Of a stretch of 64,000 nucleotides of DNA, positions 1-64,000 are shown in pieces. The notes beneath the pieces were generated by a model, which saw only the letters and a list, made by a program, of their open reading frames with translations, did not search any database and was not told the DNA's origin. Origin of the DNA: Paracoccaceae bacterium. GTDB lineage: Bacteria > Pseudomonadota > Alphaproteobacteria > Rhodobacterales > Rhodobacteraceae. The stretch covers positions 6,249-70,248 of the forward strand of contig JBDHSQ010000003.1 in assembly GCA_039808285.1 (NCBI GenBank). The letters run 5' to 3'. The first letter of the stretch is position 1, and every line of letters starts with the position of its first letter. The position numbers and the translations under genes are program-made.

Positions 1-1148
1 GCGAACAGGTGGCGGTGACGCCCGGCAGGGTCGTCTACCGCAACCGTCTGATCGAGCTGATCCAGTACGAGCCCGCGACGGAGAAGGTGCGGCCCGAACC
101 GGTGCTGATCGTCCCGGCCTGGATCATGAAATACTACATCCTCGACCTCTCGCCCGAAAACTCCTTCGTGCGCTACCTGACGGAACAGGGCTTCACCGTC
201 TTCATGATCTCGTGGAAGAACCCCGATGCCGGCGACCGCGACCTGGGGATGGAGGACTATCTTCGGCTCGGCGTGATGGCGGCGATGGACGCCGTCCGCG
301 CGATCACCGGCCGGCCCAAGGTCCATGCCGCGGGCTATTGCCTGGGCGGCACGCTTCTTGCGATCGCCGCCGCGGCGATGGCGCGGGACGGCGACGGCAG
401 GATCGCTTCGCTCACCTTCCTGGCGACCCAGACCGATTTCACCGAGGCGGGGGAACTCACGCTCTTCATCAACGACAGCCAGATCGCGTTTCTGGAGGCG
501 ATGATGTGGGACAAGGGATACCTCGACACCCAGCAGATGGTCGGAGCCTTCCAGATGCTGCGCTCGAACGACCTCGTCTGGTCGCGGATGGTGCGGCACT
601 ACCTGATGGGCGAGCCAGAGACGATGAACGATCTCATGGCCTGGAACGCCGACGCGACGCGGATGCCCTACCGGATGCATTCGGAATACCTGCGCCACCT
701 GTTTCTGGAAAACGACCTTGCCGAGGGACGCTTCACCGCAGGCGGCCGGCCGGTCGCGCTTTCGGACATCCGGGTGCCGGTCTTCCTCGTGGGGACGGAG
801 CGCGACCATGTGGCGCCCTGGCGGTCGGTCTACAAGTTCCACCTGACGGCCGACACCGAGGTGACGTTCCTTCTGACCAATGGCGGGCACAATGCGGGCA
901 TCGTGTCCGAACCGGGGCATCCGCACCGTCATTACAGGATCCGGGATGCAGCGCGAGACGACGGCTATCTCGACCCCGACCGGTTCCTGGAAACGGTGCC
1001 GGTCAGGGATGGCTCCTGGTGGCCGGAACTGGTTGAATGGCTCGCCGCCCGGTCGGGCCAGCCGGTGGCGCCTCCATCTGCCGGGGCGCCCGAAAAGGGC
1101 TGCGCCCCCCTTGGCCCCGCGCCCGGAACCTATGTCTTCGCCACCTGA
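1..1148 (+). CDS. phaC: Poly(3-hydroxyalkanoate) synthase class I (PhaC), C-terminal part; the 5' end lies outside the window
   Basis: ORF 9..1148 stays open to the window edge. The translation carries the PhaC lipase-box G-x-C-x-G-G ([11 protein letters not shown]) and the PhaC-like stretch [30 protein letters not shown]. Confidence 0.85.
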
Positions 1149-2313
1149 CCCTTCCCCATCCGCGAGGTTCCTTCCCGTGAAGCCCATCGAAAACCGCCCC
1201 TTCGACGACATCGCCGTGGGCGACACGGTCGACCTTCATGGTCGCGTCGTTTCAAAGGATGCGGCGCGGCAGTTCATCACGCTCGACTGTGCCGCTGCCG
1301 CCCCGGCGGCGGCGCGGGCCACCGCGGGCCGTCTGCGCGGCACCTCTCCGGCCGGACAGCTTGCCACCGCCGCAGGGGCTGCGTCCGGCGGTCAGGCGGC
1401 GCGGTTCCAGGCGCTCATCGCCGCGGCCGCCGGCTTGCCGCCGGCACGCGCGGCCGTCGTGCATCCCTGCGACACGCTTTCGCTCAAGGGCGCCCTGGAG
1501 GCAGCGGACAAGGGCATGATCGTGCCCGTCCTCGTCGGCCCCCGGGGCAAGATCGAGGCCGCCGCGCAGGAGGCGGGGGCGAGCCTGAAGGGAATCGAGA
1601 TCATCGAGGCGCCGCACAGCCATGCCGCCGCCGAACGTGCCGTCGCGCTGGTGCGCGAAGGCAAGGCCGAGCTTCTGATGAAGGGCAAGCTGCACACCGA
1701 CGAGCTGATGGCGCCGGCCGTCGATCCCGACCGGGGTCTGAGGACCGAAAGACGGATGAGCCACGTCTTCGCACTCGACGTGCCGCATTATCCGAAGCTT
1801 CTCTTCATCACCGATGCCGCCATCAACATCTTCCCCGACCTGGAGACCAAGCGCGACATCGTCCAGAACGCCATCGACCTTGCCCAGGCGCTGGGAATCG
1901 GCCGGCCCAAGGTGGCGCTCCTGTCGGCGGTCGAGACGGTCTATCCCAAGATTCCCTCCACGATCGAAGCGGCGGCGCTGTGCAAGATGCTGGATCGCGG
2001 CCAGATCACGGGAGGGGTGCTCGACGGCCCCCTCGCCATCGACAACGCGATTTCCAGGGAGGCGGCCGCGGCAAAAGGCATAAGCTCGGAGGTCGCGGGC
2101 GATGCCGACATCCTGATGGTGCCTGACCTCGAGGCGGGCAACATGATCGCCAAGCAGCTTGTCTACCTCGCCTCGGCCCAAGCCGCGGGGATCGTTCTTG
2201 GCGCGCGCGTCCCGATCGTTCTCACCAGCCGCGCCGACGGCGTTCTGGCGCGCCTTGCCTCGACGGCGATGGCCAGGATCCACGCCGCGCATCACCGCGC
2301 ACCGCGGCAGTAG
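1132..2313 (+). CDS. Phosphate acetyl/butyryl-transferase family protein with a short MaoC-like N-terminal remnant
   Basis: The ATG at 1132 lies in the frame of ORF 880..2313 and overlaps the phaC stop by 17 nt. The C-terminal ~300 aa match the PTA_PTB fold ([53 protein letters not shown]). The start codon choice is uncertain. Confidence 0.75.
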
Positions 2314-2318
2314 GCCGG

Positions 2319-4991
2319 TCAGGCCGCGACACGCCTCGGCCGGTCGCCGATACCGAGAGCGAGCAGGATCTGCCCGGCAACCAGCGGCAGGGCGCTCATT
2401 CCGACGGCGAGCGCTATTCCGGCGCGCCCAGGGTGCGGCAGATCGAGGAGCCCGGCAAGACCCGGCTGGACCAGCGCGAGGCCGACAAGTCCGACGCAGA
2501 GGCCGAGCGCGCCCCAGACCCAGGGGTTGCGGGTGACGTCGTTGACGAAAAGCCGGCCGCCGTCGGTGCGGACATTGAACACGTTCCACAGCTGCGCCAG
2601 CGCGAGCGTGAGGAACGCAACCGTGATCGCCTGCTCGCCCGGCAGGCCGAGCCGGCCGAGCGCGAGCCAGAAGGCCGCAAGCGCTGCCGCCGTGATCACG
2701 CCGCCGAGGATGCCGATCATCAGCCACTCCGGTCGGCCGGCGATGGGTTCGGCCGGATCGCGCGGCGGCCGGTCCATGATGCCGCCGTCGCCGCGCCCCA
2801 GCCCCAGGGCGAAGGCGGGGAAGACATCGGTCACGAGGTTGAGAAACAGGATCTGCAGCGGCATGAGCGGCGGCGGCAGGCCGGCGGCGACGGCGAGGCC
2901 GACCACCAGCACCTCGGACACATTGCAGGACATGAGATAGACGACAAAACGGCGGATATTGTCGAAGATCACCCGACCCTGCCGCATCGCCGAGATGATC
3001 GTGGCGAAGGCGTCGTCCTTCAGCACCATGTCGGCCGCCTCGCGCGCGACATCGGTGCCGCGCTTGCCCATTGCGATGCCGATATGAGCCTGGCGCAGGG
3101 CGGGTGCGTCATTCACCCCATCGCCGGTCATGGCGACGACATGGCCCGCGTCCTGGAAGAGCCGAACCAGCGCCAACTTGGTTTCCGGTGCCACCCGCGC
3201 GAAGACGTCGGCGCCGGCCAGGCGGGCACGCGCCGCTTCATCGGCATGGCCCGCGTCCAGCGCCCGCAGCGAATGCCCCTCGACCACGCGCAGGCCGCCG
3301 TTGCCGAGCCCCGCCTCGCGCGCGATGGCGGCGGCGGTAGCGGCATGGTCTCCGGTCAGCATCACGACGCGCACCCCCGCGCGCCGGCCAGCGCCGATCG
3401 CCGCCGGCACATCCGCCCGGAGCGGATCGCGCAGGCACACGACGGCCACGAGCGTGAGCCCCTCGTAGGGCGGGGTGTCTGCCCTGCCGGCCTGCTTCAT
3501 CGCCAGCGCGATGAGACGCAGGCCACCGGCTGCCGCCTGCGACTGGCGCCGTGCCCAGCCGGCCCGCCGCCCGACGTCGAGAGGGCGCGTCCCGTCCCCG
3601 GTCCATTCCTCCGTGCAGGCCGCCAACACCCGTTCGGGCGCGCCTTTCACCGCGAAAAGATGGCCCTCCCCGTCCCGGTGCACTGTCGCCATCATTCTGT
3701 GAACCGGATCGAAGGCATGTTCGGCCACCTCCGGCCAGCGCCCGGCAAGCGCGGCCCGGCCCATCCCCGCCGCTTCCGCCACCTCGAGAAGCGCCAGTTC
3801 CATCGGGTCGCCGCTTCGGTCCTCGTCCGTCCCGTCGCCGGGTTCGGCGGTGGTGCAGAGCGCGCCGATCCTCAGCGCGAGGTGAAGCCTGGCGTCAGCG
3901 GCGCCGGGCGTGACGGGGATGTCGCCGTCGGGCAGAAGATACCGCACGACGGCCATCCGGTTCTCGGTCAGCGTTCCGGTCTTGTCGGTCAGGATCAGCG
4001 TCGTGGCCCCCAGCGTCTCGACGGATGCAAGGTTCGTGATGATCGCGTTGCGCGCGGCCATCCGCCACATCCCTCGTGCCAGACAGAGCGTCGCCACCAC
4101 CGGCAGCCCCTCGGGTACCGCGGCCACGGCAAGCGCGATGCCCGTCCCGAGCATGTCCGCAAAGGGATGGCCATGCGCGACGCCAGCCGCGACCATCATC
4201 ACGGCCAGCCCGAGCATCAGCCAGACAAGACGCTGCCCGAGCCGGTCGAGCCGGCGTTCGAGAACCGACGCGGCCTCGCCCGCGGTTTCCGTCAGCGCAC
4301 TGATCCGCCCGATCTCCGTCGCCATCCCGGTGGCCGTGACGATCCCCTCGCCGGTGCCCTTGGTGATCGCCGCCCCCTTGAAGACCATGCCGGTGCGGTC
4401 ACCGGTTGCCGCCGTTGCCGGCACGGCGGCAGCCGATTTGGCGACAGGCACCGATTCGCCGGTCAGGATGGCTTCGCTGCTTTCGAGGTTCGACGCGCGG
4501 ACGAGCCTGAGGTCGGCGGTGACGATGTCGCCGGCTTCGAGGATCACGAGGTCGCCGGGCACCAGATCCTGCGCGTCGACCCGGCTTGCCCGCGCGTCCC
4601 GCCGCACCAGCGTCCGGACCCGGGCGATCCGCCGCAGCGATTCCATCGAGCGGACGGCCCGAAGCTCGGTCAGGAAGCCGATCCCGGTGTTGATCGCGAG
4701 AACGGAAAGGATCGCAGCCCCTTCGGCGTGATCCCGAAGCGAAAACGACAGGACCGCGGCGGCGGCCAGCAACCAGACGAGAACGCTCCCGAACTGGTGG
4801 GCGAGAATCCTTTGCCAGCCTTTCCGGCGATGGGCGCGAAGACGGTTCGGTCCGTGGACACGCAGCCGGCGACCGGCCTCCTCCCGGGAAAGCCCCTTCG
4901 CAGGGTCGCACCCCAGCGCGCGGGCGACCTCGACCCACGGTCGCGCGAAGGGGGCTTTCAAGACCTCGTCCGACATGCCCGTCCCGGTCAT
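2319..4991 (-). CDS. Cation-translocating P-type ATPase (type II-like; ion specificity unknown)
   Basis: 890-aa ORF with the TGES motif (ILTGESVPV), the phosphorylation motif DKTGTLT (LTDKTGTLTENRM), the hinge MTGDGVNDAPAL and multiple hydrophobic segments. Confidence 0.9.
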   Translation of the reverse strand: MTGTGMSDEVLKAPFARPWVEVARALGCDPAKGLSREEAGRRLRVHGPNRLRAHRRKGWQRILAHQFGSVLVWLLAAAAVLSFSLRDHAEGAAILSVLAINTGIGFLTELRAVRSMESLRRIARVRTLVRRDARASRVDAQDLVPGDLVILEAGDIVTADLRLVRASNLESSEAILTGESVPVAKSAAAVPATAATGDRTGMVFKGAAITKGTGEGIVTATGMATEIGRISALTETAGEAASVLERRLDRLGQRLVWLMLGLAVMMVAAGVAHGHPFADMLGTGIALAVAAVPEGLPVVATLCLARGMWRMAARNAIITNLASVETLGATTLILTDKTGTLTENRMAVVRYLLPDGDIPVTPGAADARLHLALRIGALCTTAEPGDGTDEDRSGDPMELALLEVAEAAGMGRAALAGRWPEVAEHAFDPVHRMMATVHRDGEGHLFAVKGAPERVLAACTEEWTGDGTRPLDVGRRAGWARRQSQAAAGGLRLIALAMKQAGRADTPPYEGLTLVAVVCLRDPLRADVPAAIGAGRRAGVRVVMLTGDHAATAAAIAREAGLGNGGLRVVEGHSLRALDAGHADEAARARLAGADVFARVAPETKLALVRLFQDAGHVVAMTGDGVNDAPALRQAHIGIAMGKRGTDVAREAADMVLKDDAFATIISAMRQGRVIFDNIRRFVVYLMSCNVSEVLVVGLAVAAGLPPPLMPLQILFLNLVTDVFPAFALGLGRGDGGIMDRPPRDPAEPIAGRPEWLMIGILGGVITAAALAAFWLALGRLGLPGEQAITVAFLTLALAQLWNVFNVRTDGGRLFVNDVTRNPWVWGALGLCVGLVGLALVQPGLAGLLDLPHPGRAGIALAVGMSALPLVAGQILLALGIGDRPRRVAA

Positions 4992-5039
4992 TGCCCGTCA
5001 CCGCCGCCGCGGGCCCGGCCGGCGCCGCGATTCGCCCGG

Positions 5040-5474
5040 TCAGACCGGCGTTGCGTGCTTCGCGTGAAGCTCCGCCGCTTCGCGCTGAATCTCCTCGAGC
5101 GTTTCGGCGCCGGCGCCGACCTCGCTGTTGACCATGTGCCCGGCACATCGGGCCCAGAGTTCTGCCCATTCGCGCATGTCCTCGGCCATGCGCTCGGCCG
5201 AATGCGCCTGCCAGTCGCGGAACGCCTGAAGCGCGCCAACGGCATCGGCCGGATTGGCCTCTGCCGCCTGTTCGCAAGCCTTCAGCGCGCCAAGCGCGGC
5301 TTCGTGGCGGCGCGCGAACCAGTGGCGCGCGAAGGCCTCGGCCTCGTTCAGGATCCGTTCCTGCGCCTTCCAGAACTGTTTCATCTGCGGTCCCATCAGC
5401 GCCCCCGCGGGCATGGGCACCGCCGTGAACCCGCCAGCGCCCGTTCCCCCCGCCGTGGTCTTTGCGCGAGCCAT
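5040..5474 (-). CDS. Hypothetical Ala/Glu-rich helical protein, possibly phasin-like
   Basis: The ATG at 5474 is preceded by AAGGAGG and gives 144 aa. The composition and helical character are reminiscent of PHA granule phasins, and phaC is nearby. The family call is from memory only. Confidence 0.45.
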   Translation of the reverse strand: MARAKTTAGGTGAGGFTAVPMPAGALMGPQMKQFWKAQERILNEAEAFARHWFARRHEAALGALKACEQAAEANPADAVGALQAFRDWQAHSAERMAEDMREWAELWARCAGHMVNSEVGAGAETLEEIQREAAELHAKHATPV

Positions 5475-5691
5475 TCGAGCCTCCTTGCCAATCACCCGTG
5501 CCACCTTGGCCTTGCGGCGCCCGGCGCGCATTGACGTGAGTCAAGCCCCCGCCCGGGCTGCCCTGCACCCTCGCAACCGTATATGGTGTGCACCCGGCTG
5601 AACGCAAACCGCATCAACCCGGCGCGCGCCATGTTCCGTTTCGCCCCGCGATGCCCTATATGACTGGTCCCCGACAGGACCGGACAGCCCG

Positions 5692-6876
5692 ATGACCGAC
5701 CAGAGCCCCAGCGCCCCGATCACCCAGGACGTGGTGACGATTGCCCGCCGCCTTCCCGAAGGCGGACGGGTGAATCTTGTCGGCCTCACCCGTGACCAGT
5801 TCCGCGACGCGCTCGTCGCCGCAGGCACGCCCGAAAAGCAGGCCAAAATGCGGGTGGGCCAGATCTGGCAGTGGATCTACCACTGGGGCGTGCGCGACTT
5901 TGCCGCGATGACCAACCTTGCCAAGGAGTACCGGGCGATGCTGGCCGAACGGTTCGAGATCGCCCTGCCCGAGGTGGTGGCGCGGCAGGTCTCGGCCGAC
6001 GGAACCCGCAAGTATCTCCTGCGCATCGCCGGCGGGCACGAGGTGGAGACCGTCTACATCCCCGAGGAAAACCGCGGCACGCTCTGCATCTCGTCCCAGG
6101 TCGGCTGCACGCTGACCTGTTCGTTCTGCCACACCGGGACGCAGAAGCTGGTCAGGAACCTGACGGCGGGCGAGATCGTCGGCCAGGTCATGGTCGCGCG
6201 CGACGACCTTGGCGAATGGCCGATACCGGGGGCGCCCAAGGACGAGACGCGGCTTGTCTCCAACGTCGTGCTGATGGGCATGGGCGAGCCGCTCTACAAT
6301 TTCGAGAACGTCCGCGATGCGATGGGCGTGGTGATGGACGGCGAGGGGCTTTCGCTGTCGCGCCGGCGGATCACGCTGTCGACCTCGGGCGTGGTGCCGG
6401 AGATCGCGCGGGCGGCCGAGGAGATCGGCTGCCTGCTGGCGGTCAGCTTCCATGCCACCACCGACGAGGTGCGCGACCGGCTGGTGCCGATCAACAAGCG
6501 CTGGAACATCGAGACGCTTCTGGGCGCGCTCAGGGACTACCCGCGGCTGTCGAACTCCGAACGCATCACGTTCGAGTATGTCATGCTGAAGGGCGTGAAC
6601 GACAGTGACGCCGACGCCCGCCGGCTGGTCAGGCTGATCGCCGGGATCCCGGCCAAGATCAACCTGATCCCCTTCAACGAATGGCCCGGCGCACCCTACG
6701 AGCGCAGCGACTGGGAGCGGATCGAGGCCTTCGCCGACATCATCTACAAGGCGGGCTATGCCAGCCCGATCCGCACGCCGCGGGGCGAGGACATCATGGC
6801 CGCCTGCGGGCAGCTCAAGTCCGCGACCGAGCGCGCCCGCAGGAACCGCGCGGCGCCCGCGGTACCGGAGGCCTGA
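5692..6876 (+). CDS. rlmN: 23S rRNA (adenine2503-C2)-methyltransferase / tRNA m2A37 methyltransferase, radical SAM
   Basis: 394 aa with the radical-SAM cluster motif [20 protein letters not shown] and the C-terminal ACGQL motif typical of RlmN. Confidence 0.95.
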
Positions 6877-6877
6877 C

Positions 6878-8887
6878 CTAGCCCGTCGCGATCCGTGGCC
6901 GGCCCTTGGCGGTCACGCGCAGGCGGGCCTCGATGAACATCGGCCGGCCCTCGATCTCGATCTCGGTCAGGTCGCGGTCAGTCACCAGCCGCATCTCCTC
7001 CACCCCTGCGCGGCGGGCGCGATCCGACGCAGCCGTCGACAGGGCCTGTTCCAGCGCCGCCATTGCACGGTCGCGGTCGCTGAAGCGGGCCGGGCCGTCG
7101 GGCATGTGCGCGACGAAAGTTCCGACCGAAGGGCTCGTCACCGTGCCTTCCGCGTGCATGGCGACCTGGCCGACGACCGCCCCGATGGCGTTGGCGACGC
7201 CGGCATGTTCCGGCAGGATCATCCGCGCGCGAAGCCTTTCGCCCACCGCGCCGTAGTAGGAGGGCGCGGAGGCGCCGAGGCCGATGACCGGCACGCCGAG
7301 CCGCGCCTCGATCCCGACAACGCCGCGGTAGCCGTCGAGACCCGCGCGCATGAGCGTGTGCCGCGCCAGCCGCTCCGGCGCCTCACCCCAGCCGCGCCCG
7401 TCCTCGGCGAAGGCCGCTTCGAGCAGGCAGTCGACGGTCTGCGCCGTCAACTGGCTGATGATCGCCTGCGCCAGCTCTTCGGGACCGGCCGCGACCCGGT
7501 CGCCGTGCCCGTTGCGCCGCTTGGCAAAGAGCGCGAGCGCCTTGCGCGCCGCGCCCGCGTCCCAGCACTCCAGCCGGCCCAGCCCGTGCGAGGCGTCCGA
7601 AGGCGTGAGGCCCGAAACCATCACCAGCCCGCGCGACACGAGCCGCATCAGCGCCGGGATTTCGGGCCGGGTGCGGATCGCGTCGACCATCCGCACCGGC
7701 CCCTCCATGAGCCGCTCCACCACCGCCTCCTCGCGCCCGGCAAGGCCCTGCGGCGGCGTGCCGTGCCACATCGGCAGGACGAAACGGCCGTCATATTCGC
7801 CCGTGCTCTCACCCGCGAGCCAGGCATCGAGCGCGTCGTGCACAAGACCGGGCCAGTCCTGTGCCATCAGCGACACGGGCAGAAGCCGGCGCGGCCCGAG
7901 GCGCAGCACCGTGCCGAGCCCCTCGATCAGGTGCACCTCGCTGTCGCCGCCAAGGCCGGTGGTGCGCATCGCCACCGCCTCCACCATCGTGCGGAAGGCG
8001 CCGACGCGGGCGCCTTCCGGGTCGATCGAAGGCCGGCCGTCGCGCAGGAGGCAGATGTCGGTCGTCGTGCCGCCGATGTCGGAGACCAGCGCGTCGGTTT
8101 CGCCGGTCAGCCAGCTTGCGCCGGCGATGGAGGCGGCGGGGCCGGAAAGGATCGTCTCGATCGGACGTTCGCGGGCGAGCGCGGCCGAAACCAGCGCGCC
8201 GTCGCCGCGCACGACCATCAGCGGCGCGACGATGCCGCGCCGCTCCATATGCGCCTCGCAGGCGGAGATGAGGCGGTCGATCATGCCGATGAGCCGGGCG
8301 TTCAAGACGGCGGTCAGGGCCCGCCGCGGGCCGTTCAGCCCGGCGGAAAGTTCATGGGAACAGGTGACGGGAAGACCGGTCAGCCGGCGGATCAGATCGC
8401 GCGCCGCGGTCTCGTGGCCGGGGTTGCGGGTGGCGAAGCTCGCGGCGACGGCAAAGCCGGTGAGGCCGGGCGGCAGCGCGGCGATTGCAGCCTCGAGCCT
8501 TGCCAGATCGAGCGCGGCGATCTCGGTTCCCGAATGGCTGTGCCCGCCGGGAAGCAGGATCACCGGGTCGCCCTTCAACGCCTCCTCCAGCCCCGCGCGG
8601 GCCAGCTCCGGCCCCTCGAAGCCGATGAAGACCAGGGCCACGCGGCCGCCCTGGCCTTCCACCAGTGCGTTGGTGGCGAGCGTCGTCGACAGCGACACCA
8701 TCGCGATCGCCCCCGGCGCGATGCCCGAGGCCTCGAGCGCGGCGTCGATGGCGCCGCCCACGCCCTTCGACAGGTCGGGCCGGGTGGTCAGGGACTTGGC
8801 CGAGGCGACGACGCGGTCCTCGGCCTCGTCGAGGATCGCCGCGTCGGTGTAGGTGCCGCCGGTATCGACGCCGAGAAGATATGCCAT
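6878..8887 (-). CDS. Hydantoinase/oxoprolinase (HyuA-like) family protein
   Basis: 669 aa with an N-terminal LGVDTGGTYTDAAIL actin-like ATPase motif and a second DIGGTTTD motif. No HyuB-like partner is adjacent. Confidence 0.8.
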   Translation of the reverse strand: MAYLLGVDTGGTYTDAAILDEAEDRVVASAKSLTTRPDLSKGVGGAIDAALEASGIAPGAIAMVSLSTTLATNALVEGQGGRVALVFIGFEGPELARAGLEEALKGDPVILLPGGHSHSGTEIAALDLARLEAAIAALPPGLTGFAVAASFATRNPGHETAARDLIRRLTGLPVTCSHELSAGLNGPRRALTAVLNARLIGMIDRLISACEAHMERRGIVAPLMVVRGDGALVSAALARERPIETILSGPAASIAGASWLTGETDALVSDIGGTTTDICLLRDGRPSIDPEGARVGAFRTMVEAVAMRTTGLGGDSEVHLIEGLGTVLRLGPRRLLPVSLMAQDWPGLVHDALDAWLAGESTGEYDGRFVLPMWHGTPPQGLAGREEAVVERLMEGPVRMVDAIRTRPEIPALMRLVSRGLVMVSGLTPSDASHGLGRLECWDAGAARKALALFAKRRNGHGDRVAAGPEELAQAIISQLTAQTVDCLLEAAFAEDGRGWGEAPERLARHTLMRAGLDGYRGVVGIEARLGVPVIGLGASAPSYYGAVGERLRARMILPEHAGVANAIGAVVGQVAMHAEGTVTSPSVGTFVAHMPDGPARFSDRDRAMAALEQALSTAASDRARRAGVEEMRLVTDRDLTEIEIEGRPMFIEARLRVTAKGRPRIATG

Positions 8888-8896
8888 CTGCCGTTC

Positions 8897-10552
8897 CTAT
8901 CGGGTATCCTTGAGTATCCGTCCGGCGCCGATCCACCCGACCAGGATGCTGGGGGCATTGGTATTGCCGCCGATGAGCGTCGGAAAGACCGAGGCGTCGC
9001 AGACGCGCAGCCCCTCCACCCCGCGCAGACGCAGGTCCGGGTCGACGGCGGATGTCGCCGGATCGCACCCCATGCGGACGGTGCAGGAGGGGTGATAGAC
9101 GGTCCCCGACCGGGCACGGAAATCGGCGATGAGGTCGGCGTCGGACTGCACCTGCGGGCCCGGGCGCAGTTCCTCGGCGACCAGCGACCGGATCGGTTCC
9201 TGCGCGGCGATCCGGCGCAGGAATTTCACCGCCGCCAGCATCTCGGCCACGTCGCGATCGGTCGAATAGGCGTTCGCGACGATCCGCGGATGAGCGAAGG
9301 GATCGGCACTTTTCAACGTGATCTCGCCGCGGCTCGTCGGGCGGCAGTTCGACAGGCCGATCGAAAGGCCCGAAAACGGATCGGGCGTGAGAAGCGGCCG
9401 TTCCCCGCCGCGCGGGATCAGGGTGGAAAAGGCCTGGAAATAGAGCTGCATGTTGGGGCGCGGCAGGTCCGGCGAAGTGCGAAAGAACCCGCCCGCGTGG
9501 TTGATCGACTTGGCCAGCGGCCCGGTTCCGGCCAGGACGTATTTCATCCCCACCAGCAGCTTGCCCCACCACGGGCGGAGGATGTCGTTGTAGGTGGGCA
9601 CCTTCATCGACCAGGTGTAGTTCAGCCCCTGATGGTCGCAGAGATTGCGCCCGACCTGCGGCGCATCGGCGATCACCTCGATGCCATGATCCCTCAGATG
9701 CGCGGCGGGTCCGATGCCCGACAGCATCAGAAGCTGCGGCGATCCGATCGCCCCGGCGGAGAGGATCACCTCGGACAAGGCTCTGACCTGGCCGGAAACG
9801 CCCTTCCGCCGGTATTCCACACCAACGGCCCGCTGCCCCTCGAACAAAACCCGCGTCACCTGCGCATTGGTCAGGACAGCGACATTCGGCCGCTTCATGG
9901 CCGGCCTGAGGAAGGCCCGCGCCGCCGAATTCCGCCGGGCCTTGCGGATCGTCATCTGGTAGACGCCGACGCCCTCCTGTCCGGCGCCGTTGAAGTCCTC
10001 GTTGCGGGAAAGGCCGGTGGCTTCGGCCGATCGCAGGAACGTCTCGACCAGCGGATGCAGGTCGCGCCGGTTGGCCGAGATGAACAGCGGCCCGCCCGTG
10101 CCGCGCCAGTCGTCGCCGCCCGCCTCGTTGTCCTCGATGGCGCGATAGGCGGCGCGGGCGGCCTGCCAGCCCCACTCCGGCCCGGCCGCCGCCTCCCAGT
10201 CCTCGTAGTCACCCGCGTGGCCGCGAATCCACACCATCGCGTTGATGGAACTTGATCCGCCGAGGATCTTCCCCCTCGGCCAGTGATCGCGGTTGCCCGC
10301 AAGGCCGGGGTCGGGCTCGGTCGCGTAAAGCCAGTTGACGGCGGGGTCGTAGAAAAGCTTGCCGTAGCCGAGCGGCATCTGGACGTAGAACCGCCGGTCG
10401 CTGCCGCCGGCCTCGATCACCAGCACCCGGTGCCGGCCGCCGGCCGACAGCCGTTCGGCAAGGACGCAGCCGGCAGAGCCTGCGCCCACGATGATGTAGT
10501 CGAATGCCGCGCCGTCCACGTCCGTTCCCCGTTCGCAGCCCCTGAATCTCAC
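8897..10552 (-). CDS. GMC family oxidoreductase (choline dehydrogenase-like)
   Basis: 551 aa with an FAD-binding N-terminus FDYIIVGAGSAGCVLAERLS and overall GMC-type similarity. GTG start at 10552; a later start is possible. Confidence 0.85.
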   Translation of the reverse strand: MRFRGCERGTDVDGAAFDYIIVGAGSAGCVLAERLSAGGRHRVLVIEAGGSDRRFYVQMPLGYGKLFYDPAVNWLYATEPDPGLAGNRDHWPRGKILGGSSSINAMVWIRGHAGDYEDWEAAAGPEWGWQAARAAYRAIEDNEAGGDDWRGTGGPLFISANRRDLHPLVETFLRSAEATGLSRNEDFNGAGQEGVGVYQMTIRKARRNSAARAFLRPAMKRPNVAVLTNAQVTRVLFEGQRAVGVEYRRKGVSGQVRALSEVILSAGAIGSPQLLMLSGIGPAAHLRDHGIEVIADAPQVGRNLCDHQGLNYTWSMKVPTYNDILRPWWGKLLVGMKYVLAGTGPLAKSINHAGGFFRTSPDLPRPNMQLYFQAFSTLIPRGGERPLLTPDPFSGLSIGLSNCRPTSRGEITLKSADPFAHPRIVANAYSTDRDVAEMLAAVKFLRRIAAQEPIRSLVAEELRPGPQVQSDADLIADFRARSGTVYHPSCTVRMGCDPATSAVDPDLRLRGVEGLRVCDASVFPTLIGGNTNAPSILVGWIGAGRILKDTR

Positions 10553-10603
10553 GCGCGGCAGGCCGGTGCCGCGCGGTTTGCGACAGAGAAGGTCGCTTGC
10601 CGG

Positions 10604-11503
10604 CTATTCCAGCCGCGCAGGAAATCCCGGCGCGCGCAGGTCGGTGCCGAGAAGGTCTTCCAGCAGCCGGGCGATCATCGGTGATTGCGCCGCGCCGCCA
10701 TAGGCCGCCTTCGCCGCGACATAGGTCTGCTGGGTGAGCGCGGCGAGGTCGAGCGGGACGCCGAACTCCCGGCCGAACTCCAGCGCGAAGCCCAGATCCT
10801 TCAGCGCGAGGTCGATGGAGAAGCCGATGTCGCAGGAGCCGTTGAGGATCAGCGCGCCTTCGGTCTCGTGCACGAAGGAATTGCCCGACGAGGCGGCGAT
10901 CGCCTGCCAGGCCTGGCCGAGGTCGAGCCCGCCGCGCCTGGCCAGCATCAGCGCCTCGGCGCAGGCCTTCAGGTGGATGAAGGCGAGCATGTTGGTGATG
11001 ACCTTGATCACCGCGGCCGAGCCGAGCGGCCCCATGTGGAAGATGCGGCTGCCCATCGCCGCCATCGCCGGGCGGTGCAGCTCCACCAGCTCGGCGTCGC
11101 CTCCCGTAAGCATGGTGATCTCGCCGCGCGCGGCCAGGTGCACGCCCCCGGTGACCGGAAGCTCCAGCATCCGCACGCCGGCCGTTGCGGCGAGGCCGGC
11201 CAGCCGCAGCACGTCATCACGGCCAAGCGTCGACATCTCGATCCAGGTGGCACCCGGCCGCATTTCGGGCAGGATCGCCCTCAACACCTGTTCGGACACC
11301 GCGGGCGATGGCAGGCAGGTGATCACGTGATCGACGCCGGCTGCGAGGTCCGCGGCGCTGTCGGCCCAGCGCGCGCCCTGTCCGATCAGCCCTTCAGCCG
11401 CGTTGCGGCTGGCATCGTTCACCGTCAGGTCGAAGCCCGCGCGCAACAGGCAACCGGCGCAATTGGCCCCCAGATTGCCAAGGCCGATATAGCCGTACCG
11501 CAT
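10604..11503 (-). CDS. NAD(P)-dependent beta-hydroxyacid dehydrogenase (3-hydroxyisobutyrate dehydrogenase family)
   Basis: 299 aa with the N-terminal dinucleotide fold YGYIGLGNLGANCAGCLL and 6PGDH-NAD-binding-type architecture. Confidence 0.85.
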   Translation of the reverse strand: MRYGYIGLGNLGANCAGCLLRAGFDLTVNDASRNAAEGLIGQGARWADSAADLAAGVDHVITCLPSPAVSEQVLRAILPEMRPGATWIEMSTLGRDDVLRLAGLAATAGVRMLELPVTGGVHLAARGEITMLTGGDAELVELHRPAMAAMGSRIFHMGPLGSAAVIKVITNMLAFIHLKACAEALMLARRGGLDLGQAWQAIAASSGNSFVHETEGALILNGSCDIGFSIDLALKDLGFALEFGREFGVPLDLAALTQQTYVAAKAAYGGAAQSPMIARLLEDLLGTDLRAPGFPARLE

Positions 11504-11530
11504 CGAGACCTCCGGAAAACAGTGTCTGTT

Positions 11531-13084
11531 TCAGCGGAAATAGATGTTGTAGTCGCGCCGGATCGCGGCATCGACCTGCGGGTCGATCTGCATCCCGGCC
11601 TTGTCGAGAATGTCGTTCTTCCTCTGGATCGCGCGGTCGAGCAGCATCGGCCGGTCGGCCTCCACCCATTCCTTCGGGCTCATCCGGTTGCCGAGCGTCG
11701 GATAGACGTATTCGGTCTGCATCAGCCTGAGCGTCTGGCCCGAGCCGAGGTAATGTCCCGGCCCGCCGAGGCAGACCTCCTTCATCGCCTCGATCGAGGT
11801 CGAATCCTCGGTCACGTCGATGCCGCGCACGCAGCGCAGCACCTGGCCGAGGATGTCGTCGCCGAGGACGAGACTTTCGAGGCAGAAACCGAGAAGCGAG
11901 GCGTGCATCCCCACCGCCTCGTAGACCATGTTGAGCCCGGAAAGCCCGGCCAGCACGTTGGTGATGCCCTGTTCCCAGCCCGCCTGCATGTCGGGCAGCT
12001 TGGAATCGGTGATCCCCGCCGCCGCGCCCCCGGGCAGGTTGTAGAACCGGTGCATCTGGGCACAGCCCGCGGTCAGCAGCGCCTGTTCCGCCGACCCGCC
12101 CGACATCGCCCCGGTGCGCAGGTCGGAGACGAAGGGCCAGGTGCCGAAGATCGCCGGATGTCCGGGCGACATGGCGTTGACGTAGACGACGCCGGCGAGG
12201 CATTCCGCCATCGCCTGCACGATCGTCAGGGCGATCGGCGCGGGCGAGGTGGCGCCGGCCTGCCCGGCGGAAAGCAGCAGGACCGGCATGCCGCCGCGCA
12301 CGCAATGCTCCATCGTGATGCAGCTTTCCTCGGCGAACTTCATCGGCGGCACGACGAAACAGTTGGAGTTGGAGACGAAGGGCCGCGCCCGCCACCTTTC
12401 CTCGCCGCCGGCGATGCGGTGGATCATGTCGAAGCAGGGCGCGACATGCGACGGGTCGCTGAACGAGGTTCCGACATGCTTGGTGGTGCCGGCACAGCAG
12501 GCATAGAGCGTGTTGAGGTCCATCTCGAGGTTGTCGGTCACGTCGCGGCAGACCATCGCGCGCTGGAAGAAGTGCACGTTGTCGAGCGCGTGGGTGATCC
12601 GCGCCGCGTCGTAGAGGTCCTGCGCGGTGGAATCGCGGTAGGTGTTGGTCGCCAGATCGACCACATGCACCGCCGCACCCGCCGTGCCGAAATGGACGTT
12701 GCTGCCGGTCAGGTGCAGGTCATGTTTGGGGTCACGGCCGAAGAGCGTGAGGTCGCGCGCGGCCAGCGCCAGCATGTCCTCCACCAGCGCGCGGGGAAAG
12801 CGGATGCGGCCGTCGTCGCCCTGCACCGCGCCGGCGCCGGTCAGGATCTCCACCCCCGACCTCGGCGCCTGGCTGAGCCCGATCACCTCCAGCGCCTCGA
12901 GTGCGGCGGCGTGGATGCGCGCCATGCCTGCCTCGGTCAGCGGCTTGTATTGCCCGCCCGGCAGCCCCGCCCGGATCGGCCTCAGCGCCTCGTCGAGCGG
13001 CGCCGCCCGGGCCGCCCGGCGTGCCTCGCGCCCACCCGCGCGGGCCGCGCGCCGGGGTTCACAGTTCAGGGCCTCTTCCGACAT
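11531..13084 (-). CDS. Trimethylamine methyltransferase (MttB) family protein, non-pyrrolysine type
   Basis: ATG at 13084. The 517-aa uninterrupted ORF has no in-frame TAG and shows MttB-superfamily similarity across its length. Substrate unknown. Confidence 0.8.
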   Translation of the reverse strand: MSEEALNCEPRRAARAGGREARRAARAAPLDEALRPIRAGLPGGQYKPLTEAGMARIHAAALEALEVIGLSQAPRSGVEILTGAGAVQGDDGRIRFPRALVEDMLALAARDLTLFGRDPKHDLHLTGSNVHFGTAGAAVHVVDLATNTYRDSTAQDLYDAARITHALDNVHFFQRAMVCRDVTDNLEMDLNTLYACCAGTTKHVGTSFSDPSHVAPCFDMIHRIAGGEERWRARPFVSNSNCFVVPPMKFAEESCITMEHCVRGGMPVLLLSAGQAGATSPAPIALTIVQAMAECLAGVVYVNAMSPGHPAIFGTWPFVSDLRTGAMSGGSAEQALLTAGCAQMHRFYNLPGGAAAGITDSKLPDMQAGWEQGITNVLAGLSGLNMVYEAVGMHASLLGFCLESLVLGDDILGQVLRCVRGIDVTEDSTSIEAMKEVCLGGPGHYLGSGQTLRLMQTEYVYPTLGNRMSPKEWVEADRPMLLDRAIQRKNDILDKAGMQIDPQVDAAIRRDYNIYFR

Positions 13085-13148
13085 CGTCTTCACCCGTTCC
13101 AAATATCCTCGGGGGGTCCGGGGGGGCAGACGGCCCCCCGGACGCTCT

Positions 13149-15593
13149 TCACATCCGCACCCGAGCGCCCTCGGGGTCATAGATCGGCTTCAGCGAGACC
13201 TCCGCCGCCACCCGCCGCCCGGCGATCTCGATCTCGTAGCGCGAGGCCAGCAGCGCCTCGGCGCCTTCCCCCTTGCAGGGCAGGTAGCCCATGCCGATCG
13301 CGGCACCCAGATGGTGGCCATAGGCACCCGAGGTCAGGTGGCCGACGATCCGGCCGTCCCTCAGGATCGGCTCGTTGTGATAGACCATGACCTCCGGGTC
13401 GGAAAGGCGGAACTGCACCATCCGCCGGTCGAGCCCCGCCTCCTTCTTCCGCAGCACCGCGTCGCGGCCGATGAAGGCGGGTTTCGCGGTGCGGACGGCG
13501 AAGCCCAGTCCCGCCTCGAGCACATGGTCCTCGCTGGTGATGTCATGGCCGAAATGGCGGAAGGCCTTCTCGATCCGGCAGCAGTCCATCATGTGCATGC
13601 CGCAGAGCTTCAGCCCCACCTCCGTCCCCGCTTCGCGCAGCACCTCGAACACATGCCCCGCCATGTCGGTGGAGACATAGATTTCCCAGCCCAGCTCGCC
13701 CACGTAGGAGACGCGGTGGACGCGGGCGAGCCCCATGCCGATCTCGATCTCCTGCGCGGTGCCGAAGGGATTTGCGGCGTTGGAGAAATCGTCCGGGCTG
13801 ACCTTCCGCATCAGGTCGCGCGCCTTCGGCCCCATCACCGCCAGCACGCCTTCGGCCGCGGTCACGTCGGTCAGCACGACGTTGAAGGCGCCGATGTGGC
13901 GGCGCATCCAGGCCTGGTCCTTCGGCCGGGTGATCGCCGGGGTGACGACCAGGTAGGCGGTCTCCGACAGCCGGGTGACGGTCACGTCGGCCTCGATTCC
14001 GCCCTTCGTGTTCAGGAACTGGGTGTAGACGATGCGGCCCGCCGGCACCGACATGTCGGCCCCGCAGAGATGGTTGAGGAAGGCTTCGGCATCGCGCCCC
14101 TCGACCCTGATCTTGCCGAAGGACGACATGTCATACATGCCGACGCCGGTGCGGATCGCGCGGTGTTCCGCCGCGGCATTGGCGAACCAGTTCTGCCGGC
14201 CCCAGGAATAGTCGTAGTCCCGCGCCTGATCCGGCCCGGCGAACCAGTTCGCCCGTTCCCAGCCGCCGATCTCGCCGAAGACGGCGCCCTCGGCTTCCAG
14301 ATGCGCATGGAAGGGGGTGCGCCGCACGCCCCGGGCGGTGGCCTTCTGGCGATAGGGGAAATGGTCGGCGTAAAGCAGCCCCAGTGTCTCCTTCGACCGC
14401 TCGAAGAGGTAGTGCCGGTTGCCCTGGAAGGGCTGGTTGCGGCCCACATCGACGTCACCGAGGTCGAAGGGCTTCTCGCCCGTCTCCATCCACTCCGCCA
14501 GCGCCATGCCGGCGCCGCCGGCCGACTGGATGCCGATGGAGTTGAACCCGGCCGCGACCCAGAAGTTGTCGACCTCGAGCGAGAGGCCGAGGTTGTAGGC
14601 ATCATCCGGCGTGAAGCTCTCCGGCCCGTTGAAGAAGGTGTGGATGCCGGCCTCGGCCAGCATCGGCAGGCGGTGGACGGCGCGTTCGAGGATCGGCTCG
14701 AAATGGTCGAAGTCCTCGGGCAACTGGTCGAAGCAGAAATCCTCGGGGATGCCCGCCATCCCCCAGGGCTTGGCGTTCGGCTCGAAGGCGCCGAGGAGGT
14801 ATTTCCCGGCATCCTCCTTGTAATAGGCGCATTCGTCGGGCACCCGCAGCACCGGCATCTGGGTCAGGCCGGGGATCGGCTCGGTGACGATGTAGAAATG
14901 CTCGCAGGCATGGAGCGGCACGTTGACACCGGCCATCCGCCCGACCTCGCGGCCCCACATGCCGGCACAGTTGACGACGTGATCGGCCCGGATAGACCCT
15001 GTTTCCCCGTTCTTCTCCCAGGCGACGGCGGTCGCCCGCCGCCCCGTGACGGTCACGCCCGTCACCTTGACGTCTTCGGCCACCACGGCCCCGCGCTGCC
15101 GCGCGCCCTTGGCAAGCGCGAGTGCGATGTTGGCCGGGTCACCCTGCCCGTCGGTCGGCAGCCAGACGCCGGCCCTGACGCCGTCGATGTTCAGATGCGC
15201 ATAGCGCTCCTTCACCTCGGCCGGGGAAAGCTCCTCCACCGGCACGCCGAAGCCGCGCGCCATCGAGGCGTTGCGGAACAGTTCCTCCTTCCGCGCCTCG
15301 GTCAGCGCGACCGAAACCGACCCCAGGGTCTTCATCCCCGTGGCAAGGCCCGTCTCGGCCTCGAGCCCGCGGTAGAGATCGGCCGAATACTTGGCGAGCC
15401 GGGTCATGTTGGCGGTGGCGCGCAACTGCCCGATCAGCCCGGCGGCATGCCAGGTGGTGCCGCTGGTAAGTTTCTTGCGCTCCAGCAGCACCACGTCGGT
15501 CCAGCCGAGCTTGGTCAGGTGATAGGCGACGGAACAGCCGACGACACCGCCGCCGATGATCACGCATCTGGCTTTCTTTGGTAGATTAGACAC
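13149..15593 (-). CDS. FAD-dependent oxidoreductase fused to a GcvT-type folate-binding domain (dimethylglycine/sarcosine dehydrogenase family), copy 1
   Basis: GTG at 15593 preceded by GGAAG. The N-terminus is KKARCVIIGGGVVGCSVAYHL (DAO fold) and the C-terminal half is aminomethyltransferase-like. 814 aa. The longer ORF extension to 15851 would overlap the upstream gene. Confidence 0.85.
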   Translation of the reverse strand: MSNLPKKARCVIIGGGVVGCSVAYHLTKLGWTDVVLLERKKLTSGTTWHAAGLIGQLRATANMTRLAKYSADLYRGLEAETGLATGMKTLGSVSVALTEARKEELFRNASMARGFGVPVEELSPAEVKERYAHLNIDGVRAGVWLPTDGQGDPANIALALAKGARQRGAVVAEDVKVTGVTVTGRRATAVAWEKNGETGSIRADHVVNCAGMWGREVGRMAGVNVPLHACEHFYIVTEPIPGLTQMPVLRVPDECAYYKEDAGKYLLGAFEPNAKPWGMAGIPEDFCFDQLPEDFDHFEPILERAVHRLPMLAEAGIHTFFNGPESFTPDDAYNLGLSLEVDNFWVAAGFNSIGIQSAGGAGMALAEWMETGEKPFDLGDVDVGRNQPFQGNRHYLFERSKETLGLLYADHFPYRQKATARGVRRTPFHAHLEAEGAVFGEIGGWERANWFAGPDQARDYDYSWGRQNWFANAAAEHRAIRTGVGMYDMSSFGKIRVEGRDAEAFLNHLCGADMSVPAGRIVYTQFLNTKGGIEADVTVTRLSETAYLVVTPAITRPKDQAWMRRHIGAFNVVLTDVTAAEGVLAVMGPKARDLMRKVSPDDFSNAANPFGTAQEIEIGMGLARVHRVSYVGELGWEIYVSTDMAGHVFEVLREAGTEVGLKLCGMHMMDCCRIEKAFRHFGHDITSEDHVLEAGLGFAVRTAKPAFIGRDAVLRKKEAGLDRRMVQFRLSDPEVMVYHNEPILRDGRIVGHLTSGAYGHHLGAAIGMGYLPCKGEGAEALLASRYEIEIAGRRVAAEVSLKPIYDPEGARVRM

Positions 15594-15606
15594 GTCTTCC
15601 GATCCC

Positions 15607-18048
15607 CTATGCCTTGAGTCTCTTGTTTTCCGGATCCCACATCGGCCGATCGTCCTGCACCACCGCGCGGACCCGTTCGCCGTAGATTTCCACCTCGACC
15701 GCGGTTCCCGGCACCGCCAGATCGGCGCGCAGCATCCCCAGCGCGACCGACTTGCCGACACGGTAGCCCCAGGCCCCGGAGGTGGTTTCGCCCACCACCT
15801 CGCCGCCGCTCCAGAGGGTCGACATGTAAGGCGCGTCATGCTCTCCCGCATCGACCGTCAGGGTGACGAAGCGCTTCCTCACGCCGCGCTGCTTTTCGGC
15901 CAGAAGCGCGGCCTTGCCGGGGAACTCCTTCTCCCAGCGGATGAAGCGGTCAAGCCCGCCTTCCAGCAGGCTGTAGTCGGTGGAAAGGTCGCCCTTCCAG
16001 GCGCGATAGCCCTTCTCGATCCTGAGCGCGTTCAGCGCCCGCATCCCGAAGGGCTTCGCACCGCCCGCCAGCAGCGCGTCGTAGATCGCCGGCGCATCGG
16101 CATTGGCGGCATGCACCTCCCAGCCCAGCTCGCCGGCGAAGGAGACCCGCAAGAGCGCGCAGGGCCGGCCGGCCACATGAACCTCCGCCTGCACCGAAAG
16201 CCAGGGCAGCGACAGGTCGGCATCCGTGACCGGCGCCAGCAGGTCGCGCGCCTTCGGGCCGGTGACGATGAAGCAGGAGACCTCGCCGGAATGGTCCTCG
16301 ATCGTCACGCCCTCGGGCAGGCCCTGCCGCAGCACGTCGGCATCGTGCCATTGCGCCACGGCGGCGGTGATCAGCCCGACCGCCTCGTCGGAATGGACCA
16401 TCGCCGTCATCTCGGTCAGGATGCGGCCGCGGGCATCGGGGAAGTAGACGAGCCCGATCCGGCCCGGCGCCGGCAGGCGCGAGGCGGTGAGACTGTCGAC
16501 ATGCGCCCGCGCGCCCGGCCCCTTGACCAGAAGCCGGGTGAAGCCCGGCAGGTCGAGCACGCCGACCCCGTCGCGCACCGCCTCGCATTCCTCGCGGATG
16601 CGGGGCTCCCAAGGGCCGTTGCGGTTCCAGGTCTGGGTCGCTTGCCAACTCGTGTCGTCGCCCGGCCTGGCGAAACATTCGGCGCGCTCCCAGCCGTTGT
16701 AGGGTGCCATCTGCCCGCCGAGCGCCCTGATCCTTTCATGCACCGGCGACAGCCGCCGGTCGGGCGCGGCCGGCCAGCGCGCCATCGGGAAGTGCATGGC
16801 GTATTCGTGGCCGTAGACCTCCATCCCCTTCCGCACGCAGTAATCGTCGTCGGTATAGCCGGTGAAGCGGCGCGGGTCGCAGGACCACATGTCCCATTCG
16901 GTCGCGCCCTCGGTCACCCATTCAGCCAGCACCTTGCCCGCGCCGCCGGCCTGGGCGATGCCGAAAGTGAAGACGCAGGCCTCGAAGGCATTCGGCACCC
17001 CCGGCATCGGCCCCAGCAGGGGGTTGCCGTCCGGCGCATAGGGGATCGGGCCGTTGATCACCTTCGAGACGCCGGCACTGGCCAAGAGCGGCACCCGCGC
17101 CATCGCGTCCTCGATATAGGGTTCCAGCCGGTCGAGATCGTCGGGGAAGAGCTGGAAGCTGAAATCCTCGGGGAAGGGATCGTCGGGCCGCACCCAGTGG
17201 GCGCGGCAGTTGCGCTCGTAGGGGCCGAGGTTGAAGCCGTATTTCTCCTGCCGGAGGTAGTAGGAGGTATCGACGTCGCGCAGGAGCGGCAGCTTGTGCC
17301 CGACCGCCTGCGACCAGTCCCTCACCTCCTCCACCTCCTCGAACAGCAAATACTGGTGGCTCATCACCATCATCGGCACGGTGCGGCCGCCGAAGGGCCG
17401 GAACCATTCGCCCACCTTCCGGGCGTAGTATCCCGCGGCATTGACCACGATTTCCGCCCGGATAGAGCCTTTATCTGTGTGCACGATCCATTCGCCGCCC
17501 TCCCGGCTCACCCCCGTCGCGGGGGTGAAGCGCAGGATCGTCGCGCCGAGGTCGCGCGCACCCTTGGCCAGCGCCTGGGTGAGCTGCGCCGGGTCGATGT
17601 CGCCGTCGGCGGGATCGTAGAGCGCGCCCTTGAGGCCGTGCGTCTCGAGGAACGGATACTTGCCGCGGATCTCGTCGACGCCGAGAACGTCGATCTCCAT
17701 CCCCTGATAGCGGCCCATGCCCCTGGCGCGGGCAAACTCCTGCATCCGCTCCTTCGAATGCGCCAGCCGGACCGAGCCGGTGACATGGTAGTTCATCGGA
17801 TAGTCGACCGCCTGCCCGAGCCCGCGGTAAAGCTCGGTCGAATAGCGCTGCATGTTCATCAGCGACCACGAGGTCGAGAAGGTGGGCACGTTGCCCGCCG
17901 CGTGCCAGGTGGAGCCGGCGGTCAGTTCGTTCTTCTCCAGGAGGACGCAGTCGGTCCAGCCTGCCCGGGCGAGGTGATACAGTGCCGAAACGCCCACGGC
18001 GCCCCCGCCGATGATCACCACCCGCGCCGTCGTCGGAAAACCCGCCAT
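15607..18048 (-). CDS. FAD-dependent oxidoreductase fused to a GcvT-type folate-binding domain (dimethylglycine/sarcosine dehydrogenase family), copy 2
   Basis: 813 aa with N-terminus ARVVIIGGGAVGVSALYHLARAGW and a C-terminal GcvT-like half. It is a paralogue of the downstream gene. Confidence 0.9.
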   Translation of the reverse strand: MAGFPTTARVVIIGGGAVGVSALYHLARAGWTDCVLLEKNELTAGSTWHAAGNVPTFSTSWSLMNMQRYSTELYRGLGQAVDYPMNYHVTGSVRLAHSKERMQEFARARGMGRYQGMEIDVLGVDEIRGKYPFLETHGLKGALYDPADGDIDPAQLTQALAKGARDLGATILRFTPATGVSREGGEWIVHTDKGSIRAEIVVNAAGYYARKVGEWFRPFGGRTVPMMVMSHQYLLFEEVEEVRDWSQAVGHKLPLLRDVDTSYYLRQEKYGFNLGPYERNCRAHWVRPDDPFPEDFSFQLFPDDLDRLEPYIEDAMARVPLLASAGVSKVINGPIPYAPDGNPLLGPMPGVPNAFEACVFTFGIAQAGGAGKVLAEWVTEGATEWDMWSCDPRRFTGYTDDDYCVRKGMEVYGHEYAMHFPMARWPAAPDRRLSPVHERIRALGGQMAPYNGWERAECFARPGDDTSWQATQTWNRNGPWEPRIREECEAVRDGVGVLDLPGFTRLLVKGPGARAHVDSLTASRLPAPGRIGLVYFPDARGRILTEMTAMVHSDEAVGLITAAVAQWHDADVLRQGLPEGVTIEDHSGEVSCFIVTGPKARDLLAPVTDADLSLPWLSVQAEVHVAGRPCALLRVSFAGELGWEVHAANADAPAIYDALLAGGAKPFGMRALNALRIEKGYRAWKGDLSTDYSLLEGGLDRFIRWEKEFPGKAALLAEKQRGVRKRFVTLTVDAGEHDAPYMSTLWSGGEVVGETTSGAWGYRVGKSVALGMLRADLAVPGTAVEVEIYGERVRAVVQDDRPMWDPENKRLKA

Positions 18049-18124
18049 GCCAACCCCCTCGTTCCCGTCGCGCGGAGTATCGGCGCAAGGTGCCCGGCTT
18101 TCAATTCGCCAAAGGCTGCATTAT

Positions 18125-18143
18125 TGATCGGATATTTCGATCA
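18125..18143. promoter_or_regulatory. Inverted repeat TGATCG-N7-CGATCA in the divergent promoter region (candidate LysR-type box)
   Basis: Read directly as ttaTTGATCGgatatttCGATCAgg, an AT-rich patch between the operon start (18048) and the LysR gene start (18146). Confidence 0.35.
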
Positions 18144-18145
18144 GG

Positions 18146-19030
18146 ATGCCCATGCAGATCGAGTTGATCCAGACCTTTCTCGACCTGTGCGAGACGCACA
18201 GCTTCAACCGGACGGCCGAACGGCTGGCGGTGACACAGTCGACTGTGTCGGGCCGCATCCGCGCGCTTGAAAGGAACCTCGGCCACCGACTTTTCACGCG
18301 TTCGCGCGCCGGGACAGAACTGACGACCGAAGGCCTGCGCTTCGCCCCTCATGCCCGTGCGCTTCTACATGCCTGGACGGAGGCGCGCCACGCGGTGGGC
18401 GATTCCGGCGGCGTCCTGACGATGCGAATCGGGATCCAGAGCGATCTCGTCATGATCCATTTCAGCGAGCTGATCGGCGATTTCCGCGCGGCGCTCCCGG
18501 ACACCGCCTTCCTGTTCGAGGCAGACTATTCCGCGCAGATGTGTTCGGACCTGATGACCGGGGCAGAGGATTTCGCGATCCTGTTCAGCCCGCGTTACCA
18601 CCCGGACGTGCATTTCGAAACGATCGGGGAGATAACCTACATCATGGTCTCGACCCAGGCCGACCGGCTCGCCGATGTGCGGCCCGAGACCTATATCATG
18701 CCGCATTATTCCTATGCGATGCCCGCGCTGCACGCGACGCTGCATCCGCACCTGTCCACCGCGAGTCTCTCGATCGGGCAGAACACGGCGATGGTCGCAC
18801 TCCTCCGTTCGATTGGCGGAACGGCCTATGTGTTGCGCGGATCGGCCGAGGAGCTGGTGCGCGACGGCCTCTGCCGCCTTGTGGCGGACGCGCCGCCGAT
18901 CCCCCAGCCCATCTTCGCCGGAGTGAATGTGCGCAACCGTCACCGGTCGGCGCACCGGCGCCTGCTTCAGATCGTACGAGCCCGCTTCGGCCCGGAAAGC
19001 GGAATGCTCGCCCGCCGCAGGGTCGGCTGA
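18146..19030 (+). CDS. LysR family transcriptional regulator
   Basis: The N-terminal wHTH is LIQTFLDLCETHSFNRTAERLAVTQSTVSGRIRALERNLG. The gene is divergent from the catabolic operon. An alternative ATG at 18152 has AGGA 5 nt upstream. Confidence 0.9.
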   Translation: MPMQIELIQTFLDLCETHSFNRTAERLAVTQSTVSGRIRALERNLGHRLFTRSRAGTELTTEGLRFAPHARALLHAWTEARHAVGDSGGVLTMRIGIQSDLVMIHFSELIGDFRAALPDTAFLFEADYSAQMCSDLMTGAEDFAILFSPRYHPDVHFETIGEITYIMVSTQADRLADVRPETYIMPHYSYAMPALHATLHPHLSTASLSIGQNTAMVALLRSIGGTAYVLRGSAEELVRDGLCRLVADAPPIPQPIFAGVNVRNRHRSAHRRLLQIVRARFGPESGMLARRRVG

Positions 19031-19050
19031 CGGGGCGCGGTCCGAAAGGC

Positions 19051-20304
19051 TCAGGCGCGCAGGGCCCGGCCGTCTTGGCCGATGATCGGGGCGGTGACGA
19101 TCCGCCCCTCGGGCTGGTCGGCCGCAAAGGCCACCTCGGTGAACTGCTCGGTCCGGCCGATCCGCAGCCCCTCTGTCAGGATCCGGTGCACGACCCCCTG
19201 CTGCGCCGAAAGATGCCGCGTCAGCACCGCCTCGCCTTCCGCCCTCAGCCGCGCCGCGCGCTCGCGCACGAGCCGCCCGTCGACCTGCGGCATCCGCGCC
19301 GCCGGCGTGCCCTTGCGCGGGCTGAAGGGAAAGACATGCAGGAACGTCAGGCCGCAATCCTGCACGAGACGAAGCGAGTTGGCGAACATCGCGTCGCTTT
19401 CGGTCGGGAAGCCCGCGATGATGTCGGCGCCGAAGACGAGGTCGGGGCGGAGCCTGCGCGCCTCTTCGCAGAAGCGGATCGCGTCGTCGCGCAGGTGCCG
19501 CCGCTTCATCCGCTTCAGGATCAGGTCGTCGCCATGCTGGAGGCTGAGGTGCAGGTGCGGCATCAGCCGCGGCTCGGTGGCGATGGCCTGCATCAGGCTG
19601 CCGTCGGCCTCGATCGAGTCGATCGACGAGATGCGCAGACGCGCGAGGTCGGGCACCAGCCGCAGGATGCGCAGCACCAGATCGCCGAGCCGCGGCGCGC
19701 CGGGAAGGTCGGCACCCCAGCTCGTCAGGTCGACGCCGGTGAGAACCACCTCGAGGAAACCACGGTCCACCAGCCGCATGATCTGGTCGACGACGACGCC
19801 CGCGGGCACCGAGCGGGAATTGCCGCGGCCGAAGGGGATGATGCAGAAGGTGCAGCGGTGGTCGCAGCCGTTCTGGACCTGCACATAGGCTCTGTGCCGG
19901 CCGAATCCGTCGATGAGGTGCCCGGCGGTCTCTTTTACCGACAGGATGTCGTCGACCAGCACACGGGGGGTCTCGCCGATCAGGTCGGGCGCCTTCAGCG
20001 CGGCCCAGGTCTCAGGGCGCATCTTCTCGGCATTGCCGACGACACGGGTCACCTCCGGCATCGCGGCGAAGGTCTCGGGCTCCACCTGCGCGGCGCAGCC
20101 TGTGACGATCAGCGGCGCCTCCGGGTTCTCGCGGCGGAGCCTTCGGATCTCCTGCTTGGCCTTGCGCACCGCTTCGGCGGTCACGGCGCAGGTGTTCACG
20201 ACGACCGCGCCTTCGAGCCCGGCCGCGGCCGCCAGTTCCCGCATCGCCTCGGTCTCGTAAGCGTTGAGACGGCAGCCGAGGGTGGAGAAGACCGGCGCGC
20301 TCAT
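19051..20304 (-). CDS. mtaB: tRNA (t6A37) methylthiotransferase MtaB (MiaB-like radical SAM)
   Basis: 417 aa with the N-terminal UPF0004 motif [14 protein letters not shown] and the radical SAM motif [11 protein letters not shown]. Its start overlaps the dapF stop (ATGA). Confidence 0.85.
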
Positions 20305-21140
20305 GCGTATCGGGACAGGAAAGCGGGCGTCAGGACGCCGTCGAACACATGGGCCGTGGGCCCCGCCATCCAGACGCCATCGTCGCGCCAGTCGACCTCC
20401 AGCGTGCCGCCGTCGAGATCAAGCGTCACCTGCCGCCCGGTCAGACCGCGCAGATGCGCCGCGACCGCGGTCGCGCAGGCGCCGGACCCGCAGGCAAGCG
20501 TGATCCCCGTGCCGCGTTCCCAGACCCGCATCCTGAGACGGTCGGGGCCGGAAAGGCTTGCGTATTCCACGTTCGTGGCCCCGGGGAAGAGAGGGTGGCA
20601 TTCGACCGCCGCGCCGTCGCGGGCAAGGTCCACCGCCTCGGCGTCGGGAACGAAGAAGACGCAATGGGGATTGCCCATGCCGACGGCGGCCGGATCGCCC
20701 GGCAGGGGCAGGTGCATGAGGTCGGCCGCTTCGGCCAGCGGCACACCTTGCCAGTCGAGGATCGGGGCGCCCATGTTGACGGTCACGAGCCGGTCGGGGC
20801 GGCGCAGGGCCGTCAGCGTGCCGCGGTTCGTGGTGAAGGTCACCGCGTCGCGCCCCAGCACGTGCATCATGTGGTCGGCGACGCAGCGTGAGGCGTTGCC
20901 GCAGGCGCCCGCCCGGCTTCCATCCGCATTCCAGAACTCGAGCGCATAGTCCGCGGCCTCGGCATCGCGGATTTCGGCAAGCTGGTCGAAGCCTACGCCG
21001 CAATGCCGGTCGCCCAGCGCCGCAGCCAGCGCCGCGGTGGCCACTGCCCCCCGCCCCCGTGAATCGATGATCACGAAGTCATTGCCCGCGCCGTGCATCT
21101 TCATGAACGGCACGCCATCGGAGGGGCGCGCATTCCTCAT
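20301..21140 (-). CDS. dapF: Diaminopimelate epimerase
   Basis: [15 protein letters not shown] near the N-terminus and two catalytic-Cys contexts ([15 protein letters not shown]). The true start may be the internal ATG at 21104 or 21098. Confidence 0.9.
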
Positions 21141-21237
21141 GCGCCGCCATATACGCCCCCGCCCCGGATTTTGCCAGTGGCGCCTGCTTTTAGACTTGAC
21201 CGTCAGGGGCGGGGTTCATAAAGAGGCGCCCTGTGAT

Positions 21238-21313
21238 GGGCCCGTAGCTCAGTTGGTAGAGCAACTGACTTTTAATCAGTGGGTCACAGGTTCGAATCCT
21301 GTCGGGCTCACCA
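21238..21313 (+). tRNA. tRNA-Lys(UUU): tRNA-Lys (anticodon UUU)
   Basis: Hand-folded cloverleaf: GGGCCCG/CGGGCTC acceptor stem (one G-U pair), anticodon loop CTTTTAA, T-arm ACAGGTTCGAATCCTGT, encoded CCA. 76 nt. Confidence 0.93.
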
Positions 21314-21536
21314 CTTGATCCTCTGAAAAACAAGCTCTTACAGGGCGGCGGAAGCTGCGCTGCGAGGGCTGCTTCCTGCGCTGGCCCCATACCGCCCGGG
21401 ACTGGAACCGGGCTGATTCCGCGTCGCAAAACTCCGCCGCCGCCGAAGGCGGTCGTGGCCCTTGGAAGGGGCCTCAGGGTTGCAATTGAGGGACGACTCG
21501 CTTACGCGCCGCCCATCCGGAAGGGAGGCCGCCGAG

Positions 21537-22427
21537 ATGAGCGCTACGATGAAGACCGCAGTCGGCAGCCTTGTCGTGGGAGGCACGGTCCTCGCTCTCA
21601 AGACGCTGGCATGGTGGATGACCGGCTCCGTCGCCCTGCTTTCGGACGCGCTGGAAAGCACCGTCAACCTCGCCACGGCCGTTGCGGCGCTTGTCGCGAT
21701 CAGGGTCGCCGCGCAGCCGGCCGACGCCAACCACCCGTTCGGGCATCACAAGGCGGAATTCTTCAGCGCCGTGCTTGAGGGCGTGATGATCATCGTCGCG
21801 GCCATCTTCATCCTCAGGGAAGCCTGGCACGGTTTCCTCGCGCCGCGTGTCCTCGATGCGCCGATCGAAGGCCTTCTCGTAAACGGTGCGGCGACCTGCC
21901 TCAATGCCGTCTGGGCGTCTATCCTGGTCCAGCGGGGCAGGAAGCTGCGATCCCCCGCTCTCGTGGCCGACGGCAGGCATCTGTGGGCCGACGTCTTCAC
22001 TTCTGCCGGGGTGGCGCTCGGCGTGCTTCTGGCGATGTCCACCGGGTGGTGGCTGCTCGATCCGGTCATGGCCGGCTTCGTCGCGGTCAACATCCTCTGG
22101 TCGGGCTCGAAAGTCGTGAAGGAATCGCTCAGCGGCCTGATGGACGAAGCGGTTCCCGACAAGACCCTCGAACACATCCGGGATGTCATCTCGGCCGAGG
22201 CGAGCGGCGCGGTGGAGGCGCACGACCTGCGCACCCGCCACGCGGGCAGCGCGACCTTCGTCGAGTTCCACCTCGTCGTGCCGGGAACGATGACCGTGTT
22301 CGACGCGCACGAGATCTGCGACCGGGTCGAGGCGGCGATCCGGAAGGTGGTCCCCGACACGCGCGTCACCATCCATGTCGAGCCGGAGCACAAGTCGAAA
22401 CATTCCGGCATCGTCGTGCTGAACTGA
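21537..22427 (+). CDS. Cation diffusion facilitator (CDF) family divalent-metal efflux transporter
   Basis: ATG at 21537 preceded by GGGAGG. It has [13 protein letters not shown] (TM2 metal site), [10 protein letters not shown] and a C-terminal cytoplasmic domain. Confidence 0.88.
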
Positions 22428-22498
22428 CGGGCATTCCCGTCGGCTTGACGCGACCGCGCGATCGGGCCACCCTTCCCCCGACGGCGGGAGGGCGACCG

Positions 22499-23686
22499 AT
22501 GACAGCCACGGATTTCCTGGATCACCTCACCGCCACCCTCGCGGAGATCGAGGCGGCCGGGCTCTACAAGCGGGAGCGGCTGATCCTGTCGCCGCAGGGA
22601 ACGCATGTCACGGTCGGCGGCGAGAGGCTCCTGAACCTCTGCGCCAACAACTACCTCGGCCTCGCCGACGACCCTGCACTGATCGCAGCCGCGCACCGTG
22701 CGCTCGATGACCACGGGTTCGGGATGGCCTCGGTCCGGTTCATCTGCGGCACCCAGGACCTGCACCGCGCGCTGGAGCGGCGGATCGCCGGTTTTCTGGG
22801 GATGGACGATTCCATCCTTTTCGCCGCCTGCTTCGACGCCAACGGCGGGCTGTTCGAGCCCCTTCTCGGGCCGCAGGACGCCATCGTCTCGGATGCGCTG
22901 AACCATGCCTCGATCATCGACGGAATCCGGCTCTGCAAGGCGCGGCGCTACCGATATGCCAACTCGGACATGGCCGGGCTCGAGGCGCAGTTGCAGGCGG
23001 CCCGCGGCGATGGTGCCCGGTTCGTCCTGATCGCCACCGATGGCGTCTTCTCGATGGACGGCTACCTTGCACGGCTGCCCGAGATCACCGCGCTGGCCGC
23101 GAAATACGGTGCGCTGACGATGGTGGACGACTGCCATGCCACCGGCTTCATGGGGCCCCGGGGGTGCGGCACGCCGGCCCACCACGGCGTCCGCGTCGAC
23201 ATCCTGACCGGCACGCTGGGCAAGGCGCTGGGCGGTGCGCTCGGCGGCTATGTCGCCGGGCCGCAGCCGGTGATCGACCTCCTGCGCCAGCGGGCGCGGC
23301 CCTATCTTTTCTCGAATGCGCTGCCGCCGGCCATCGTCGCGGCGGGGCTGGCGGCGATCGACATCGTCGAGGCGGCCGACGACCTGCGCGAGCGCCTGTT
23401 CGGCAATGCCGCCTACTGGCGGGCCGGGCTTCAGGACGCCGGTTTCGACCTCTTGCCCGGAGAGCATCCGATCGTCCCGGTGATGACGGGGGAGGCGCGG
23501 CTTGCGCAGGCGATGGCGGCCGAGCTCTATCGCCGCGGCGTCTTCGTCTCGGGCTTCTTCTTTCCGGTTGTGCCCGAGGGGCGGGCCCGGATACGGACGC
23601 AGATGAACGCCCGCCTGACGCGGGAGGATCTGGATTTCGGGCTCGAGGCGTTCCGCGCCGCCGGCCGGGCCGCGGGGGTGATATGA
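22499..23686 (+). CDS. kbl: Glycine C-acetyltransferase (2-amino-3-ketobutyrate CoA ligase)
   Basis: ATG at 22499 after GGGAGG. 395 aa with [27 protein letters not shown] and the Kbl/AONS-type PLP fold. It is followed by tdh. Confidence 0.93.
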
Positions 23687-24723
23687 TGCGCAACGACATG
23701 AAGGCGCTGGCCAAGACCAAGCCCGAGACCGGATTGTGGATGGAGCGGCGGCCGGTCCCAGAGATCGGACCTGACGATGTGCTGATCCGCATCCGCAAGA
23801 CCGGCATCTGCGGAACCGACATCCACATCTGGAACTGGGACGAATGGGCCGCGCGCACCGTGCCGCTCGGGCTCGTCACCGGGCATGAGTTCGCCGGCGA
23901 GATCGTCGAGCTGGGGCGCAACGTGCGCGACCTTGCGCTCGGACAGCGCTGTTCGGGTGAGGGCCACCTGATCGGCACCCAGTCGCGCCAGAGCCGCGCC
24001 GGCAAGTTCCACCTCGATCCCGCGACGCGGGGCATCGGCGTGAACGAACAGGGCGCCTTCGCCGAATATCTCTGCCTGCCGGCCTTCAACGTGGTGCCGC
24101 TGCCCGACGAGATCGATGACGAAATCGGCGCCATCCTCGATCCGCTGGGCAACGCCGTGCACACCGCGCTTTCGTTCGATCTGGTGGGCGAGGACGTGCT
24201 GATCACCGGGGCCGGCCCGATCGGGATCATGGCCGCGGCGGTGGCCCGCCATGTCGGCGCACGCCATGTGGTGATCACCGACATCAACCAGGACCGGCTG
24301 GATCTTGCCGCACGGGTCGCAGATGTGGTGCCGGTGAACGTCCAGCGCCAGAACCTGCGGGAAGTCGAGGGCGCGCTGAGGATGAAGCAGGGCTTCGACG
24401 TCGGAATGGAGATGTCGGGCAGTCAGGCGGCACTCGACCAGATGGTCGAGAACATGGTGATGGGCGGGCGCATCGCGATGCTGGGCATCCCGCCCGGCAA
24501 GTCGCCGGTGGACTGGAGCCGGATCGTCTTCAAGGCCATCACCATCAAGGGCGTCTACGGGCGCGAGATCTTCGAGACATGGTACAAGATGATCGCGATG
24601 CTCGAGAACGGCCTGGACATCCGCGGCGTCATCACCCACCGTTTTCCGGTCGACCGCTACGTCGAAGGCTTCGAGATCATGCGCTCGGGCAGGAGCGGGA
24701 AAGTCGTCCTGGACTGGACCTGA
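23683..24723 (+). CDS. tdh: L-threonine 3-dehydrogenase
   Basis: [50 protein letters not shown] is closely Tdh-like. The ATG at 23683 overlaps the kbl stop; alternative ATGs are at 23686 and 23698. Confidence 0.93.
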
Positions 24724-25138
24724 CGGGCAGGATCGCGGCCGGGTGGCGCGCGGGTCTCTCCCGGATGACACGGGGGGGCCCGCGAAATCGACCTGCAACG
24801 CCTGCGTCAGGTTCCAGAGGGTCGCGACGCCGGGATCGGATCGCCGTCTTCGACCCGGCGCACCATCGCCCGGCCGAGGTCAGAGAGCCTTGCAGCCGCG
24901 GGAAAGCCCCGCCCCCTGGCCTTCCGCGCCTCCTTCGGACAGGCAGCCGGCCGGTCGTGACTGTCGGAACGGTTGTTCATGAAGCCATCCGCAAGGTCCG
25001 CCCGGGCCATCCGCCGCCCGGGGTGTCGGGCCGGCCGATGATCCGGTCACACGCGCCGTGCACCCCTGACGGCCCGCTCGCGCAAGGCAGGACAAGCAGG
25101 CCCCCCGCGAAGGGGGTGGGACGCCAGACGCGCCCCGA

Positions 25139-25735
25139 TCAACTTTGCGGCATGCCATAGGGGTCTTTCGGCCCTCGATCCTGCGACAGAGACCCCTGTC
25201 TCCGGGCGATCAGCCGCTCGATGGCATCGGCCAAATGGGCTTCACCGATCGCACGATCACCCCGCGCCACCCGGATCAGGTGCGCCTCGTGCAGCACGTC
25301 GGCGTGGGAATGGCCGAAGGGCGGCCCGAACCGGTAGGCGGCGAGTTCGATCAGGAGGCCCAGGGGGTCTCGGAAATAGATCGAGTCCATGAAACCGCGA
25401 TCCTTGACCCCGGAATGGGCGATGCCACGTTCGTCGAGGCGTTGCACGGCCTGCGCGAAGACGGCATGTGATACCGCGAAGGCGAGGTGATGCACCTCGC
25501 CCGGGGCGGGACGCTTCGGGTGGGTCGAACCCGCGCGGTCTTCGCTGGTGAAGACGGTGATGAGCCTTCCGTCGCCGGGGTCGAAGTAAAGGTGCCCCTC
25601 GCCGGGGTTGTCGAGGTTCGGCTGCTCGAACACGAACGGCATCCCGAGCGTGCCTTCCCAGAAGTCGATCGAGGTCTGCCGGTCGGCCCCGAGCAGCGTG
25701 ATGTGATGAATGCCCTGAACCTGAAGCCTGCGCAT
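25139..25735 (-). CDS. VOC (glyoxalase/bleomycin resistance/ring-cleaving dioxygenase) family protein
   Basis: 198 aa. It has GIHHITLLGADRQTSIDFWEGTLGM and a second HHLAF module typical of paired beta-alpha-beta-beta-beta VOC repeats. Confidence 0.75.
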   Translation of the reverse strand: MRRLQVQGIHHITLLGADRQTSIDFWEGTLGMPFVFEQPNLDNPGEGHLYFDPGDGRLITVFTSEDRAGSTHPKRPAPGEVHHLAFAVSHAVFAQAVQRLDERGIAHSGVKDRGFMDSIYFRDPLGLLIELAAYRFGPPFGHSHADVLHEAHLIRVARGDRAIGEAHLADAIERLIARRQGSLSQDRGPKDPYGMPQS

Positions 25736-25843
25736 CGTCGCCTCCCTGCCGATCCCGCCAAGGATAGCAGAACGGAGCGCGTCCGCCTCTGCCCCGGGGC
25801 CGCAGGGCGTTCGTGCGTCGGCACCGGTCCGGACAGGATGCGC

Positions 25844-25919
25844 TGGCGGCCCCGACAGGATTCGAACCTGTGACCTACCGCTTAGGAGGCGGTCGCTCTA
25901 TCCCCTGAGCTACGGGGCC
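25844..25919 (-). tRNA. tRNA-Arg(CCU): tRNA-Arg (anticodon CCU)
   Basis: The reverse complement folds as GGCCCCG/CGGGGCC acceptor stem, anticodon loop CTCCTAA, T-arm ACAGGTTCGAATCCTGT, discriminator G plus CCA. 76 nt. Confidence 0.92.
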
Positions 25920-25986
25920 GTCGCGGCATCGTCTGCCGGCGCAGGGTCTGGATAGAGAGGTGCCCCCCGTTTGGCAAGCGCGGCGG

Positions 25987-26643
25987 TCATTCCGGCGCAT
26001 CGGGGGGCGTCTCGGCCATGAGATGGATGACCTCGTCGTCGGACGTCTGGTCGAAACGGTCGTAAAACGCGCCGACCGCAGCGAACCAGGCAGGAACGAC
26101 GGGGCAGATCACCTCGTCCACCTCGCCACGCAACAGCGTGAGCGAATCGGCGGCGGCGCAGGGCACCGCAAGGACCACCCGCGCAGGCTTCTGCCGCCGG
26201 ACGGCGCGCAGGGCGGCGCGCATCGTCGCACCCGTCGCGATGCCGTCATCGACGACGATGACGGTGCGCCCGCCCAGATCGACGGGACTGCGCCCCTTGA
26301 GGTAGCTGGCGCGGCGCTTCGCGATGGTTTCGAGTTCCGGTTTCGACAGACGCTCGATGTCCCCGTGCGTCAGGCCCACATGACGGGCGACGCTCTCGTT
26401 GACGACGATCTCGGGTCGATCGCCGTCGACGACGGCCCCGGCCGCGAGTTCGGGCTGCCCCGGAACGCCGATCTTGCGCACCATGACGAGGTCCAGCGGC
26501 GCGCAGATCCTCCGCGCGATTTCGGCGGCGACCGGCACACCCCCGCGCGGCAGCGCGAGAACGACGGGGCGATCGTAGTTGCGTGCGGCGACGAGGTCGC
26601 CAAGCACCTGCCCTGCCTCGATCCGATCCCGGAACCGGTCCAT
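25987..26643 (-). CDS. Phosphoribosyltransferase family protein
   Basis: 218 aa with the PRTase motif VIVVDDGIATGATMRAAL and LALPRGGVPVA near the N-terminus. Confidence 0.8.
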   Translation of the reverse strand: MDRFRDRIEAGQVLGDLVAARNYDRPVVLALPRGGVPVAAEIARRICAPLDLVMVRKIGVPGQPELAAGAVVDGDRPEIVVNESVARHVGLTHGDIERLSKPELETIAKRRASYLKGRSPVDLGGRTVIVVDDGIATGATMRAALRAVRRQKPARVVLAVPCAAADSLTLLRGEVDEVICPVVPAWFAAVGAFYDRFDQTSDDEVIHLMAETPPDAPE

Positions 26644-26778
26644 GCGCTCCTCCCGCTTTCCCCGCCCGCGAGCCTGCGCCCGAACGGCCGGGCAAACCTT
26701 GATCGGCGTCAGTCCCGAGGCCGCGCCTGCGGCTATGATCGCGCAACATTGCGCATACCGGGGGCGGAGGCCGGGTCC

Positions 26779-27954
26779 ATGTTTTCAAGGGCTGTCCGAA
26801 TCGTCGATATCCTCGGCTTCCAGATCAAGGTTGATCCCAGTTGGCTGCTGATCGCGATGCTCGTGGTGTGGACGCTGTCGAGCGGCTACTTCCCCGAGCG
26901 CGTGCCGGGCCTTGGCCAAGGCGACTACTTCGCGCTCGGGGTCGTCGCGGCCTTTGCGTTCTTCGCCGGCCTCATCCTGCACGAGCTTGCGCACTCGCTG
27001 GTCGCGCGGCACTTCGGCCTGAGGATCGGCGGCATCACGCTTTTCGTCTTCGGGGGCGTCGCCGAGCTTGACGAGGAGCCGGCGAACGCCCGGTCGGAAT
27101 TCTGGATCGCGATCGCCGGGCCGGTGATGAGCCTGGTGCTGGCCGGTCTCTGCTGGCTGGCCACTGCGATGCTGCAAGAAGCCGATCTGTCGGCGGCAGG
27201 CCAGGCGGTTCTGGAATATCTCGCGCTCATCAACCTCGTCCTTGCGGTCTTCAACCTTCTCCCCGCCTTTCCGCTTGACGGCGGGCGCATCCTCAGGGCC
27301 GCGCTCTGGCAACGGTCGGGCGACATGCTCGGTGCTACCCGCAGTGCCAGCACGGTGTCCGAGATCCTGGCCTATGCGATGATGACACTCGGGCTTGTCG
27401 GTCTCTTCTCGGGCAACACGGCGAGCGGGCTCTGGCAGGTGCTGATCGGAATGTTCCTTCTGTCGGCCGCCCGCGGCACCTTCCGGCAGCTCGTCATCAA
27501 CACCGCCCTCGGCGGGCGGACGGTGGAGGCGATGATGACGCGCACCGTCATCGCGGCCAGCCCGGAGGACAGCCTTGCCGATGTCGTCGACAGGCTGATG
27601 CTGCCCAATGCCCGGAGTTTCGTCCCCGTCGCCGAAGGCGAGCACCTGCTCGGCTATGTCGACACCGCGCTGATCCGGCGGATCGACCGGGAGAACTGGG
27701 ACAGCACCCATGTGAACGATATCTTCATCGCCGGCGACGCGACGAACACCGTGTCGCCCGACCTTCCGGCGGACGCGCTGCTACGACGGATCGCCGAAAC
27801 CGGGCGGCGCAAGTTCCTGGTCGCCGAAGACCACCGCCTTCTTGGCGTCATCACCCTTTCCGATCTTCTGTCCTATCTCGCCGTCTTGCAGGAAATCGGC
27901 GCAAATCCCCGGGCGTTTTCGCGCATGCCGACGCCGCCTGCGCGGCGACGTTGA
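26779..27954 (+). CDS. Site-2 protease (M50) family zinc metalloprotease with C-terminal CBS pair
   Basis: ATG at 26779. It has HExxH (LILHELAHSLV), the downstream NLLPAFPLDGGR motif, and a C-terminal tandem CBS-like region. Confidence 0.85.
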   Translation: MFSRAVRIVDILGFQIKVDPSWLLIAMLVVWTLSSGYFPERVPGLGQGDYFALGVVAAFAFFAGLILHELAHSLVARHFGLRIGGITLFVFGGVAELDEEPANARSEFWIAIAGPVMSLVLAGLCWLATAMLQEADLSAAGQAVLEYLALINLVLAVFNLLPAFPLDGGRILRAALWQRSGDMLGATRSASTVSEILAYAMMTLGLVGLFSGNTASGLWQVLIGMFLLSAARGTFRQLVINTALGGRTVEAMMTRTVIAASPEDSLADVVDRLMLPNARSFVPVAEGEHLLGYVDTALIRRIDRENWDSTHVNDIFIAGDATNTVSPDLPADALLRRIAETGRRKFLVAEDHRLLGVITLSDLLSYLAVLQEIGANPRAFSRMPTPPARRR

Positions 27955-28010
27955 CGCCGGCACCTGCGGCGGCAAGATTGCGGGCGGGCGAAAGATCGGG
28001 CGGTGCGGGG

Positions 28011-29549
28011 ATGAGCGGCAAGGACTCGAGCGAACGGCTGCTCGGCGCGATTCTCGAAGCCGCGGTTCACGCGATCATCGTCAGCGACGCCGCAGGTGTC
28101 ATCGTCCGTGCAAACGCGGCCGCGGGGCGGCTCTTCGGCTACGACGCCGCGGATCTGGTGGGCCATCCGGTCAACCGTCTGATGCCGGAAAGCGAACGGC
28201 CGCGCCACAGCGAGGCAATTGCGCGCTACCTGCGCACCGGCGAGGCCCGGGTCATCGGAATCGGCCGCGATGTGGAGGGTCTGCGCGCCGACGGCAGCCT
28301 GTTTCTGGTCCACCTGTCGGTCGGTCATGCGCGGATCGACGCAAAGGATTTCTTCGTGGCGGTCCTGCATGACCTCTCGCGGCGGCTGGAGGCCGAACGC
28401 ACGCTCGAACAGGCCCATCGGCTGGAGGCGCTGGGGGAGCTGACCGGCGGCGTCGCGCATGATTTCAACAACCTCCTGACGGTGATCACCGGCAATCTGG
28501 AACTGCTGGAACAGTCCCTGAAGGGCGACAGCCGCCACGGGCTGGTCCGCGATGCGCTCGACGCCGCGGAGCTGGGCGCCGACCTGACCGCCAAACTGCT
28601 CGCCCTCGCGCGGCGGAGCGTGCTGGCCCCGCGCCTTGTCGATCCGGTCACCTCGGTCGAGGCGGCGCTTTCGCTCCTGCGGCGGACGCTCGGGCCGGGC
28701 ATCGAGCTGCGGCTGAACGTCGACGGGGATATCTGGCAGGTGCGGCTCGATCCGACGCAGTTCCAGACCGCCCTCATCAATCTCGCGCTCAACGCGCAGG
28801 ATGCCATGCCGGAAGGAGGCGAGATCACGGTCACGCTCGCCAATGTCTCGATCGATGATTCCTATCTCGCCCGGGATGTGAGCGTCGGCGAAGGCCGGTA
28901 TGTCCGCATTTCCGTCACCGACACCGGCATCGGGATGGGCAAAGAGGTGCGAAGGCGCGCGTTCGAACCCTTTTTCACGACCAAGCCGACGGGCAAGGGC
29001 ACCGGGCTCGGCCTGTCGATGGTCTATGGCTTCACCCGGCAATCCGGGGGCCATGCGACGCTTTACAGCGAGCCGGGCATCGGCACGACCGTCAGCCTCT
29101 ATTTCCCGGCGGCGGCCGTTCTCGAGGCAAAGGCCGAGGTCGACGCCGCTCAAGGCAAGACGCCCGCGCGGGCGCCGTCCGGCGAGGTGCGGGTGCTCGT
29201 CGTCGAGGACGACCATGCGGTGCGCAGGCTCTCTGTCTCGCGCATCGAGGCCCTCGGCTATCGGACGCTGGCGGCGGGCAATGCCGCAGAGGCGCTCGCC
29301 ATCCTCGGCACCGAACCGGGTGTCGATGTCCTGTTCGCCGATATCGTCATGCCCGGCGCGATGAACGGTCACGATCTGGCGCGAAAGGTCAAGGCCGACT
29401 ATCCGCAGGTGTCGATCCTGCTCACCTCCGGTTTTGCCGGCGGGATCGGTTCCACCGCCGCGGCCGAGTTCTCCATTCTCCACAAGCCCTACCGGCAGAA
29501 CGATCTGGCCATGCGGTTGAGGTTGCTGGTATCACGCCAGCGGGGATAG
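28011..29549 (+). CDS. Hybrid sensor histidine kinase (PAS - HisKA - HATPase - receiver)
   Basis: PAS-like N-terminus, H-box GGVAHDFNNLL, ATPase G-boxes (DTGIGM, GTGLGLS) and a C-terminal receiver (VLVVEDD...DVLFADIVMPG). An alternative TTG start at 27951 overlaps the upstream stop. Confidence 0.85.
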   Translation: MSGKDSSERLLGAILEAAVHAIIVSDAAGVIVRANAAAGRLFGYDAADLVGHPVNRLMPESERPRHSEAIARYLRTGEARVIGIGRDVEGLRADGSLFLVHLSVGHARIDAKDFFVAVLHDLSRRLEAERTLEQAHRLEALGELTGGVAHDFNNLLTVITGNLELLEQSLKGDSRHGLVRDALDAAELGADLTAKLLALARRSVLAPRLVDPVTSVEAALSLLRRTLGPGIELRLNVDGDIWQVRLDPTQFQTALINLALNAQDAMPEGGEITVTLANVSIDDSYLARDVSVGEGRYVRISVTDTGIGMGKEVRRRAFEPFFTTKPTGKGTGLGLSMVYGFTRQSGGHATLYSEPGIGTTVSLYFPAAAVLEAKAEVDAAQGKTPARAPSGEVRVLVVEDDHAVRRLSVSRIEALGYRTLAAGNAAEALAILGTEPGVDVLFADIVMPGAMNGHDLARKVKADYPQVSILLTSGFAGGIGSTAAAEFSILHKPYRQNDLAMRLRLLVSRQRG

Positions 29550-30293
29550 GACAGTCCGCGTCACCTCGGGCGTGAAGATGTAGCCTACCCCCCGAACGGT
29601 CTTGATCAGCTTCGGATCGCCCGGAACCGCCTCGATCTTCTTGCGCAGCCGCGCCACCTGGTTGTCGATCGTCCGGTCGAGCGGCGACCACGTCTGGCCG
29701 TTGACGAGATCCATGATCTGTTCGCGCGAAAGCACCCGGCGCGGGTGTTCCAGGAAGACCTGGAGAAGCCGGAAGTCCCCGGATGTCAGGTCGATGGCCG
29801 CACCGGCGGGGTCGAGCAGTTCCATCATCCCGGTCCTTGCGAGGAAGCCGGCGAAGCGAAACTCCGTCACCGGCCCCGCCGCCGACGCCGCAGGTCCGCA
29901 GACCGCCGCCCCGCCGCCGGCATCCGCCGTCGACCGGCGCAGGACGGAACGGACGCGTGCCAGCATCTCGCGGATGTGGAAGGGCTTGGCGATGTAATCG
30001 TCGGCACCGACCTCGAGCCCGACCACGCGATCGATCACGTCGCCACGTCCGGTCACCATGATGATCGGCACGCAGGAATCCCGGCGGATGGTCCTGGCGA
30101 GATCGATGCCGCTTTCACCGGCCAGATTGAGATCAAGCGTGATCAGGCCGATGCCGCCCCGCCGCAGCAGGTCCAGCGCCTCGGCCCCAGCGGGCGCCTC
30201 TTCGACATGGTATCCGTCGCCCTCCAGACAGCGGCGGATGAGCGTCCGCACGGCAGGATCGTCGTCGACAACCAATATCGTCGTTTCGGCCAT
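29532..30293 (-). CDS. OmpR-family response regulator (receiver + winged-helix DNA-binding domain)
   Basis: ILVVDDDPAVR...ITLDLNLAGESG receiver and a C-terminal LSREQIMD...VARLRKKIE...IKTVRGVGY wHTH. Its 3' end overlaps the kinase 3' end by 18 nt (convergent). Confidence 0.9.
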   Translation of the reverse strand: MAETTILVVDDDPAVRTLIRRCLEGDGYHVEEAPAGAEALDLLRRGGIGLITLDLNLAGESGIDLARTIRRDSCVPIIMVTGRGDVIDRVVGLEVGADDYIAKPFHIREMLARVRSVLRRSTADAGGGAAVCGPAASAAGPVTEFRFAGFLARTGMMELLDPAGAAIDLTSGDFRLLQVFLEHPRRVLSREQIMDLVNGQTWSPLDRTIDNQVARLRKKIEAVPGDPKLIKTVRGVGYIFTPEVTRTVLSPLA

Positions 30294-30463
30294 TCCCGAT
30301 CCCCGAATGCCTGCCCCGACCGAGCCATCCGGATGGGCAGCGGGGCGCCAGGAACACCACGCGCGCCCTTCGGGCGGCGGCTGGTTACAAATTGATACAG
30401 AGACGATGATACGCCTGCGACATTACCGCGGAAGGCTGCGATTGAGCAACCGTGGGGGTCGAC

Positions 30464-31153
30464 ATGCATGCAGCCTATCTCAAGCCGGTGGAACCGTCAG
30501 AGGCCGCGATCCGGCTTCGTCCGGCCGATCGCCGGTTCGGCCCGGAGCCGATCCGGCGGCGCATCCGGCAGGGCCAACCCTTGTTTCACGAAGGCGACCA
30601 TGCCGAATATGTCTACAGGATCGTTTCCGGCGTCGTGCGCCTGACGCGAATGCAGCAGGACGGCCGGCGGCAGGTGATCTCGTTCGGCTTTCCGGGCGAT
30701 CTCGTCGGCCTTCCCGACGATGACCGCCATACGACAGAGTGCGAGGCGATCACCGCCTGCGACGTTGTGGCGCACCGCTGCCCACACCCGACCGGTTCCG
30801 ACCGGAACCCGGAGATGCAGCGGTTCCTGATGGACGCGGCGTTGCAGGAGATCCGCGCCTTGCAGGATCATTTCCTGCTTCTGGGACGCAGGCTGGCGCT
30901 TGAGAAGACCGCCGCATTCCTCGTGCTGCTTCTTGACCGCCTTTCCGAACCGCTGGGGAAATGCCGCGCGATCCGGATGCCGATGAACCGCACCGATATC
31001 GCCGACTACCTGGGGCTGACACCGGAAACCGTCAGCCGTTCGTTCACCGAACTGCGCGGGCGGCGGGCTCTGGCGCTCGACGATGCCAATACCGTCATCG
31101 TCCTCGACCCGGCTCAGCTTTCCGCCATCGCCGAAGGCGGCGCCGAGGCGTGA
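30464..31153 (+). CDS. Crp/Fnr family transcriptional regulator (no N-terminal Cys cluster visible)
   Basis: cNMP-binding-like barrel (LFHEGDHAEYVYRIVSGVVRL) and a C-terminal HTH (RTDIADYLGLTPETVSRSFTELR). ATG at 30464; an upstream GTG at 30452 is possible. Confidence 0.85.
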   Translation: MHAAYLKPVEPSEAAIRLRPADRRFGPEPIRRRIRQGQPLFHEGDHAEYVYRIVSGVVRLTRMQQDGRRQVISFGFPGDLVGLPDDDRHTTECEAITACDVVAHRCPHPTGSDRNPEMQRFLMDAALQEIRALQDHFLLLGRRLALEKTAAFLVLLLDRLSEPLGKCRAIRMPMNRTDIADYLGLTPETVSRSFTELRGRRALALDDANTVIVLDPAQLSAIAEGGAEA

Positions 31154-31272
31154 GGCGGGCGCACCGCCCCAGGCGCCGTTATCGCTAAACCATGCGACCG
31201 CATCCGGGCTTGGACAAGCCGGGGTTTGGCGCTAATCGTTACGCATATTGCGCCGCGGGAGGGATTTCGGGC

Positions 31273-32301
31273 ATGAACGGGCAGGTCGGATCGCGCCGGA
31301 CACTCACGCTCAGGGATGTCTCCGAGGCTTCGGGCGTCTCCGAGATGACGGTGAGCCGGGTCTTGCGCAACCGCGGCGACGTCTCGGAATCGACCCGCGA
31401 GCGGGTGCTGGAGGCGGCGCGCAGGCTCGGCTACGTGCCCAACAAGATCGCCGGGGCGCTCGCCTCGCAGCGGGTCAACCTCGTGGCCGTGATCGTGCCC
31501 TCGCTCTCGAACCTCGTCTTTCCCGAGGTGCTGAGCGGCATTTCCGAGGAACTGGAGGACAGCGGCCTCCAGCCGGTCTTCGGCGTGACGAACTATTCGG
31601 CCGAGCGCGAGGAGGCGGTGCTTTACGAAATGCTGTCGTGGCGGCCCTCCGGCGTGATCATCGCCGGGCTCGAGCACAGCGATGCGGCACGCGCCATGCT
31701 CCAGAACGCCGGCATCCCCATCGTCGAGATCATGGACGTGGATGGCGAGGCGATCGATTCCGTCGTCGGCATCTCGCACCGGCGGGCGGGGCTGGAGATG
31801 GCGCGGGCGATCGTCCGGGCGGGCTACCGGCGGATCGGCTTTCTCGGCACCAAGATGCCGCACGACCACCGGGCGCGGAAGCGGATGGAGGGGTTCGAGG
31901 CGGGGCTGGCAGAGGCCGGGCTGGAGCTTGCGGACCGCGAGTTCTATTCGGGCGGATCGGCGCTCCTGAAGGGGCGGGAGATGACAGAGGCGATCCTGAA
32001 GCGGACGCCGGACCTCGATTTTCTCTATTACTCCAATGACATGATCGGCGCCGGCGGGCTTCTCTACTGCCTCGACAAGGGGATCGGGGTGCCCGAAAGG
32101 CTGGGCCTTGCCGGGTTCAACGGCGTCGACCTTCTGGACGGATTGCCGCGGCGGCTCGCCACGATGGACGCCTGCCGCCGGGAAATCGGGCGGCGGGCGG
32201 CGGCGATCATCGCCGGGCACAGCGAAACCGGGCTGATCGGCGGCGAGCGGGTGGAACTGACGCCGGTCCTGCAACCGGGCGACACGATCCGGGTGGCCTG
32301 A
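31273..32301 (+). CDS. LacI family transcriptional regulator
   Basis: ATG at 31273. The N-terminal HTH is TLRDVSEASGVSEMTVSRVLRNRGDVSESTRERVLEAARRLGYVPN, followed by a periplasmic-binding-protein-like effector domain. Confidence 0.88.
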   Translation: MNGQVGSRRTLTLRDVSEASGVSEMTVSRVLRNRGDVSESTRERVLEAARRLGYVPNKIAGALASQRVNLVAVIVPSLSNLVFPEVLSGISEELEDSGLQPVFGVTNYSAEREEAVLYEMLSWRPSGVIIAGLEHSDAARAMLQNAGIPIVEIMDVDGEAIDSVVGISHRRAGLEMARAIVRAGYRRIGFLGTKMPHDHRARKRMEGFEAGLAEAGLELADREFYSGGSALLKGREMTEAILKRTPDLDFLYYSNDMIGAGGLLYCLDKGIGVPERLGLAGFNGVDLLDGLPRRLATMDACRREIGRRAAAIIAGHSETGLIGGERVELTPVLQPGDTIRVA

Positions 32302-32311
32302 ACGACGCGCG

Positions 32312-33064
32312 TCAGGCGCGGCGCAGGATGTAGATGTCCATGATCCAGCCGTGACGGTCGCGCGCAGCGGCGCGCGCGGCGACGATGCGGGCCGCGGTTT
32401 CGGACAATGGGCCGGAGAGGATCAGTTCGTTCTCCATGCCGACATAGGCGCCCCACCAGATCGTCACGCGCTCGGGCGGGATTGCCCGGAACGAGCATTC
32501 GCCGTCGAGCATGACCGCGACGGTGCGCACCCCGGCGGGCCAGCCGTGGTCGCGCAGTTGCCGGCCCGTGGTGACGATGAAGGGATCACCGACGTCGTTC
32601 AGCGGAATCGCATGGGAGGCGGTCAGGGCCTGAAGCGAGGTGATCCCCGGCACCACCCGCACCGTCAGCGGCAGGCTCTGCCCCACGCGGCCGGCGATGC
32701 GCAGCGTGCTATCATAGAGCGACGGGTCGCCCCAGACAAGGAGCGCTACCCGGCCGTCGGGCCCGAGTTCGGCAAGAACAGTGTCTTTCCAGACCGCAGC
32801 AATCGCGTCGTGCCAGTCGTCGACGCCGGCGCGGTAGCTGGGGTTGGCCGCATCGCGCACCGGCAGGTCGAACTCGGCGATCCGCACCGCCGTGTTCGTC
32901 AGCACCTCTGCGCAGATCGACCGGCGCAACTCGGCCAGATCGGCCTTGGTTTCGCCCTTGCGCGGGATCAGCACAAGATCGGAGGCGTTCAGCGCCTTGA
33001 TCGCCTGAAGCGTCAGGTGGTCGGGGTTGCCGGTGCCAATGCCGATGAGGTGAAGTTCGATCAT
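32312..33064 (-). CDS. cobF: Precorrin-6A synthase (deacetylating), aerobic pathway
   Basis: MIELHLIGIGTGNPDHLTLQAIKALNASDLVLIP is a tetrapyrrole-methylase N-terminus of CobF type. ATG at 33064; the ORF-track start at 33082 is a TTG. Confidence 0.82.
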   Translation of the reverse strand: MIELHLIGIGTGNPDHLTLQAIKALNASDLVLIPRKGETKADLAELRRSICAEVLTNTAVRIAEFDLPVRDAANPSYRAGVDDWHDAIAAVWKDTVLAELGPDGRVALLVWGDPSLYDSTLRIAGRVGQSLPLTVRVVPGITSLQALTASHAIPLNDVGDPFIVTTGRQLRDHGWPAGVRTVAVMLDGECSFRAIPPERVTIWWGAYVGMENELILSGPLSETAARIVAARAAARDRHGWIMDIYILRRA

Positions 33065-33130
33065 GGGGTGCTTGTTCAACAAAACGGCGCGGCCCGCAAG
33101 CGCGGCCGCGCCGGATGTCTGGCGGATGGT

Positions 33131-33808
33131 TCAGGCGGCCCGGTGCAGGCGATGCTCGAACAGCCGGCCGCCGGTCAGGTCGCGCAGCGACTTCGCGGCG
33201 GCAAGCACGGCAAGGTCGGCCAGCGGCTCGATCAGCACGACCATCATGTAGGCCGCGCCGAAGCTGGCGACCGCAGCGATGTTGGCGGCGCCGAAGCCCT
33301 GGCCGTAGAAGGCCCAGAAGCCGACCCAGGCGACGACCCCGGCCTGATAGGTGGTCGAAAGCGCCAGCGCGTGGGCGTAGCGCAGATCGACATAGGCGGT
33401 GTCGGGCGCGATGATCCGCTGCGCCAGCATCCGGAGCGCGAAGAGCGGGACCAGAAGCGTGGTGACGTTCATGCCGTATTGCGGCAGGTCGAAGGGCGCG
33501 AAGAACAGGCCCTGGACCAGCAGGCCGAGCGCAAGACCCAGCGCCGCGGGCGCTGCCCCGAACAGCAGGAAGAGCGTCGAGCCGAGGATGAAATGCACCT
33601 CGGACACGCCGACGGGGAAGTGCGGCAGGATCTGGAAGAAGGTGAAGACCAGCCCGGTGGTCACGGCTGTCCGGCCGGCGAAGGGCGCAAGGCCTGTTGC
33701 GGCGGCGGTCTTGACGCATTCCCTGAGGGTGACGGCACCTGCGGCGGCTGCGGTCGCATAGCCCAGCATGATCTTCGCGCCATCAACGATACCCGGTTCG
33801 ATATGCAT
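33131..33808 (-). CDS. CbiM/NikM-like membrane protein (solitary ECF S-component-like; putative Co uptake component)
   Basis: ATG at 33808 preceded by AAGGAGA. 225 aa and multi-TM. The N-terminus MHIEPGIV resembles the metal-ligating Met-His N-terminus of CbiM/NikM. It is the third gene behind a B12 riboswitch. Confidence 0.65.
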   Translation of the reverse strand: MHIEPGIVDGAKIMLGYATAAAAGAVTLRECVKTAAATGLAPFAGRTAVTTGLVFTFFQILPHFPVGVSEVHFILGSTLFLLFGAAPAALGLALGLLVQGLFFAPFDLPQYGMNVTTLLVPLFALRMLAQRIIAPDTAYVDLRYAHALALSTTYQAGVVAWVGFWAFYGQGFGAANIAAVASFGAAYMMVVLIEPLADLAVLAAAKSLRDLTGGRLFEHRLHRAA

Positions 33809-33873
33809 GGTAGTCTCCTTGAAGGATGGTTGTGTGCACCGGGGCCGCCAGCCTGGCGCCCGCGGCAATTCGT

Positions 33874-34608
33874 TCATGCGGGGGTCTTCGACCAGAGCCG
33901 TCCGGCCAGCCAGCCGAGCGTGGCCCAGGCCACGAAGCCGACCCCGAGGACACGCGCCGCGAACTCAGCCGCAAGCTCCGGCGGGGCGACGCCGTAGAAC
34001 TGGTCCAGGTGCGGCGCGCCGATGACATGCGGCGCGGCCAGAAGCGCGCCGCCCAGCGCCGAGATCAGGGCCGTGCGCCCGTAGCCGAGAAGCGCGAGCC
34101 CTCCGCCAGTGGCGACAACGGTGCCAAGCCACCACATCTGCCGTGCACCAAGATCAGCGGCGATCGCCCCCGGCAGTTCCGGCGCAAGACCCATCGCCGG
34201 GGCAAGCTGAAAGGCGGCGAAACCGGCAAGGCCCCAGAGCACACCTTCGCCCGGCGAGACCGTCCGGCCGAACTGTTCGGCGATGGCGAACCCCGCCACG
34301 AGCAGGATGCCGTAGGACGCATAGATCAGCGTCGTGAACAGCACCGTCAGCGCATTGCGCTGGAAGGCGCTTTCCGCACCGGCATCGGCGGCGGCATGGT
34401 CATGCGCTCCAGCGGCTTCGCCGGCCGCATGGTCGTGCCCTGTCGTCGCCGGAGCGGTCCCGGATGCTTCGAAATGCACCAGCGCGCCCGATTCATATTG
34501 CTCGCCCAGAAGGATCAGCTCCTGGACGAACGCGAAATGCAGCAGGGCCGCAAGCAGCCCCGCTGCAAAGCCGGCGATGACGCCGCCGGCCAGCATGCGT
34601 TTGATCAT
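33874..34608 (-). CDS. cbtA: Cobalt transporter subunit CbtA
   Basis: 244 aa and multi-TM with a His-rich loop (TTGHDHAAGEAAGAHDHAAAD). It sits directly after cbtB under a cobalamin riboswitch. Confidence 0.82.
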   Translation of the reverse strand: MIKRMLAGGVIAGFAAGLLAALLHFAFVQELILLGEQYESGALVHFEASGTAPATTGHDHAAGEAAGAHDHAAADAGAESAFQRNALTVLFTTLIYASYGILLVAGFAIAEQFGRTVSPGEGVLWGLAGFAAFQLAPAMGLAPELPGAIAADLGARQMWWLGTVVATGGGLALLGYGRTALISALGGALLAAPHVIGAPHLDQFYGVAPPELAAEFAARVLGVGFVAWATLGWLAGRLWSKTPA

Positions 34609-34629
34609 GAGGTCAGACCGCCTGCCCGC

Positions 34630-34800
34630 TCAGTGGCAGGGAAAGCCGGTCGCGTGGCGCATGTCGTGCGCGGCGTCGTGCAGCGTCGCCGACTGGGCGT
34701 GGCCCGCCACGAAGAGGACGGTGGCGCCGATCAGCGCCACGAAGACGATCGAAAGGGCGGCCGAACCGGTCTTGGCGGCGGATTTGGTGATCGCGGTCAT
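34630..34800 (-). CDS. cbtB: Cobalt transporter subunit CbtB (small single-TM His-rich protein)
   Basis: ATG at 34800 preceded by GGGAGAAG. 56 aa with one TM and a C-terminal HDAAHDMRHATGFPCH. Confidence 0.8.
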   Translation of the reverse strand: MTAITKSAAKTGSAALSIVFVALIGATVLFVAGHAQSATLHDAAHDMRHATGFPCH

Positions 34801-34849
34801 GTTCTTCTCCCTGCCGTCACACCCGACGGCGTTCGCGTTGCCTTGCTCG

Positions 34850-35040
34850 CATGGCCGGTCTCCTGACTCGCGGGTCTCAGCGGCTTTTCCGCCTTCCCGG
34901 GGCCGGTGCCCCAGTGGCATCTGGAAAGCCGCTCGCCGCTTACAGTCGCGGGGGCGGTTGAGGCTTCGGGTGCCGCCTTTGGTCCACCCTACCCCATTCC
35001 CGTTTCAGTCCGGGCGCTTTGCGCCTGCCGGACACCATAC
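34850..35040 (-). promoter_or_regulatory. Cobalamin (AdoCbl) riboswitch upstream of cbtB
   Basis: Conserved blocks on the minus strand: AAACGGGAA (34997-35005), CCCCCGCGACTGTAAG (34939-34954), GCCACTG (34912-34918), GGGAAGGC (34891-34898) and B12-box AGTCAGGAGACCGGCC (34853-34868). Confidence 0.9.
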
Positions 35041-35069
35041 GCCGCAACCTTCGGGCAATCGGCCGGCCG

Positions 35070-35075
35070 GGTCAA
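35070..35075 (-). promoter_or_regulatory. Candidate -35 box (TTGACC) for the riboswitch-cbtB transcript
   Basis: TTGACC-N17-GAAGGT lies just upstream of the predicted P1 helix. The -10 is weak. Confidence 0.3.
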
Positions 35076-35112
35076 GGCGGAATGCGGCGCAAACACGCCC
35101 GGGAGCGACCGG

Positions 35113-35436
35113 TCAGCCGGGAATCCGCGCCAGTGCCTTTTCGCGCAGCGCCCCGATCGGGCGGGCATCGGCGAGGTTGCCGTCCGGGGCCGCTTCGTAG
35201 AGCTTCAGGAACACGATCAGATCCGCCACATCCGCGGCGCCGGCGTCACCGAAGAGATACGCGGTCTTGCCCGGCGCGCGCACGGCAACGGTCGAAGGGC
35301 GTGTGCAGCCCGACATGCAGTCAACCTCGCCGACCCGAACGGAAAGGCCAGCCGCCTCGATCGCCGTGCGAATCGCCGATGCGAAGCCTGCGCCTCCGGC
35401 CGGGCAGGATCGGCAGACCGTGACGACGGTTTCCAT
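35113..35436 (-). CDS. DUF1636-like four-Cys (thioredoxin-like/ferredoxin-like) protein, copy B
   Basis: ATG at 35436 (GGAAGG upstream). 107 aa with VCRSC...DCMSGC and a C-terminal ARIP. It is a paralogue of 48036..48398 and the last gene after cobA. Confidence 0.75.
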   Translation of the reverse strand: METVVTVCRSCPAGGAGFASAIRTAIEAAGLSVRVGEVDCMSGCTRPSTVAVRAPGKTAYLFGDAGAADVADLIVFLKLYEAAPDGNLADARPIGALREKALARIPG

Positions 35437-35441
35437 TCCCG

Positions 35442-36161
35442 TCAACCTTCCGCCAGTGGGCCGACGAGGATCAGCGCCGGCCCGTCGCCGGCCTCCGACT
35501 CGATCAGCGACTGCATCGAGCCGAGCGTGCCGCGGACCAGCTTTTGTGCCGGGGTAGAGACGCTTTCGGCCAGAAGCGCTGGCGTCTCCGGAGGCAGGCC
35601 CGCATCCCGCAACCGGCGGGAAAGTTCGGCGAAGGTGCGCTTGCCCATGAAAATGACCGTCGTCGCCGTCGGGTCGGCAAGCGCGCCGAGGTTCAGGTCT
35701 TCGGGCAGGGCGCCGGTCGCGTCGTGGCCGGTGACGAACTGGACCCGCCGCGCCGTCAGTCGACGGGTCAACGGGATTCCGGCCGCCGCCGCCGCCGCCA
35801 TCGCCGAGGTCACGCCGGGCACGATCTCGTAGCCGATGCCGGCCGCGCGGCAGGCGGTGATCTCTTCCTCCAGCCGGCCGAAAAGGCCGCAGTCGCCGGA
35901 CTTCAGCCGCACCACCCTTGCGGCGGTGGCGGCGTAGTCCACCAGCAGGCGGTTGACATGGTCCTGTTTCGCCGAGGGCCGACCGGCACGCTTTCCCACA
36001 CCGACGAGATCGGCCCCCGGCCGGGCATGGGCGAGGATGGGGCCTGACGAAAGATCGTCGAAAAGGACCACGTCCGCCGTCTTCAGCCGTTCGACGGCGC
36101 GCAGCGTCAGAAGCTCGGGATCGCCGGGGCCGGAGGATACGAAGCTGACAAAGCCGGTCAT
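35442..36161 (-). CDS. cobA: Uroporphyrinogen-III C-methyltransferase (SUMT)
   Basis: FVSSGPGDPELLTLRAVERLKTADVVLFD, RLKSGD and VPGVTSAMAAAA are tetrapyrrole methylase motifs. 239 aa. ATGA overlap with cobB. Confidence 0.9.
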   Translation of the reverse strand: MTGFVSFVSSGPGDPELLTLRAVERLKTADVVLFDDLSSGPILAHARPGADLVGVGKRAGRPSAKQDHVNRLLVDYAATAARVVRLKSGDCGLFGRLEEEITACRAAGIGYEIVPGVTSAMAAAAAAGIPLTRRLTARRVQFVTGHDATGALPEDLNLGALADPTATTVIFMGKRTFAELSRRLRDAGLPPETPALLAESVSTPAQKLVRGTLGSMQSLIESEAGDGPALILVGPLAEG

Positions 36162-37468
36162 GTCGCCTCCGCGATCAGATGAAAGAAGGTGCCGGTGGCG
36201 TAGCCCCGGCGCGATCCGGTCTCGGGCACCGCCTCGCCGGTTGCATCCACGACGTGCGCAAGCGGCATATCGGGCTGATCAAGGATCGTCGAGTAGTGAA
36301 ACTCGTGGCCGCGCAGGCGGGCACCGGGCCCGTGGCCGGGAATCCGGGCGGCGAGCTCCGCCAGCCGGTAGCCCAGGTGCATCCGGCGCTTCTCGAACGA
36401 GGTAACGAGACCGAGGAGCCCGGCCATCTCGTGCCGGTGCCCGTCGCGGTCGACGATCGCCGCGCCCATTGCCATGTAGCCGCCGCATTCGCCATGAACC
36501 GGCCGCGTCTCGGCGAAACGCCTCAGACCGAGCCGGAACCTTCCGGCCGAGGCGAGAGCGGGGCCATGCAGTTCCGGATAGCCGCCGGCCAGCCAGCAGC
36601 AGTCGGCATCCATGTCCGGCGCCTCGTCGGCAAGCGGCGAGAAGGGAAGGATTTCGGCGCCCGCACGCCGCCAGCCGTCGACGAGGTGCGGATAGACAAA
36701 GGAGAATGCCGCATCGCGGGCCAGCGCGATCCGTTGCCCCGGCGGGGTCACGCGGCGGGGAGCCTGCGCCGCAAGACGGGTCGCGCCGGCGGCTGCGCGC
36801 AGCGCCTGGAGATCGAGACTGGCGGCAACGAACGCCCCTGCCTCGGCGACGATCGCATCGAGTTCGGGTGTCTCCTCGGCCTGGAGAAGGCCCAGGTGGC
36901 GCTCGGGCACAGAGATTGCGGGGTTGCGCGGCAGGGCGCCGAAGACGGTGATGCCCGCAGCCTCCATGCCCGCCCGCACCAGCGCTTCGTGCCGGGGCGA
37001 CGCGACGCGGTTCAGCACCACGCCGGCGAGCGTTACCCCGGGCCGCATCGTGGCAAAGCCGCGCGCCACTGCCGCCGCGGACTGCGCCTGCCCCGAGACA
37101 TCGAGGACGAGGAGCACCGGCCAGCCGGTCAGTGCGGCAAGGTCGGCCGAGGCGCCGGTGCCGGTCTCACCCGGGCGCGCCACTCCGTCGAAAAGGCCCA
37201 TCGACCCTTCCGCCAGCACCAGATCCGCCGCCGCCGCCGCCGCGATGTGGCCGGCGATTTCTGCCCCGCCCATCGCCCAACTGTCGAGGTTGAGCGAGGC
37301 TCGGCCCGAGGCGGCACGGTGAAAAGCGGGGTCGATGTAGTCCGGCCCGCTCTTGAACGGCTGCACGACAAGGCCCGCCGCGCGAAAGGCGGCGAGCAGG
37401 CCCAGCATGACGGTCGTCTTGCCGGTGCCGGAAGCGGGAGCGGAGATGATCAGGCCGGGCGGGATCAT
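36158..37468 (-). CDS. cobB: Cobyrinate a,c-diamide synthase
   Basis: 436 aa with the N-terminal [18 protein letters not shown]-loop and a C-terminal GATase with HGECGGYM. Confidence 0.9.
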
Positions 37469-38247
37469 TGGCCTTCGGGGAACCTCGGATGGGTGCCGAC
37501 GGGACGGTAGCGGCGGTCATAGTCGCCAGCATAGAGCCTGCTTTCGCCGAATTCCTCGGCGCCGATGGAGCGGCCGACGAAGATCAGCGCGGTGCGCTCC
37601 ATCTCCGCCCCGACGGCGGTCTGAAGGGTGCCGAGCGTCGTCCGGACGACGCGCTCGTCGGGCCAGGAGGCGCGCCAGATCACGGCAACCGGACAGTCCT
37701 CCCCATAATGCGGCGCAAGCTCGGCGACGACCCTGTCGAGGACATGGACCGAGAGGTGGATCGCCAGCACCGCGCCGGTCCGGGCGAAGTTCTCCAGCGT
37801 CTCGCCGGGGGGCATGGCGGTCGCGCGCCCCGAGGTGCGGGTCAGGACAACCGACTGGACGACGCCCGGCAACGTTAGCTCCGCGCCGAGCGCCGCCGCG
37901 CCCGCTGCAAAGGAGGGAACGCCCGGCGTCACGTCATAGGGAATGCCGAGCGCGCGCAGACGGCGAAGCTGTTCGCCCATCGCCGACCAGACCGAAAGGT
38001 CGCCGGAATGCAGCCGGGCGACGTCCTGGCCGGCAGCATGAGCCGCCGCGATCTCGGTGACGATCTCGTCGAGCGACAGCGGCGCGGTATTGACGATCCT
38101 TGCACCCGGAGGGCAATGCGCCAGCACCGCCTCGGGCACGAGCGAGCCGGCATAGAGGCAGACCGGGCTGGCCGCGATCAGGTCGCGCCCCCGGAGTGTC
38201 AGCAGGTCGGCCGCGCCGGGCCCCGCGCCGATGAAATGCACCGTCAT
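37465..38247 (-). CDS. cobM: Precorrin-4 C11-methyltransferase
   Basis: [20 protein letters not shown]...[17 protein letters not shown] and [12 protein letters not shown]. 260 aa. Confidence 0.9.
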
Positions 38248-38621
38248 TCGTCCATCCTTTCCGCAATTGCCGCCGTTGCCAGCCCGTCGCCCGAGACCAC
38301 GCGCGGCCCGAGAAGCCGTGCGCCGGGCCCCGCGCCGGCAAGGGCCGCCGCCTCGGCGAGCGATCCCGCCCCGAACCTTGCCGCGACGCGTGCCGACTGC
38401 GTCATCGTGGGCTGGAGTTCAAGCCCTTCCCGCGCCACGCCGAGGACGGGAAGCTGCATCGCTTCGGCAAAGGCGCGGAATACCGGGCTCGCCGCCTTGT
38501 CGGTCGCGGTTGCCAACCGGTCCGCCCCGCCGCCGGCACGGCGAAGCGCGTCCTTCAGCGAGGTCACGGTCGCCGCCGACCTGAATCCGAAACCCGCCAC
38601 CCTCACTTCACCACGCTCCAT
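38244..38621 (-). CDS. cobE: Cobalamin biosynthesis protein CobE (CbiG C-terminal-domain-like)
   Basis: 125 aa. [15 protein letters not shown]...ATATDKA... is a CobE/CbiG_C pattern. It sits between cobL and cobM. An alternative GTG at 38606 gives a GTGA overlap with the cobL stop. Confidence 0.75.
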
Positions 38622-39817
38622 TGCACGACCGGGCGGGCCGGGCGCCAGCCGTGCCTGCCCCCAAGGGGTTCGGCCGAGGCAATCTCGAACCGCATCAACG
38701 TTCCGCCGCGTATGCCGTGGCAGGATGCCAGAAGCGCCTCGGATTCGAGCGTGACCGCATTGACGACAAGCCGTGCGCCCACCGGCATTGCGCCCCAGAT
38801 CGTCTCGATTCCGGCCGAATCCGCGCCTCCGCCGATGAAGACGGCATCAGGCGCAGGAAGATCGCGCACGGCCGCCGGCCAGCCGCCCTCGGTCACCGTC
38901 AGCCGGTGCGACAGGCCGAAGGTTCCGGCGTTGCGGCGGATGTTCGCCGCGCGGTCCGCCCGTGCCTCCACCGCCAGCGCCCGGGCCCCCACCGCCGCAA
39001 GGCACCATTCGACCGAGATGGAGCCCGACCCGGCGCCCAGATCCCACAGCACCTCTCCCGGACGCGGCGCCAGCGCCGACAGCGTCAGCGCGCGGACCGG
39101 CCGCTTGGTGATCTGGCCGTCGTGGGCAAAGAGATCGTCGGGCAGGCCAGACGCCCGCGGCAGGCCGGCAGCCCCCGCCGTCTCGATCGCGACCGCAACC
39201 GGATGGGCTATGCCGGCCAGCCCGAACCGCTCCGCACTGGCGGTCCGCACGCGTTCTTGCGGACCTCCCAGCGCCTCGAGCACGATGAGCCGCGACGGGC
39301 CGAAACCGCGTTCGGTCAGCCATCCGGCCAGTGCCCCGGGCGCGTCGCCATCACGCAGAAGACAGATCACCCGCACCCCGCGGCCCAGGACCGGCACCAG
39401 CCGTTCGAACGGTGCGGCGTGAAGCCCGAGGCAGAGCGTCTCCTCCAGCCGCCAGCCCAGCCGCGCTGCGACGAGCGAAAAGGTGGAAGGTGCGGGATGA
39501 CACAGCCATTCGTCGGTGTCGAGATGAGCGGCAAGGCTTCCCCCGGCGCCATGCCAGAACGGGTCGCCGGAGGCAAGAACGACAACCTTGCGGCCCCTTT
39601 CGGCAAGGACAGGGTCGATCCGGAACGGCACAGGCCAGTCTCGGCCGCGGTCGGCAACGCCTGCAAGCGCGAGATGGCGCGCGCCCCCGAACACTACGTC
39701 GGCACGCAGCAGCGCCGTCCGGCTTGCCTCCGACAGGCCCGCCGGTCCATCTTCGCCCAGACCGATGATCGTCAGCCAGGGATCACCCAAGATGCGCGTC
39801 CTTCTCCTCGGCGGCAC
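38603..39817 (-). CDS. cobL: Precorrin-6Y C5,15-methyltransferase (decarboxylating)
   Basis: PWLTIIGLGEDGPAGL N-terminus (CbiE part) and the SAM-MTase motif VLWDLGAGSGSISVEW (CbiT part). The GTG at 39817 overlaps the divergent cobK start; an alternative TTG is at 39790. Confidence 0.85.
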   Translation of the reverse strand: MPPRRRTRILGDPWLTIIGLGEDGPAGLSEASRTALLRADVVFGGARHLALAGVADRGRDWPVPFRIDPVLAERGRKVVVLASGDPFWHGAGGSLAAHLDTDEWLCHPAPSTFSLVAARLGWRLEETLCLGLHAAPFERLVPVLGRGVRVICLLRDGDAPGALAGWLTERGFGPSRLIVLEALGGPQERVRTASAERFGLAGIAHPVAVAIETAGAAGLPRASGLPDDLFAHDGQITKRPVRALTLSALAPRPGEVLWDLGAGSGSISVEWCLAAVGARALAVEARADRAANIRRNAGTFGLSHRLTVTEGGWPAAVRDLPAPDAVFIGGGADSAGIETIWGAMPVGARLVVNAVTLESEALLASCHGIRGGTLMRFEIASAEPLGGRHGWRPARPVVQWSVVK

Positions 39818-40538
39818 GACCGAGGCGAGCCTGCTGGCCCGCCGCCTGGCACAGGACGGTGTCGACGCCGTCTTCTCTTATGCAGGGCGCACCGACGCGC
39901 CGGTGGCGCAGCCGCTGCCGACGCGGATCGGCGGCTTCGGCGGACCGGAGGGCCTTGCGCACTATCTGGCGGACCAGCGGATCAGCCATGTGGTCGATGC
40001 GACCCATCCCTTCGCGGCACGGATGAGCCGCAACGCGATCGTCGCCTGCGCGAAGGCAGCCGTGCCCCTCTGTGGCTTCGAGCGTGCGCCCTGGGCAAGC
40101 GGCCCGGGTGACGACTGGCGCCACGTTGCCGACCTTGCCGGCGCGGTCGCGGCGCTGCCCGAAAGGCCGGCGCGGGTGTTCCTCGCCATCGGCCGGCAGA
40201 ACCTTGATGCCTTCGCGGCAAAAGCGCAGCACCATTACCTGCTCAGGCTCGTCGATCCGCCGCAGGGGCCGCTGCCGCTGCCCGATACCACCGTCGTGAT
40301 CGCCCGCGGCCCCTTCACCGAACCGGCGGACCGGGAGCTTCTGGCCCGGCACCGTATCGGCCTCATCATCGCCAAGAATGCCGGCGGCACGGGCGCGCGG
40401 GCGAAGCTCGACGCCGCGCGGGCCCTGGGGATTCCGGTGATCCTGATCGGCCGGCCGGAGCTTCCGCCGCGACTCATCGCGCGGACGGTGGAGGAGGTGA
40501 TGGCCTTCCTCGCTCATCCGGCGGACCTCGGCGTGTAG
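39792..40538 (+). CDS. cobK: Precorrin-6A reductase
   Basis: ATG at 39792. MRVLLLGGTTEASLLARRLA...HVVDATHPFA...AKNAGGTG. 248 aa. It is the only plus-strand gene inside the cob core. Confidence 0.88.
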   Translation: MRVLLLGGTTEASLLARRLAQDGVDAVFSYAGRTDAPVAQPLPTRIGGFGGPEGLAHYLADQRISHVVDATHPFAARMSRNAIVACAKAAVPLCGFERAPWASGPGDDWRHVADLAGAVAALPERPARVFLAIGRQNLDAFAAKAQHHYLLRLVDPPQGPLPLPDTTVVIARGPFTEPADRELLARHRIGLIIAKNAGGTGARAKLDAARALGIPVILIGRPELPPRLIARTVEEVMAFLAHPADLGV

Positions 40539-41248
40539 ACGAAGCGCCCGACGCGGCGCGTGTCGGGGTTGCCGAGGATGACGACGGTGCGCATGTCGGC
40601 CATGTCTGGCTCCGCTTCCGCCAGGGGCACGGTCGTCAACCTCTCGTCCGGCGTCGTGACGGCGCGCGCGAAGGAGATGAGGCGCCCGCCCCCGCATTCC
40701 TCTCGCAACACCTCCAGCGCGCGGGCGAACTGGTGCGGCCGGCTGCGCGAGCGGGGGTTGTAGAAGGCCATCGCAAAGCCCGCCCGGGCGGCCAGCCGCA
40801 GCCGGTTTTCAATCAGCTCCCACGGCTTGAGGTTGTCGGACAGGTTGATCGCGCAGAAGTCGTGGCCGAGCGGGGCGCCCAGGCGGGCGGCGGCGGCAAG
40901 CATGGCGGTGATGCCCGGCAGGACGCGAATCTCGAACGCATCCGGGTCGGGGCGTTTCTCCAGCGCCTCGAACACGGCGGCCGCCATTGCGAACACGCCC
41001 GGATCGCCGGACGAGACGACGACGACCTGACGTCCCGCCGCCGCCATGTCGAGCGCGTGGCTGGCACGGTCGATCTCCACGCGATTGTCGGACGGGTGAA
41101 GCGTCAGCCCCGCGCGCACGGCGACGCGGGCGACATAAGGTATATAGCCGACGATGTCGGTGGCCGCGGCCAGCGCCGCGCGCACCTCGTCGGTCACAAG
41201 CCGCTCGTCCCCAGGACCGAGGCCGGCGATGGTTACCCGCCCCGTCAC
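40514..41248 (-). CDS. cobJ: Precorrin-3B C17-methyltransferase
   Basis: The GTG at 41248 overlaps the cobI stop (GTGA). VTIAGLGPGDERLVT, VVSSGDPGVFAMA and LPGITAMLAAAA. Confidence 0.85.
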   Translation of the reverse strand: MTGRVTIAGLGPGDERLVTDEVRAALAAATDIVGYIPYVARVAVRAGLTLHPSDNRVEIDRASHALDMAAAGRQVVVVSSGDPGVFAMAAAVFEALEKRPDPDAFEIRVLPGITAMLAAAARLGAPLGHDFCAINLSDNLKPWELIENRLRLAARAGFAMAFYNPRSRSRPHQFARALEVLREECGGGRLISFARAVTTPDERLTTVPLAEAEPDMADMRTVVILGNPDTRRVGRFVYTPRSAG

Positions 41249-41967
41249 GGCCGCCGCCCCTGGCCGTGCACCACGGCGATCGAGAAATAGGGCACCCTGG
41301 AAGGCGCTTCGGCCAGCCGGTGCACGCGCTGGTCCGGCATCGTCCCGTGCTCGACAAGCCATGCGGAGTCGAGCCGCCCTGCGGCGGTCAAAGCGCGCTT
41401 CAGCTTTTCCAGATTGCGCCCGATCTTCATCACCACCAGGGCGTCGGTGTCACGGATGCGGCGGACCAACTCCTCTTCGGGCATCGTCGCGGTCACGATG
41501 GTCAGGACATCGTCCCCCCAGGTGATCGGCTCGCCAGTGGCGGTCCAACAGCCGGACATTCCGGTGATCCCGGGCACCACCTCGACCTGGCACCGTTTCC
41601 TGAGGCGGACATAGAGGTGCATGAAACTGCCGTAGAAGAAGGGGTCGCCCTCGCACAGAACCAGAATCTCCTCGGTCTCGGCGAGTCTGGCCAGCCTTTC
41701 CGCCCAGGTCTCGTAGAACGCCGCCATCACGCGGTTGTATTCCGGGTCGATGAACGGAATTTCCGTCGTGACCGGGTATTCCATCGGATACTCGATCGCA
41801 TGGGGGTTCAGCATCCCTGCGACGATCTTTCGGGCCTGGCCCTCATACCCAGACTTGCGGAAGTAGGCGACATGGGCGGTGGATCGGACCAGACGGTCGG
41901 CCCTGACGCTCATCAATTCCGGATCGCCGGGGCCGAGGCCCGCACAGATGACCCTTCCCATCGTCAT
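41245..41967 (-). CDS. cobI: Precorrin-2 C20-methyltransferase
   Basis: The ATG at 41967 overlaps the cobH stop (ATGA). GRVICAGLGPGDPELMSVRA, LCEGDPFFYGSF and VPGITGMSG. Confidence 0.88.
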   Translation of the reverse strand: MTMGRVICAGLGPGDPELMSVRADRLVRSTAHVAYFRKSGYEGQARKIVAGMLNPHAIEYPMEYPVTTEIPFIDPEYNRVMAAFYETWAERLARLAETEEILVLCEGDPFFYGSFMHLYVRLRKRCQVEVVPGITGMSGCWTATGEPITWGDDVLTIVTATMPEEELVRRIRDTDALVVMKIGRNLEKLKRALTAAGRLDSAWLVEHGTMPDQRVHRLAEAPSRVPYFSIAVVHGQGRRP

Positions 41968-42593
41968 TCCTTCCGGCTTGCAAGCGCATTGACCGCCGCG
42001 ACCGTGATGGCCGAACCGCCGAGCCGCCCCTTCACGATGAGCGACGGCGCCCGCAGATCGGCCATGAGCGCGTCTTTCGACTCCGCCGCGCCGACGAATC
42101 CGACCGGGCAGCCGATGATGGCAGCGGGGCGCGGGCAGGCGGGATCCTCGAGCATGTTGAGAAGATGGAAAAGCGCCGTAGGCGCATTGCCGATGGCGAC
42201 CACGGCGCCGGAGAGATGCGGCCGCCAAAGCTCCAGCGCCGCCGCAGACCGGGTGTTGGCCATCGCCTTCGCCAGGTCGGGCACACGCGGGTCGTGCAGG
42301 GTGCAGATCACCTCGTTGTTCGCCGGCAGCCGTGCCCGGGTAATCCCCTCGCTGACCATCCGCGCATCGCAGAGGATCGGCGCGCCGGCCTCCAGCGCGG
42401 CCCGGGCAGCGATCGCCATGCCGGGCGAGAAGCGCACGTCGCGTTCCAGCCCGACCATCCCGGCGGCGTGGATCATGCGGACGACGACGACCTCCTCCTC
42501 CGGCGTGAAGCGGGAAAGGTCGGCCTCGGCCCGGATCATGGCGAAGCTCTCGGCGTAGATCGCCGCGCCGTCGGTTTCATAGATGTGGGGCAT
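41964..42593 (-). CDS. cobH: Precorrin-8X methylmutase
   Basis: 209 aa with YETDGAAIYAESFAMIRAEADL, VVRMIHAAGM and IGNAPTALFHLL. Confidence 0.92.
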   Translation of the reverse strand: MPHIYETDGAAIYAESFAMIRAEADLSRFTPEEEVVVVRMIHAAGMVGLERDVRFSPGMAIAARAALEAGAPILCDARMVSEGITRARLPANNEVICTLHDPRVPDLAKAMANTRSAAALELWRPHLSGAVVAIGNAPTALFHLLNMLEDPACPRPAAIIGCPVGFVGAAESKDALMADLRAPSLIVKGRLGGSAITVAAVNALASRKE

Positions 42594-43749
42594 GGGCGGT
42601 CTCGGTCAGGTCTTCCGGGGTGAGGGTGGCGGGGTCGAGCCCCGGGAGATGTGGCGCATCGCGGCAGGTGCCGTCGCGGATGAATGCGACCTTCCCGTCC
42701 GGCTGGCCGACCAGGGTGAAGGTCGCGGCCCCTGGGTGGGCGCAACCCTTGGCGCAGCCGGAAACATGCAGGCTTTCGGAGGGGCGCAACGCGGCGCCAA
42801 GGCGCCGGGCAAGCTTGCGCGTCTCGATCAGCGCCTGCGGGCAACCGGGCGCGCCGGTGCAGGCGGAGGTCCGCAGCAGCGGGCTTTGCGGGTCGGTCAC
42901 CAGCCCGGAAAGCGGCGGAACCCCGGCCGCGCCCTCAACCAGCACCATCCGCCAGGGGGTGAGCCGGATCGGGCCGGTTTCCGCCAGAACAGACAATGTT
43001 TCCGCCTCGATCTGGCCGAAGGCGAAGGCGGCGAGGAAACCGCTGGCCGTGGCCCCGGGGCACGGTGCGGAGCCGCGGGCGGGCGGCACGGGAACCGTCC
43101 GGAACGCTTCCGGCAGGACCGCGCCGGCTGCCAGATGCGCCGCCATCCGCCCCCTGCCCTCCGGCGCACCGCCCGAGGCGAGGAACCAGCGCGCGAGGTC
43201 GAGCGCGAGCGGGACCGCCGTCGCCGCCGTCGCGCACGCGGCCGTCAGGGCACCGTCCGCCCGGACGGTCAGGCCGTCGCCCAGGCGTTCGATGCGGATG
43301 TCGGCCGACGCCTCGGCGAGGACCGGCTCCGCGCCGCAATCGACGGCATAGCCGAACTTCGCCGGCGGAGCGGGGGCATCGTCGGCAGCAAGCGCAGTCT
43401 CCAGCGCGGCGGCAACGGTCACGGTGGCATCGCCCCCGGCCCAGAAAGGGGCGACGATGATGTTGCGGCGGGTCTCTGCGGCAATGCTGTCGTCGATGAG
43501 ACCGAGCGCGCGCAGCCCCTCGATCAGCGCCGGATGGCCCGCCTCCGCCACACCGCGGATTTGCAGGTTCGCGCGGGCGGACAGGTCGATCAACCCGTTG
43601 CCGTGCCGCGCGGCAAGGTCGGCGATTCCCGCCGCCTGCGCCTGCGTCAGCCGCCCCAGCCGCGGCCGCACCCGCACGACGAGCCCGTCGCCCGACCGCA
43701 TCGGGCGGAGCGCGCCGGGACACCAGCCCTGGACCACGGGCGCGCTCAT
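42577..43749 (-). CDS. cobG: Precorrin-3B synthase (O2-dependent, aerobic pathway)
   Basis: 390 aa. The N-terminus VQGWCPGALRPMRSGDGLVVRVRP and the sulfite/nitrite-reductase-like ferredoxin half with Cys motifs (CTGAPGCPQA, VSGCAKGC). Confidence 0.85.
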   Translation of the reverse strand: MSAPVVQGWCPGALRPMRSGDGLVVRVRPRLGRLTQAQAAGIADLAARHGNGLIDLSARANLQIRGVAEAGHPALIEGLRALGLIDDSIAAETRRNIIVAPFWAGGDATVTVAAALETALAADDAPAPPAKFGYAVDCGAEPVLAEASADIRIERLGDGLTVRADGALTAACATAATAVPLALDLARWFLASGGAPEGRGRMAAHLAAGAVLPEAFRTVPVPPARGSAPCPGATASGFLAAFAFGQIEAETLSVLAETGPIRLTPWRMVLVEGAAGVPPLSGLVTDPQSPLLRTSACTGAPGCPQALIETRKLARRLGAALRPSESLHVSGCAKGCAHPGAATFTLVGQPDGKVAFIRDGTCRDAPHLPGLDPATLTPEDLTETAHAPHL

Positions 43750-46700
43750 CGCCCCGCCTCCATCGCCACCGAATTCCGGCGCGTGACCCAGAGCCCGGCA
43801 TCGCGCAATGCGGCGAAGCGGTCGCGCAAAGCCTGAAGCGCGGCGGGATTCTCGCGCTCCATGAAGGCGACCAGATCGGCGCGGCCGAGCGTCGCCTCGT
43901 GATAGAGGTCGAAGAGATGCGCCGGCACCGCGCGGGCAAGATGGGCGAAGGCCGCCATGTGGTCGAGCGTCGCCGCGATCTCGGCCGCGCCCCGGAAGCC
44001 GTGGCGCATCATGCCGTCGGCCCAGGCTGGGTTGGCGGCGCGGGCGCGCACCACCCGGGCGATCTCTTCCGGCAGCGTGCGGGCACGCGGATCGTCGGGG
44101 CGCGTCGCATCGAGATGATAGAGCACCGGCACATCGCCACCGAGGCGGGCGACCGCGGCGGCGAAGCCGCCCTCATGCGCTGCATAGTCGGAGGCCAGAA
44201 GCAGATCGGTCTCCGCCAGATCCTGCACATGGACGAAGCCGTCCGCCGCCTTCACCTGCGCCTCCAGCGCCTCACGGGCGGGATGCGCGGCGCCGGCCGC
44301 GTCGATCGCCCAGGCGGAGCCGGAAAGCCAGGCTTCGCCCGCCGCTGCCCGGCCGGACGGCCCGTAGTCCTCGACCGCCTCGCCCATCGCCAGGCCGTAG
44401 AGTCCCGGCTTCGGGCCGAAGACCCGCGGTGTGACGCGCAGATAGGGATTGTCCTCAGGTGATTCCTCGCGGCCGGCAAGGGCCGCGACCGCGGAGTCGA
44501 AAAGCTGCGCGAGGCCTGGAAAAACGTCCCTGAACAGGCCGGAAACGCGCAAGGTGACGTCGATCCGCGGGCGGCGCAAGAGGGCGAGCGGGATCACCTC
44601 GAAGCCCGAGACCCGCTCCGACCCCTCGTCCCATTTCGGCGCCAGCCCGGCGAGGTGCAGCGCCATCGCGAATTCCTCGCCGGCGGTGCGCATCGTTGCC
44701 GAGCCCCAGAGGTCGACGACCAGCGACCGGGGCCAGTCGCCGTGATCCTGAAGGTGCCGGCGCAGAAGCTCCTCGGCCAGCTTGACGCCCTGCGCATGGG
44801 CCGCGCGCGTGGGCACGGCGCGGGGATCGGTGGTGAAGAGGTTGCGCCCGGTCGGCAGCACGTCCGACCGCCCGCGAAAGGGGGAACCGGAGGGCCCGGC
44901 CTCGACCCGTTGCCCGTTCAGCGCGGCAAGAAGCCCGGCCCGTTCCTCCGCCCCGCACTGGCCGGTGCCGAAGACATGCAGGCCGTCGCCGAACTGGCTT
45001 TCCTTGATGTCGCAGACGAAGCGGTCGATCCGGGTGATGGCTTCGGCCGGCGAGGCATCCTCGGGCAGGCCCAGATCCTCCTCCACCCCCCGCCCGCGCG
45101 CCTCGTCGCGGATCGCGGCGATCAGCCGGTCGCGGCGGGCGGGATCGAGCCCGTCGGCGGTGGAATATTCGTCGAGCAGCCGTTCCAGCCGCGACAGCGG
45201 TTCCGGCACCGCACTTGCTGCGAGCGGCGGCGGCAGGTGGCCGATGGTCACCGCGCCGATCCTTCGCTTGGCCTGCGCCGCCTCGCCGGGATCGTTGACG
45301 ATGAACGGGTAGATCACCGGCAGACCGGCGGTCAGCGCCTCGGGCCAGCAGGCATCGGAGAGCGCCACCGACTTGCCGGGCAGCCATTCCAGCGTGCCAT
45401 GCGCGCCGATGTGGACCAGCGCGTCGATCCGCTGTGCCCTGAGCCACAGGTAGAAGGCCACATAGCCGTGCCGCGGCGTGCGGGCGAGGTCATGATAGTC
45501 GTCGGCCCGGGCCTTCACCTCGCCGCGTTCGGGCTGGAGCGCGATGATGACCCTGCCGCGCCGGAGCGCATGGAAGCGGAAATGGCCGCCTCGTACCGCC
45601 GGGTCGGCCTCCGGCTCACCCCAGGCGGCGAAGAGCGCGTCGCGGAGCGGCTCCGGCAGGGAGGAAATCGTGTCTCTATAGGCCGAAACCGGCCAGTCCA
45701 GCGTTTCGGCGGAAAGGGCGGGGCCAAGGCCGTCGCCCGCGCCTTCCGCCCCGACAAGTCCGCAGATCGCCCCGGCCGAGGCGAGCGCATCGAGCCCGAC
45801 GGCATGGGCGAGCTGCCAGCCCTTGCCCGGGTAGGTGGAGAGGATCAGCGCCACGTTGCGCGTCTCCGCCGGCGTGGCAGCCAGCCGGTGCCAGCCCGCG
45901 ACCCGGTCGGCGATCGCCGCGATGCGGCCCGGGTCGGCGCGGTGGGCGAAACGGGCATATTGCAGGTCGGGATCGCGGCGGCCGGGGCTCTTGAAACTGG
46001 CGACGCCGGCGAAGACGCGGCCGTCCACCTCGGGCAGGACGACATGCATGGCAAGGTCGGCCGGCGAAAGGCCCCGGTCGGAGGCGGCCCAGTCCGTCCG
46101 GCGCGCCGTCGACAGCGCCACCTGGAAGACCGGGCAGCCCGGCACGTCGAGCGGCGAGGGCGCGCCGTCGGACCCTTTCGCCGAGAAGGCGGTGGCGTTG
46201 ACGATGGCCGCAGGCGTAAGCCGGGCGAGATCCGTCCTCAGCCAGTCCGCCGCAGCGGCATCCTTGAGACTCGCGGCAAAGGCGCCGACGGCGGCGAAGC
46301 CGCGCGCCTCCAGCGCCCCGATCAGCCCGTCCACCGGATCGGTATCGGCCGCGGTGAGGTAGGAGCGATAGAAGGTGACGACGGCGAGTGGCCGGGCCCC
46401 GGGCTCGGGCGCGGGAACGACGCCGCGGCCCGGAAGATACCAGCCGAAGGCCGGGACCGTCTTTTCCCCCGCCACCGGCCCGGCATAAAGCCCGGCCGCC
46501 AGCGAAAGCTGCTGGAGCGCGGCCTGCGCCGCCACTGCCCCGCCCGCATCGCAGAGCGTCTGGAGCCGGCGCAGGGTCGAAACCGGCAGCGTGGACAGAG
46601 CATCGAGCCGTGCATCCTCGCGCCCGTCGGCGGGCAGGACGGCCAACGCGATCCCGTTGCGGCGGGCCAGATCCTGGACCTGCGCCAGACCATATGGCCA

Positions 46701-46976
46701 GTAGCTCTCGCCGCCGATCAGTCGGATCAGGATGCCCTTCGCCCCCGACAGGGTGCGTTCGACATAGGTGTCGACCGACAGCGGATGGCGCAGCGCCACC
46801 AGATTCGCCAGCCGCAGGGACGGCAGCGCCTCCCTGCCGCGATGCCATCCTGCCGCGAAGGCGCCGAGATCGCTGTCGGAAAAGGACAGCACCACCAGAT
46901 CGGCCGGGGTCTGGCCGAGGTCGGTGGGCGTGTCGGTTTCCTCCAGCCCGTGGCTTTCGCGGAAGATGACGTGCAT
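43746..46976 (-). CDS. cobN: Cobaltochelatase large subunit CobN
   Basis: 1076 aa with CobN/Mg-chelatase H-family similarity along its length. It sits after cobW and has an ATGA overlap with cobG. Confidence 0.9.
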   Translation of the reverse strand: MHVIFRESHGLEETDTPTDLGQTPADLVVLSFSDSDLGAFAAGWHRGREALPSLRLANLVALRHPLSVDTYVERTLSGAKGILIRLIGGESYWPYGLAQVQDLARRNGIALAVLPADGREDARLDALSTLPVSTLRRLQTLCDAGGAVAAQAALQQLSLAAGLYAGPVAGEKTVPAFGWYLPGRGVVPAPEPGARPLAVVTFYRSYLTAADTDPVDGLIGALEARGFAAVGAFAASLKDAAAADWLRTDLARLTPAAIVNATAFSAKGSDGAPSPLDVPGCPVFQVALSTARRTDWAASDRGLSPADLAMHVVLPEVDGRVFAGVASFKSPGRRDPDLQYARFAHRADPGRIAAIADRVAGWHRLAATPAETRNVALILSTYPGKGWQLAHAVGLDALASAGAICGLVGAEGAGDGLGPALSAETLDWPVSAYRDTISSLPEPLRDALFAAWGEPEADPAVRGGHFRFHALRRGRVIIALQPERGEVKARADDYHDLARTPRHGYVAFYLWLRAQRIDALVHIGAHGTLEWLPGKSVALSDACWPEALTAGLPVIYPFIVNDPGEAAQAKRRIGAVTIGHLPPPLAASAVPEPLSRLERLLDEYSTADGLDPARRDRLIAAIRDEARGRGVEEDLGLPEDASPAEAITRIDRFVCDIKESQFGDGLHVFGTGQCGAEERAGLLAALNGQRVEAGPSGSPFRGRSDVLPTGRNLFTTDPRAVPTRAAHAQGVKLAEELLRRHLQDHGDWPRSLVVDLWGSATMRTAGEEFAMALHLAGLAPKWDEGSERVSGFEVIPLALLRRPRIDVTLRVSGLFRDVFPGLAQLFDSAVAALAGREESPEDNPYLRVTPRVFGPKPGLYGLAMGEAVEDYGPSGRAAAGEAWLSGSAWAIDAAGAAHPAREALEAQVKAADGFVHVQDLAETDLLLASDYAAHEGGFAAAVARLGGDVPVLYHLDATRPDDPRARTLPEEIARVVRARAANPAWADGMMRHGFRGAAEIAATLDHMAAFAHLARAVPAHLFDLYHEATLGRADLVAFMERENPAALQALRDRFAALRDAGLWVTRRNSVAMEAGR

Positions 46977-46985
46977 GGCCGGGCC

Positions 46986-48035
46986 TCAGGCCTCCTGCGC
47001 CGCGGGAGCAAGAACGGCGCGGATCGCCGCAGGATCGACATTGTGGTGTTCGGCGATGACGACGAGCCGCGTCGCCCGCGGGTTGTCGCCCCAGGGCCGG
47101 TCGAACTGCGCCCGCACCCGCTCCCCCACCGCCTGCACGAGCATCCGCATCGGCTTGCCGCGGACCGCGACATAGCCCTTGACGCGCAGGATGTCCTGCT
47201 CCCGCGCAAGGCGGGCGATCGCATCGGTCAGCGCCTCGGGGTCGGCCACCTCGGGCAGGTCCATCACGATGGTATCGAAATCGTCATGCTCGTGGTCGTC
47301 GGCACCGTCATGATGCGACGGACGGGAGTGAAGATCGTCCTCGGCGGCGGCATTGAGGCCGAGGACCAGCCGCGGGTCGATGCGGCCGTCCTCCACCGCC
47401 AGGATCGGCAGCCTGCGCGGCGCCTCGGCCTCGATTACCGCGCGCGCCGCCGCGAGCGACGCCGCGTCGGCCAGGTCGGCCTTGGTCAGGAGAACGATGT
47501 CGGCGCAGGCGATCTGGTCCTCGAAGACCTCCGAGAGCGGCGTTTCATGGTCGATGCTGCCGTCGGCCACGCGCTGGGCCTCGACAGCTTCCACGTCCGG
47601 GGCGAAGCGACCTGCCGCCACCGCCTCGGCGTCGGCCAGGGCGACGACACCGTCGACGGTGATCCGCGAGCGGATCGCCGGCCAGTCGAAGGCCTTCAGC
47701 AGCGGCTTCGGCAGGGCGAGGCCGGAGGTCTCGATGAGGATGTGATCGGGCCGCCGCGGCAGCGCCATCAGCGCCTCGATCGTCGGGATGAAGTCGTCGG
47801 CGACGGTGCAGCATATGCAGCCGTTGGCAAGCTCGACGATGTTCTCCTCGGGGCAATTCTCGTCGGCGCAGGACTTGAGGATCTCGCCATCCACGCCGAC
47901 GCTGCCGAATTCGTTGACCAGGACCGCAAGCCGCCGTCCCTGCGGGTTCTGCATCAGGTGGCGGATCAGCGTCGTCTTGCCGGAACCGAGAAAGCCGGTG
48001 ATGACGGTGACGGGGATCTTGCTCAGCGGGTCCAT
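46986..48035 (-). CDS. cobW: CobW GTPase metallochaperone (COG0523)
   Basis: ITGFLGSGKTTLIRHL P-loop, the CICCTV metal motif and the His/Asp-rich stretch HSRPSHHDGADDHEHDDFD. Confidence 0.92.
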   Translation of the reverse strand: MDPLSKIPVTVITGFLGSGKTTLIRHLMQNPQGRRLAVLVNEFGSVGVDGEILKSCADENCPEENIVELANGCICCTVADDFIPTIEALMALPRRPDHILIETSGLALPKPLLKAFDWPAIRSRITVDGVVALADAEAVAAGRFAPDVEAVEAQRVADGSIDHETPLSEVFEDQIACADIVLLTKADLADAASLAAARAVIEAEAPRRLPILAVEDGRIDPRLVLGLNAAAEDDLHSRPSHHDGADDHEHDDFDTIVMDLPEVADPEALTDAIARLAREQDILRVKGYVAVRGKPMRMLVQAVGERVRAQFDRPWGDNPRATRLVVIAEHHNVDPAAIRAVLAPAAQEA

Positions 48036-48398
48036 TCAGCTCTCCATCGGCGGGATGCGGGCAAGCGACTGCCTGCGGAAGATCACGGGGCGCTCGCGCC
48101 AGGGCACGAGACCGTCTTTCGTGGCGGCATAGGCGGCCGCACCGGCGAGGATGTCGGCCACGTCCGCATCCGGGTCCATGCCACGATAGACATAGGACCA
48201 GCGGCCGGGGCCCGACAGGGCGATGTTGCAGCCGTGGTCGCAGGCCGAAAGACACTCCACCGGCATGATCCGCACGCCCCGGGGTGCCCCTGCCGCCGCG
48301 AGCGCGGCCAGAAGCCGGGCCCCCGGTGGCGCCGCGCCCTCGGGCAGGGGCCGCCCCATCTTGCAGGTCGTGCAGACATGCAGCGTCACCGTCACCAC
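48036..48398 (-). CDS. DUF1636-like four-Cys (thioredoxin-like/ferredoxin-like) protein, copy A
   Basis: GTG at 48398 with GGAAGGA 6 nt upstream. 120 aa with VCTTC...ECLSACDHGC and a C-terminal ARIP. Its stop abuts the cobW ATG (TGAATG). Confidence 0.78.
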   Translation of the reverse strand: MVTVTLHVCTTCKMGRPLPEGAAPPGARLLAALAAAGAPRGVRIMPVECLSACDHGCNIALSGPGRWSYVYRGMDPDADVADILAGAAAYAATKDGLVPWRERPVIFRRQSLARIPPMES

Positions 48399-48494
48399 GG
48401 CAGTCCTTCCAACCAGGGGTCAGGGGGCGCCCGCGGGGACCGTGGCCTCGGTCCCGAGCCGGTTGCGGAACCCCCCGTCCGCCGTCACGTTTGC

Positions 48495-48695
48495 GCGCTG
48501 GCAGGTCTCCCGGCTCGCGGATGTCGGGGCGGTCTCGCCCCGGCGGCCCTCCCGCCTTCCCGGCTCTCGCCAGTGGCCTTGGGGAACCTCTCCGGTCACG
48601 GTCGCGGGGGCGGCTGCGCTTCGGCGATGGGCCCCGATGGGTCGCAAAGCCTGTCGCATTCCCTCTTCGCCTGTCCTAAGACAGGAACCAGCGCC
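48495..48695 (-). promoter_or_regulatory. Cobalamin (AdoCbl) riboswitch upstream of DUF1636-cobW-cobN
   Basis: Conserved blocks on the minus strand: AGAGGGAA (48659-48666), CCCCCGCGACCGTGAC (48595-48610), GCCACTG (48571-48577), GGGAAGGC (48554-48561) and B12-box AGCCGGGAGACCTGCC (48500-48515). P1 pairs GCGCTGG with CCAGCGC. Confidence 0.9.
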
Positions 48696-48723
48696 GCCTC
48701 ACCTGAGGCATGTGCCACCCCCT

Positions 48724-48729
48724 TGTCAA
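48724..48729 (-). promoter_or_regulatory. Candidate -35 box (TTGACA) for the riboswitch-DUF1636-cobW transcript
   Basis: cTTGACA-N17-TCAGGT would place the transcription start a few nt before riboswitch P1. It lies 16 nt from the cobO ATG on the other strand. Confidence 0.3.
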
Positions 48730-48744
48730 GCGATGGAAGGGACC

Positions 48745-49377
48745 ATGTCCGACCCGAAACCGACCGATCCCGCGGAAGACGCCGCCCGTCATGCGCAGAA
48801 GATGGCCAAGAAGAAGGCCGCCCGCGACAAGATCATGGCGACAAAGGAGGGCGAGAAGGGCCTGATCATCGTCCATACCGGCGCGGGAAAGGGAAAAAGC
48901 TCGTCCGCCTTCGGAATGATTCTCCGCTGCATCGCCCACGGGATGCCCTGTGCCGTGGTGCAGTTCATCAAGGGCGCCTGGGACACCGGCGAGCGGCGGC
49001 TGATCGAGGGCCATTTCGGCGATCTTTGCCAGTTCCACGCGATGGGCGAGGGCTTCACCTGGGAGACGCAGGACAAGACCCGCGACATCGCCGCCGCCCG
49101 GCGCGGCTGGGAGAAGGCGAAGGAGCTGATCCGCGACGGACGCAACCGGATGGTGCTGCTCGACGAGATCAACATCGCGCTGCGCTACGATTACCTGCCC
49201 GTCGAGGAGGTGGTGGAGTTCCTCAGGGCCGAGAAGCCGGCGATGACCCATGTCGTCCTGACCGGGCGGAACGCCAAGGAGGAGCTGATCGAGCTTGCCG
49301 ATCTGGTGACCGAGATGACGCTGGTGAAGCACCCGTTCCGGTCGGGGATCAAGGGGCAGAAGGGCGTGGAGTTCTGA
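48745..49377 (+). CDS. cobO: Cob(I)yrinic acid a,c-diamide adenosyltransferase
   Basis: ATG at 48745 after GGAAGGG. GLIIVHTGAGKGKSSSAFGM P-loop and VLLDEINIALRY. 210 aa. Confidence 0.92.
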   Translation: MSDPKPTDPAEDAARHAQKMAKKKAARDKIMATKEGEKGLIIVHTGAGKGKSSSAFGMILRCIAHGMPCAVVQFIKGAWDTGERRLIEGHFGDLCQFHAMGEGFTWETQDKTRDIAAARRGWEKAKELIRDGRNRMVLLDEINIALRYDYLPVEEVVEFLRAEKPAMTHVVLTGRNAKEELIELADLVTEMTLVKHPFRSGIKGQKGVEF

Positions 49378-49383
49378 GCGCGA

Positions 49384-49419
49384 CCGGGGGCGCCGCCCCC
49401 GGACCCCCGGAGTATTTTA
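49384..49419 (+). terminator. GC-rich hairpin after cobO followed by a short T-run (weak intrinsic-terminator candidate)
   Basis: CCGGGGGCG-C-CGCCCCCGG at 49384-49402. The T-run (TATTTTA) is about 10 nt downstream rather than adjacent, so confidence is low. Confidence 0.3.
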
Positions 49420-49586
49420 ACCACAATGAAAGAAATGCCGCGTCAGAGTGCAGCCACGGTACAGGCGGGAGCGCCGATGACCGTCCACAGTGAAAGCATC
49501 CCGTTTCCCCGGAGCGATCCGCCCGAAACGGGATGCCGCTGCGGCGCCAGTGTCACCCGCCCTTTCATTGTGGTCCCAAATACTCC
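49409..49586 (+). ncRNA. Unclassified, highly structured 178-nt element in the cobO-cobQ spacer (candidate cis-regulatory leader RNA or intergenic palindromic/MITE-like repeat)
   Basis: Six nested perfect helices read by eye: 49409-17/49578-86 (9 bp), 49421-32/49562-73 (12 bp), 49464-69/49556-61 (6 bp), 49471-75/49543-47 (5 bp), 49496-507/49525-36 (12 bp) and 49510-13/49518-21 capped by GNRA loop GCGA. The ends are AT-rich. Confidence 0.45.
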
Positions 49587-49634
49587 CGCCGGCGGCTCCC
49601 GCACTCGCGGCAAGAGCGACATCGGGGGGGCCGG

Positions 49635-51077
49635 ATGACGGCGCTGATGATCCAGGGCTGCGGCTCGAACGTCGGCAAGTCGCTGATCGTCGCCGGGCTC
49701 TGTCGCGCCGCGCGGCGGCGGGGGCTGGCGGTCGCGCCGTTCAAGCCGCAGAACATGTCGAACAACGCCGCGGTGACGGTGGACGGGGGCGAAATCGGGC
49801 GGGCGCAGGCGTTGCAGGCGCTGGCCGCCGGAGTTGCGCCGCATACAGACATGAATCCGGTCCTCCTGAAGCCCGAGACGGATACCGGTGCCCAGGTGGT
49901 GGTGCAGGGCCGGCGGTCGGCGACCGTGCGCGCCAGGGAGTATCCCGCCCTGAAGGCACAGTTGATGGTGCCGGTGCTTGAAAGCTTCGGGCGGCTGAAG
50001 GCAGCCCATGATCTTGTCATCGTCGAGGGCGCGGGAAGCCCCGCCGAGGTCAACCTGCGCAAGGGCGACATCGCCAACATGGGGTTCGCCCGGGCCGCGG
50101 ACGTGCCGGTGGTGCTGGTGGGCGATATCGACCGGGGCGGCGTCATCGCCCAGATCGTCGGCACGCAGGCTGTGCTCGACCCCGGCGATGCGGCGATGAT
50201 CGAGGGGTTCGTCATCAACAAGTTCCGCGGTGACCCTTCGCTCTTCAGCGATGGCTACCGCCTGATCGAGGCGAAGACCGGGTGGCGCGGCTTCGGCGTC
50301 GTGCCGCATTTCGCGGTGGCGGCGAAGCTTCCGGCAGAAGACGCGCTCGACCTCGGACGCGGGGCGGGGGGTGGGCCGGTGAAGATCGCCTGCCTCGCGT
50401 TCAGCCGCATCGCCAATTTCGACGATCTCGACCCGCTGAAACTGGAACCCGCCGTGACGCTGACGATGGTCCGCGCCGGAGAGCCGATTCCCGGTGACGC
50501 GGCGCTGGTGATTCTGCCGGGGTCGAAGTCGACGCGCGGCGATCTCGCCTTCCTCCGGGCGCAGGGCTGGGACATCGACCTGTCGGCCCACGTGCGGCGG
50601 GGCGGGCATGTGCTTGGCATCTGCGGCGGCTACCAGATGCTCGGGCAGCGGATCGAAGATCCCGAGGGGCTTGAAGGCGCACCCGGCGTCACCGAGGCGC
50701 TGGGGCTTCTCGACCTCTCCACGGTCATGACCCCCGAGAAGCGGCTGACGCGAAGCACCGCCACCCATGCCGCGACCGGCGCGGCGATGGAGGGCTACGA
50801 GATCCATATCGGCCGCACCGAAGGGCCCGGCAGGGAACGGCCCTTCGCCTTCACAGCGGACGCGCCGGAGGGCGCCGTTTCGCCCGACGGCCGGATCATC
50901 GGCAGCTACCTGCACGGCATGTTCGCGGGCGATGCCTTCCGCTCGGCGTTCCTCGCCCGGCTCGGTGCCTCGGCGGCGGCACAGTACGGCGCCGAGGTGG
51001 AGGCCACGCTCGACGCGCTGGCCGACCACCTCGAGGCGCATCTCGATGTGGAGGGGCTTCTGGGGCTGGCACGCTGA
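49635..51077 (+). CDS. cobQ: Cobyric acid synthase
   Basis: ATG at 49635. [33 protein letters not shown] and a C-terminal GATase ([10 protein letters not shown]). 480 aa. Confidence 0.93.
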
Positions 51078-51086
51078 GAGGCTGCG

Positions 51087-52052
51087 TCAGGCCATCGCGG
51101 CGGCGAGCCGATCCCATTCGGGCTCGCCCCCCGGCAGGCCGAGGCGGAGCCAGGTTGCCGAATAGGGGAAGATGCGCGACCAGATCCGCGCGCGTGCCAA
51201 CCGATCCTGCGCGCGTGCCGCGTCCTGTGTGTCGTAAAGCCGGAAGAGGGAGGAACCCCCGGCGAGGCGCCAGCCCGCCCGCGCAGCCAGCGAATCCATC
51301 CGCCGGCCGTCCGCGGCCAACCGGTTGGCGGTCTGCGCGGCCCATGCGTCATCGGCAAGCGCCACGGCGCCGATCGCGATGGCTGCACCGCTCACCGGCC
51401 AGGGTCCGGCCGTCGCGGCCAGGGTGTTGATGTCGACCTCGGCCCCCAGCACGAAGCCGAGGCGGACCCCCGCCAGCCCATAGAACTTTCCGAACGACCG
51501 CAACACCATAAGGCCGGGGGTCGCCGGGCCGGAGGCCAGGGAGAGGCCGGGCGTCGCATCCGCGAAGCTTTCGTCGACGACGAGGCGGCCGGTGGTGCGG
51601 GCGATGTCCCTGACCCTGTCGGGCGAAAGGCAGCGGCCATCGGGGTTGTTGGGGTTCACGACGACGGCGAGATCGACCCCTGCGAGCGCAGCGGGCTCCG
51701 CCACCTCCTCGACGGCCCAGCCGGCGGCGCGGAGCGCGGCCGCATGTTCGTTGTAGGTCGGCGCGAGCACGCGGGCGCGGCCGGGCGGGCAAAGGCGCGG
51801 AATCATCTGGATTGCCGCCTGCGCGCCCGCCACAGGCAGAATCGCGGCCCCAGTCCGATAGGCCGCGCGCGCGGCGGCGCAGAGGCGTGCCTGTGCAGCC
51901 CGTGTCGGAAGCGCCGTCCAGGCGTCGGGCGGGATCGGCGGGAGCGGATAGGGAACGCGGTTGATGCCCGTCGAGAGATCGATCCAGTCCTCGGGCGCTC
52001 CACCATACCGCGCCATTGCCGCGTCGATGTTGCCTCCGTGGTCCCGCATCAT
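51087..52052 (-). CDS. cobC: L-threonine-O-3-phosphate decarboxylase (PLP; CobC in P. denitrificans naming, CobD in Salmonella naming)
   Basis: HGGNIDAAMARYGG N-terminus and a class I/II aminotransferase fold (NPNNPDG, SFGKFYGLAGVRLG). ATG at 52052; the ORF-track start at 52061 is a TTG. Confidence 0.85.
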   Translation of the reverse strand: MMRDHGGNIDAAMARYGGAPEDWIDLSTGINRVPYPLPPIPPDAWTALPTRAAQARLCAAARAAYRTGAAILPVAGAQAAIQMIPRLCPPGRARVLAPTYNEHAAALRAAGWAVEEVAEPAALAGVDLAVVVNPNNPDGRCLSPDRVRDIARTTGRLVVDESFADATPGLSLASGPATPGLMVLRSFGKFYGLAGVRLGFVLGAEVDINTLAATAGPWPVSGAAIAIGAVALADDAWAAQTANRLAADGRRMDSLAARAGWRLAGGSSLFRLYDTQDAARAQDRLARARIWSRIFPYSATWLRLGLPGGEPEWDRLAAAMA

Positions 52053-52057
52053 CCGGC

Positions 52058-52999
52058 TCAAGCCGCCGACAGCGCGGCGAGAAGCAGCGCGAGCGCGAGA
52101 GTGACGAAGCGGAACAGGCGAAGCGCCCTGACGATGTCGGCCGCCTGCGGATCGGCTGCGCCTTCGTTCAGCCAGGGCTCATCGGCGACACGGTCATGAT
52201 AGACCCGCGGCCCCGACAGCCGGATCTCCAGCGCGCCGGCAAGCGCCGCCTCGGGCCAGCCTGCGTTCGGCGACCGGTGCCGCAGCGCGTCTCGCCACAT
52301 CGTCGCGAGCGCGGCGCGCGGGCGGGTCGAGACCAGCGCGAAAAGCAGCCCCGTGAGCCGCGCCGGAATGAGGTTCGCCAGGTCGTCGATCCGGGCCGAG
52401 GCCCAGCCGAAGGCACTGTAGCGCGGGGTTCGGTGGCCGATCATCGAATCGAGCGTATTGATCGCCTTGTAGGCGGCGATTCCAGGAAGCCCGAAGAGGA
52501 CACCCCAGAAGACCGGGGCAACGACGGCGTCCGAAGTGTTCTCGGCCAGGCTTTCCAGCGTTGCCCGCGCGATCGCCTCGCGGCCAAGCTGTTCGGGATC
52601 GCGGCCGACGATCATCGAAACGGCGCGGCGCGCGGCGGGAAGGTCGCCGTTGCCGAGCGGCAGGGCGACGGCCCGCACATGATCGCGCAGCGATCGCACC
52701 GCGACGAGCGGCCATGCCAGCACACCTGTCAGCACGACGCCCGGCCAGCCATCGGGCAGAAGCCAGGTCAGCACCCAGGCGATTTCGGCGGCGGCACCGA
52801 TCACCACCGCCGCCGCCACCACGCCAGCGACCCGCCGGGCGCCTTCATCGGCGCCATCGAGGTTGATCCAGCGATCGAGCGCGGCGATGAGACGGCCGAG
52901 CCAGGTGACGGGATGACCGACCGCCCGGAAGACCGCGTTGGGCCAGCCGAGCACGCTGTCAAGGCCGAGCGCCACGAGCATCATCATTGCGCCGGTCAT
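52058..52999 (-). CDS. cobD: Adenosylcobinamide-phosphate synthase (CbiB; CobD in P. denitrificans naming)
   Basis: 313 aa membrane protein with LDSVLGWPN...HPVTWLGRLI and NTSDAVVAPVFW. ATGA overlap with the upstream gene. Confidence 0.9.
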   Translation of the reverse strand: MTGAMMMLVALGLDSVLGWPNAVFRAVGHPVTWLGRLIAALDRWINLDGADEGARRVAGVVAAAVVIGAAAEIAWVLTWLLPDGWPGVVLTGVLAWPLVAVRSLRDHVRAVALPLGNGDLPAARRAVSMIVGRDPEQLGREAIARATLESLAENTSDAVVAPVFWGVLFGLPGIAAYKAINTLDSMIGHRTPRYSAFGWASARIDDLANLIPARLTGLLFALVSTRPRAALATMWRDALRHRSPNAGWPEAALAGALEIRLSGPRVYHDRVADEPWLNEGAADPQAADIVRALRLFRFVTLALALLLAALSAA

Positions 53000-53817
53000 A
53001 CCCTTGCCCCTACCTGAAACCGGACGATTCCTCTCAGGCCGGCGGCGCGCAGGGCGTCTGCAGCGGCCTTGGGGATTCGTCCGGGCACGAATAGCAGGCC
53101 GCGCGCGGAACCGGTATGGCCGATGACGAAGCCGGCCGCCCCGAGATCGCGCGCCAGCGCGTCGGTCGGGTCGCCCTCCGGGCCGCGCAGGGCGAGCGTG
53201 CGACGGGCCGAAGCGGCGGCGATCTCTGCGAGTGCCTCCGCCCTTCCTGCACGCGCCGCGGCAATCCAGCCCTCGACCAGGTCACCGATGTCCGGGAAGT
53301 TCAGGTCGCCCGCATCCGTGCGCCGCCCGGGGCCGAGAAACCCGCCGATCACGTCGATGCGTGGCAGGGCCGGAAGGCGGCGCAGCACCCGCCCCTCGCG
53401 CGAGGCCCAGAGAAGCCTCTCGGGTTCGGGAAACATCAGCGGGTCGCTTGCGCCTTCGGCGTCGATGCAGGCCCGCGCGATCGTCTCCGGCGGATCGTCG
53501 GCCCCGGCGAGACGGGCGAGCGCGACGAGCGTAGCGGTGGAGGCCCCCGCCCCGCCGCCGGCGGGCATCGCGGCGCTGAGGCGCACCCGGCCCGACAGGC
53601 CCAGACCGAGACGCGCGACGAAACGTCGCGCCCGTTCGGGTGTGACCAGGCGCTGCCCGCTGCCGTGGATGGAAAGCCCCGCACCGGGGCGGTGCCAGCC
53701 CGCGACCGCAACCGCCGGGCAGGGAACCGAGATCAGCGCGACCGGCCCGCCAGAGCCGATCCGGCCCTGCAAGAACTCGCCGAGGTGGCCCGCGACCCGG
53801 ATCTGCGGCGCGCTCAC
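52996..53817 (-). CDS. bluE: GHMP-kinase-like protein, putative L-threonine kinase (BluE/PduX-like)
   Basis: The GTG at 53817 overlaps the upstream stop (GTGA). 273 aa with the GHMP motif MPAGGGAGASTATLVA. Its position upstream of cobD-cobC matches the blu operon order as I recall it. Confidence 0.6.
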   Translation of the reverse strand: MSAPQIRVAGHLGEFLQGRIGSGGPVALISVPCPAVAVAGWHRPGAGLSIHGSGQRLVTPERARRFVARLGLGLSGRVRLSAAMPAGGGAGASTATLVALARLAGADDPPETIARACIDAEGASDPLMFPEPERLLWASREGRVLRRLPALPRIDVIGGFLGPGRRTDAGDLNFPDIGDLVEGWIAAARAGRAEALAEIAAASARRTLALRGPEGDPTDALARDLGAAGFVIGHTGSARGLLFVPGRIPKAAADALRAAGLRGIVRFQVGARV

Positions 53818-54389
53818 GCCGGGCCCCAGTTGACCGCGCCTATCGACCACCCGGCACCGGGCGCGGCCCGAAGCTGGGTGAGCGACAGCGGCGCCACCTC
53901 GAAGGCCAGCGCCGGAGGCACCGCGCCGAGGGCAAGCGCGAGGGCCGCGCGCACCGTCCCGGCATGGGCCACGATGGTCACGCGGCCGCCATCGGCAAGG
54001 CGCGTCAGCGCGGGCAGGGTCCGGGCGCAGAGATCGGCGAAACTCTCGCCCTCCGGCGGGCGGTGACGGACGAGATCGTCGGGCGACAGCGGACCGAGAT
54101 CGGGGATGCCGCCCGCCGCCATCCCGTCCCAGACACCGAAATCCTGTTCCCACAGCGCCGGGTCGGCCTCGGGGGTTGTCGCGGGCCAGAGGGCCGCCGC
54201 GGTCTGGCGGCAGCGCAGCGCGGGGCTCGTGACGATCCGCCCCGGCGCGCCGATCGCCGCGCGCAGCGCCGCGATGCGGGTGGTGTCGGAACAGTCGGCC
54301 GGCACATCCGTCCGGCCGCAGAGCCGCCCGCCCGTCAGCGCGGGCGCATGACGGATCAGGATCAGCTCTGTCGCGGCATCGGCGCCCAC
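53814..54389 (-). CDS. Histidine phosphatase family protein, putative alpha-ribazole-5'-phosphate / AdoCbl-5'-P phosphatase
   Basis: GTG at 54389 with GGGAGAA 8 nt upstream. LILIRHAPALTGGRLCGRTD (RHG-type motif) and a later VAHAGTVRA. 191 aa. Confidence 0.7.
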   Translation of the reverse strand: MGADAATELILIRHAPALTGGRLCGRTDVPADCSDTTRIAALRAAIGAPGRIVTSPALRCRQTAAALWPATTPEADPALWEQDFGVWDGMAAGGIPDLGPLSPDDLVRHRPPEGESFADLCARTLPALTRLADGGRVTIVAHAGTVRAALALALGAVPPALAFEVAPLSLTQLRAAPGAGWSIGAVNWGPA

Positions 54390-54440
54390 CGTCGCATTCT
54401 CCCTTTCACGGACGGCCCGTTTCTGCTTTGAGAGCGAGCC

Positions 54441-54947
54441 ATGAGCAAGACGATACTCATCACAGGAGGCGCCCGGTCGGGCAAAAGCGGCATCGCCGAG
54501 ACGATGGCGCTGTCGTTCGGGCGGCCCGCCGTCTACATCGCCACGGCCGAAGCCCACGATGCAGAGATGGCGGCGCGGATCGCCGCCCACCAGGCGCGGC
54601 GGGGGCAGGAGTGGCGGACCCACGCCGAGCCGCGCGCGCTGGTGGCAGCCCTTGGCGTAACCGACGGGAAAGGCCCCCGGCTTGTCGACTGCCTGACGCT
54701 GTGGCTGACGAACCTGATGCTCGCCGAGGCCGACTGGCGGGCCGCGGGGCGGGCGCTGGTCGCCGCCCTGCCCGCCCAGCGCGATCCGGTCGTGATCGTG
54801 ACCAACGAGGTCGGCATGGGCATCGTTCCCGACAATCCGCTCGCCCGCGCCTTCCGCGATGCGGCGGGTCTTCTGAACCAATGGGTCGCGAAAGCGGCCG
54901 ACGAAGTCTACCTGGCCGTCTCGGGCCTTCCCCTGAAAGTGAAATGA
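54441..54947 (+). CDS. cobP: Bifunctional adenosylcobinamide kinase / adenosylcobinamide-phosphate guanylyltransferase
   Basis: 168 aa with the ILITGGARSGKSGIAE P-loop and TNEVGMGIVPDN. Confidence 0.92.
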   Translation: MSKTILITGGARSGKSGIAETMALSFGRPAVYIATAEAHDAEMAARIAAHQARRGQEWRTHAEPRALVAALGVTDGKGPRLVDCLTLWLTNLMLAEADWRAAGRALVAALPAQRDPVVIVTNEVGMGIVPDNPLARAFRDAAGLLNQWVAKAADEVYLAVSGLPLKVK

Positions 54948-54948
54948 C

Positions 54949-55968
54949 ATGAGCCTCCCGCGCATCTCCTCGCTGTCCCGGCTTGCCGATCTTGCCGACC
55001 GGCTGCCCGTTGCCGACACGCAGGCGGCGGAGGCGGCGCGGGCGCGGCAGAACACGCTGACCAAGCCCCCGGGCTCGCTTGGCCGGCTGGAGCAGATCGC
55101 AGAATTCATGGCCGCGTGGCGCGGCACCGCGCGGCCCGAGATCCGCAATGCCCAGGCGCTGGTCTTCGCGGGAAACCACGGCATCTGCGCGCAGGGGGTG
55201 AATCCCTATCCGCAGGATGTGACGGCGCAGATGGTCGCCAACTTCCGCGCCGGCGGGGCCGCGATCAACCAGATTTGCGCGCTGAACGGCGCCGATCTTT
55301 CGGTCATCGCGCTGGAGCTGGACCGGCCCACAGAAGACTTCACCGCCGGGCCGGCGATGGGCGAGGTGGACTGTCTCGACGCGCTCTGGCAGGGGGCGGC
55401 GGCGGTCGATGGGGGTGCCGACATCCTGATCCTGGGCGAGATGGGCATCGGCAATTCCACCGTCGCGGCGGCGCTGGCCGCGGCCTGTTTCGGCGGGCCG
55501 GTGGCCGAGTGGGTCGGTCCCGGAACAGGCTCTGACAAGGCCGGACTTGCGCGAAAGATCGACGCGATCGAACGCGGGCTGAAGCGGCACGCGGGTGTCC
55601 TCGGCCATGCCGGGGGCGTGCTCGCGGCCCTCGGCGGTCGCGAACAGGCAGCGATCTGCGGCGCGGTTCTGGCGGCGCGGGCAGAACGCATCCCGGTGAT
55701 CCTCGACGGGTTCATCTGCACCGCTGCGGCCGCCGTGCTCTATGCCGCAGACAAGCGGCTGCTGGATCATTGCCTTGTCGGCCACACCTCGGCCGAACCG
55801 GGCCACCGCAAGCTTCTGGCCGCGATCCACAAGCGCCCGGTTCTGGAGTTCGACATGCGGCTTGGTGAAGGTTCCGGCGCGGCACTCGCCCTCGGGATCG
55901 TGCGCGCGGCGCTTGCCTGTCACAACGGCATGGCGACTTTCGGCGAGGCCGGAGTGTCCGAGGCATGA
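54949..55968 (+). CDS. cobT: Nicotinate-nucleotide--dimethylbenzimidazole phosphoribosyltransferase
   Basis: 339 aa with LTKPPGSLGRLE, GEMGIGNST and GEGSGAALA. It starts 1 nt after the cobP stop. Confidence 0.92.
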   Translation: MSLPRISSLSRLADLADRLPVADTQAAEAARARQNTLTKPPGSLGRLEQIAEFMAAWRGTARPEIRNAQALVFAGNHGICAQGVNPYPQDVTAQMVANFRAGGAAINQICALNGADLSVIALELDRPTEDFTAGPAMGEVDCLDALWQGAAAVDGGADILILGEMGIGNSTVAAALAAACFGGPVAEWVGPGTGSDKAGLARKIDAIERGLKRHAGVLGHAGGVLAALGGREQAAICGAVLAARAERIPVILDGFICTAAAAVLYAADKRLLDHCLVGHTSAEPGHRKLLAAIHKRPVLEFDMRLGEGSGAALALGIVRAALACHNGMATFGEAGVSEA

Positions 55969-56717
55969 ACGGGGGGCGGGCGGACGAGCTGCGGCTTGCG
56001 TTCCTCCTGCTCACGCGTCTGCCCGTCCCTCCGATCGCCGGCGAGGCGCCGGCGATGGCGGCTTCATCCTGGGCCTGGCCCGTCGTCGGGCTGGCCGTCG
56101 GCGGGATTTCGGCGCTCGTCTGCATCGCCGCGCTTGCGATCGGACTGCCACCGGTCATGGCGGCGATCTTTGCGCTGGCGGCGGGCGTACTGGCGACGGG
56201 CGGAATGCACGAGGACGGGCTGGCCGACCTCGCCGACGGCTTCGGCGGAGGACGGACCCGCGAACGCAAGCTCGAGATCATGCACGACAGCCGCATCGGC
56301 TCCTACGGGGTGATCGCACTGATCCTGGCGCTCGGTTTCCGGGTCGCGGCGATCGCCACCTTGATCGGAGAGGACGGGCCGGTCTTCGCACTCGCCGCGC
56401 TGGCGGCGGCCTCGCGTGCGGCGCTGCCGGCGGCGATCGTCCTGATGCCCGCGGCACGGGGTGACGGGTTGGGCCGCGCGGCCGTGGGAATCGACCCTGT
56501 TCCGGCCCGCGCCGCCGCTGCGATCGGATTTCTCTGCCTGATGCCGCTCGGCTTCGGCGCGGCGGTCCTCACCGCGGCGGCGGTCGCCCTCGCTTCCCTC
56601 GTTGTCGCGTGGCTGGCGATGCGCCAGATCGGCGGGCAGACCGGCGATGTTCTCGGCGCGATGCAGTATGTGGCCGAATGTGCGGGCTGGGCTGCAATCG
56701 TTGTCGTTATCGTTTGA
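55965..56717 (+). CDS. cobS: Adenosylcobinamide-GDP ribazoletransferase (cobalamin synthase; CobV in P. denitrificans naming)
   Basis: 250 aa polytopic membrane protein with FLLLTRLPV, HEDGLADLADG and QTGDVLGA. ATGA overlap with cobT. Confidence 0.9.
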   Translation: MNGGRADELRLAFLLLTRLPVPPIAGEAPAMAASSWAWPVVGLAVGGISALVCIAALAIGLPPVMAAIFALAAGVLATGGMHEDGLADLADGFGGGRTRERKLEIMHDSRIGSYGVIALILALGFRVAAIATLIGEDGPVFALAALAAASRAALPAAIVLMPAARGDGLGRAAVGIDPVPARAAAAIGFLCLMPLGFGAAVLTAAAVALASLVVAWLAMRQIGGQTGDVLGAMQYVAECAGWAAIVVVIV

Positions 56718-56795
56718 TCAAATTATCGAGTGGCACGAAACGTTGCTCGCAATCAGAAAGCCAAATCATGCTTTCAATTTGATCAAATATCGTGG
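56713..56795. repeat. Two copies of an AT-rich palindromic box, TTTGATCAAAT(T)ATCG(A)GTGG, about 65 bp apart
   Basis: Copy 1 is at 56713-56733 (10-bp palindrome TTTGATCAAA, overlapping the cobS stop). Copy 2 is at 56777-56795 (perfect 12-bp palindrome ATTTGATCAAAT). Both lie upstream of the aminotransferase ATG at 56825. Confidence 0.6.
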
Positions 56796-56824
56796 ATAAG
56801 GAGACGCCCTGAAGGAGTGCCGCC

Positions 56825-58204
56825 ATGCCCAAGCCGCAGGAATCCGTCGCCGGTATCGACCGTGCCCGCCTGAAGAAGGCGGCCGACCGCGAATCGCGGC
56901 GCTTTGCCGCCTCGCGGCCGAAGACGAGGGCGGCACTGGAAGCAGGCGCCGATGCCTGGCTGGATTCGGTGCCGATGCACTGGATGAAGGACTGGCCGAT
57001 GCCCTTCCCGATGGTCGTCGACCGGGCCGAGGGTGCCCGGATCACCGACATCGACGGCTACGGCATCGACGATTTCTGCCTCGGCGATACCGGCTCGATG
57101 TTCGGACATTCGCCGGAGCCGGTTGCCAGGGCGATCCGCAAGCAGGCAAGGCGCGGGCTGACCTACATGCTGCCGACCAGGGCGGCGATGGAAGCCGGGC
57201 GGCTCCTGACCGAGCGGTTCGGGGAGTTCAAATGGCAGATCGCCACGACGGCGACGGATGCCAACCGCTTCGCGCTCCGGGTGGCGCGGGCGGTGACGGG
57301 CAGGCCCAAGGTGCTGGTCTTCAACGGCTGCTACCACGGCACCGTGGATGACACGATGGTGGAGCTGTCGAACGGCAAGACCCGCACGCGGCCGGGCCTG
57401 ACCGGGCAGGTCGCGGACCTGACGCAGGCCGCCGCCTGCGCCGAGTTCAACGACCTCGCCAGCGTCGAGGCCGCGCTGAAGACCGGCGAGATCGCGGCGA
57501 TCCTGACCGAGCCGGTGATGACCAATTCCTGCATGGTCCTGCCGGAACCGGGCTTCCACGACGGACTCCGGGCACTGGCGACGAAACATGGCGCATTGCT
57601 GATCATCGACGAGACGCACACGATCTCGTCCGGCCTTGGCGGCTACACCGCGGTGCACGGGCTCGACCCCGACATTTTCGTCGTCGGCAAATGCGTGGCG
57701 GGGGGGATGCCCACCGCCGTCTGGGGCCTCCGGCCGCAGGTGGCGAAGGACTATCTTGCCTTCAACGCCGGCCGCCCCTCGGGTCATTCCGGCATGGGGA
57801 CGACGCTGTCCGCCAACCCGATGCAGTTCGCCTGCCTGCAAGCGACCCTGGCCGAGGTGATGACGGCGGAGGCCTATGCCCATATGGAGAAGGGCGCAGA
57901 AAGGCTCTCAACCGGCCTGAAACGGGTGATCGAGGCGCATGGCGCCCCCTGGCACGTCGTCCGCGTCGGCGCGCGGGTGGAGTTCATCTGCGCGCCCGGC
58001 CCGCTCAGGAACGGGACCGAGGCGTCGATGGCGCATGTGCCGGAAGTGGAGGCAACGGTTCACACGGCACTTCTGAACCGCGGCTGCCTGATCGCGCCCT
58101 TCCACAACATGATGCTGGTCAGCCCGGCGACGAAGAAACGGCAGATCGACCGCCTCGTCGCCGCCTTCGACGAAATCCTCACCGAACTCTTTCCCGGAAC
58201 CTGA
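56825..58204 (+). CDS. Class-III (omega/GSA-aminomutase-like) PLP aminotransferase
   Basis: ATG at 56825 after GAAGGAG. 459 aa with GLTYMLPT, FNGCYHGTVDD, LIIDETHT and VVGKCVAGGMP (Schiff-base Lys context). Confidence 0.82.
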   Translation: MPKPQESVAGIDRARLKKAADRESRRFAASRPKTRAALEAGADAWLDSVPMHWMKDWPMPFPMVVDRAEGARITDIDGYGIDDFCLGDTGSMFGHSPEPVARAIRKQARRGLTYMLPTRAAMEAGRLLTERFGEFKWQIATTATDANRFALRVARAVTGRPKVLVFNGCYHGTVDDTMVELSNGKTRTRPGLTGQVADLTQAAACAEFNDLASVEAALKTGEIAAILTEPVMTNSCMVLPEPGFHDGLRALATKHGALLIIDETHTISSGLGGYTAVHGLDPDIFVVGKCVAGGMPTAVWGLRPQVAKDYLAFNAGRPSGHSGMGTTLSANPMQFACLQATLAEVMTAEAYAHMEKGAERLSTGLKRVIEAHGAPWHVVRVGARVEFICAPGPLRNGTEASMAHVPEVEATVHTALLNRGCLIAPFHNMMLVSPATKKRQIDRLVAAFDEILTELFPGT

Positions 58205-58205
58205 C

Positions 58206-59600
58206 ATGCTGGAAAACCCCTGCCCCTCCGGCGCCACGCTTGCCGAGGCTGAAACCTTCCTTGCCGACCACCCCGAGATCGAGGCGATCGACATCGTGCT
58301 GCACGATTCCAACGGCATCGGCCGCGGCAAGATCATCCGGCGGCACGAACTTGCCTCGCTCTATAGGTCGGGCCGGCACATGCCGGTCTCGATCCTCGGG
58401 CTCGACATCTGCGGCGAGGACGTGCACGAGACCGGCCTGATCTGGGACGAGGGCGACGGCGACCGGCGGGCCTGGCCGGTGCCGGGCACGCTGAAGGCGC
58501 TGCACGGCACGAAGCCGGCGCGCGCCGAGGTGTTCCTGTCGCTCTACGAGCTTGACGGGCGGCCGATGACCTCGGACCCCCGCCATGCGCTGCGCCGGCA
58601 GGTGGAGGCCTTTGCGGAACGGGGCCTGAAGCCTGCGGGGGCGTTCGAGCTGGAGTTCTTCCTGCTCGCCAACGACCGCGGCCCCGACGGCATGGTGCGG
58701 CCGGCGCGCGACGTGCTGGACGGGCGGCCCAGCCACAAGACCGAAGTCTATTCGGTCGACCATCTGCACGGGATGCTGCCGCTCTTCTCCGACATCTACG
58801 CCGGCGCCGCGGCGGCCGGGATCAGGGCGGAAACGCTGATTTCCGAATATGCCCCCGGCCAGTATGAACTGACCCTGCATTACCGCGAGGACGTGATGCA
58901 GGCGGCAGACGACATCGTGCGGCTGAAGCGGATCGTGCGCCAGCAGGCGCGCGCGCACGGGGTGACCGCCTGCTTCATGGCGAAGCCGGTCGAAGACTAT
59001 GCGGGGTCGGGAATGCATTTCCACGTCTCGCTTCAGGACGAGGCCGGGCGCAACGTCTTCGCCGAAAGGCCGGGCGAGGGCTGGACCGGGACGCTTCTGC
59101 ACGCGCTCGGCGGCCTCAGGGAGACGATGGGCGAATCGATGCTGGTGTTCGCGCCGCATCTCAACTCCTGGCGCCGGTTCGCCAGCCAGAGCTATGCGCC
59201 GGTCTCGACGAGCTGGGGCGTGAACAACCGTTCGGTGGCGCTGCGCGTGCCCGAGGGCGATGTGAAGGCGCGGCGGATCGAACACCGCCCGTCGGGGGTG
59301 GACGCCAATCCCTATCTGGTGGCCGCCACGGTGCTTGCCGGCATCCTGCACGGGCTCGACAACCGCATCGACCCGGGACCGGAGACCACGGGCAACGCCT
59401 ATGCCGAGGATGCGGGCGGCCCGGCGATCCCGCGCGACTGGCGCGCGGCGATCGAGGCGGCAAAGGCGTCGGAATTCCTGAAGCAGGCGCTGGGCGAGGA
59501 CATGCACCGGACCTTCACCGCGGTGAAGGCCGCCGAATACGCCCGCGTCGCCCGCACCGTGACCGAGGTGGACTACGACCTCTACCTCCACACCGTGTGA
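58206..59600 (+). CDS. Glutamine synthetase family protein (gamma-glutamyl-amine synthetase, PuuA-like)
   Basis: 464 aa with a GS catalytic domain (EYAPGQYELTL, GSGMHFHVSL, NRSVALRVP). It starts 2 nt after the upstream stop. Confidence 0.85.
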   Translation: MLENPCPSGATLAEAETFLADHPEIEAIDIVLHDSNGIGRGKIIRRHELASLYRSGRHMPVSILGLDICGEDVHETGLIWDEGDGDRRAWPVPGTLKALHGTKPARAEVFLSLYELDGRPMTSDPRHALRRQVEAFAERGLKPAGAFELEFFLLANDRGPDGMVRPARDVLDGRPSHKTEVYSVDHLHGMLPLFSDIYAGAAAAGIRAETLISEYAPGQYELTLHYREDVMQAADDIVRLKRIVRQQARAHGVTACFMAKPVEDYAGSGMHFHVSLQDEAGRNVFAERPGEGWTGTLLHALGGLRETMGESMLVFAPHLNSWRRFASQSYAPVSTSWGVNNRSVALRVPEGDVKARRIEHRPSGVDANPYLVAATVLAGILHGLDNRIDPGPETTGNAYAEDAGGPAIPRDWRAAIEAAKASEFLKQALGEDMHRTFTAVKAAEYARVARTVTEVDYDLYLHTV

Positions 59601-59664
59601 TCCCGCGACCGGCCGGGGTTGCCAGCGTCGCGCAGCGGGTGCAAGACGCGGGCGGACCCGCCGC

Positions 59665-60951
59665 ATGACCCTAGGACGGACGATGCTTGAGGACAGACCC
59701 GGCCTGATCGACGCCATCCGCGACCGCTTCGCCCATGTGGAGGCCTGCCCCTTCGAGGGCCCGCGTATCTTCTTCGAGAACGCAGGGGGTGCGCTCCGGC
59801 TCAAGTCGGTGATCGAGACCTCGGCCGCCTATGCCGGCTACCCCGACAACCAGGGGCGGGACAACCCGGCGTCGCAGGCGCTGATGGCGGCGATCGCCAG
59901 GGGCAAGGCCGACATGGCGCTGTTCCTCAACGCCCCCGGCGGCCAGGTCTTCACCGGCGAAAGCGGCAGCGAGGTGCTGTTCCGGCTGATCCGCACCGCC
60001 GCGCTCGGGGCAGCACCAGGGGGCGTGATGCTGGGCTCGACGCTGGAACACCCCGCATCCCGCAGCGCGATGGCCCGCTGGGCCGAGGTGACGGGGCGGC
60101 CGCATGTGCTTGTGGCGCATGACGATGCCACGGGAACCGTCGGCCTTGGTGCCTACCTCGAAAGGATCACGCCGGAGGTGCGGGTGGCGACGGTCGTGCA
60201 GACCTCGCCGGTGACCGGCATGGCGGTCGACGTGGCGGCCGTCACGGCGGCGATCCGCGACAGGGCGCCCGGGGCCTTCGTCATCATCGACGGCATCCAG
60301 CACGCGAGCCACGGCCATGTCGACTGCGCCGCCTATGGCGCCGACGGCTATGCGGTGTCACCCTACAAGGTCTTCTCACGCCACGGCTACGGCGTCGGCT
60401 GGGCGTCGGACCGGCTGACCGAATGCACCAAGGAGCAGATCGTCGGTGGCCCGGCGACGGCCTGGGAGCTTGGCACCCGCGACGCAGGCGCCTATGCGAC
60501 CTTCTCCGACGTCGTCGCCTATTTCGACTGGCTGGGCGGCGAGCTATCGGAGGCCGCCACCCCCCGCGCCCGGATCGAGGCCGCGGCGGCGGCGATCCAT
60601 GACCACGAGGCGCGGCTGATGGACGCGATGCTGCACGGCACCGGCAACCTGCGCGGTCTTGCCGAAATGCCGGGCGTGTCGGTAATCGGCGGCACGGGCA
60701 CGGAGGGCCGGGAAGGCGTGGTGTCGCTGACGCTCGAGGGCATGGGCTCGGCCGATCTCGTCCGGCATCTCGCCGATCAGGGCATCCGGGTGCACATCCG
60801 CAAGGACGACCATTACTGCGGCAACATCCTGCATCCGCTTGGCCTTGCCGACTGCATCCGCGTCTCGGTCTGCCATTATAACACGACATCCGAGGTCGCG
60901 CGGTTTCTGGCGGCGATGGAACTCGCGGTGGCGCGCCGGAAGGCAACCTGA
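59665..60951 (+). CDS. Class-V-fold PLP-dependent enzyme (aminotransferase/cysteine-desulfurase-like)
   Basis: 428 aa, similar to class V aminotransferase-fold proteins (IIDGIQHASHG, VSPYKVF Lys context). An alternative ATG at 59683 has AGGA upstream. Confidence 0.75.
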   Translation: MTLGRTMLEDRPGLIDAIRDRFAHVEACPFEGPRIFFENAGGALRLKSVIETSAAYAGYPDNQGRDNPASQALMAAIARGKADMALFLNAPGGQVFTGESGSEVLFRLIRTAALGAAPGGVMLGSTLEHPASRSAMARWAEVTGRPHVLVAHDDATGTVGLGAYLERITPEVRVATVVQTSPVTGMAVDVAAVTAAIRDRAPGAFVIIDGIQHASHGHVDCAAYGADGYAVSPYKVFSRHGYGVGWASDRLTECTKEQIVGGPATAWELGTRDAGAYATFSDVVAYFDWLGGELSEAATPRARIEAAAAAIHDHEARLMDAMLHGTGNLRGLAEMPGVSVIGGTGTEGREGVVSLTLEGMGSADLVRHLADQGIRVHIRKDDHYCGNILHPLGLADCIRVSVCHYNTTSEVARFLAAMELAVARRKAT

Positions 60952-60963
60952 GCGAACGGTCTC

Positions 60964-61209
60964 CTACCCCGGGAAGACCAGACCCGCGATCAGGACCAGC
61001 GCCGACGCAAGGCCGAGTGCGCATGCCCACGACCCGCATTCCGGGCCGAAATCTTCGATCTGGCGCTGCGTCGGCCCCCCGCGTGCGATCGAGGAAAAGG
61101 TGATGCCACGCGCGTCCTCGGGCCATGCGAGGGCGATGCGGCCGGAATAGGGGCCCGCGATCGGCGGGAAGGGCAGAGGGCCTCGGGCCGGCCCGATCGG
61201 CGGGTGCAT
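60964..61209 (-). CDS. Small hypothetical protein with a C-terminal hydrophobic anchor
   Basis: ATG at 61209 with AGGA 5 nt upstream. 81 aa with G/C at most third codon positions (hand count about 66 of 80). C-terminal WACALGLASALVLIAGLVF. I recognise no family. Confidence 0.4.
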   Translation of the reverse strand: MHPPIGPARGPLPFPPIAGPYSGRIALAWPEDARGITFSSIARGGPTQRQIEDFGPECGSWACALGLASALVLIAGLVFPG

Positions 61210-61216
61210 CGGGATC

Positions 61217-62314
61217 CTACCCTTCGGTGACGAGGTGACCATCCTCGTGCGGCCACCACGCCACCAGTTCTTTTCCGATCTCCAGCGGCAGGCTTGCCAG
61301 CTCGTCGTGGCCCTTCTGGACCCTGATTTCCTGCCCTTGCGCGGTTTCGAGATAGATCGTGGCCGTGGCGCCCACGAATTCCTCGCCGATCATGCGGACG
61401 CGGACGGCGTTGACGCGCCCCGAGGGTGCTTCAAGTGCAAGATTGGTCTTCGTGTCGAGCACGGTCAGCGTCGCTTCGCGCCCCATCCGCGGCTTTGCGG
61501 ATCCGTCGACCGCCGCGAGATGCAGCACGCCCGCAGGCGTGTCGAGCGCCACCCCGCTGGTGTCGGCACCGGTCACCTTGCCGGTGAAGATGTTGGACGA
61601 GCCGAGGAAATCGGCGACGAAGCGGGTCCGCGGGGCGCGATAGATTTCCTGCGGCGTACCGATCTGCTCGATCTTGCCGCGGCTCATGATCACCACCCGG
61701 TCAGCCATCGAGAAGGCTTCCGACTGGCTGTGGGTCACGTAGACGAAGGTGATGCCGGTCTCGCGCTGGAGGTTCTTGAGCACCGACTGCATCCGCACCT
61801 TCAGCGCCGCGTCGAGCGCCGAGAGCGGTTCGTCGAGAAGCAGGATTTCCGGCTCCACCACCAGCGACCGGGCGAGCGCCACCCGCTGCCGCTGGCCACC
61901 GGACAACTGGGCGATGTCGCGCTCGGCAAATTCCGAAATCTGCATCCGGTCCAGCCACTGTTCCGCCCGGCGCCGGCGTTCGGCCTTGCCGACCCCGCGC
62001 ATCTTCAGCGCGAACTCGACGTTCTCGCGCACGTTGAGGAACGGAAAGAGCGCGAGGCTCTGCCAGACCATCGGGGTGTCCCGGCTCCAGGTCGGCAGGT
62101 GGTTGATCGGCTTGCCGGAAAGCCGGATCACCCCCTCGGTCGGCGCCTCGAGCCCCGCGAGCATCCTGAGCGTCGTCGTCTTGCCGCAGCCGCTCGATCC
62201 CATGATGGCGAGGAATTCGCCCTTGGCGATCTCGAAATCCATCCGCTGCACGGCGACGAACTCGCCGAACCGCTTCACCACCCCCTCGAACGAGACGAGC
62301 GTGTCGTTCTTCAT
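61217..62314 (-). CDS. ABC transporter ATP-binding protein (PotA/spermidine-putrescine-type)
   Basis: Walker A GSSGCGKTT, signature LSGGQRQRVALAR and Walker B ILLLDEPLSALD, plus a C-terminal TOBE-like domain. AGGAGAAG RBS. Confidence 0.9.
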   Translation of the reverse strand: MKNDTLVSFEGVVKRFGEFVAVQRMDFEIAKGEFLAIMGSSGCGKTTTLRMLAGLEAPTEGVIRLSGKPINHLPTWSRDTPMVWQSLALFPFLNVRENVEFALKMRGVGKAERRRRAEQWLDRMQISEFAERDIAQLSGGQRQRVALARSLVVEPEILLLDEPLSALDAALKVRMQSVLKNLQRETGITFVYVTHSQSEAFSMADRVVIMSRGKIEQIGTPQEIYRAPRTRFVADFLGSSNIFTGKVTGADTSGVALDTPAGVLHLAAVDGSAKPRMGREATLTVLDTKTNLALEAPSGRVNAVRVRMIGEEFVGATATIYLETAQGQEIRVQKGHDELASLPLEIGKELVAWWPHEDGHLVTEG

Positions 62315-62323
62315 GTTCTTCTC

Positions 62324-63157
62324 CTATTCGTCCGACGCCGGACGGGTCTTGGCGCCGCGACCGGTCAGGAGAACCTGCGCAAGGATCACGAGCGTCATGG
62401 ATGTGACAAAGACGAAGGTGCCGATGGCGTTGATGCGCGGGCTGACCTGACCTTGCAGGAAGCCCAGCACCTTGACCGGCAATGTCTCGTTCAGGCCCGA
62501 GACGAACCAGGCGATGGCGAATTCGTCGAAGGAGACGGCCATCGTGATGAAGAGCGCGCCGAGGATCGCCGGCATGGCGAAGGGCACGATGACATGCCGC
62601 ATCGCCGCCCATTCCGAGGCGCCGAGGTTCCAGGCGGCGGCCTCAAGATCCGGGTCCATCTGCGACAGCCTGAGCCGGATGATCGCCATCGCGAAGGGCG
62701 CACAGATCACCACATGGGCGATGATGACCGACAGCGCATTGCCCGACAGGTTGATCCGCGACAGATAGGCAAGCATCCCCAGCCCGAGGATCACCACCGG
62801 AATCGTCGGCGGCAGGAGCGCCAACGCCAGATAGACCTGCTTGCCGAAGAAACGGTAGCGGAAGTCGGTGTAGGCCGCGCCGAAGCCCAGTGCCGTGGCC
62901 ACCACGCCGACGATCACACCCACCATCAGCGTGTTGCGCAAGCCCTCCCAGACCAGGGGGTCCGTCGCCACGGCCTTATACCATTCAAGCGAAAAATGCC
63001 CGAGCGGGATCGAGGGAAAACGGTCGGAGTTGAACGAGAAGACGAAGCTCGCGGCGATCGGGGCGAAGACAAAGGCGTAGGCAAGGAAGACATAGGTCTT
63101 CAGCGCGATGTCGACGGCGGGGTTGCGGTTGATGCTGGCCGTGTCCTTGTCGCTCAT
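62324..63157 (-). CDS. ABC transporter permease (PotC-like)
   Basis: 277 aa with 6 TM and an EAA-like loop (DLEAAAWNLGASEWAAMRHV). ATGA overlap with the upstream permease. Confidence 0.88.
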   Translation of the reverse strand: MSDKDTASINRNPAVDIALKTYVFLAYAFVFAPIAASFVFSFNSDRFPSIPLGHFSLEWYKAVATDPLVWEGLRNTLMVGVIVGVVATALGFGAAYTDFRYRFFGKQVYLALALLPPTIPVVILGLGMLAYLSRINLSGNALSVIIAHVVICAPFAMAIIRLRLSQMDPDLEAAAWNLGASEWAAMRHVIVPFAMPAILGALFITMAVSFDEFAIAWFVSGLNETLPVKVLGFLQGQVSPRINAIGTFVFVTSMTLVILAQVLLTGRGAKTRPASDE

Positions 63158-63999
63158 TTCGTGCGCCCCTTATAGGCAAAGCGGACAGCGGCGAAGGCCA
63201 CGACCAGAAGCGTCGCGATCATGGTCAGGGCGATGACGGCCGCACGCGGCCACTGCTGGCCGGACTTCGTGGTGTCGGTGATGAGGATCGAAAGCGTGGT
63301 GGGTTCGCCGCCGCCCAGGTAGATCGGGCTCACGAAATCGCCGAAGCAGAGGATGAACGCAAAGAGCGCGGCGATCACCAGCCCGACGCGAGCCGACGGA
63401 ATGATGACCGCGAAGACCGTGCGAAGCCGGCCGCAGCGCAGGTTGTGGGCGGCCTCGATCAGGGTGCGGTCGACGAAGACGAGGCTGAAAAGCTGCAAGA
63501 GAACGACTAGCGGGAAGGTCAGTGTCAGATACCCGACCATCGTTGCGCCTACGGTGTTCAGCAGCGGAAAGGGGCCGAGGCCGAACCAGCCGAGGATGAC
63601 GTTGATGATGCCTGCGTCCGACAGGAATATCTGCCAGGAATAGACGCGGACGAGGTAGCTGGTGAAGAACGGGATCACCATCAGGAACACCGCCCAGCGC
63701 CGTGCCGTGTCCGACAGCTTGAACGCGATGGCGTAGGAGCACGGGAAGGCAAGAGCGCTGGAAAGCGCAGCAGCGGCCGCGGCCATCGCAACGGTAGTGG
63801 CATAGGCCTGCCAGAAGATCGAGCGCCCATACATCGTGGTCCAGTTCACGGTGTCGAAATCCGGCTGCATCCGGAAATTCTTCACCGTCCAGAAGCTGAG
63901 GGCGACAAGAAAGACGAGCGGAAAGACGAAGAACAGGAGCTGCCAGAGCAGGAGCGGCAGCGAGAAGGTCAACCCGTAGAGGGACAGCGATCTTCGCAT
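63154..63999 (-). CDS. ABC transporter permease (PotB-like)
   Basis: 281 aa with an EAA-like loop (LIEAAHNLRCGRLRTVFAVI). The ATG at 63999 is 1 nt from the window edge, so a more upstream start cannot be excluded. Confidence 0.85.
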   Translation of the reverse strand: MRRSLSLYGLTFSLPLLLWQLLFFVFPLVFLVALSFWTVKNFRMQPDFDTVNWTTMYGRSIFWQAYATTVAMAAAAAALSSALAFPCSYAIAFKLSDTARRWAVFLMVIPFFTSYLVRVYSWQIFLSDAGIINVILGWFGLGPFPLLNTVGATMVGYLTLTFPLVVLLQLFSLVFVDRTLIEAAHNLRCGRLRTVFAVIIPSARVGLVIAALFAFILCFGDFVSPIYLGGGEPTTLSILITDTTKSGQQWPRAAVIALTMIATLLVVAFAAVRFAYKGRTK

Positions 64000-64000
64000 C

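Follow-up and report, generated by a model that had tools for sequence, protein, structure and literature searches.

A probable REP/BIME-like mosaic repeat with a small-RNA-like module in the cobO-cobQ spacer of a Paracoccaceae bacterium

Organization of the cobO-cobQ spacer

The 64-kb stretch of DNA from a Paracoccaceae bacterium analysed in this study (hereafter the window) contains a 178-nt element, at 49409-49586, in the spacer between the cobO and cobQ genes of a cobalamin biosynthesis cluster. The stop codon of cobO, whose product shows 100% identity to CobO of an Albidovulum sp., is at 49375-49377 and the ATG of cobQ is at 49635. In agreement with the original prediction, the element is flanked by these two genes and ends 48 nt upstream of cobQ on its sense strand, and the two canonical cobalamin riboswitches placed elsewhere in the window were recovered as Rfam matches at 34836-35054(-) and 48483-48707(-). 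The six complementarities that had been read as a five-helix structure are all present in the window copy:

49409-17/49578-86, outer helix: complementarity confirmed
49421-32/49562-73, second helix: confirmed, and 13 bp long if 49420/49574 is included
49464-69/49556-61, GGCGGG/CCCGCC helix: complementarity confirmed in the window copy
49471-75/49543-47, GCGCC/GGCGC helix: complementarity confirmed in the window copy
49496-507/49525-36, 12-bp helix: confirmed, with the apex CGGA-GCGA-TCCG

The plus strand of the element has a predicted folding energy of -84.9 kcal/mol, as against -52.8 +/- 3.9 kcal/mol for dinucleotide shuffles (z -8.2, 0/200), and the minus strand, with a z of -7.1, is about equal to it. 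Because both strands fold about equally well, the fold alone does not give the strand of the element. ARAGORN reported nothing, the window copy shows no sigma-70-like promoter, and no U-tract follows its 12-bp hairpin. The earlier reading had overlooked that the 12-nt box is present a third time, as CCACAGTGAAAG in direct orientation at 49485-49496. The element and its flanks, together with a second repeat unit elsewhere in the window, are made up as follows:

49384..49408, plus strand: type B flank, a GC hairpin CCGGGGGCG-C-CGCCCCCGG followed by ACCCCC, starting 6 nt past the cobO stop codon
49409..49432, plus strand: left repeat unit, with P1 GGAGTATTT, the spacer TAA and box X CCACAATGAAAG
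49433..49455, plus strand: variable linker, from sequence listings
49456..49484, plus strand: core hairpin ACGGUACAGGCGGGAGCGCCGAUGACCGU, 100% paired in 8 relatives
49485..49496, plus strand: box X' CCACAGTGAAAG, which repeats X in direct orientation apart from one A-to-G change
49496..49536, plus strand: 12-bp GC-rich hairpin with a 4-bp apex, terminator-like in relatives and without a U-tract here
49537..49561, plus strand: GC-rich filler, not conserved and unalignable among orthologues
49562..49586, minus strand: right repeat unit, inverted, reading GGAGTATTT-GGGA-CCACAATGAAAG on the minus strand
49587..49602, minus strand: type A flank, reading GCGGGAGCCGCCGGCG on the minus strand and fitting the consensus GGGAGCCTCCGGCG found upstream of P1 in many units
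13086..13140, minus strand: second repeat unit, single, with a GC hairpin, ACCCCCC, GAGGATATTT, GG and AACGGGTGAAGA

The core hairpin has a lower stem of 5 bp and an upper stem of 4 bp, the latter capped by a GGAG loop; between the two stems are, in order, an A bulge, 2 bp and a GA bulge. Box X' at 49485-49496 is able to pair with 49562-49573, with one G.U. The GC-rich filler at 49537-49561 is the source of the 3' halves of the GGCGGG/CCCGCC and GCGCC/GGCGC helices. In the left repeat unit P1 and the spacer give TTAACC.

The ends of the element are terminal inverted repeats, with arms of 24-25 nt that are complementary at 9/9 and 12/12 positions and enclose a 3- or 4-nt spacer. A target-site duplication is absent, the left flank being ...GGACCCCC (ACCCCC) and the right CGCCGGCG... 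(CGCCGG). The flanks belong instead to two recurrent types, with the type B flank, which was recognized as an inverted repeat within the window sequence, on the left and the type A flank inverted on the right. A 20-nt direct repeat at 49376-95/49614-33 (80% identical) was considered as a long target duplication and left as a probable chance feature of GC-rich DNA.

Dispersal of the repeat unit at gene boundaries

As judged from their sequence, the outer helices of the element are two inverted copies of a unit of ~24 nt, in which P1 (GGAGTATTT) is followed by 2-5 nt and box X, with X being lineage-specific and purine-rich. A scan of one genome per species with the exact pattern GGAGTATTT-N2-5-CCACARTGAAAG recovered this P1-X unit at 45 loci (2 of them chance matches in Firmicutes), about 39 of which are single units. 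Only four of the 45 loci resemble the whole 178-nt element, and the rest have the ~24-nt unit alone. The unit is found singly at many intergenic sites in relatives of Albidovulum and Defluviimonas, with matching arm sequences in Paracoccus, and ~8-10 exact copies are present in each of three genomes (D. denitrificans, one Albidovulum MAG and one Rhodobacteraceae MAG). The whole element is present once in the window and twice in D. denitrificans among the loci fetched, and the second replicons of Paracoccus (filed as plasmids) carry 2 composites each as against 16-28 matches to a 32-nt arm query, whose E-value limit lets through at most about 10 chance matches in the whole database; all these per-genome copy numbers are exact-pattern matches and BLAST place counts, not full genome censuses. 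The two composites of P. pantotrophus have different boxes, and both arm queries match many places there. In P. denitrificans the one type-2 match examined is a single unit that directly adjoins the end of a convergent gene.

The single units lie close to gene boundaries, with X being 1-27 nt from one in 35/39 cases. A gene starts 7-23 nt after X in 17/39, the stop of a convergent gene lies 1-27 nt after X in 16/39, and 2/39 were called both ways, while on the opposite side the median distance to the nearest gene boundary is 37 nt. In short gaps the GC hairpin follows the upstream stop codon and GAAAG(G) lies 7-12 nt before the next start codon. The possibility that the single units are promoters of the downstream gene was rejected, as start codons are only 7-23 nt after X. 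Most single units are preceded either by a GC hairpin (with ACCCCC) or by GCCTCCGGCG. The GC hairpin with (A/G)CCCCC is found ahead of the single units of L002, L003, L007-L009, L015, L021-L026, L112 and L114, and the type A flank also occurs in L004, L005, L010-L012, L017, L018, L020, L027, L031 and L037 and in metagenome copies. The single unit at 13086-13140(-) in the window is likewise placed between a stop codon and the next ATG, and its box differs from that of the cobO-cobQ element. The P1-X unit is kept in orthologous gaps of several species, even though the bases around it diverge. Head-to-head units form a minimal palindrome in L019, an arrangement shared by the composites, and tail-to-tail pairs were found in L028, L038, L072 and L074.

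The cobO-cobQ spacer itself varies among relatives. A composite occupies it in D. denitrificans, a Paracoccaceae MAG, a Rhodobacteraceae MAG and Defluviimonas sp. SAOS-178 (loci L016, L001, L115 and L113 in this comparison), and in the SAOS-178 composite the core has diverged and all three boxes carry another X. In Defluviimonas aquaemixtae (55-nt spacer) and Defluviimonas sp. WL0002 (67-nt spacer) only a single unit is present, directly before the cobQ start (L112, L114). Outside this spacer, relatives of the element adjoin recA/alaS, pdhA, pepN, RNase T2, ABC transporter and H-NS genes, in either orientation.

The inner module and its relatives

The interior of the element is a separate low-copy module, which comprises a near-invariant bulged hairpin, a GC hairpin and, between them, X', which differs from X by a constant A-to-G change. 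An invariant stretch, CCACGGTACAGGCGGGAGCGCCGATGACCGTCCACAGTGAAAGC, is common to five copies from four organisms. A metagenome scan requiring an exact match to 20 nt of the core stretch returned 66 loci, about 50 of them true relatives, which have a GC content of 47-74% and whose sources include marine and soil samples; the invariance of the core over these 20 nt is partly imposed by the exact-match scan, which under-counts diverged copies. CGGTAC and the closing G of the core hairpin are kept outside the 20-mer used for scanning. The relatives share the order P1 (GAGTATTT), X, a linker often with TTAACC, the hairpin CGGUACAGGCGGGAGCGCCGAUGACCG, X', the GC hairpin, the complement of X and the complement of P1. 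As seen by eye in sequence listings, TTAACC has a constant position 32 nt upstream of the core hairpin in ten short-linker copies. X varies by lineage, and within a copy X, X' and the 3' box always match one another. Single units on the same contigs as modules bear the local X (L046, L077, L096/98, L105).

The helices were compared in eight relatives, of which five come from the cobO-cobQ spacer. The GGCGGG/CCCGCC helix is paired in 57% and the GCGCC/GGCGC helix in 47% of cells, and the five-helix structure, though its sequences are present in the window, does not hold for these two helices, which are not conserved among orthologues. In their place the local 29-nt core hairpin is 100% paired, with 3 pairs changed on both sides. 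Compensated inner stems of the core occur as GGGA/UCCC (L113; L123, the Providencia copy) and GGCU/AGCC (L117, Paracoccus). The 12-bp hairpin is also 100% paired, with compensatory changes in 6/12 pairs, and on the plus strand it shows several U.G pairs and no A.C. Compensatory changes are seen in both interior hairpins, where G.U pairs occur on the plus strand only. The GNRA cap originally assigned to the apex is GCGA in the window copy, but the loop is not conserved, being GCAA in L115 and non-GNRA in others.

The arms and X' differ in their strand bias. Between the 5' arm and the complement of its 3' counterpart, 25 copies showed 28 plus-strand-wobble as against 32 minus-strand-wobble transitions, along with 61 transversions. 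The transitions are symmetric, as expected of DNA repeats, and the arms evolve like such repeats, without strand bias. The same 25 copies yielded 27 plus-strand wobbles and 1 minus-strand wobble when X' was compared with the complement of the 3' box. These wobbles are nearly always at one A-to-G position (..GWGAA.. in X' and ..AWGAA.. in X), and the plus-strand bias of X' is hence a conserved design feature, mostly of one position, and not the outcome of many independent events. The A-to-G change in X' is predicted to keep pairing with the 3' box possible only in plus-strand RNA.

Several copies of the module lie on plasmids. The Cereibacter plasmids have an arm-less module between DUF932 and H-NS genes, a Phaeobacter plasmid has one beside the plasmid's iterons, and in Providencia rettgeri NDM plasmids the module is just 3' of the integron integrase. 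No core match was found in viral contigs and no match in E. coli genomes. The composites examined have no transposase beside them and their ten annotated neighbouring proteins are all housekeeping; likewise, no DEDD recombinase gene is present beside any copy with annotated neighbours, and the about 120 loci inspected contained no autonomous IS sharing the ends of the element. The orthologue in C. azotoformans lacks the ISAs1 gene found beside the C. sphaeroides copy, and this gene was therefore discarded as a partner and taken to have inserted later.

A motif TAnnnT lies 3-9 nt upstream of the core hairpin in 12/40 non-redundant copies, whereas shuffles average 4.0 and 1/1000 reach 12. T-runs follow the GC hairpin in L065, L067, L074, L080, L082 and L090, and a terminator is also present in L104. 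L080 combines TATAAT with a clean terminator. In the copy on the Providencia plasmids, a full -35/-10 pair (TTGACG-16 nt-TAAGAT) lies upstream of the core, and X' is followed by a hairpin resembling a terminator. Some copies lack one or both arms and are made up of a -10-like box, then the core hairpin and X', and finally a clean terminator; these are L080, L066, L090, L104 and those on plasmids of Cereibacter, Phaeobacter and Providencia. Many relatives thus carry a putative -10-like box just upstream of the module and a U-tract past the second hairpin. These signals are in part compatible with the suggestion of a processed sRNA, which would suit the inner module of the relatives, with its -10-like box, 5' hairpin and terminator, and not the window copy, which is without a recognizable promoter and a U-tract. 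The core sequence is absent from the supplements of the P. denitrificans sRNA catalogue.

Rfam (gathering threshold and E<=10) gave noise only on 13 other copies and the Providencia copy. A hammerhead-like CUGAUGA/GAAA, group II domain V, a K-turn or sarcin-ricin motif, a retron msr/msd and a single-strand origin or Frpo-type ssDNA promoter were each considered by eye and dropped, with no matching conserved features and no Rfam match. Literature searches with the strings of the box, ends and core returned only unrelated primers and sequences, and the RepRanger paper has no Rhodobacterales entry.

Origin and possible role of the element

Units dispersed over many extragenic sites of one genome and mosaics of alternating orientation were both found here, and both are characteristic of REP/BIME sequences. 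Like the REP/BIME of enterobacteria and REPIN-RAYT systems, the P1-X units are short sequences in extragenic gaps that occur singly, head-to-head or tail-to-tail, form mosaics with other conserved linker motifs, and share a lineage-specific sequence genome-wide. As in REPIN-RAYT systems, a low-copy 'central' locus lies between inverted units. However, the REP unit is a GC palindrome with a 5' GTAG, whereas the P1-X unit lacks both the palindrome and the GTAG; the central locus is a RAYT transposase gene in REPIN-RAYT and an RNA-like module of ~110 nt here; and copy numbers are in the hundreds for REP/REPIN and in the tens for P1-X units. The RIME1/2 elements, reportedly described by Osteras et al. 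in 1995 as Rhizobium-specific intergenic mosaic elements of roughly 100-200 nt with large palindromes, are likewise alphaproteobacterial intergenic mosaics of palindromes, a likeness by description; their hosts are Rhizobium, whereas those of the present element are Rhodobacterales and plasmids of other groups.

Taken together, we consider it probable that the whole is a widespread, uncatalogued REP/BIME-like mosaic element with a small-RNA-like module, which in the window is probably co-transcribed with cobO-cobQ. For the classification as a dispersed mosaic repeat and not a cobQ riboswitch our confidence is high. The original suggestion of a RIME/MITE-like repeat came closest to the truth, in that the ends are a dispersed repeat, even though the whole 178 nt is low-copy and no many-copy MITE. 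The ~30-nt hairpin module, conserved and absent from Rfam, occurs in Paracoccus denitrificans, Cereibacter sphaeroides and clinical Providencia NDM plasmids, and its variable box always matches the repeat family of the host genome. We propose that the module may be a small-RNA gene or derived from one, and that a single-stranded X' would pair with the pyrimidine strand of the repeat family, both in its own 3' arm and in the dispersed units abutting gene starts and ends. This pairing mechanism is a tentative suggestion, drawn from sequence signals. Since the window copy has no recognizable promoter or terminator tail, it would, lying in sense in the spacer, most likely be part of the cobO-cobQ mRNA and fold there into a stable structure, which may affect processing or stability and not in response to cobalamin. 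If the module is expressed, it would be a small RNA linked to a REP-like repeat population, the origin and role of which are an open question in the field.

The element might alternatively be selfish non-autonomous mobile DNA of the MITE/REPIN type, with the arms as ends recognized by a transposase, the inner hairpins as DNA hairpins needed for single-strand transposition, and no RNA function. The symmetric evolution of the arms, as expected of DNA inverted repeats, is consistent with this, as are the variable presence at one locus among congeners, the copies on conjugative plasmids of Alpha- and Gammaproteobacteria, the lineage-specific box that every copy within a genome has in common, a trait of REP/RAYT populations too, and the minimal palindromes and back-to-back pairs (L019, L028, L038). 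MITEs similarly have terminal inverted repeats and are small, non-coding, intergenic and variably present among relatives. However, the full element is present at 1-2 per replicon and only the short units are numerous, so that many near-identical full-length copies per genome, as expected of a MITE, were not found; its ends are abundant as single units and show no target-site duplication, and no transposase lies beside any composite examined. The tolerance of G.U in the inner hairpins on one strand only, the promoter- and terminator-like signals around the core in many copies, and the retention of orthologous single units across species while their flanks diverge also argue against it, and we regard it as unlikely.

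A plain regulatory-RNA model does not explain how, within a genome, one box comes to be shared by a low-copy module and dozens of dispersed units, and the sharing hints at a process of copying or mobility. This sharing resembles REPIN-RAYT populations and the ssr9/ISPpu9 pair, and leaves room for a mobile or guide-RNA mechanism. The ssr9 gene of Pseudomonas putida is a small-RNA gene bounded by short conserved boxes and associated with the IS110-family ISPpu9, and orphan ssr9 modules occur inside REP sequences, are low-copy and have been proposed to be selfish and moved in trans by the ISPpu9 transposase (PMC12288879). The present module has no sequence similarity to ssr9 and no IS110 transposase lies near any copy here; the mobility of ssr9 in trans is a proposal, and that of the present module is hypothetical. 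By extension, the module might encode a small RNA in which X' serves as a guide for the P1-X units of the genome, with GAGTATTT as a fixed adjacent motif, and might spread between chromosomes and plasmids of Alpha- and Gammaproteobacteria. Such an RNA could regulate the genes abutting the units or direct the copying and maintenance of the units, as an RNA-centred counterpart of the REPIN-RAYT relationship, though we think this unlikely. By analogy, it might also be the guide-type RNA of a mobile or recombination system, with X' targeting the repeat units and the invariant P1 as the fixed adjacent motif. In keeping with this, X' matches the X of the dispersed units in every lineage examined while P1 is constant, the two P. 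pantotrophus composites differ in their boxes while both arm queries match many places in that genome, and ssr9 offers a precedent (PMC12288879). However, no recombinase or nuclease gene is adjacent in the loci examined, and the relation of X' to X is equally explicable by shared ancestry of the copies; we judge this version very unlikely.

A further reading takes the element as BIME-like intergenic punctuation, acting in cis on the cobO and cobQ transcripts as a protein-binding site, a bidirectional terminator or an mRNA-stabilizing hairpin. It would suit the way single units fill short gaps, with the GC hairpin after the stop codon and GAAAG(G) before the start codon, the very stable folding of both strands, and a weak terminator-like site on the minus strand at 49454-49437. 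However, it leaves unexplained the near-invariance of the core hairpin across distant lineages and plasmids, the constant relation between X and X', and the arm-less copies with their own -10 box and terminator, and we judge it highly improbable.

The remaining reading is the new or divergent riboswitch or leader, which would sense a ligand of the corrinoid pathway and control cobQ; despite the sense position 48 nt upstream of cobQ, the strong fold and the composite being kept in the cobO-cobQ spacer of at least five related genomes, this reading is already contradicted by the comparative sequence data, and we give it almost no credence. The element is missing from the same spacer in two Defluviimonas congeners, and its relatives, far from lying in sense upstream of one gene family, are found by unrelated genes, in antisense and on plasmids. 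In addition, helices GGCGGG/CCCGCC and GCGCC/GGCGC, two of the five, are not conserved. True cobalamin riboswitches (RF00174) are similarly located in cobalamin biosynthesis clusters, whereas the present element has no covariance-model match and no B12 box and is not tied to cobalamin genes: Rfam 15 gave no match on 49300-49700 even at E<=10, as against 110 and 80 bits for the two true riboswitches in the window. A false riboswitch candidate is thereby removed from the annotation of the cobalamin operon, and the case illustrates that a 'multi-helix RNA' can arise from inverted copies of a dispersed repeat. The cobO-cobQ element is 57-78% identical between genomes, as against 83-89% for the flanking coding DNA.

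Single repeat units and a possible role in ribosome binding

Among the single repeat units (P1, a 2-5-nt spacer and box X) in loci L002-L045, most of those with a same-strand gene downstream have the 3'-terminal bases of box X (GAAAG, in many cases GAAAGG) 7-12 nt upstream of the start codon. The 16S rRNA carries CCUUUC near its 3' end, and the GAAAG(G) end of box X is complementary to this sequence. Based on this spacing and complementarity, a single unit may supply or overlap the ribosome-binding site of the downstream same-strand gene.

The window contains one further, single unit, located between a stop codon and the following ATG:

13086-13140, minus strand: single repeat unit, in the order GC hairpin, ACCCCCC, GAGGATATTT, GG, AACGGGTGAAGA

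Its box is unlike that of the cobO-cobQ element, and is similar to the one designated 'type 2' in Paracoccus pantotrophus. Elsewhere, the GC hairpin upstream of the repeat unit has a small palindrome, distinct from the unit itself, inserted within or beside it:

L113 3655-3690: palindrome CCATTGGTTCTCGAACCAATGG
L024 about 6645-6675: palindrome CCATTGGTTCTCGAACCAATGG

A sequence akin to it (...gatggcgcaccgatggacga...) is found upstream of a unit in L040, and no palindrome of this type occurs in the window.

Surroundings of the cobO-cobQ element

The following Rfam families are matched elsewhere in the window:

48483-48707, minus strand: canonical cobalamin riboswitch
34836-35054, minus strand: canonical cobalamin riboswitch
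11914-12013, minus strand: PYLIS_3, pyrrolysine insertion sequence of mttB (50.6 bits against a gathering score of 38)

As the riboswitch at 48483-48707 faces the DUF1636-cobW-cobN genes, divergent from cobO, the cobO-cobQ transcript is left without a recognisable riboswitch. The PYLIS_3 match is surprising for a Rhodobacterales genome, and perhaps represents only mttB-family coding sequence.

The entire insertion is enclosed by a 20-nt direct repeat (80% identical), with copies at the cobO stop (49376-49395) and immediately upstream of the cobQ start (49614-49633), which could be a GC-rich chance similarity or a remnant of the origin of the composite.

Plasmid-borne modules

Family members are also present on plasmids:

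L123 2985-3105 (NZ_KX832927.1 140289-140409): family member, Providencia rettgeri p16Pre36-NDM
L121 2495-2580 and L118 1495-1575: arm-less module, Cereibacter plasmids

The Providencia member is carried by clinical NDM plasmids, immediately 3' to an integron integrase gene and adjoining a gamma-mobile-trio island. The right arm is missing from the L123 copy, but a good -35/-10 pair is present, together with a core hairpin that shows compensatory changes, X' and a hairpin resembling a terminator. On the conjugative Cereibacter plasmids the arm-less module is flanked by DUF932/DUF945 genes on one side and H-NS-family genes on the other; in the C. sphaeroides plasmid p.D, the module and the H-NS gene are separated by an inserted ISAs1 element.
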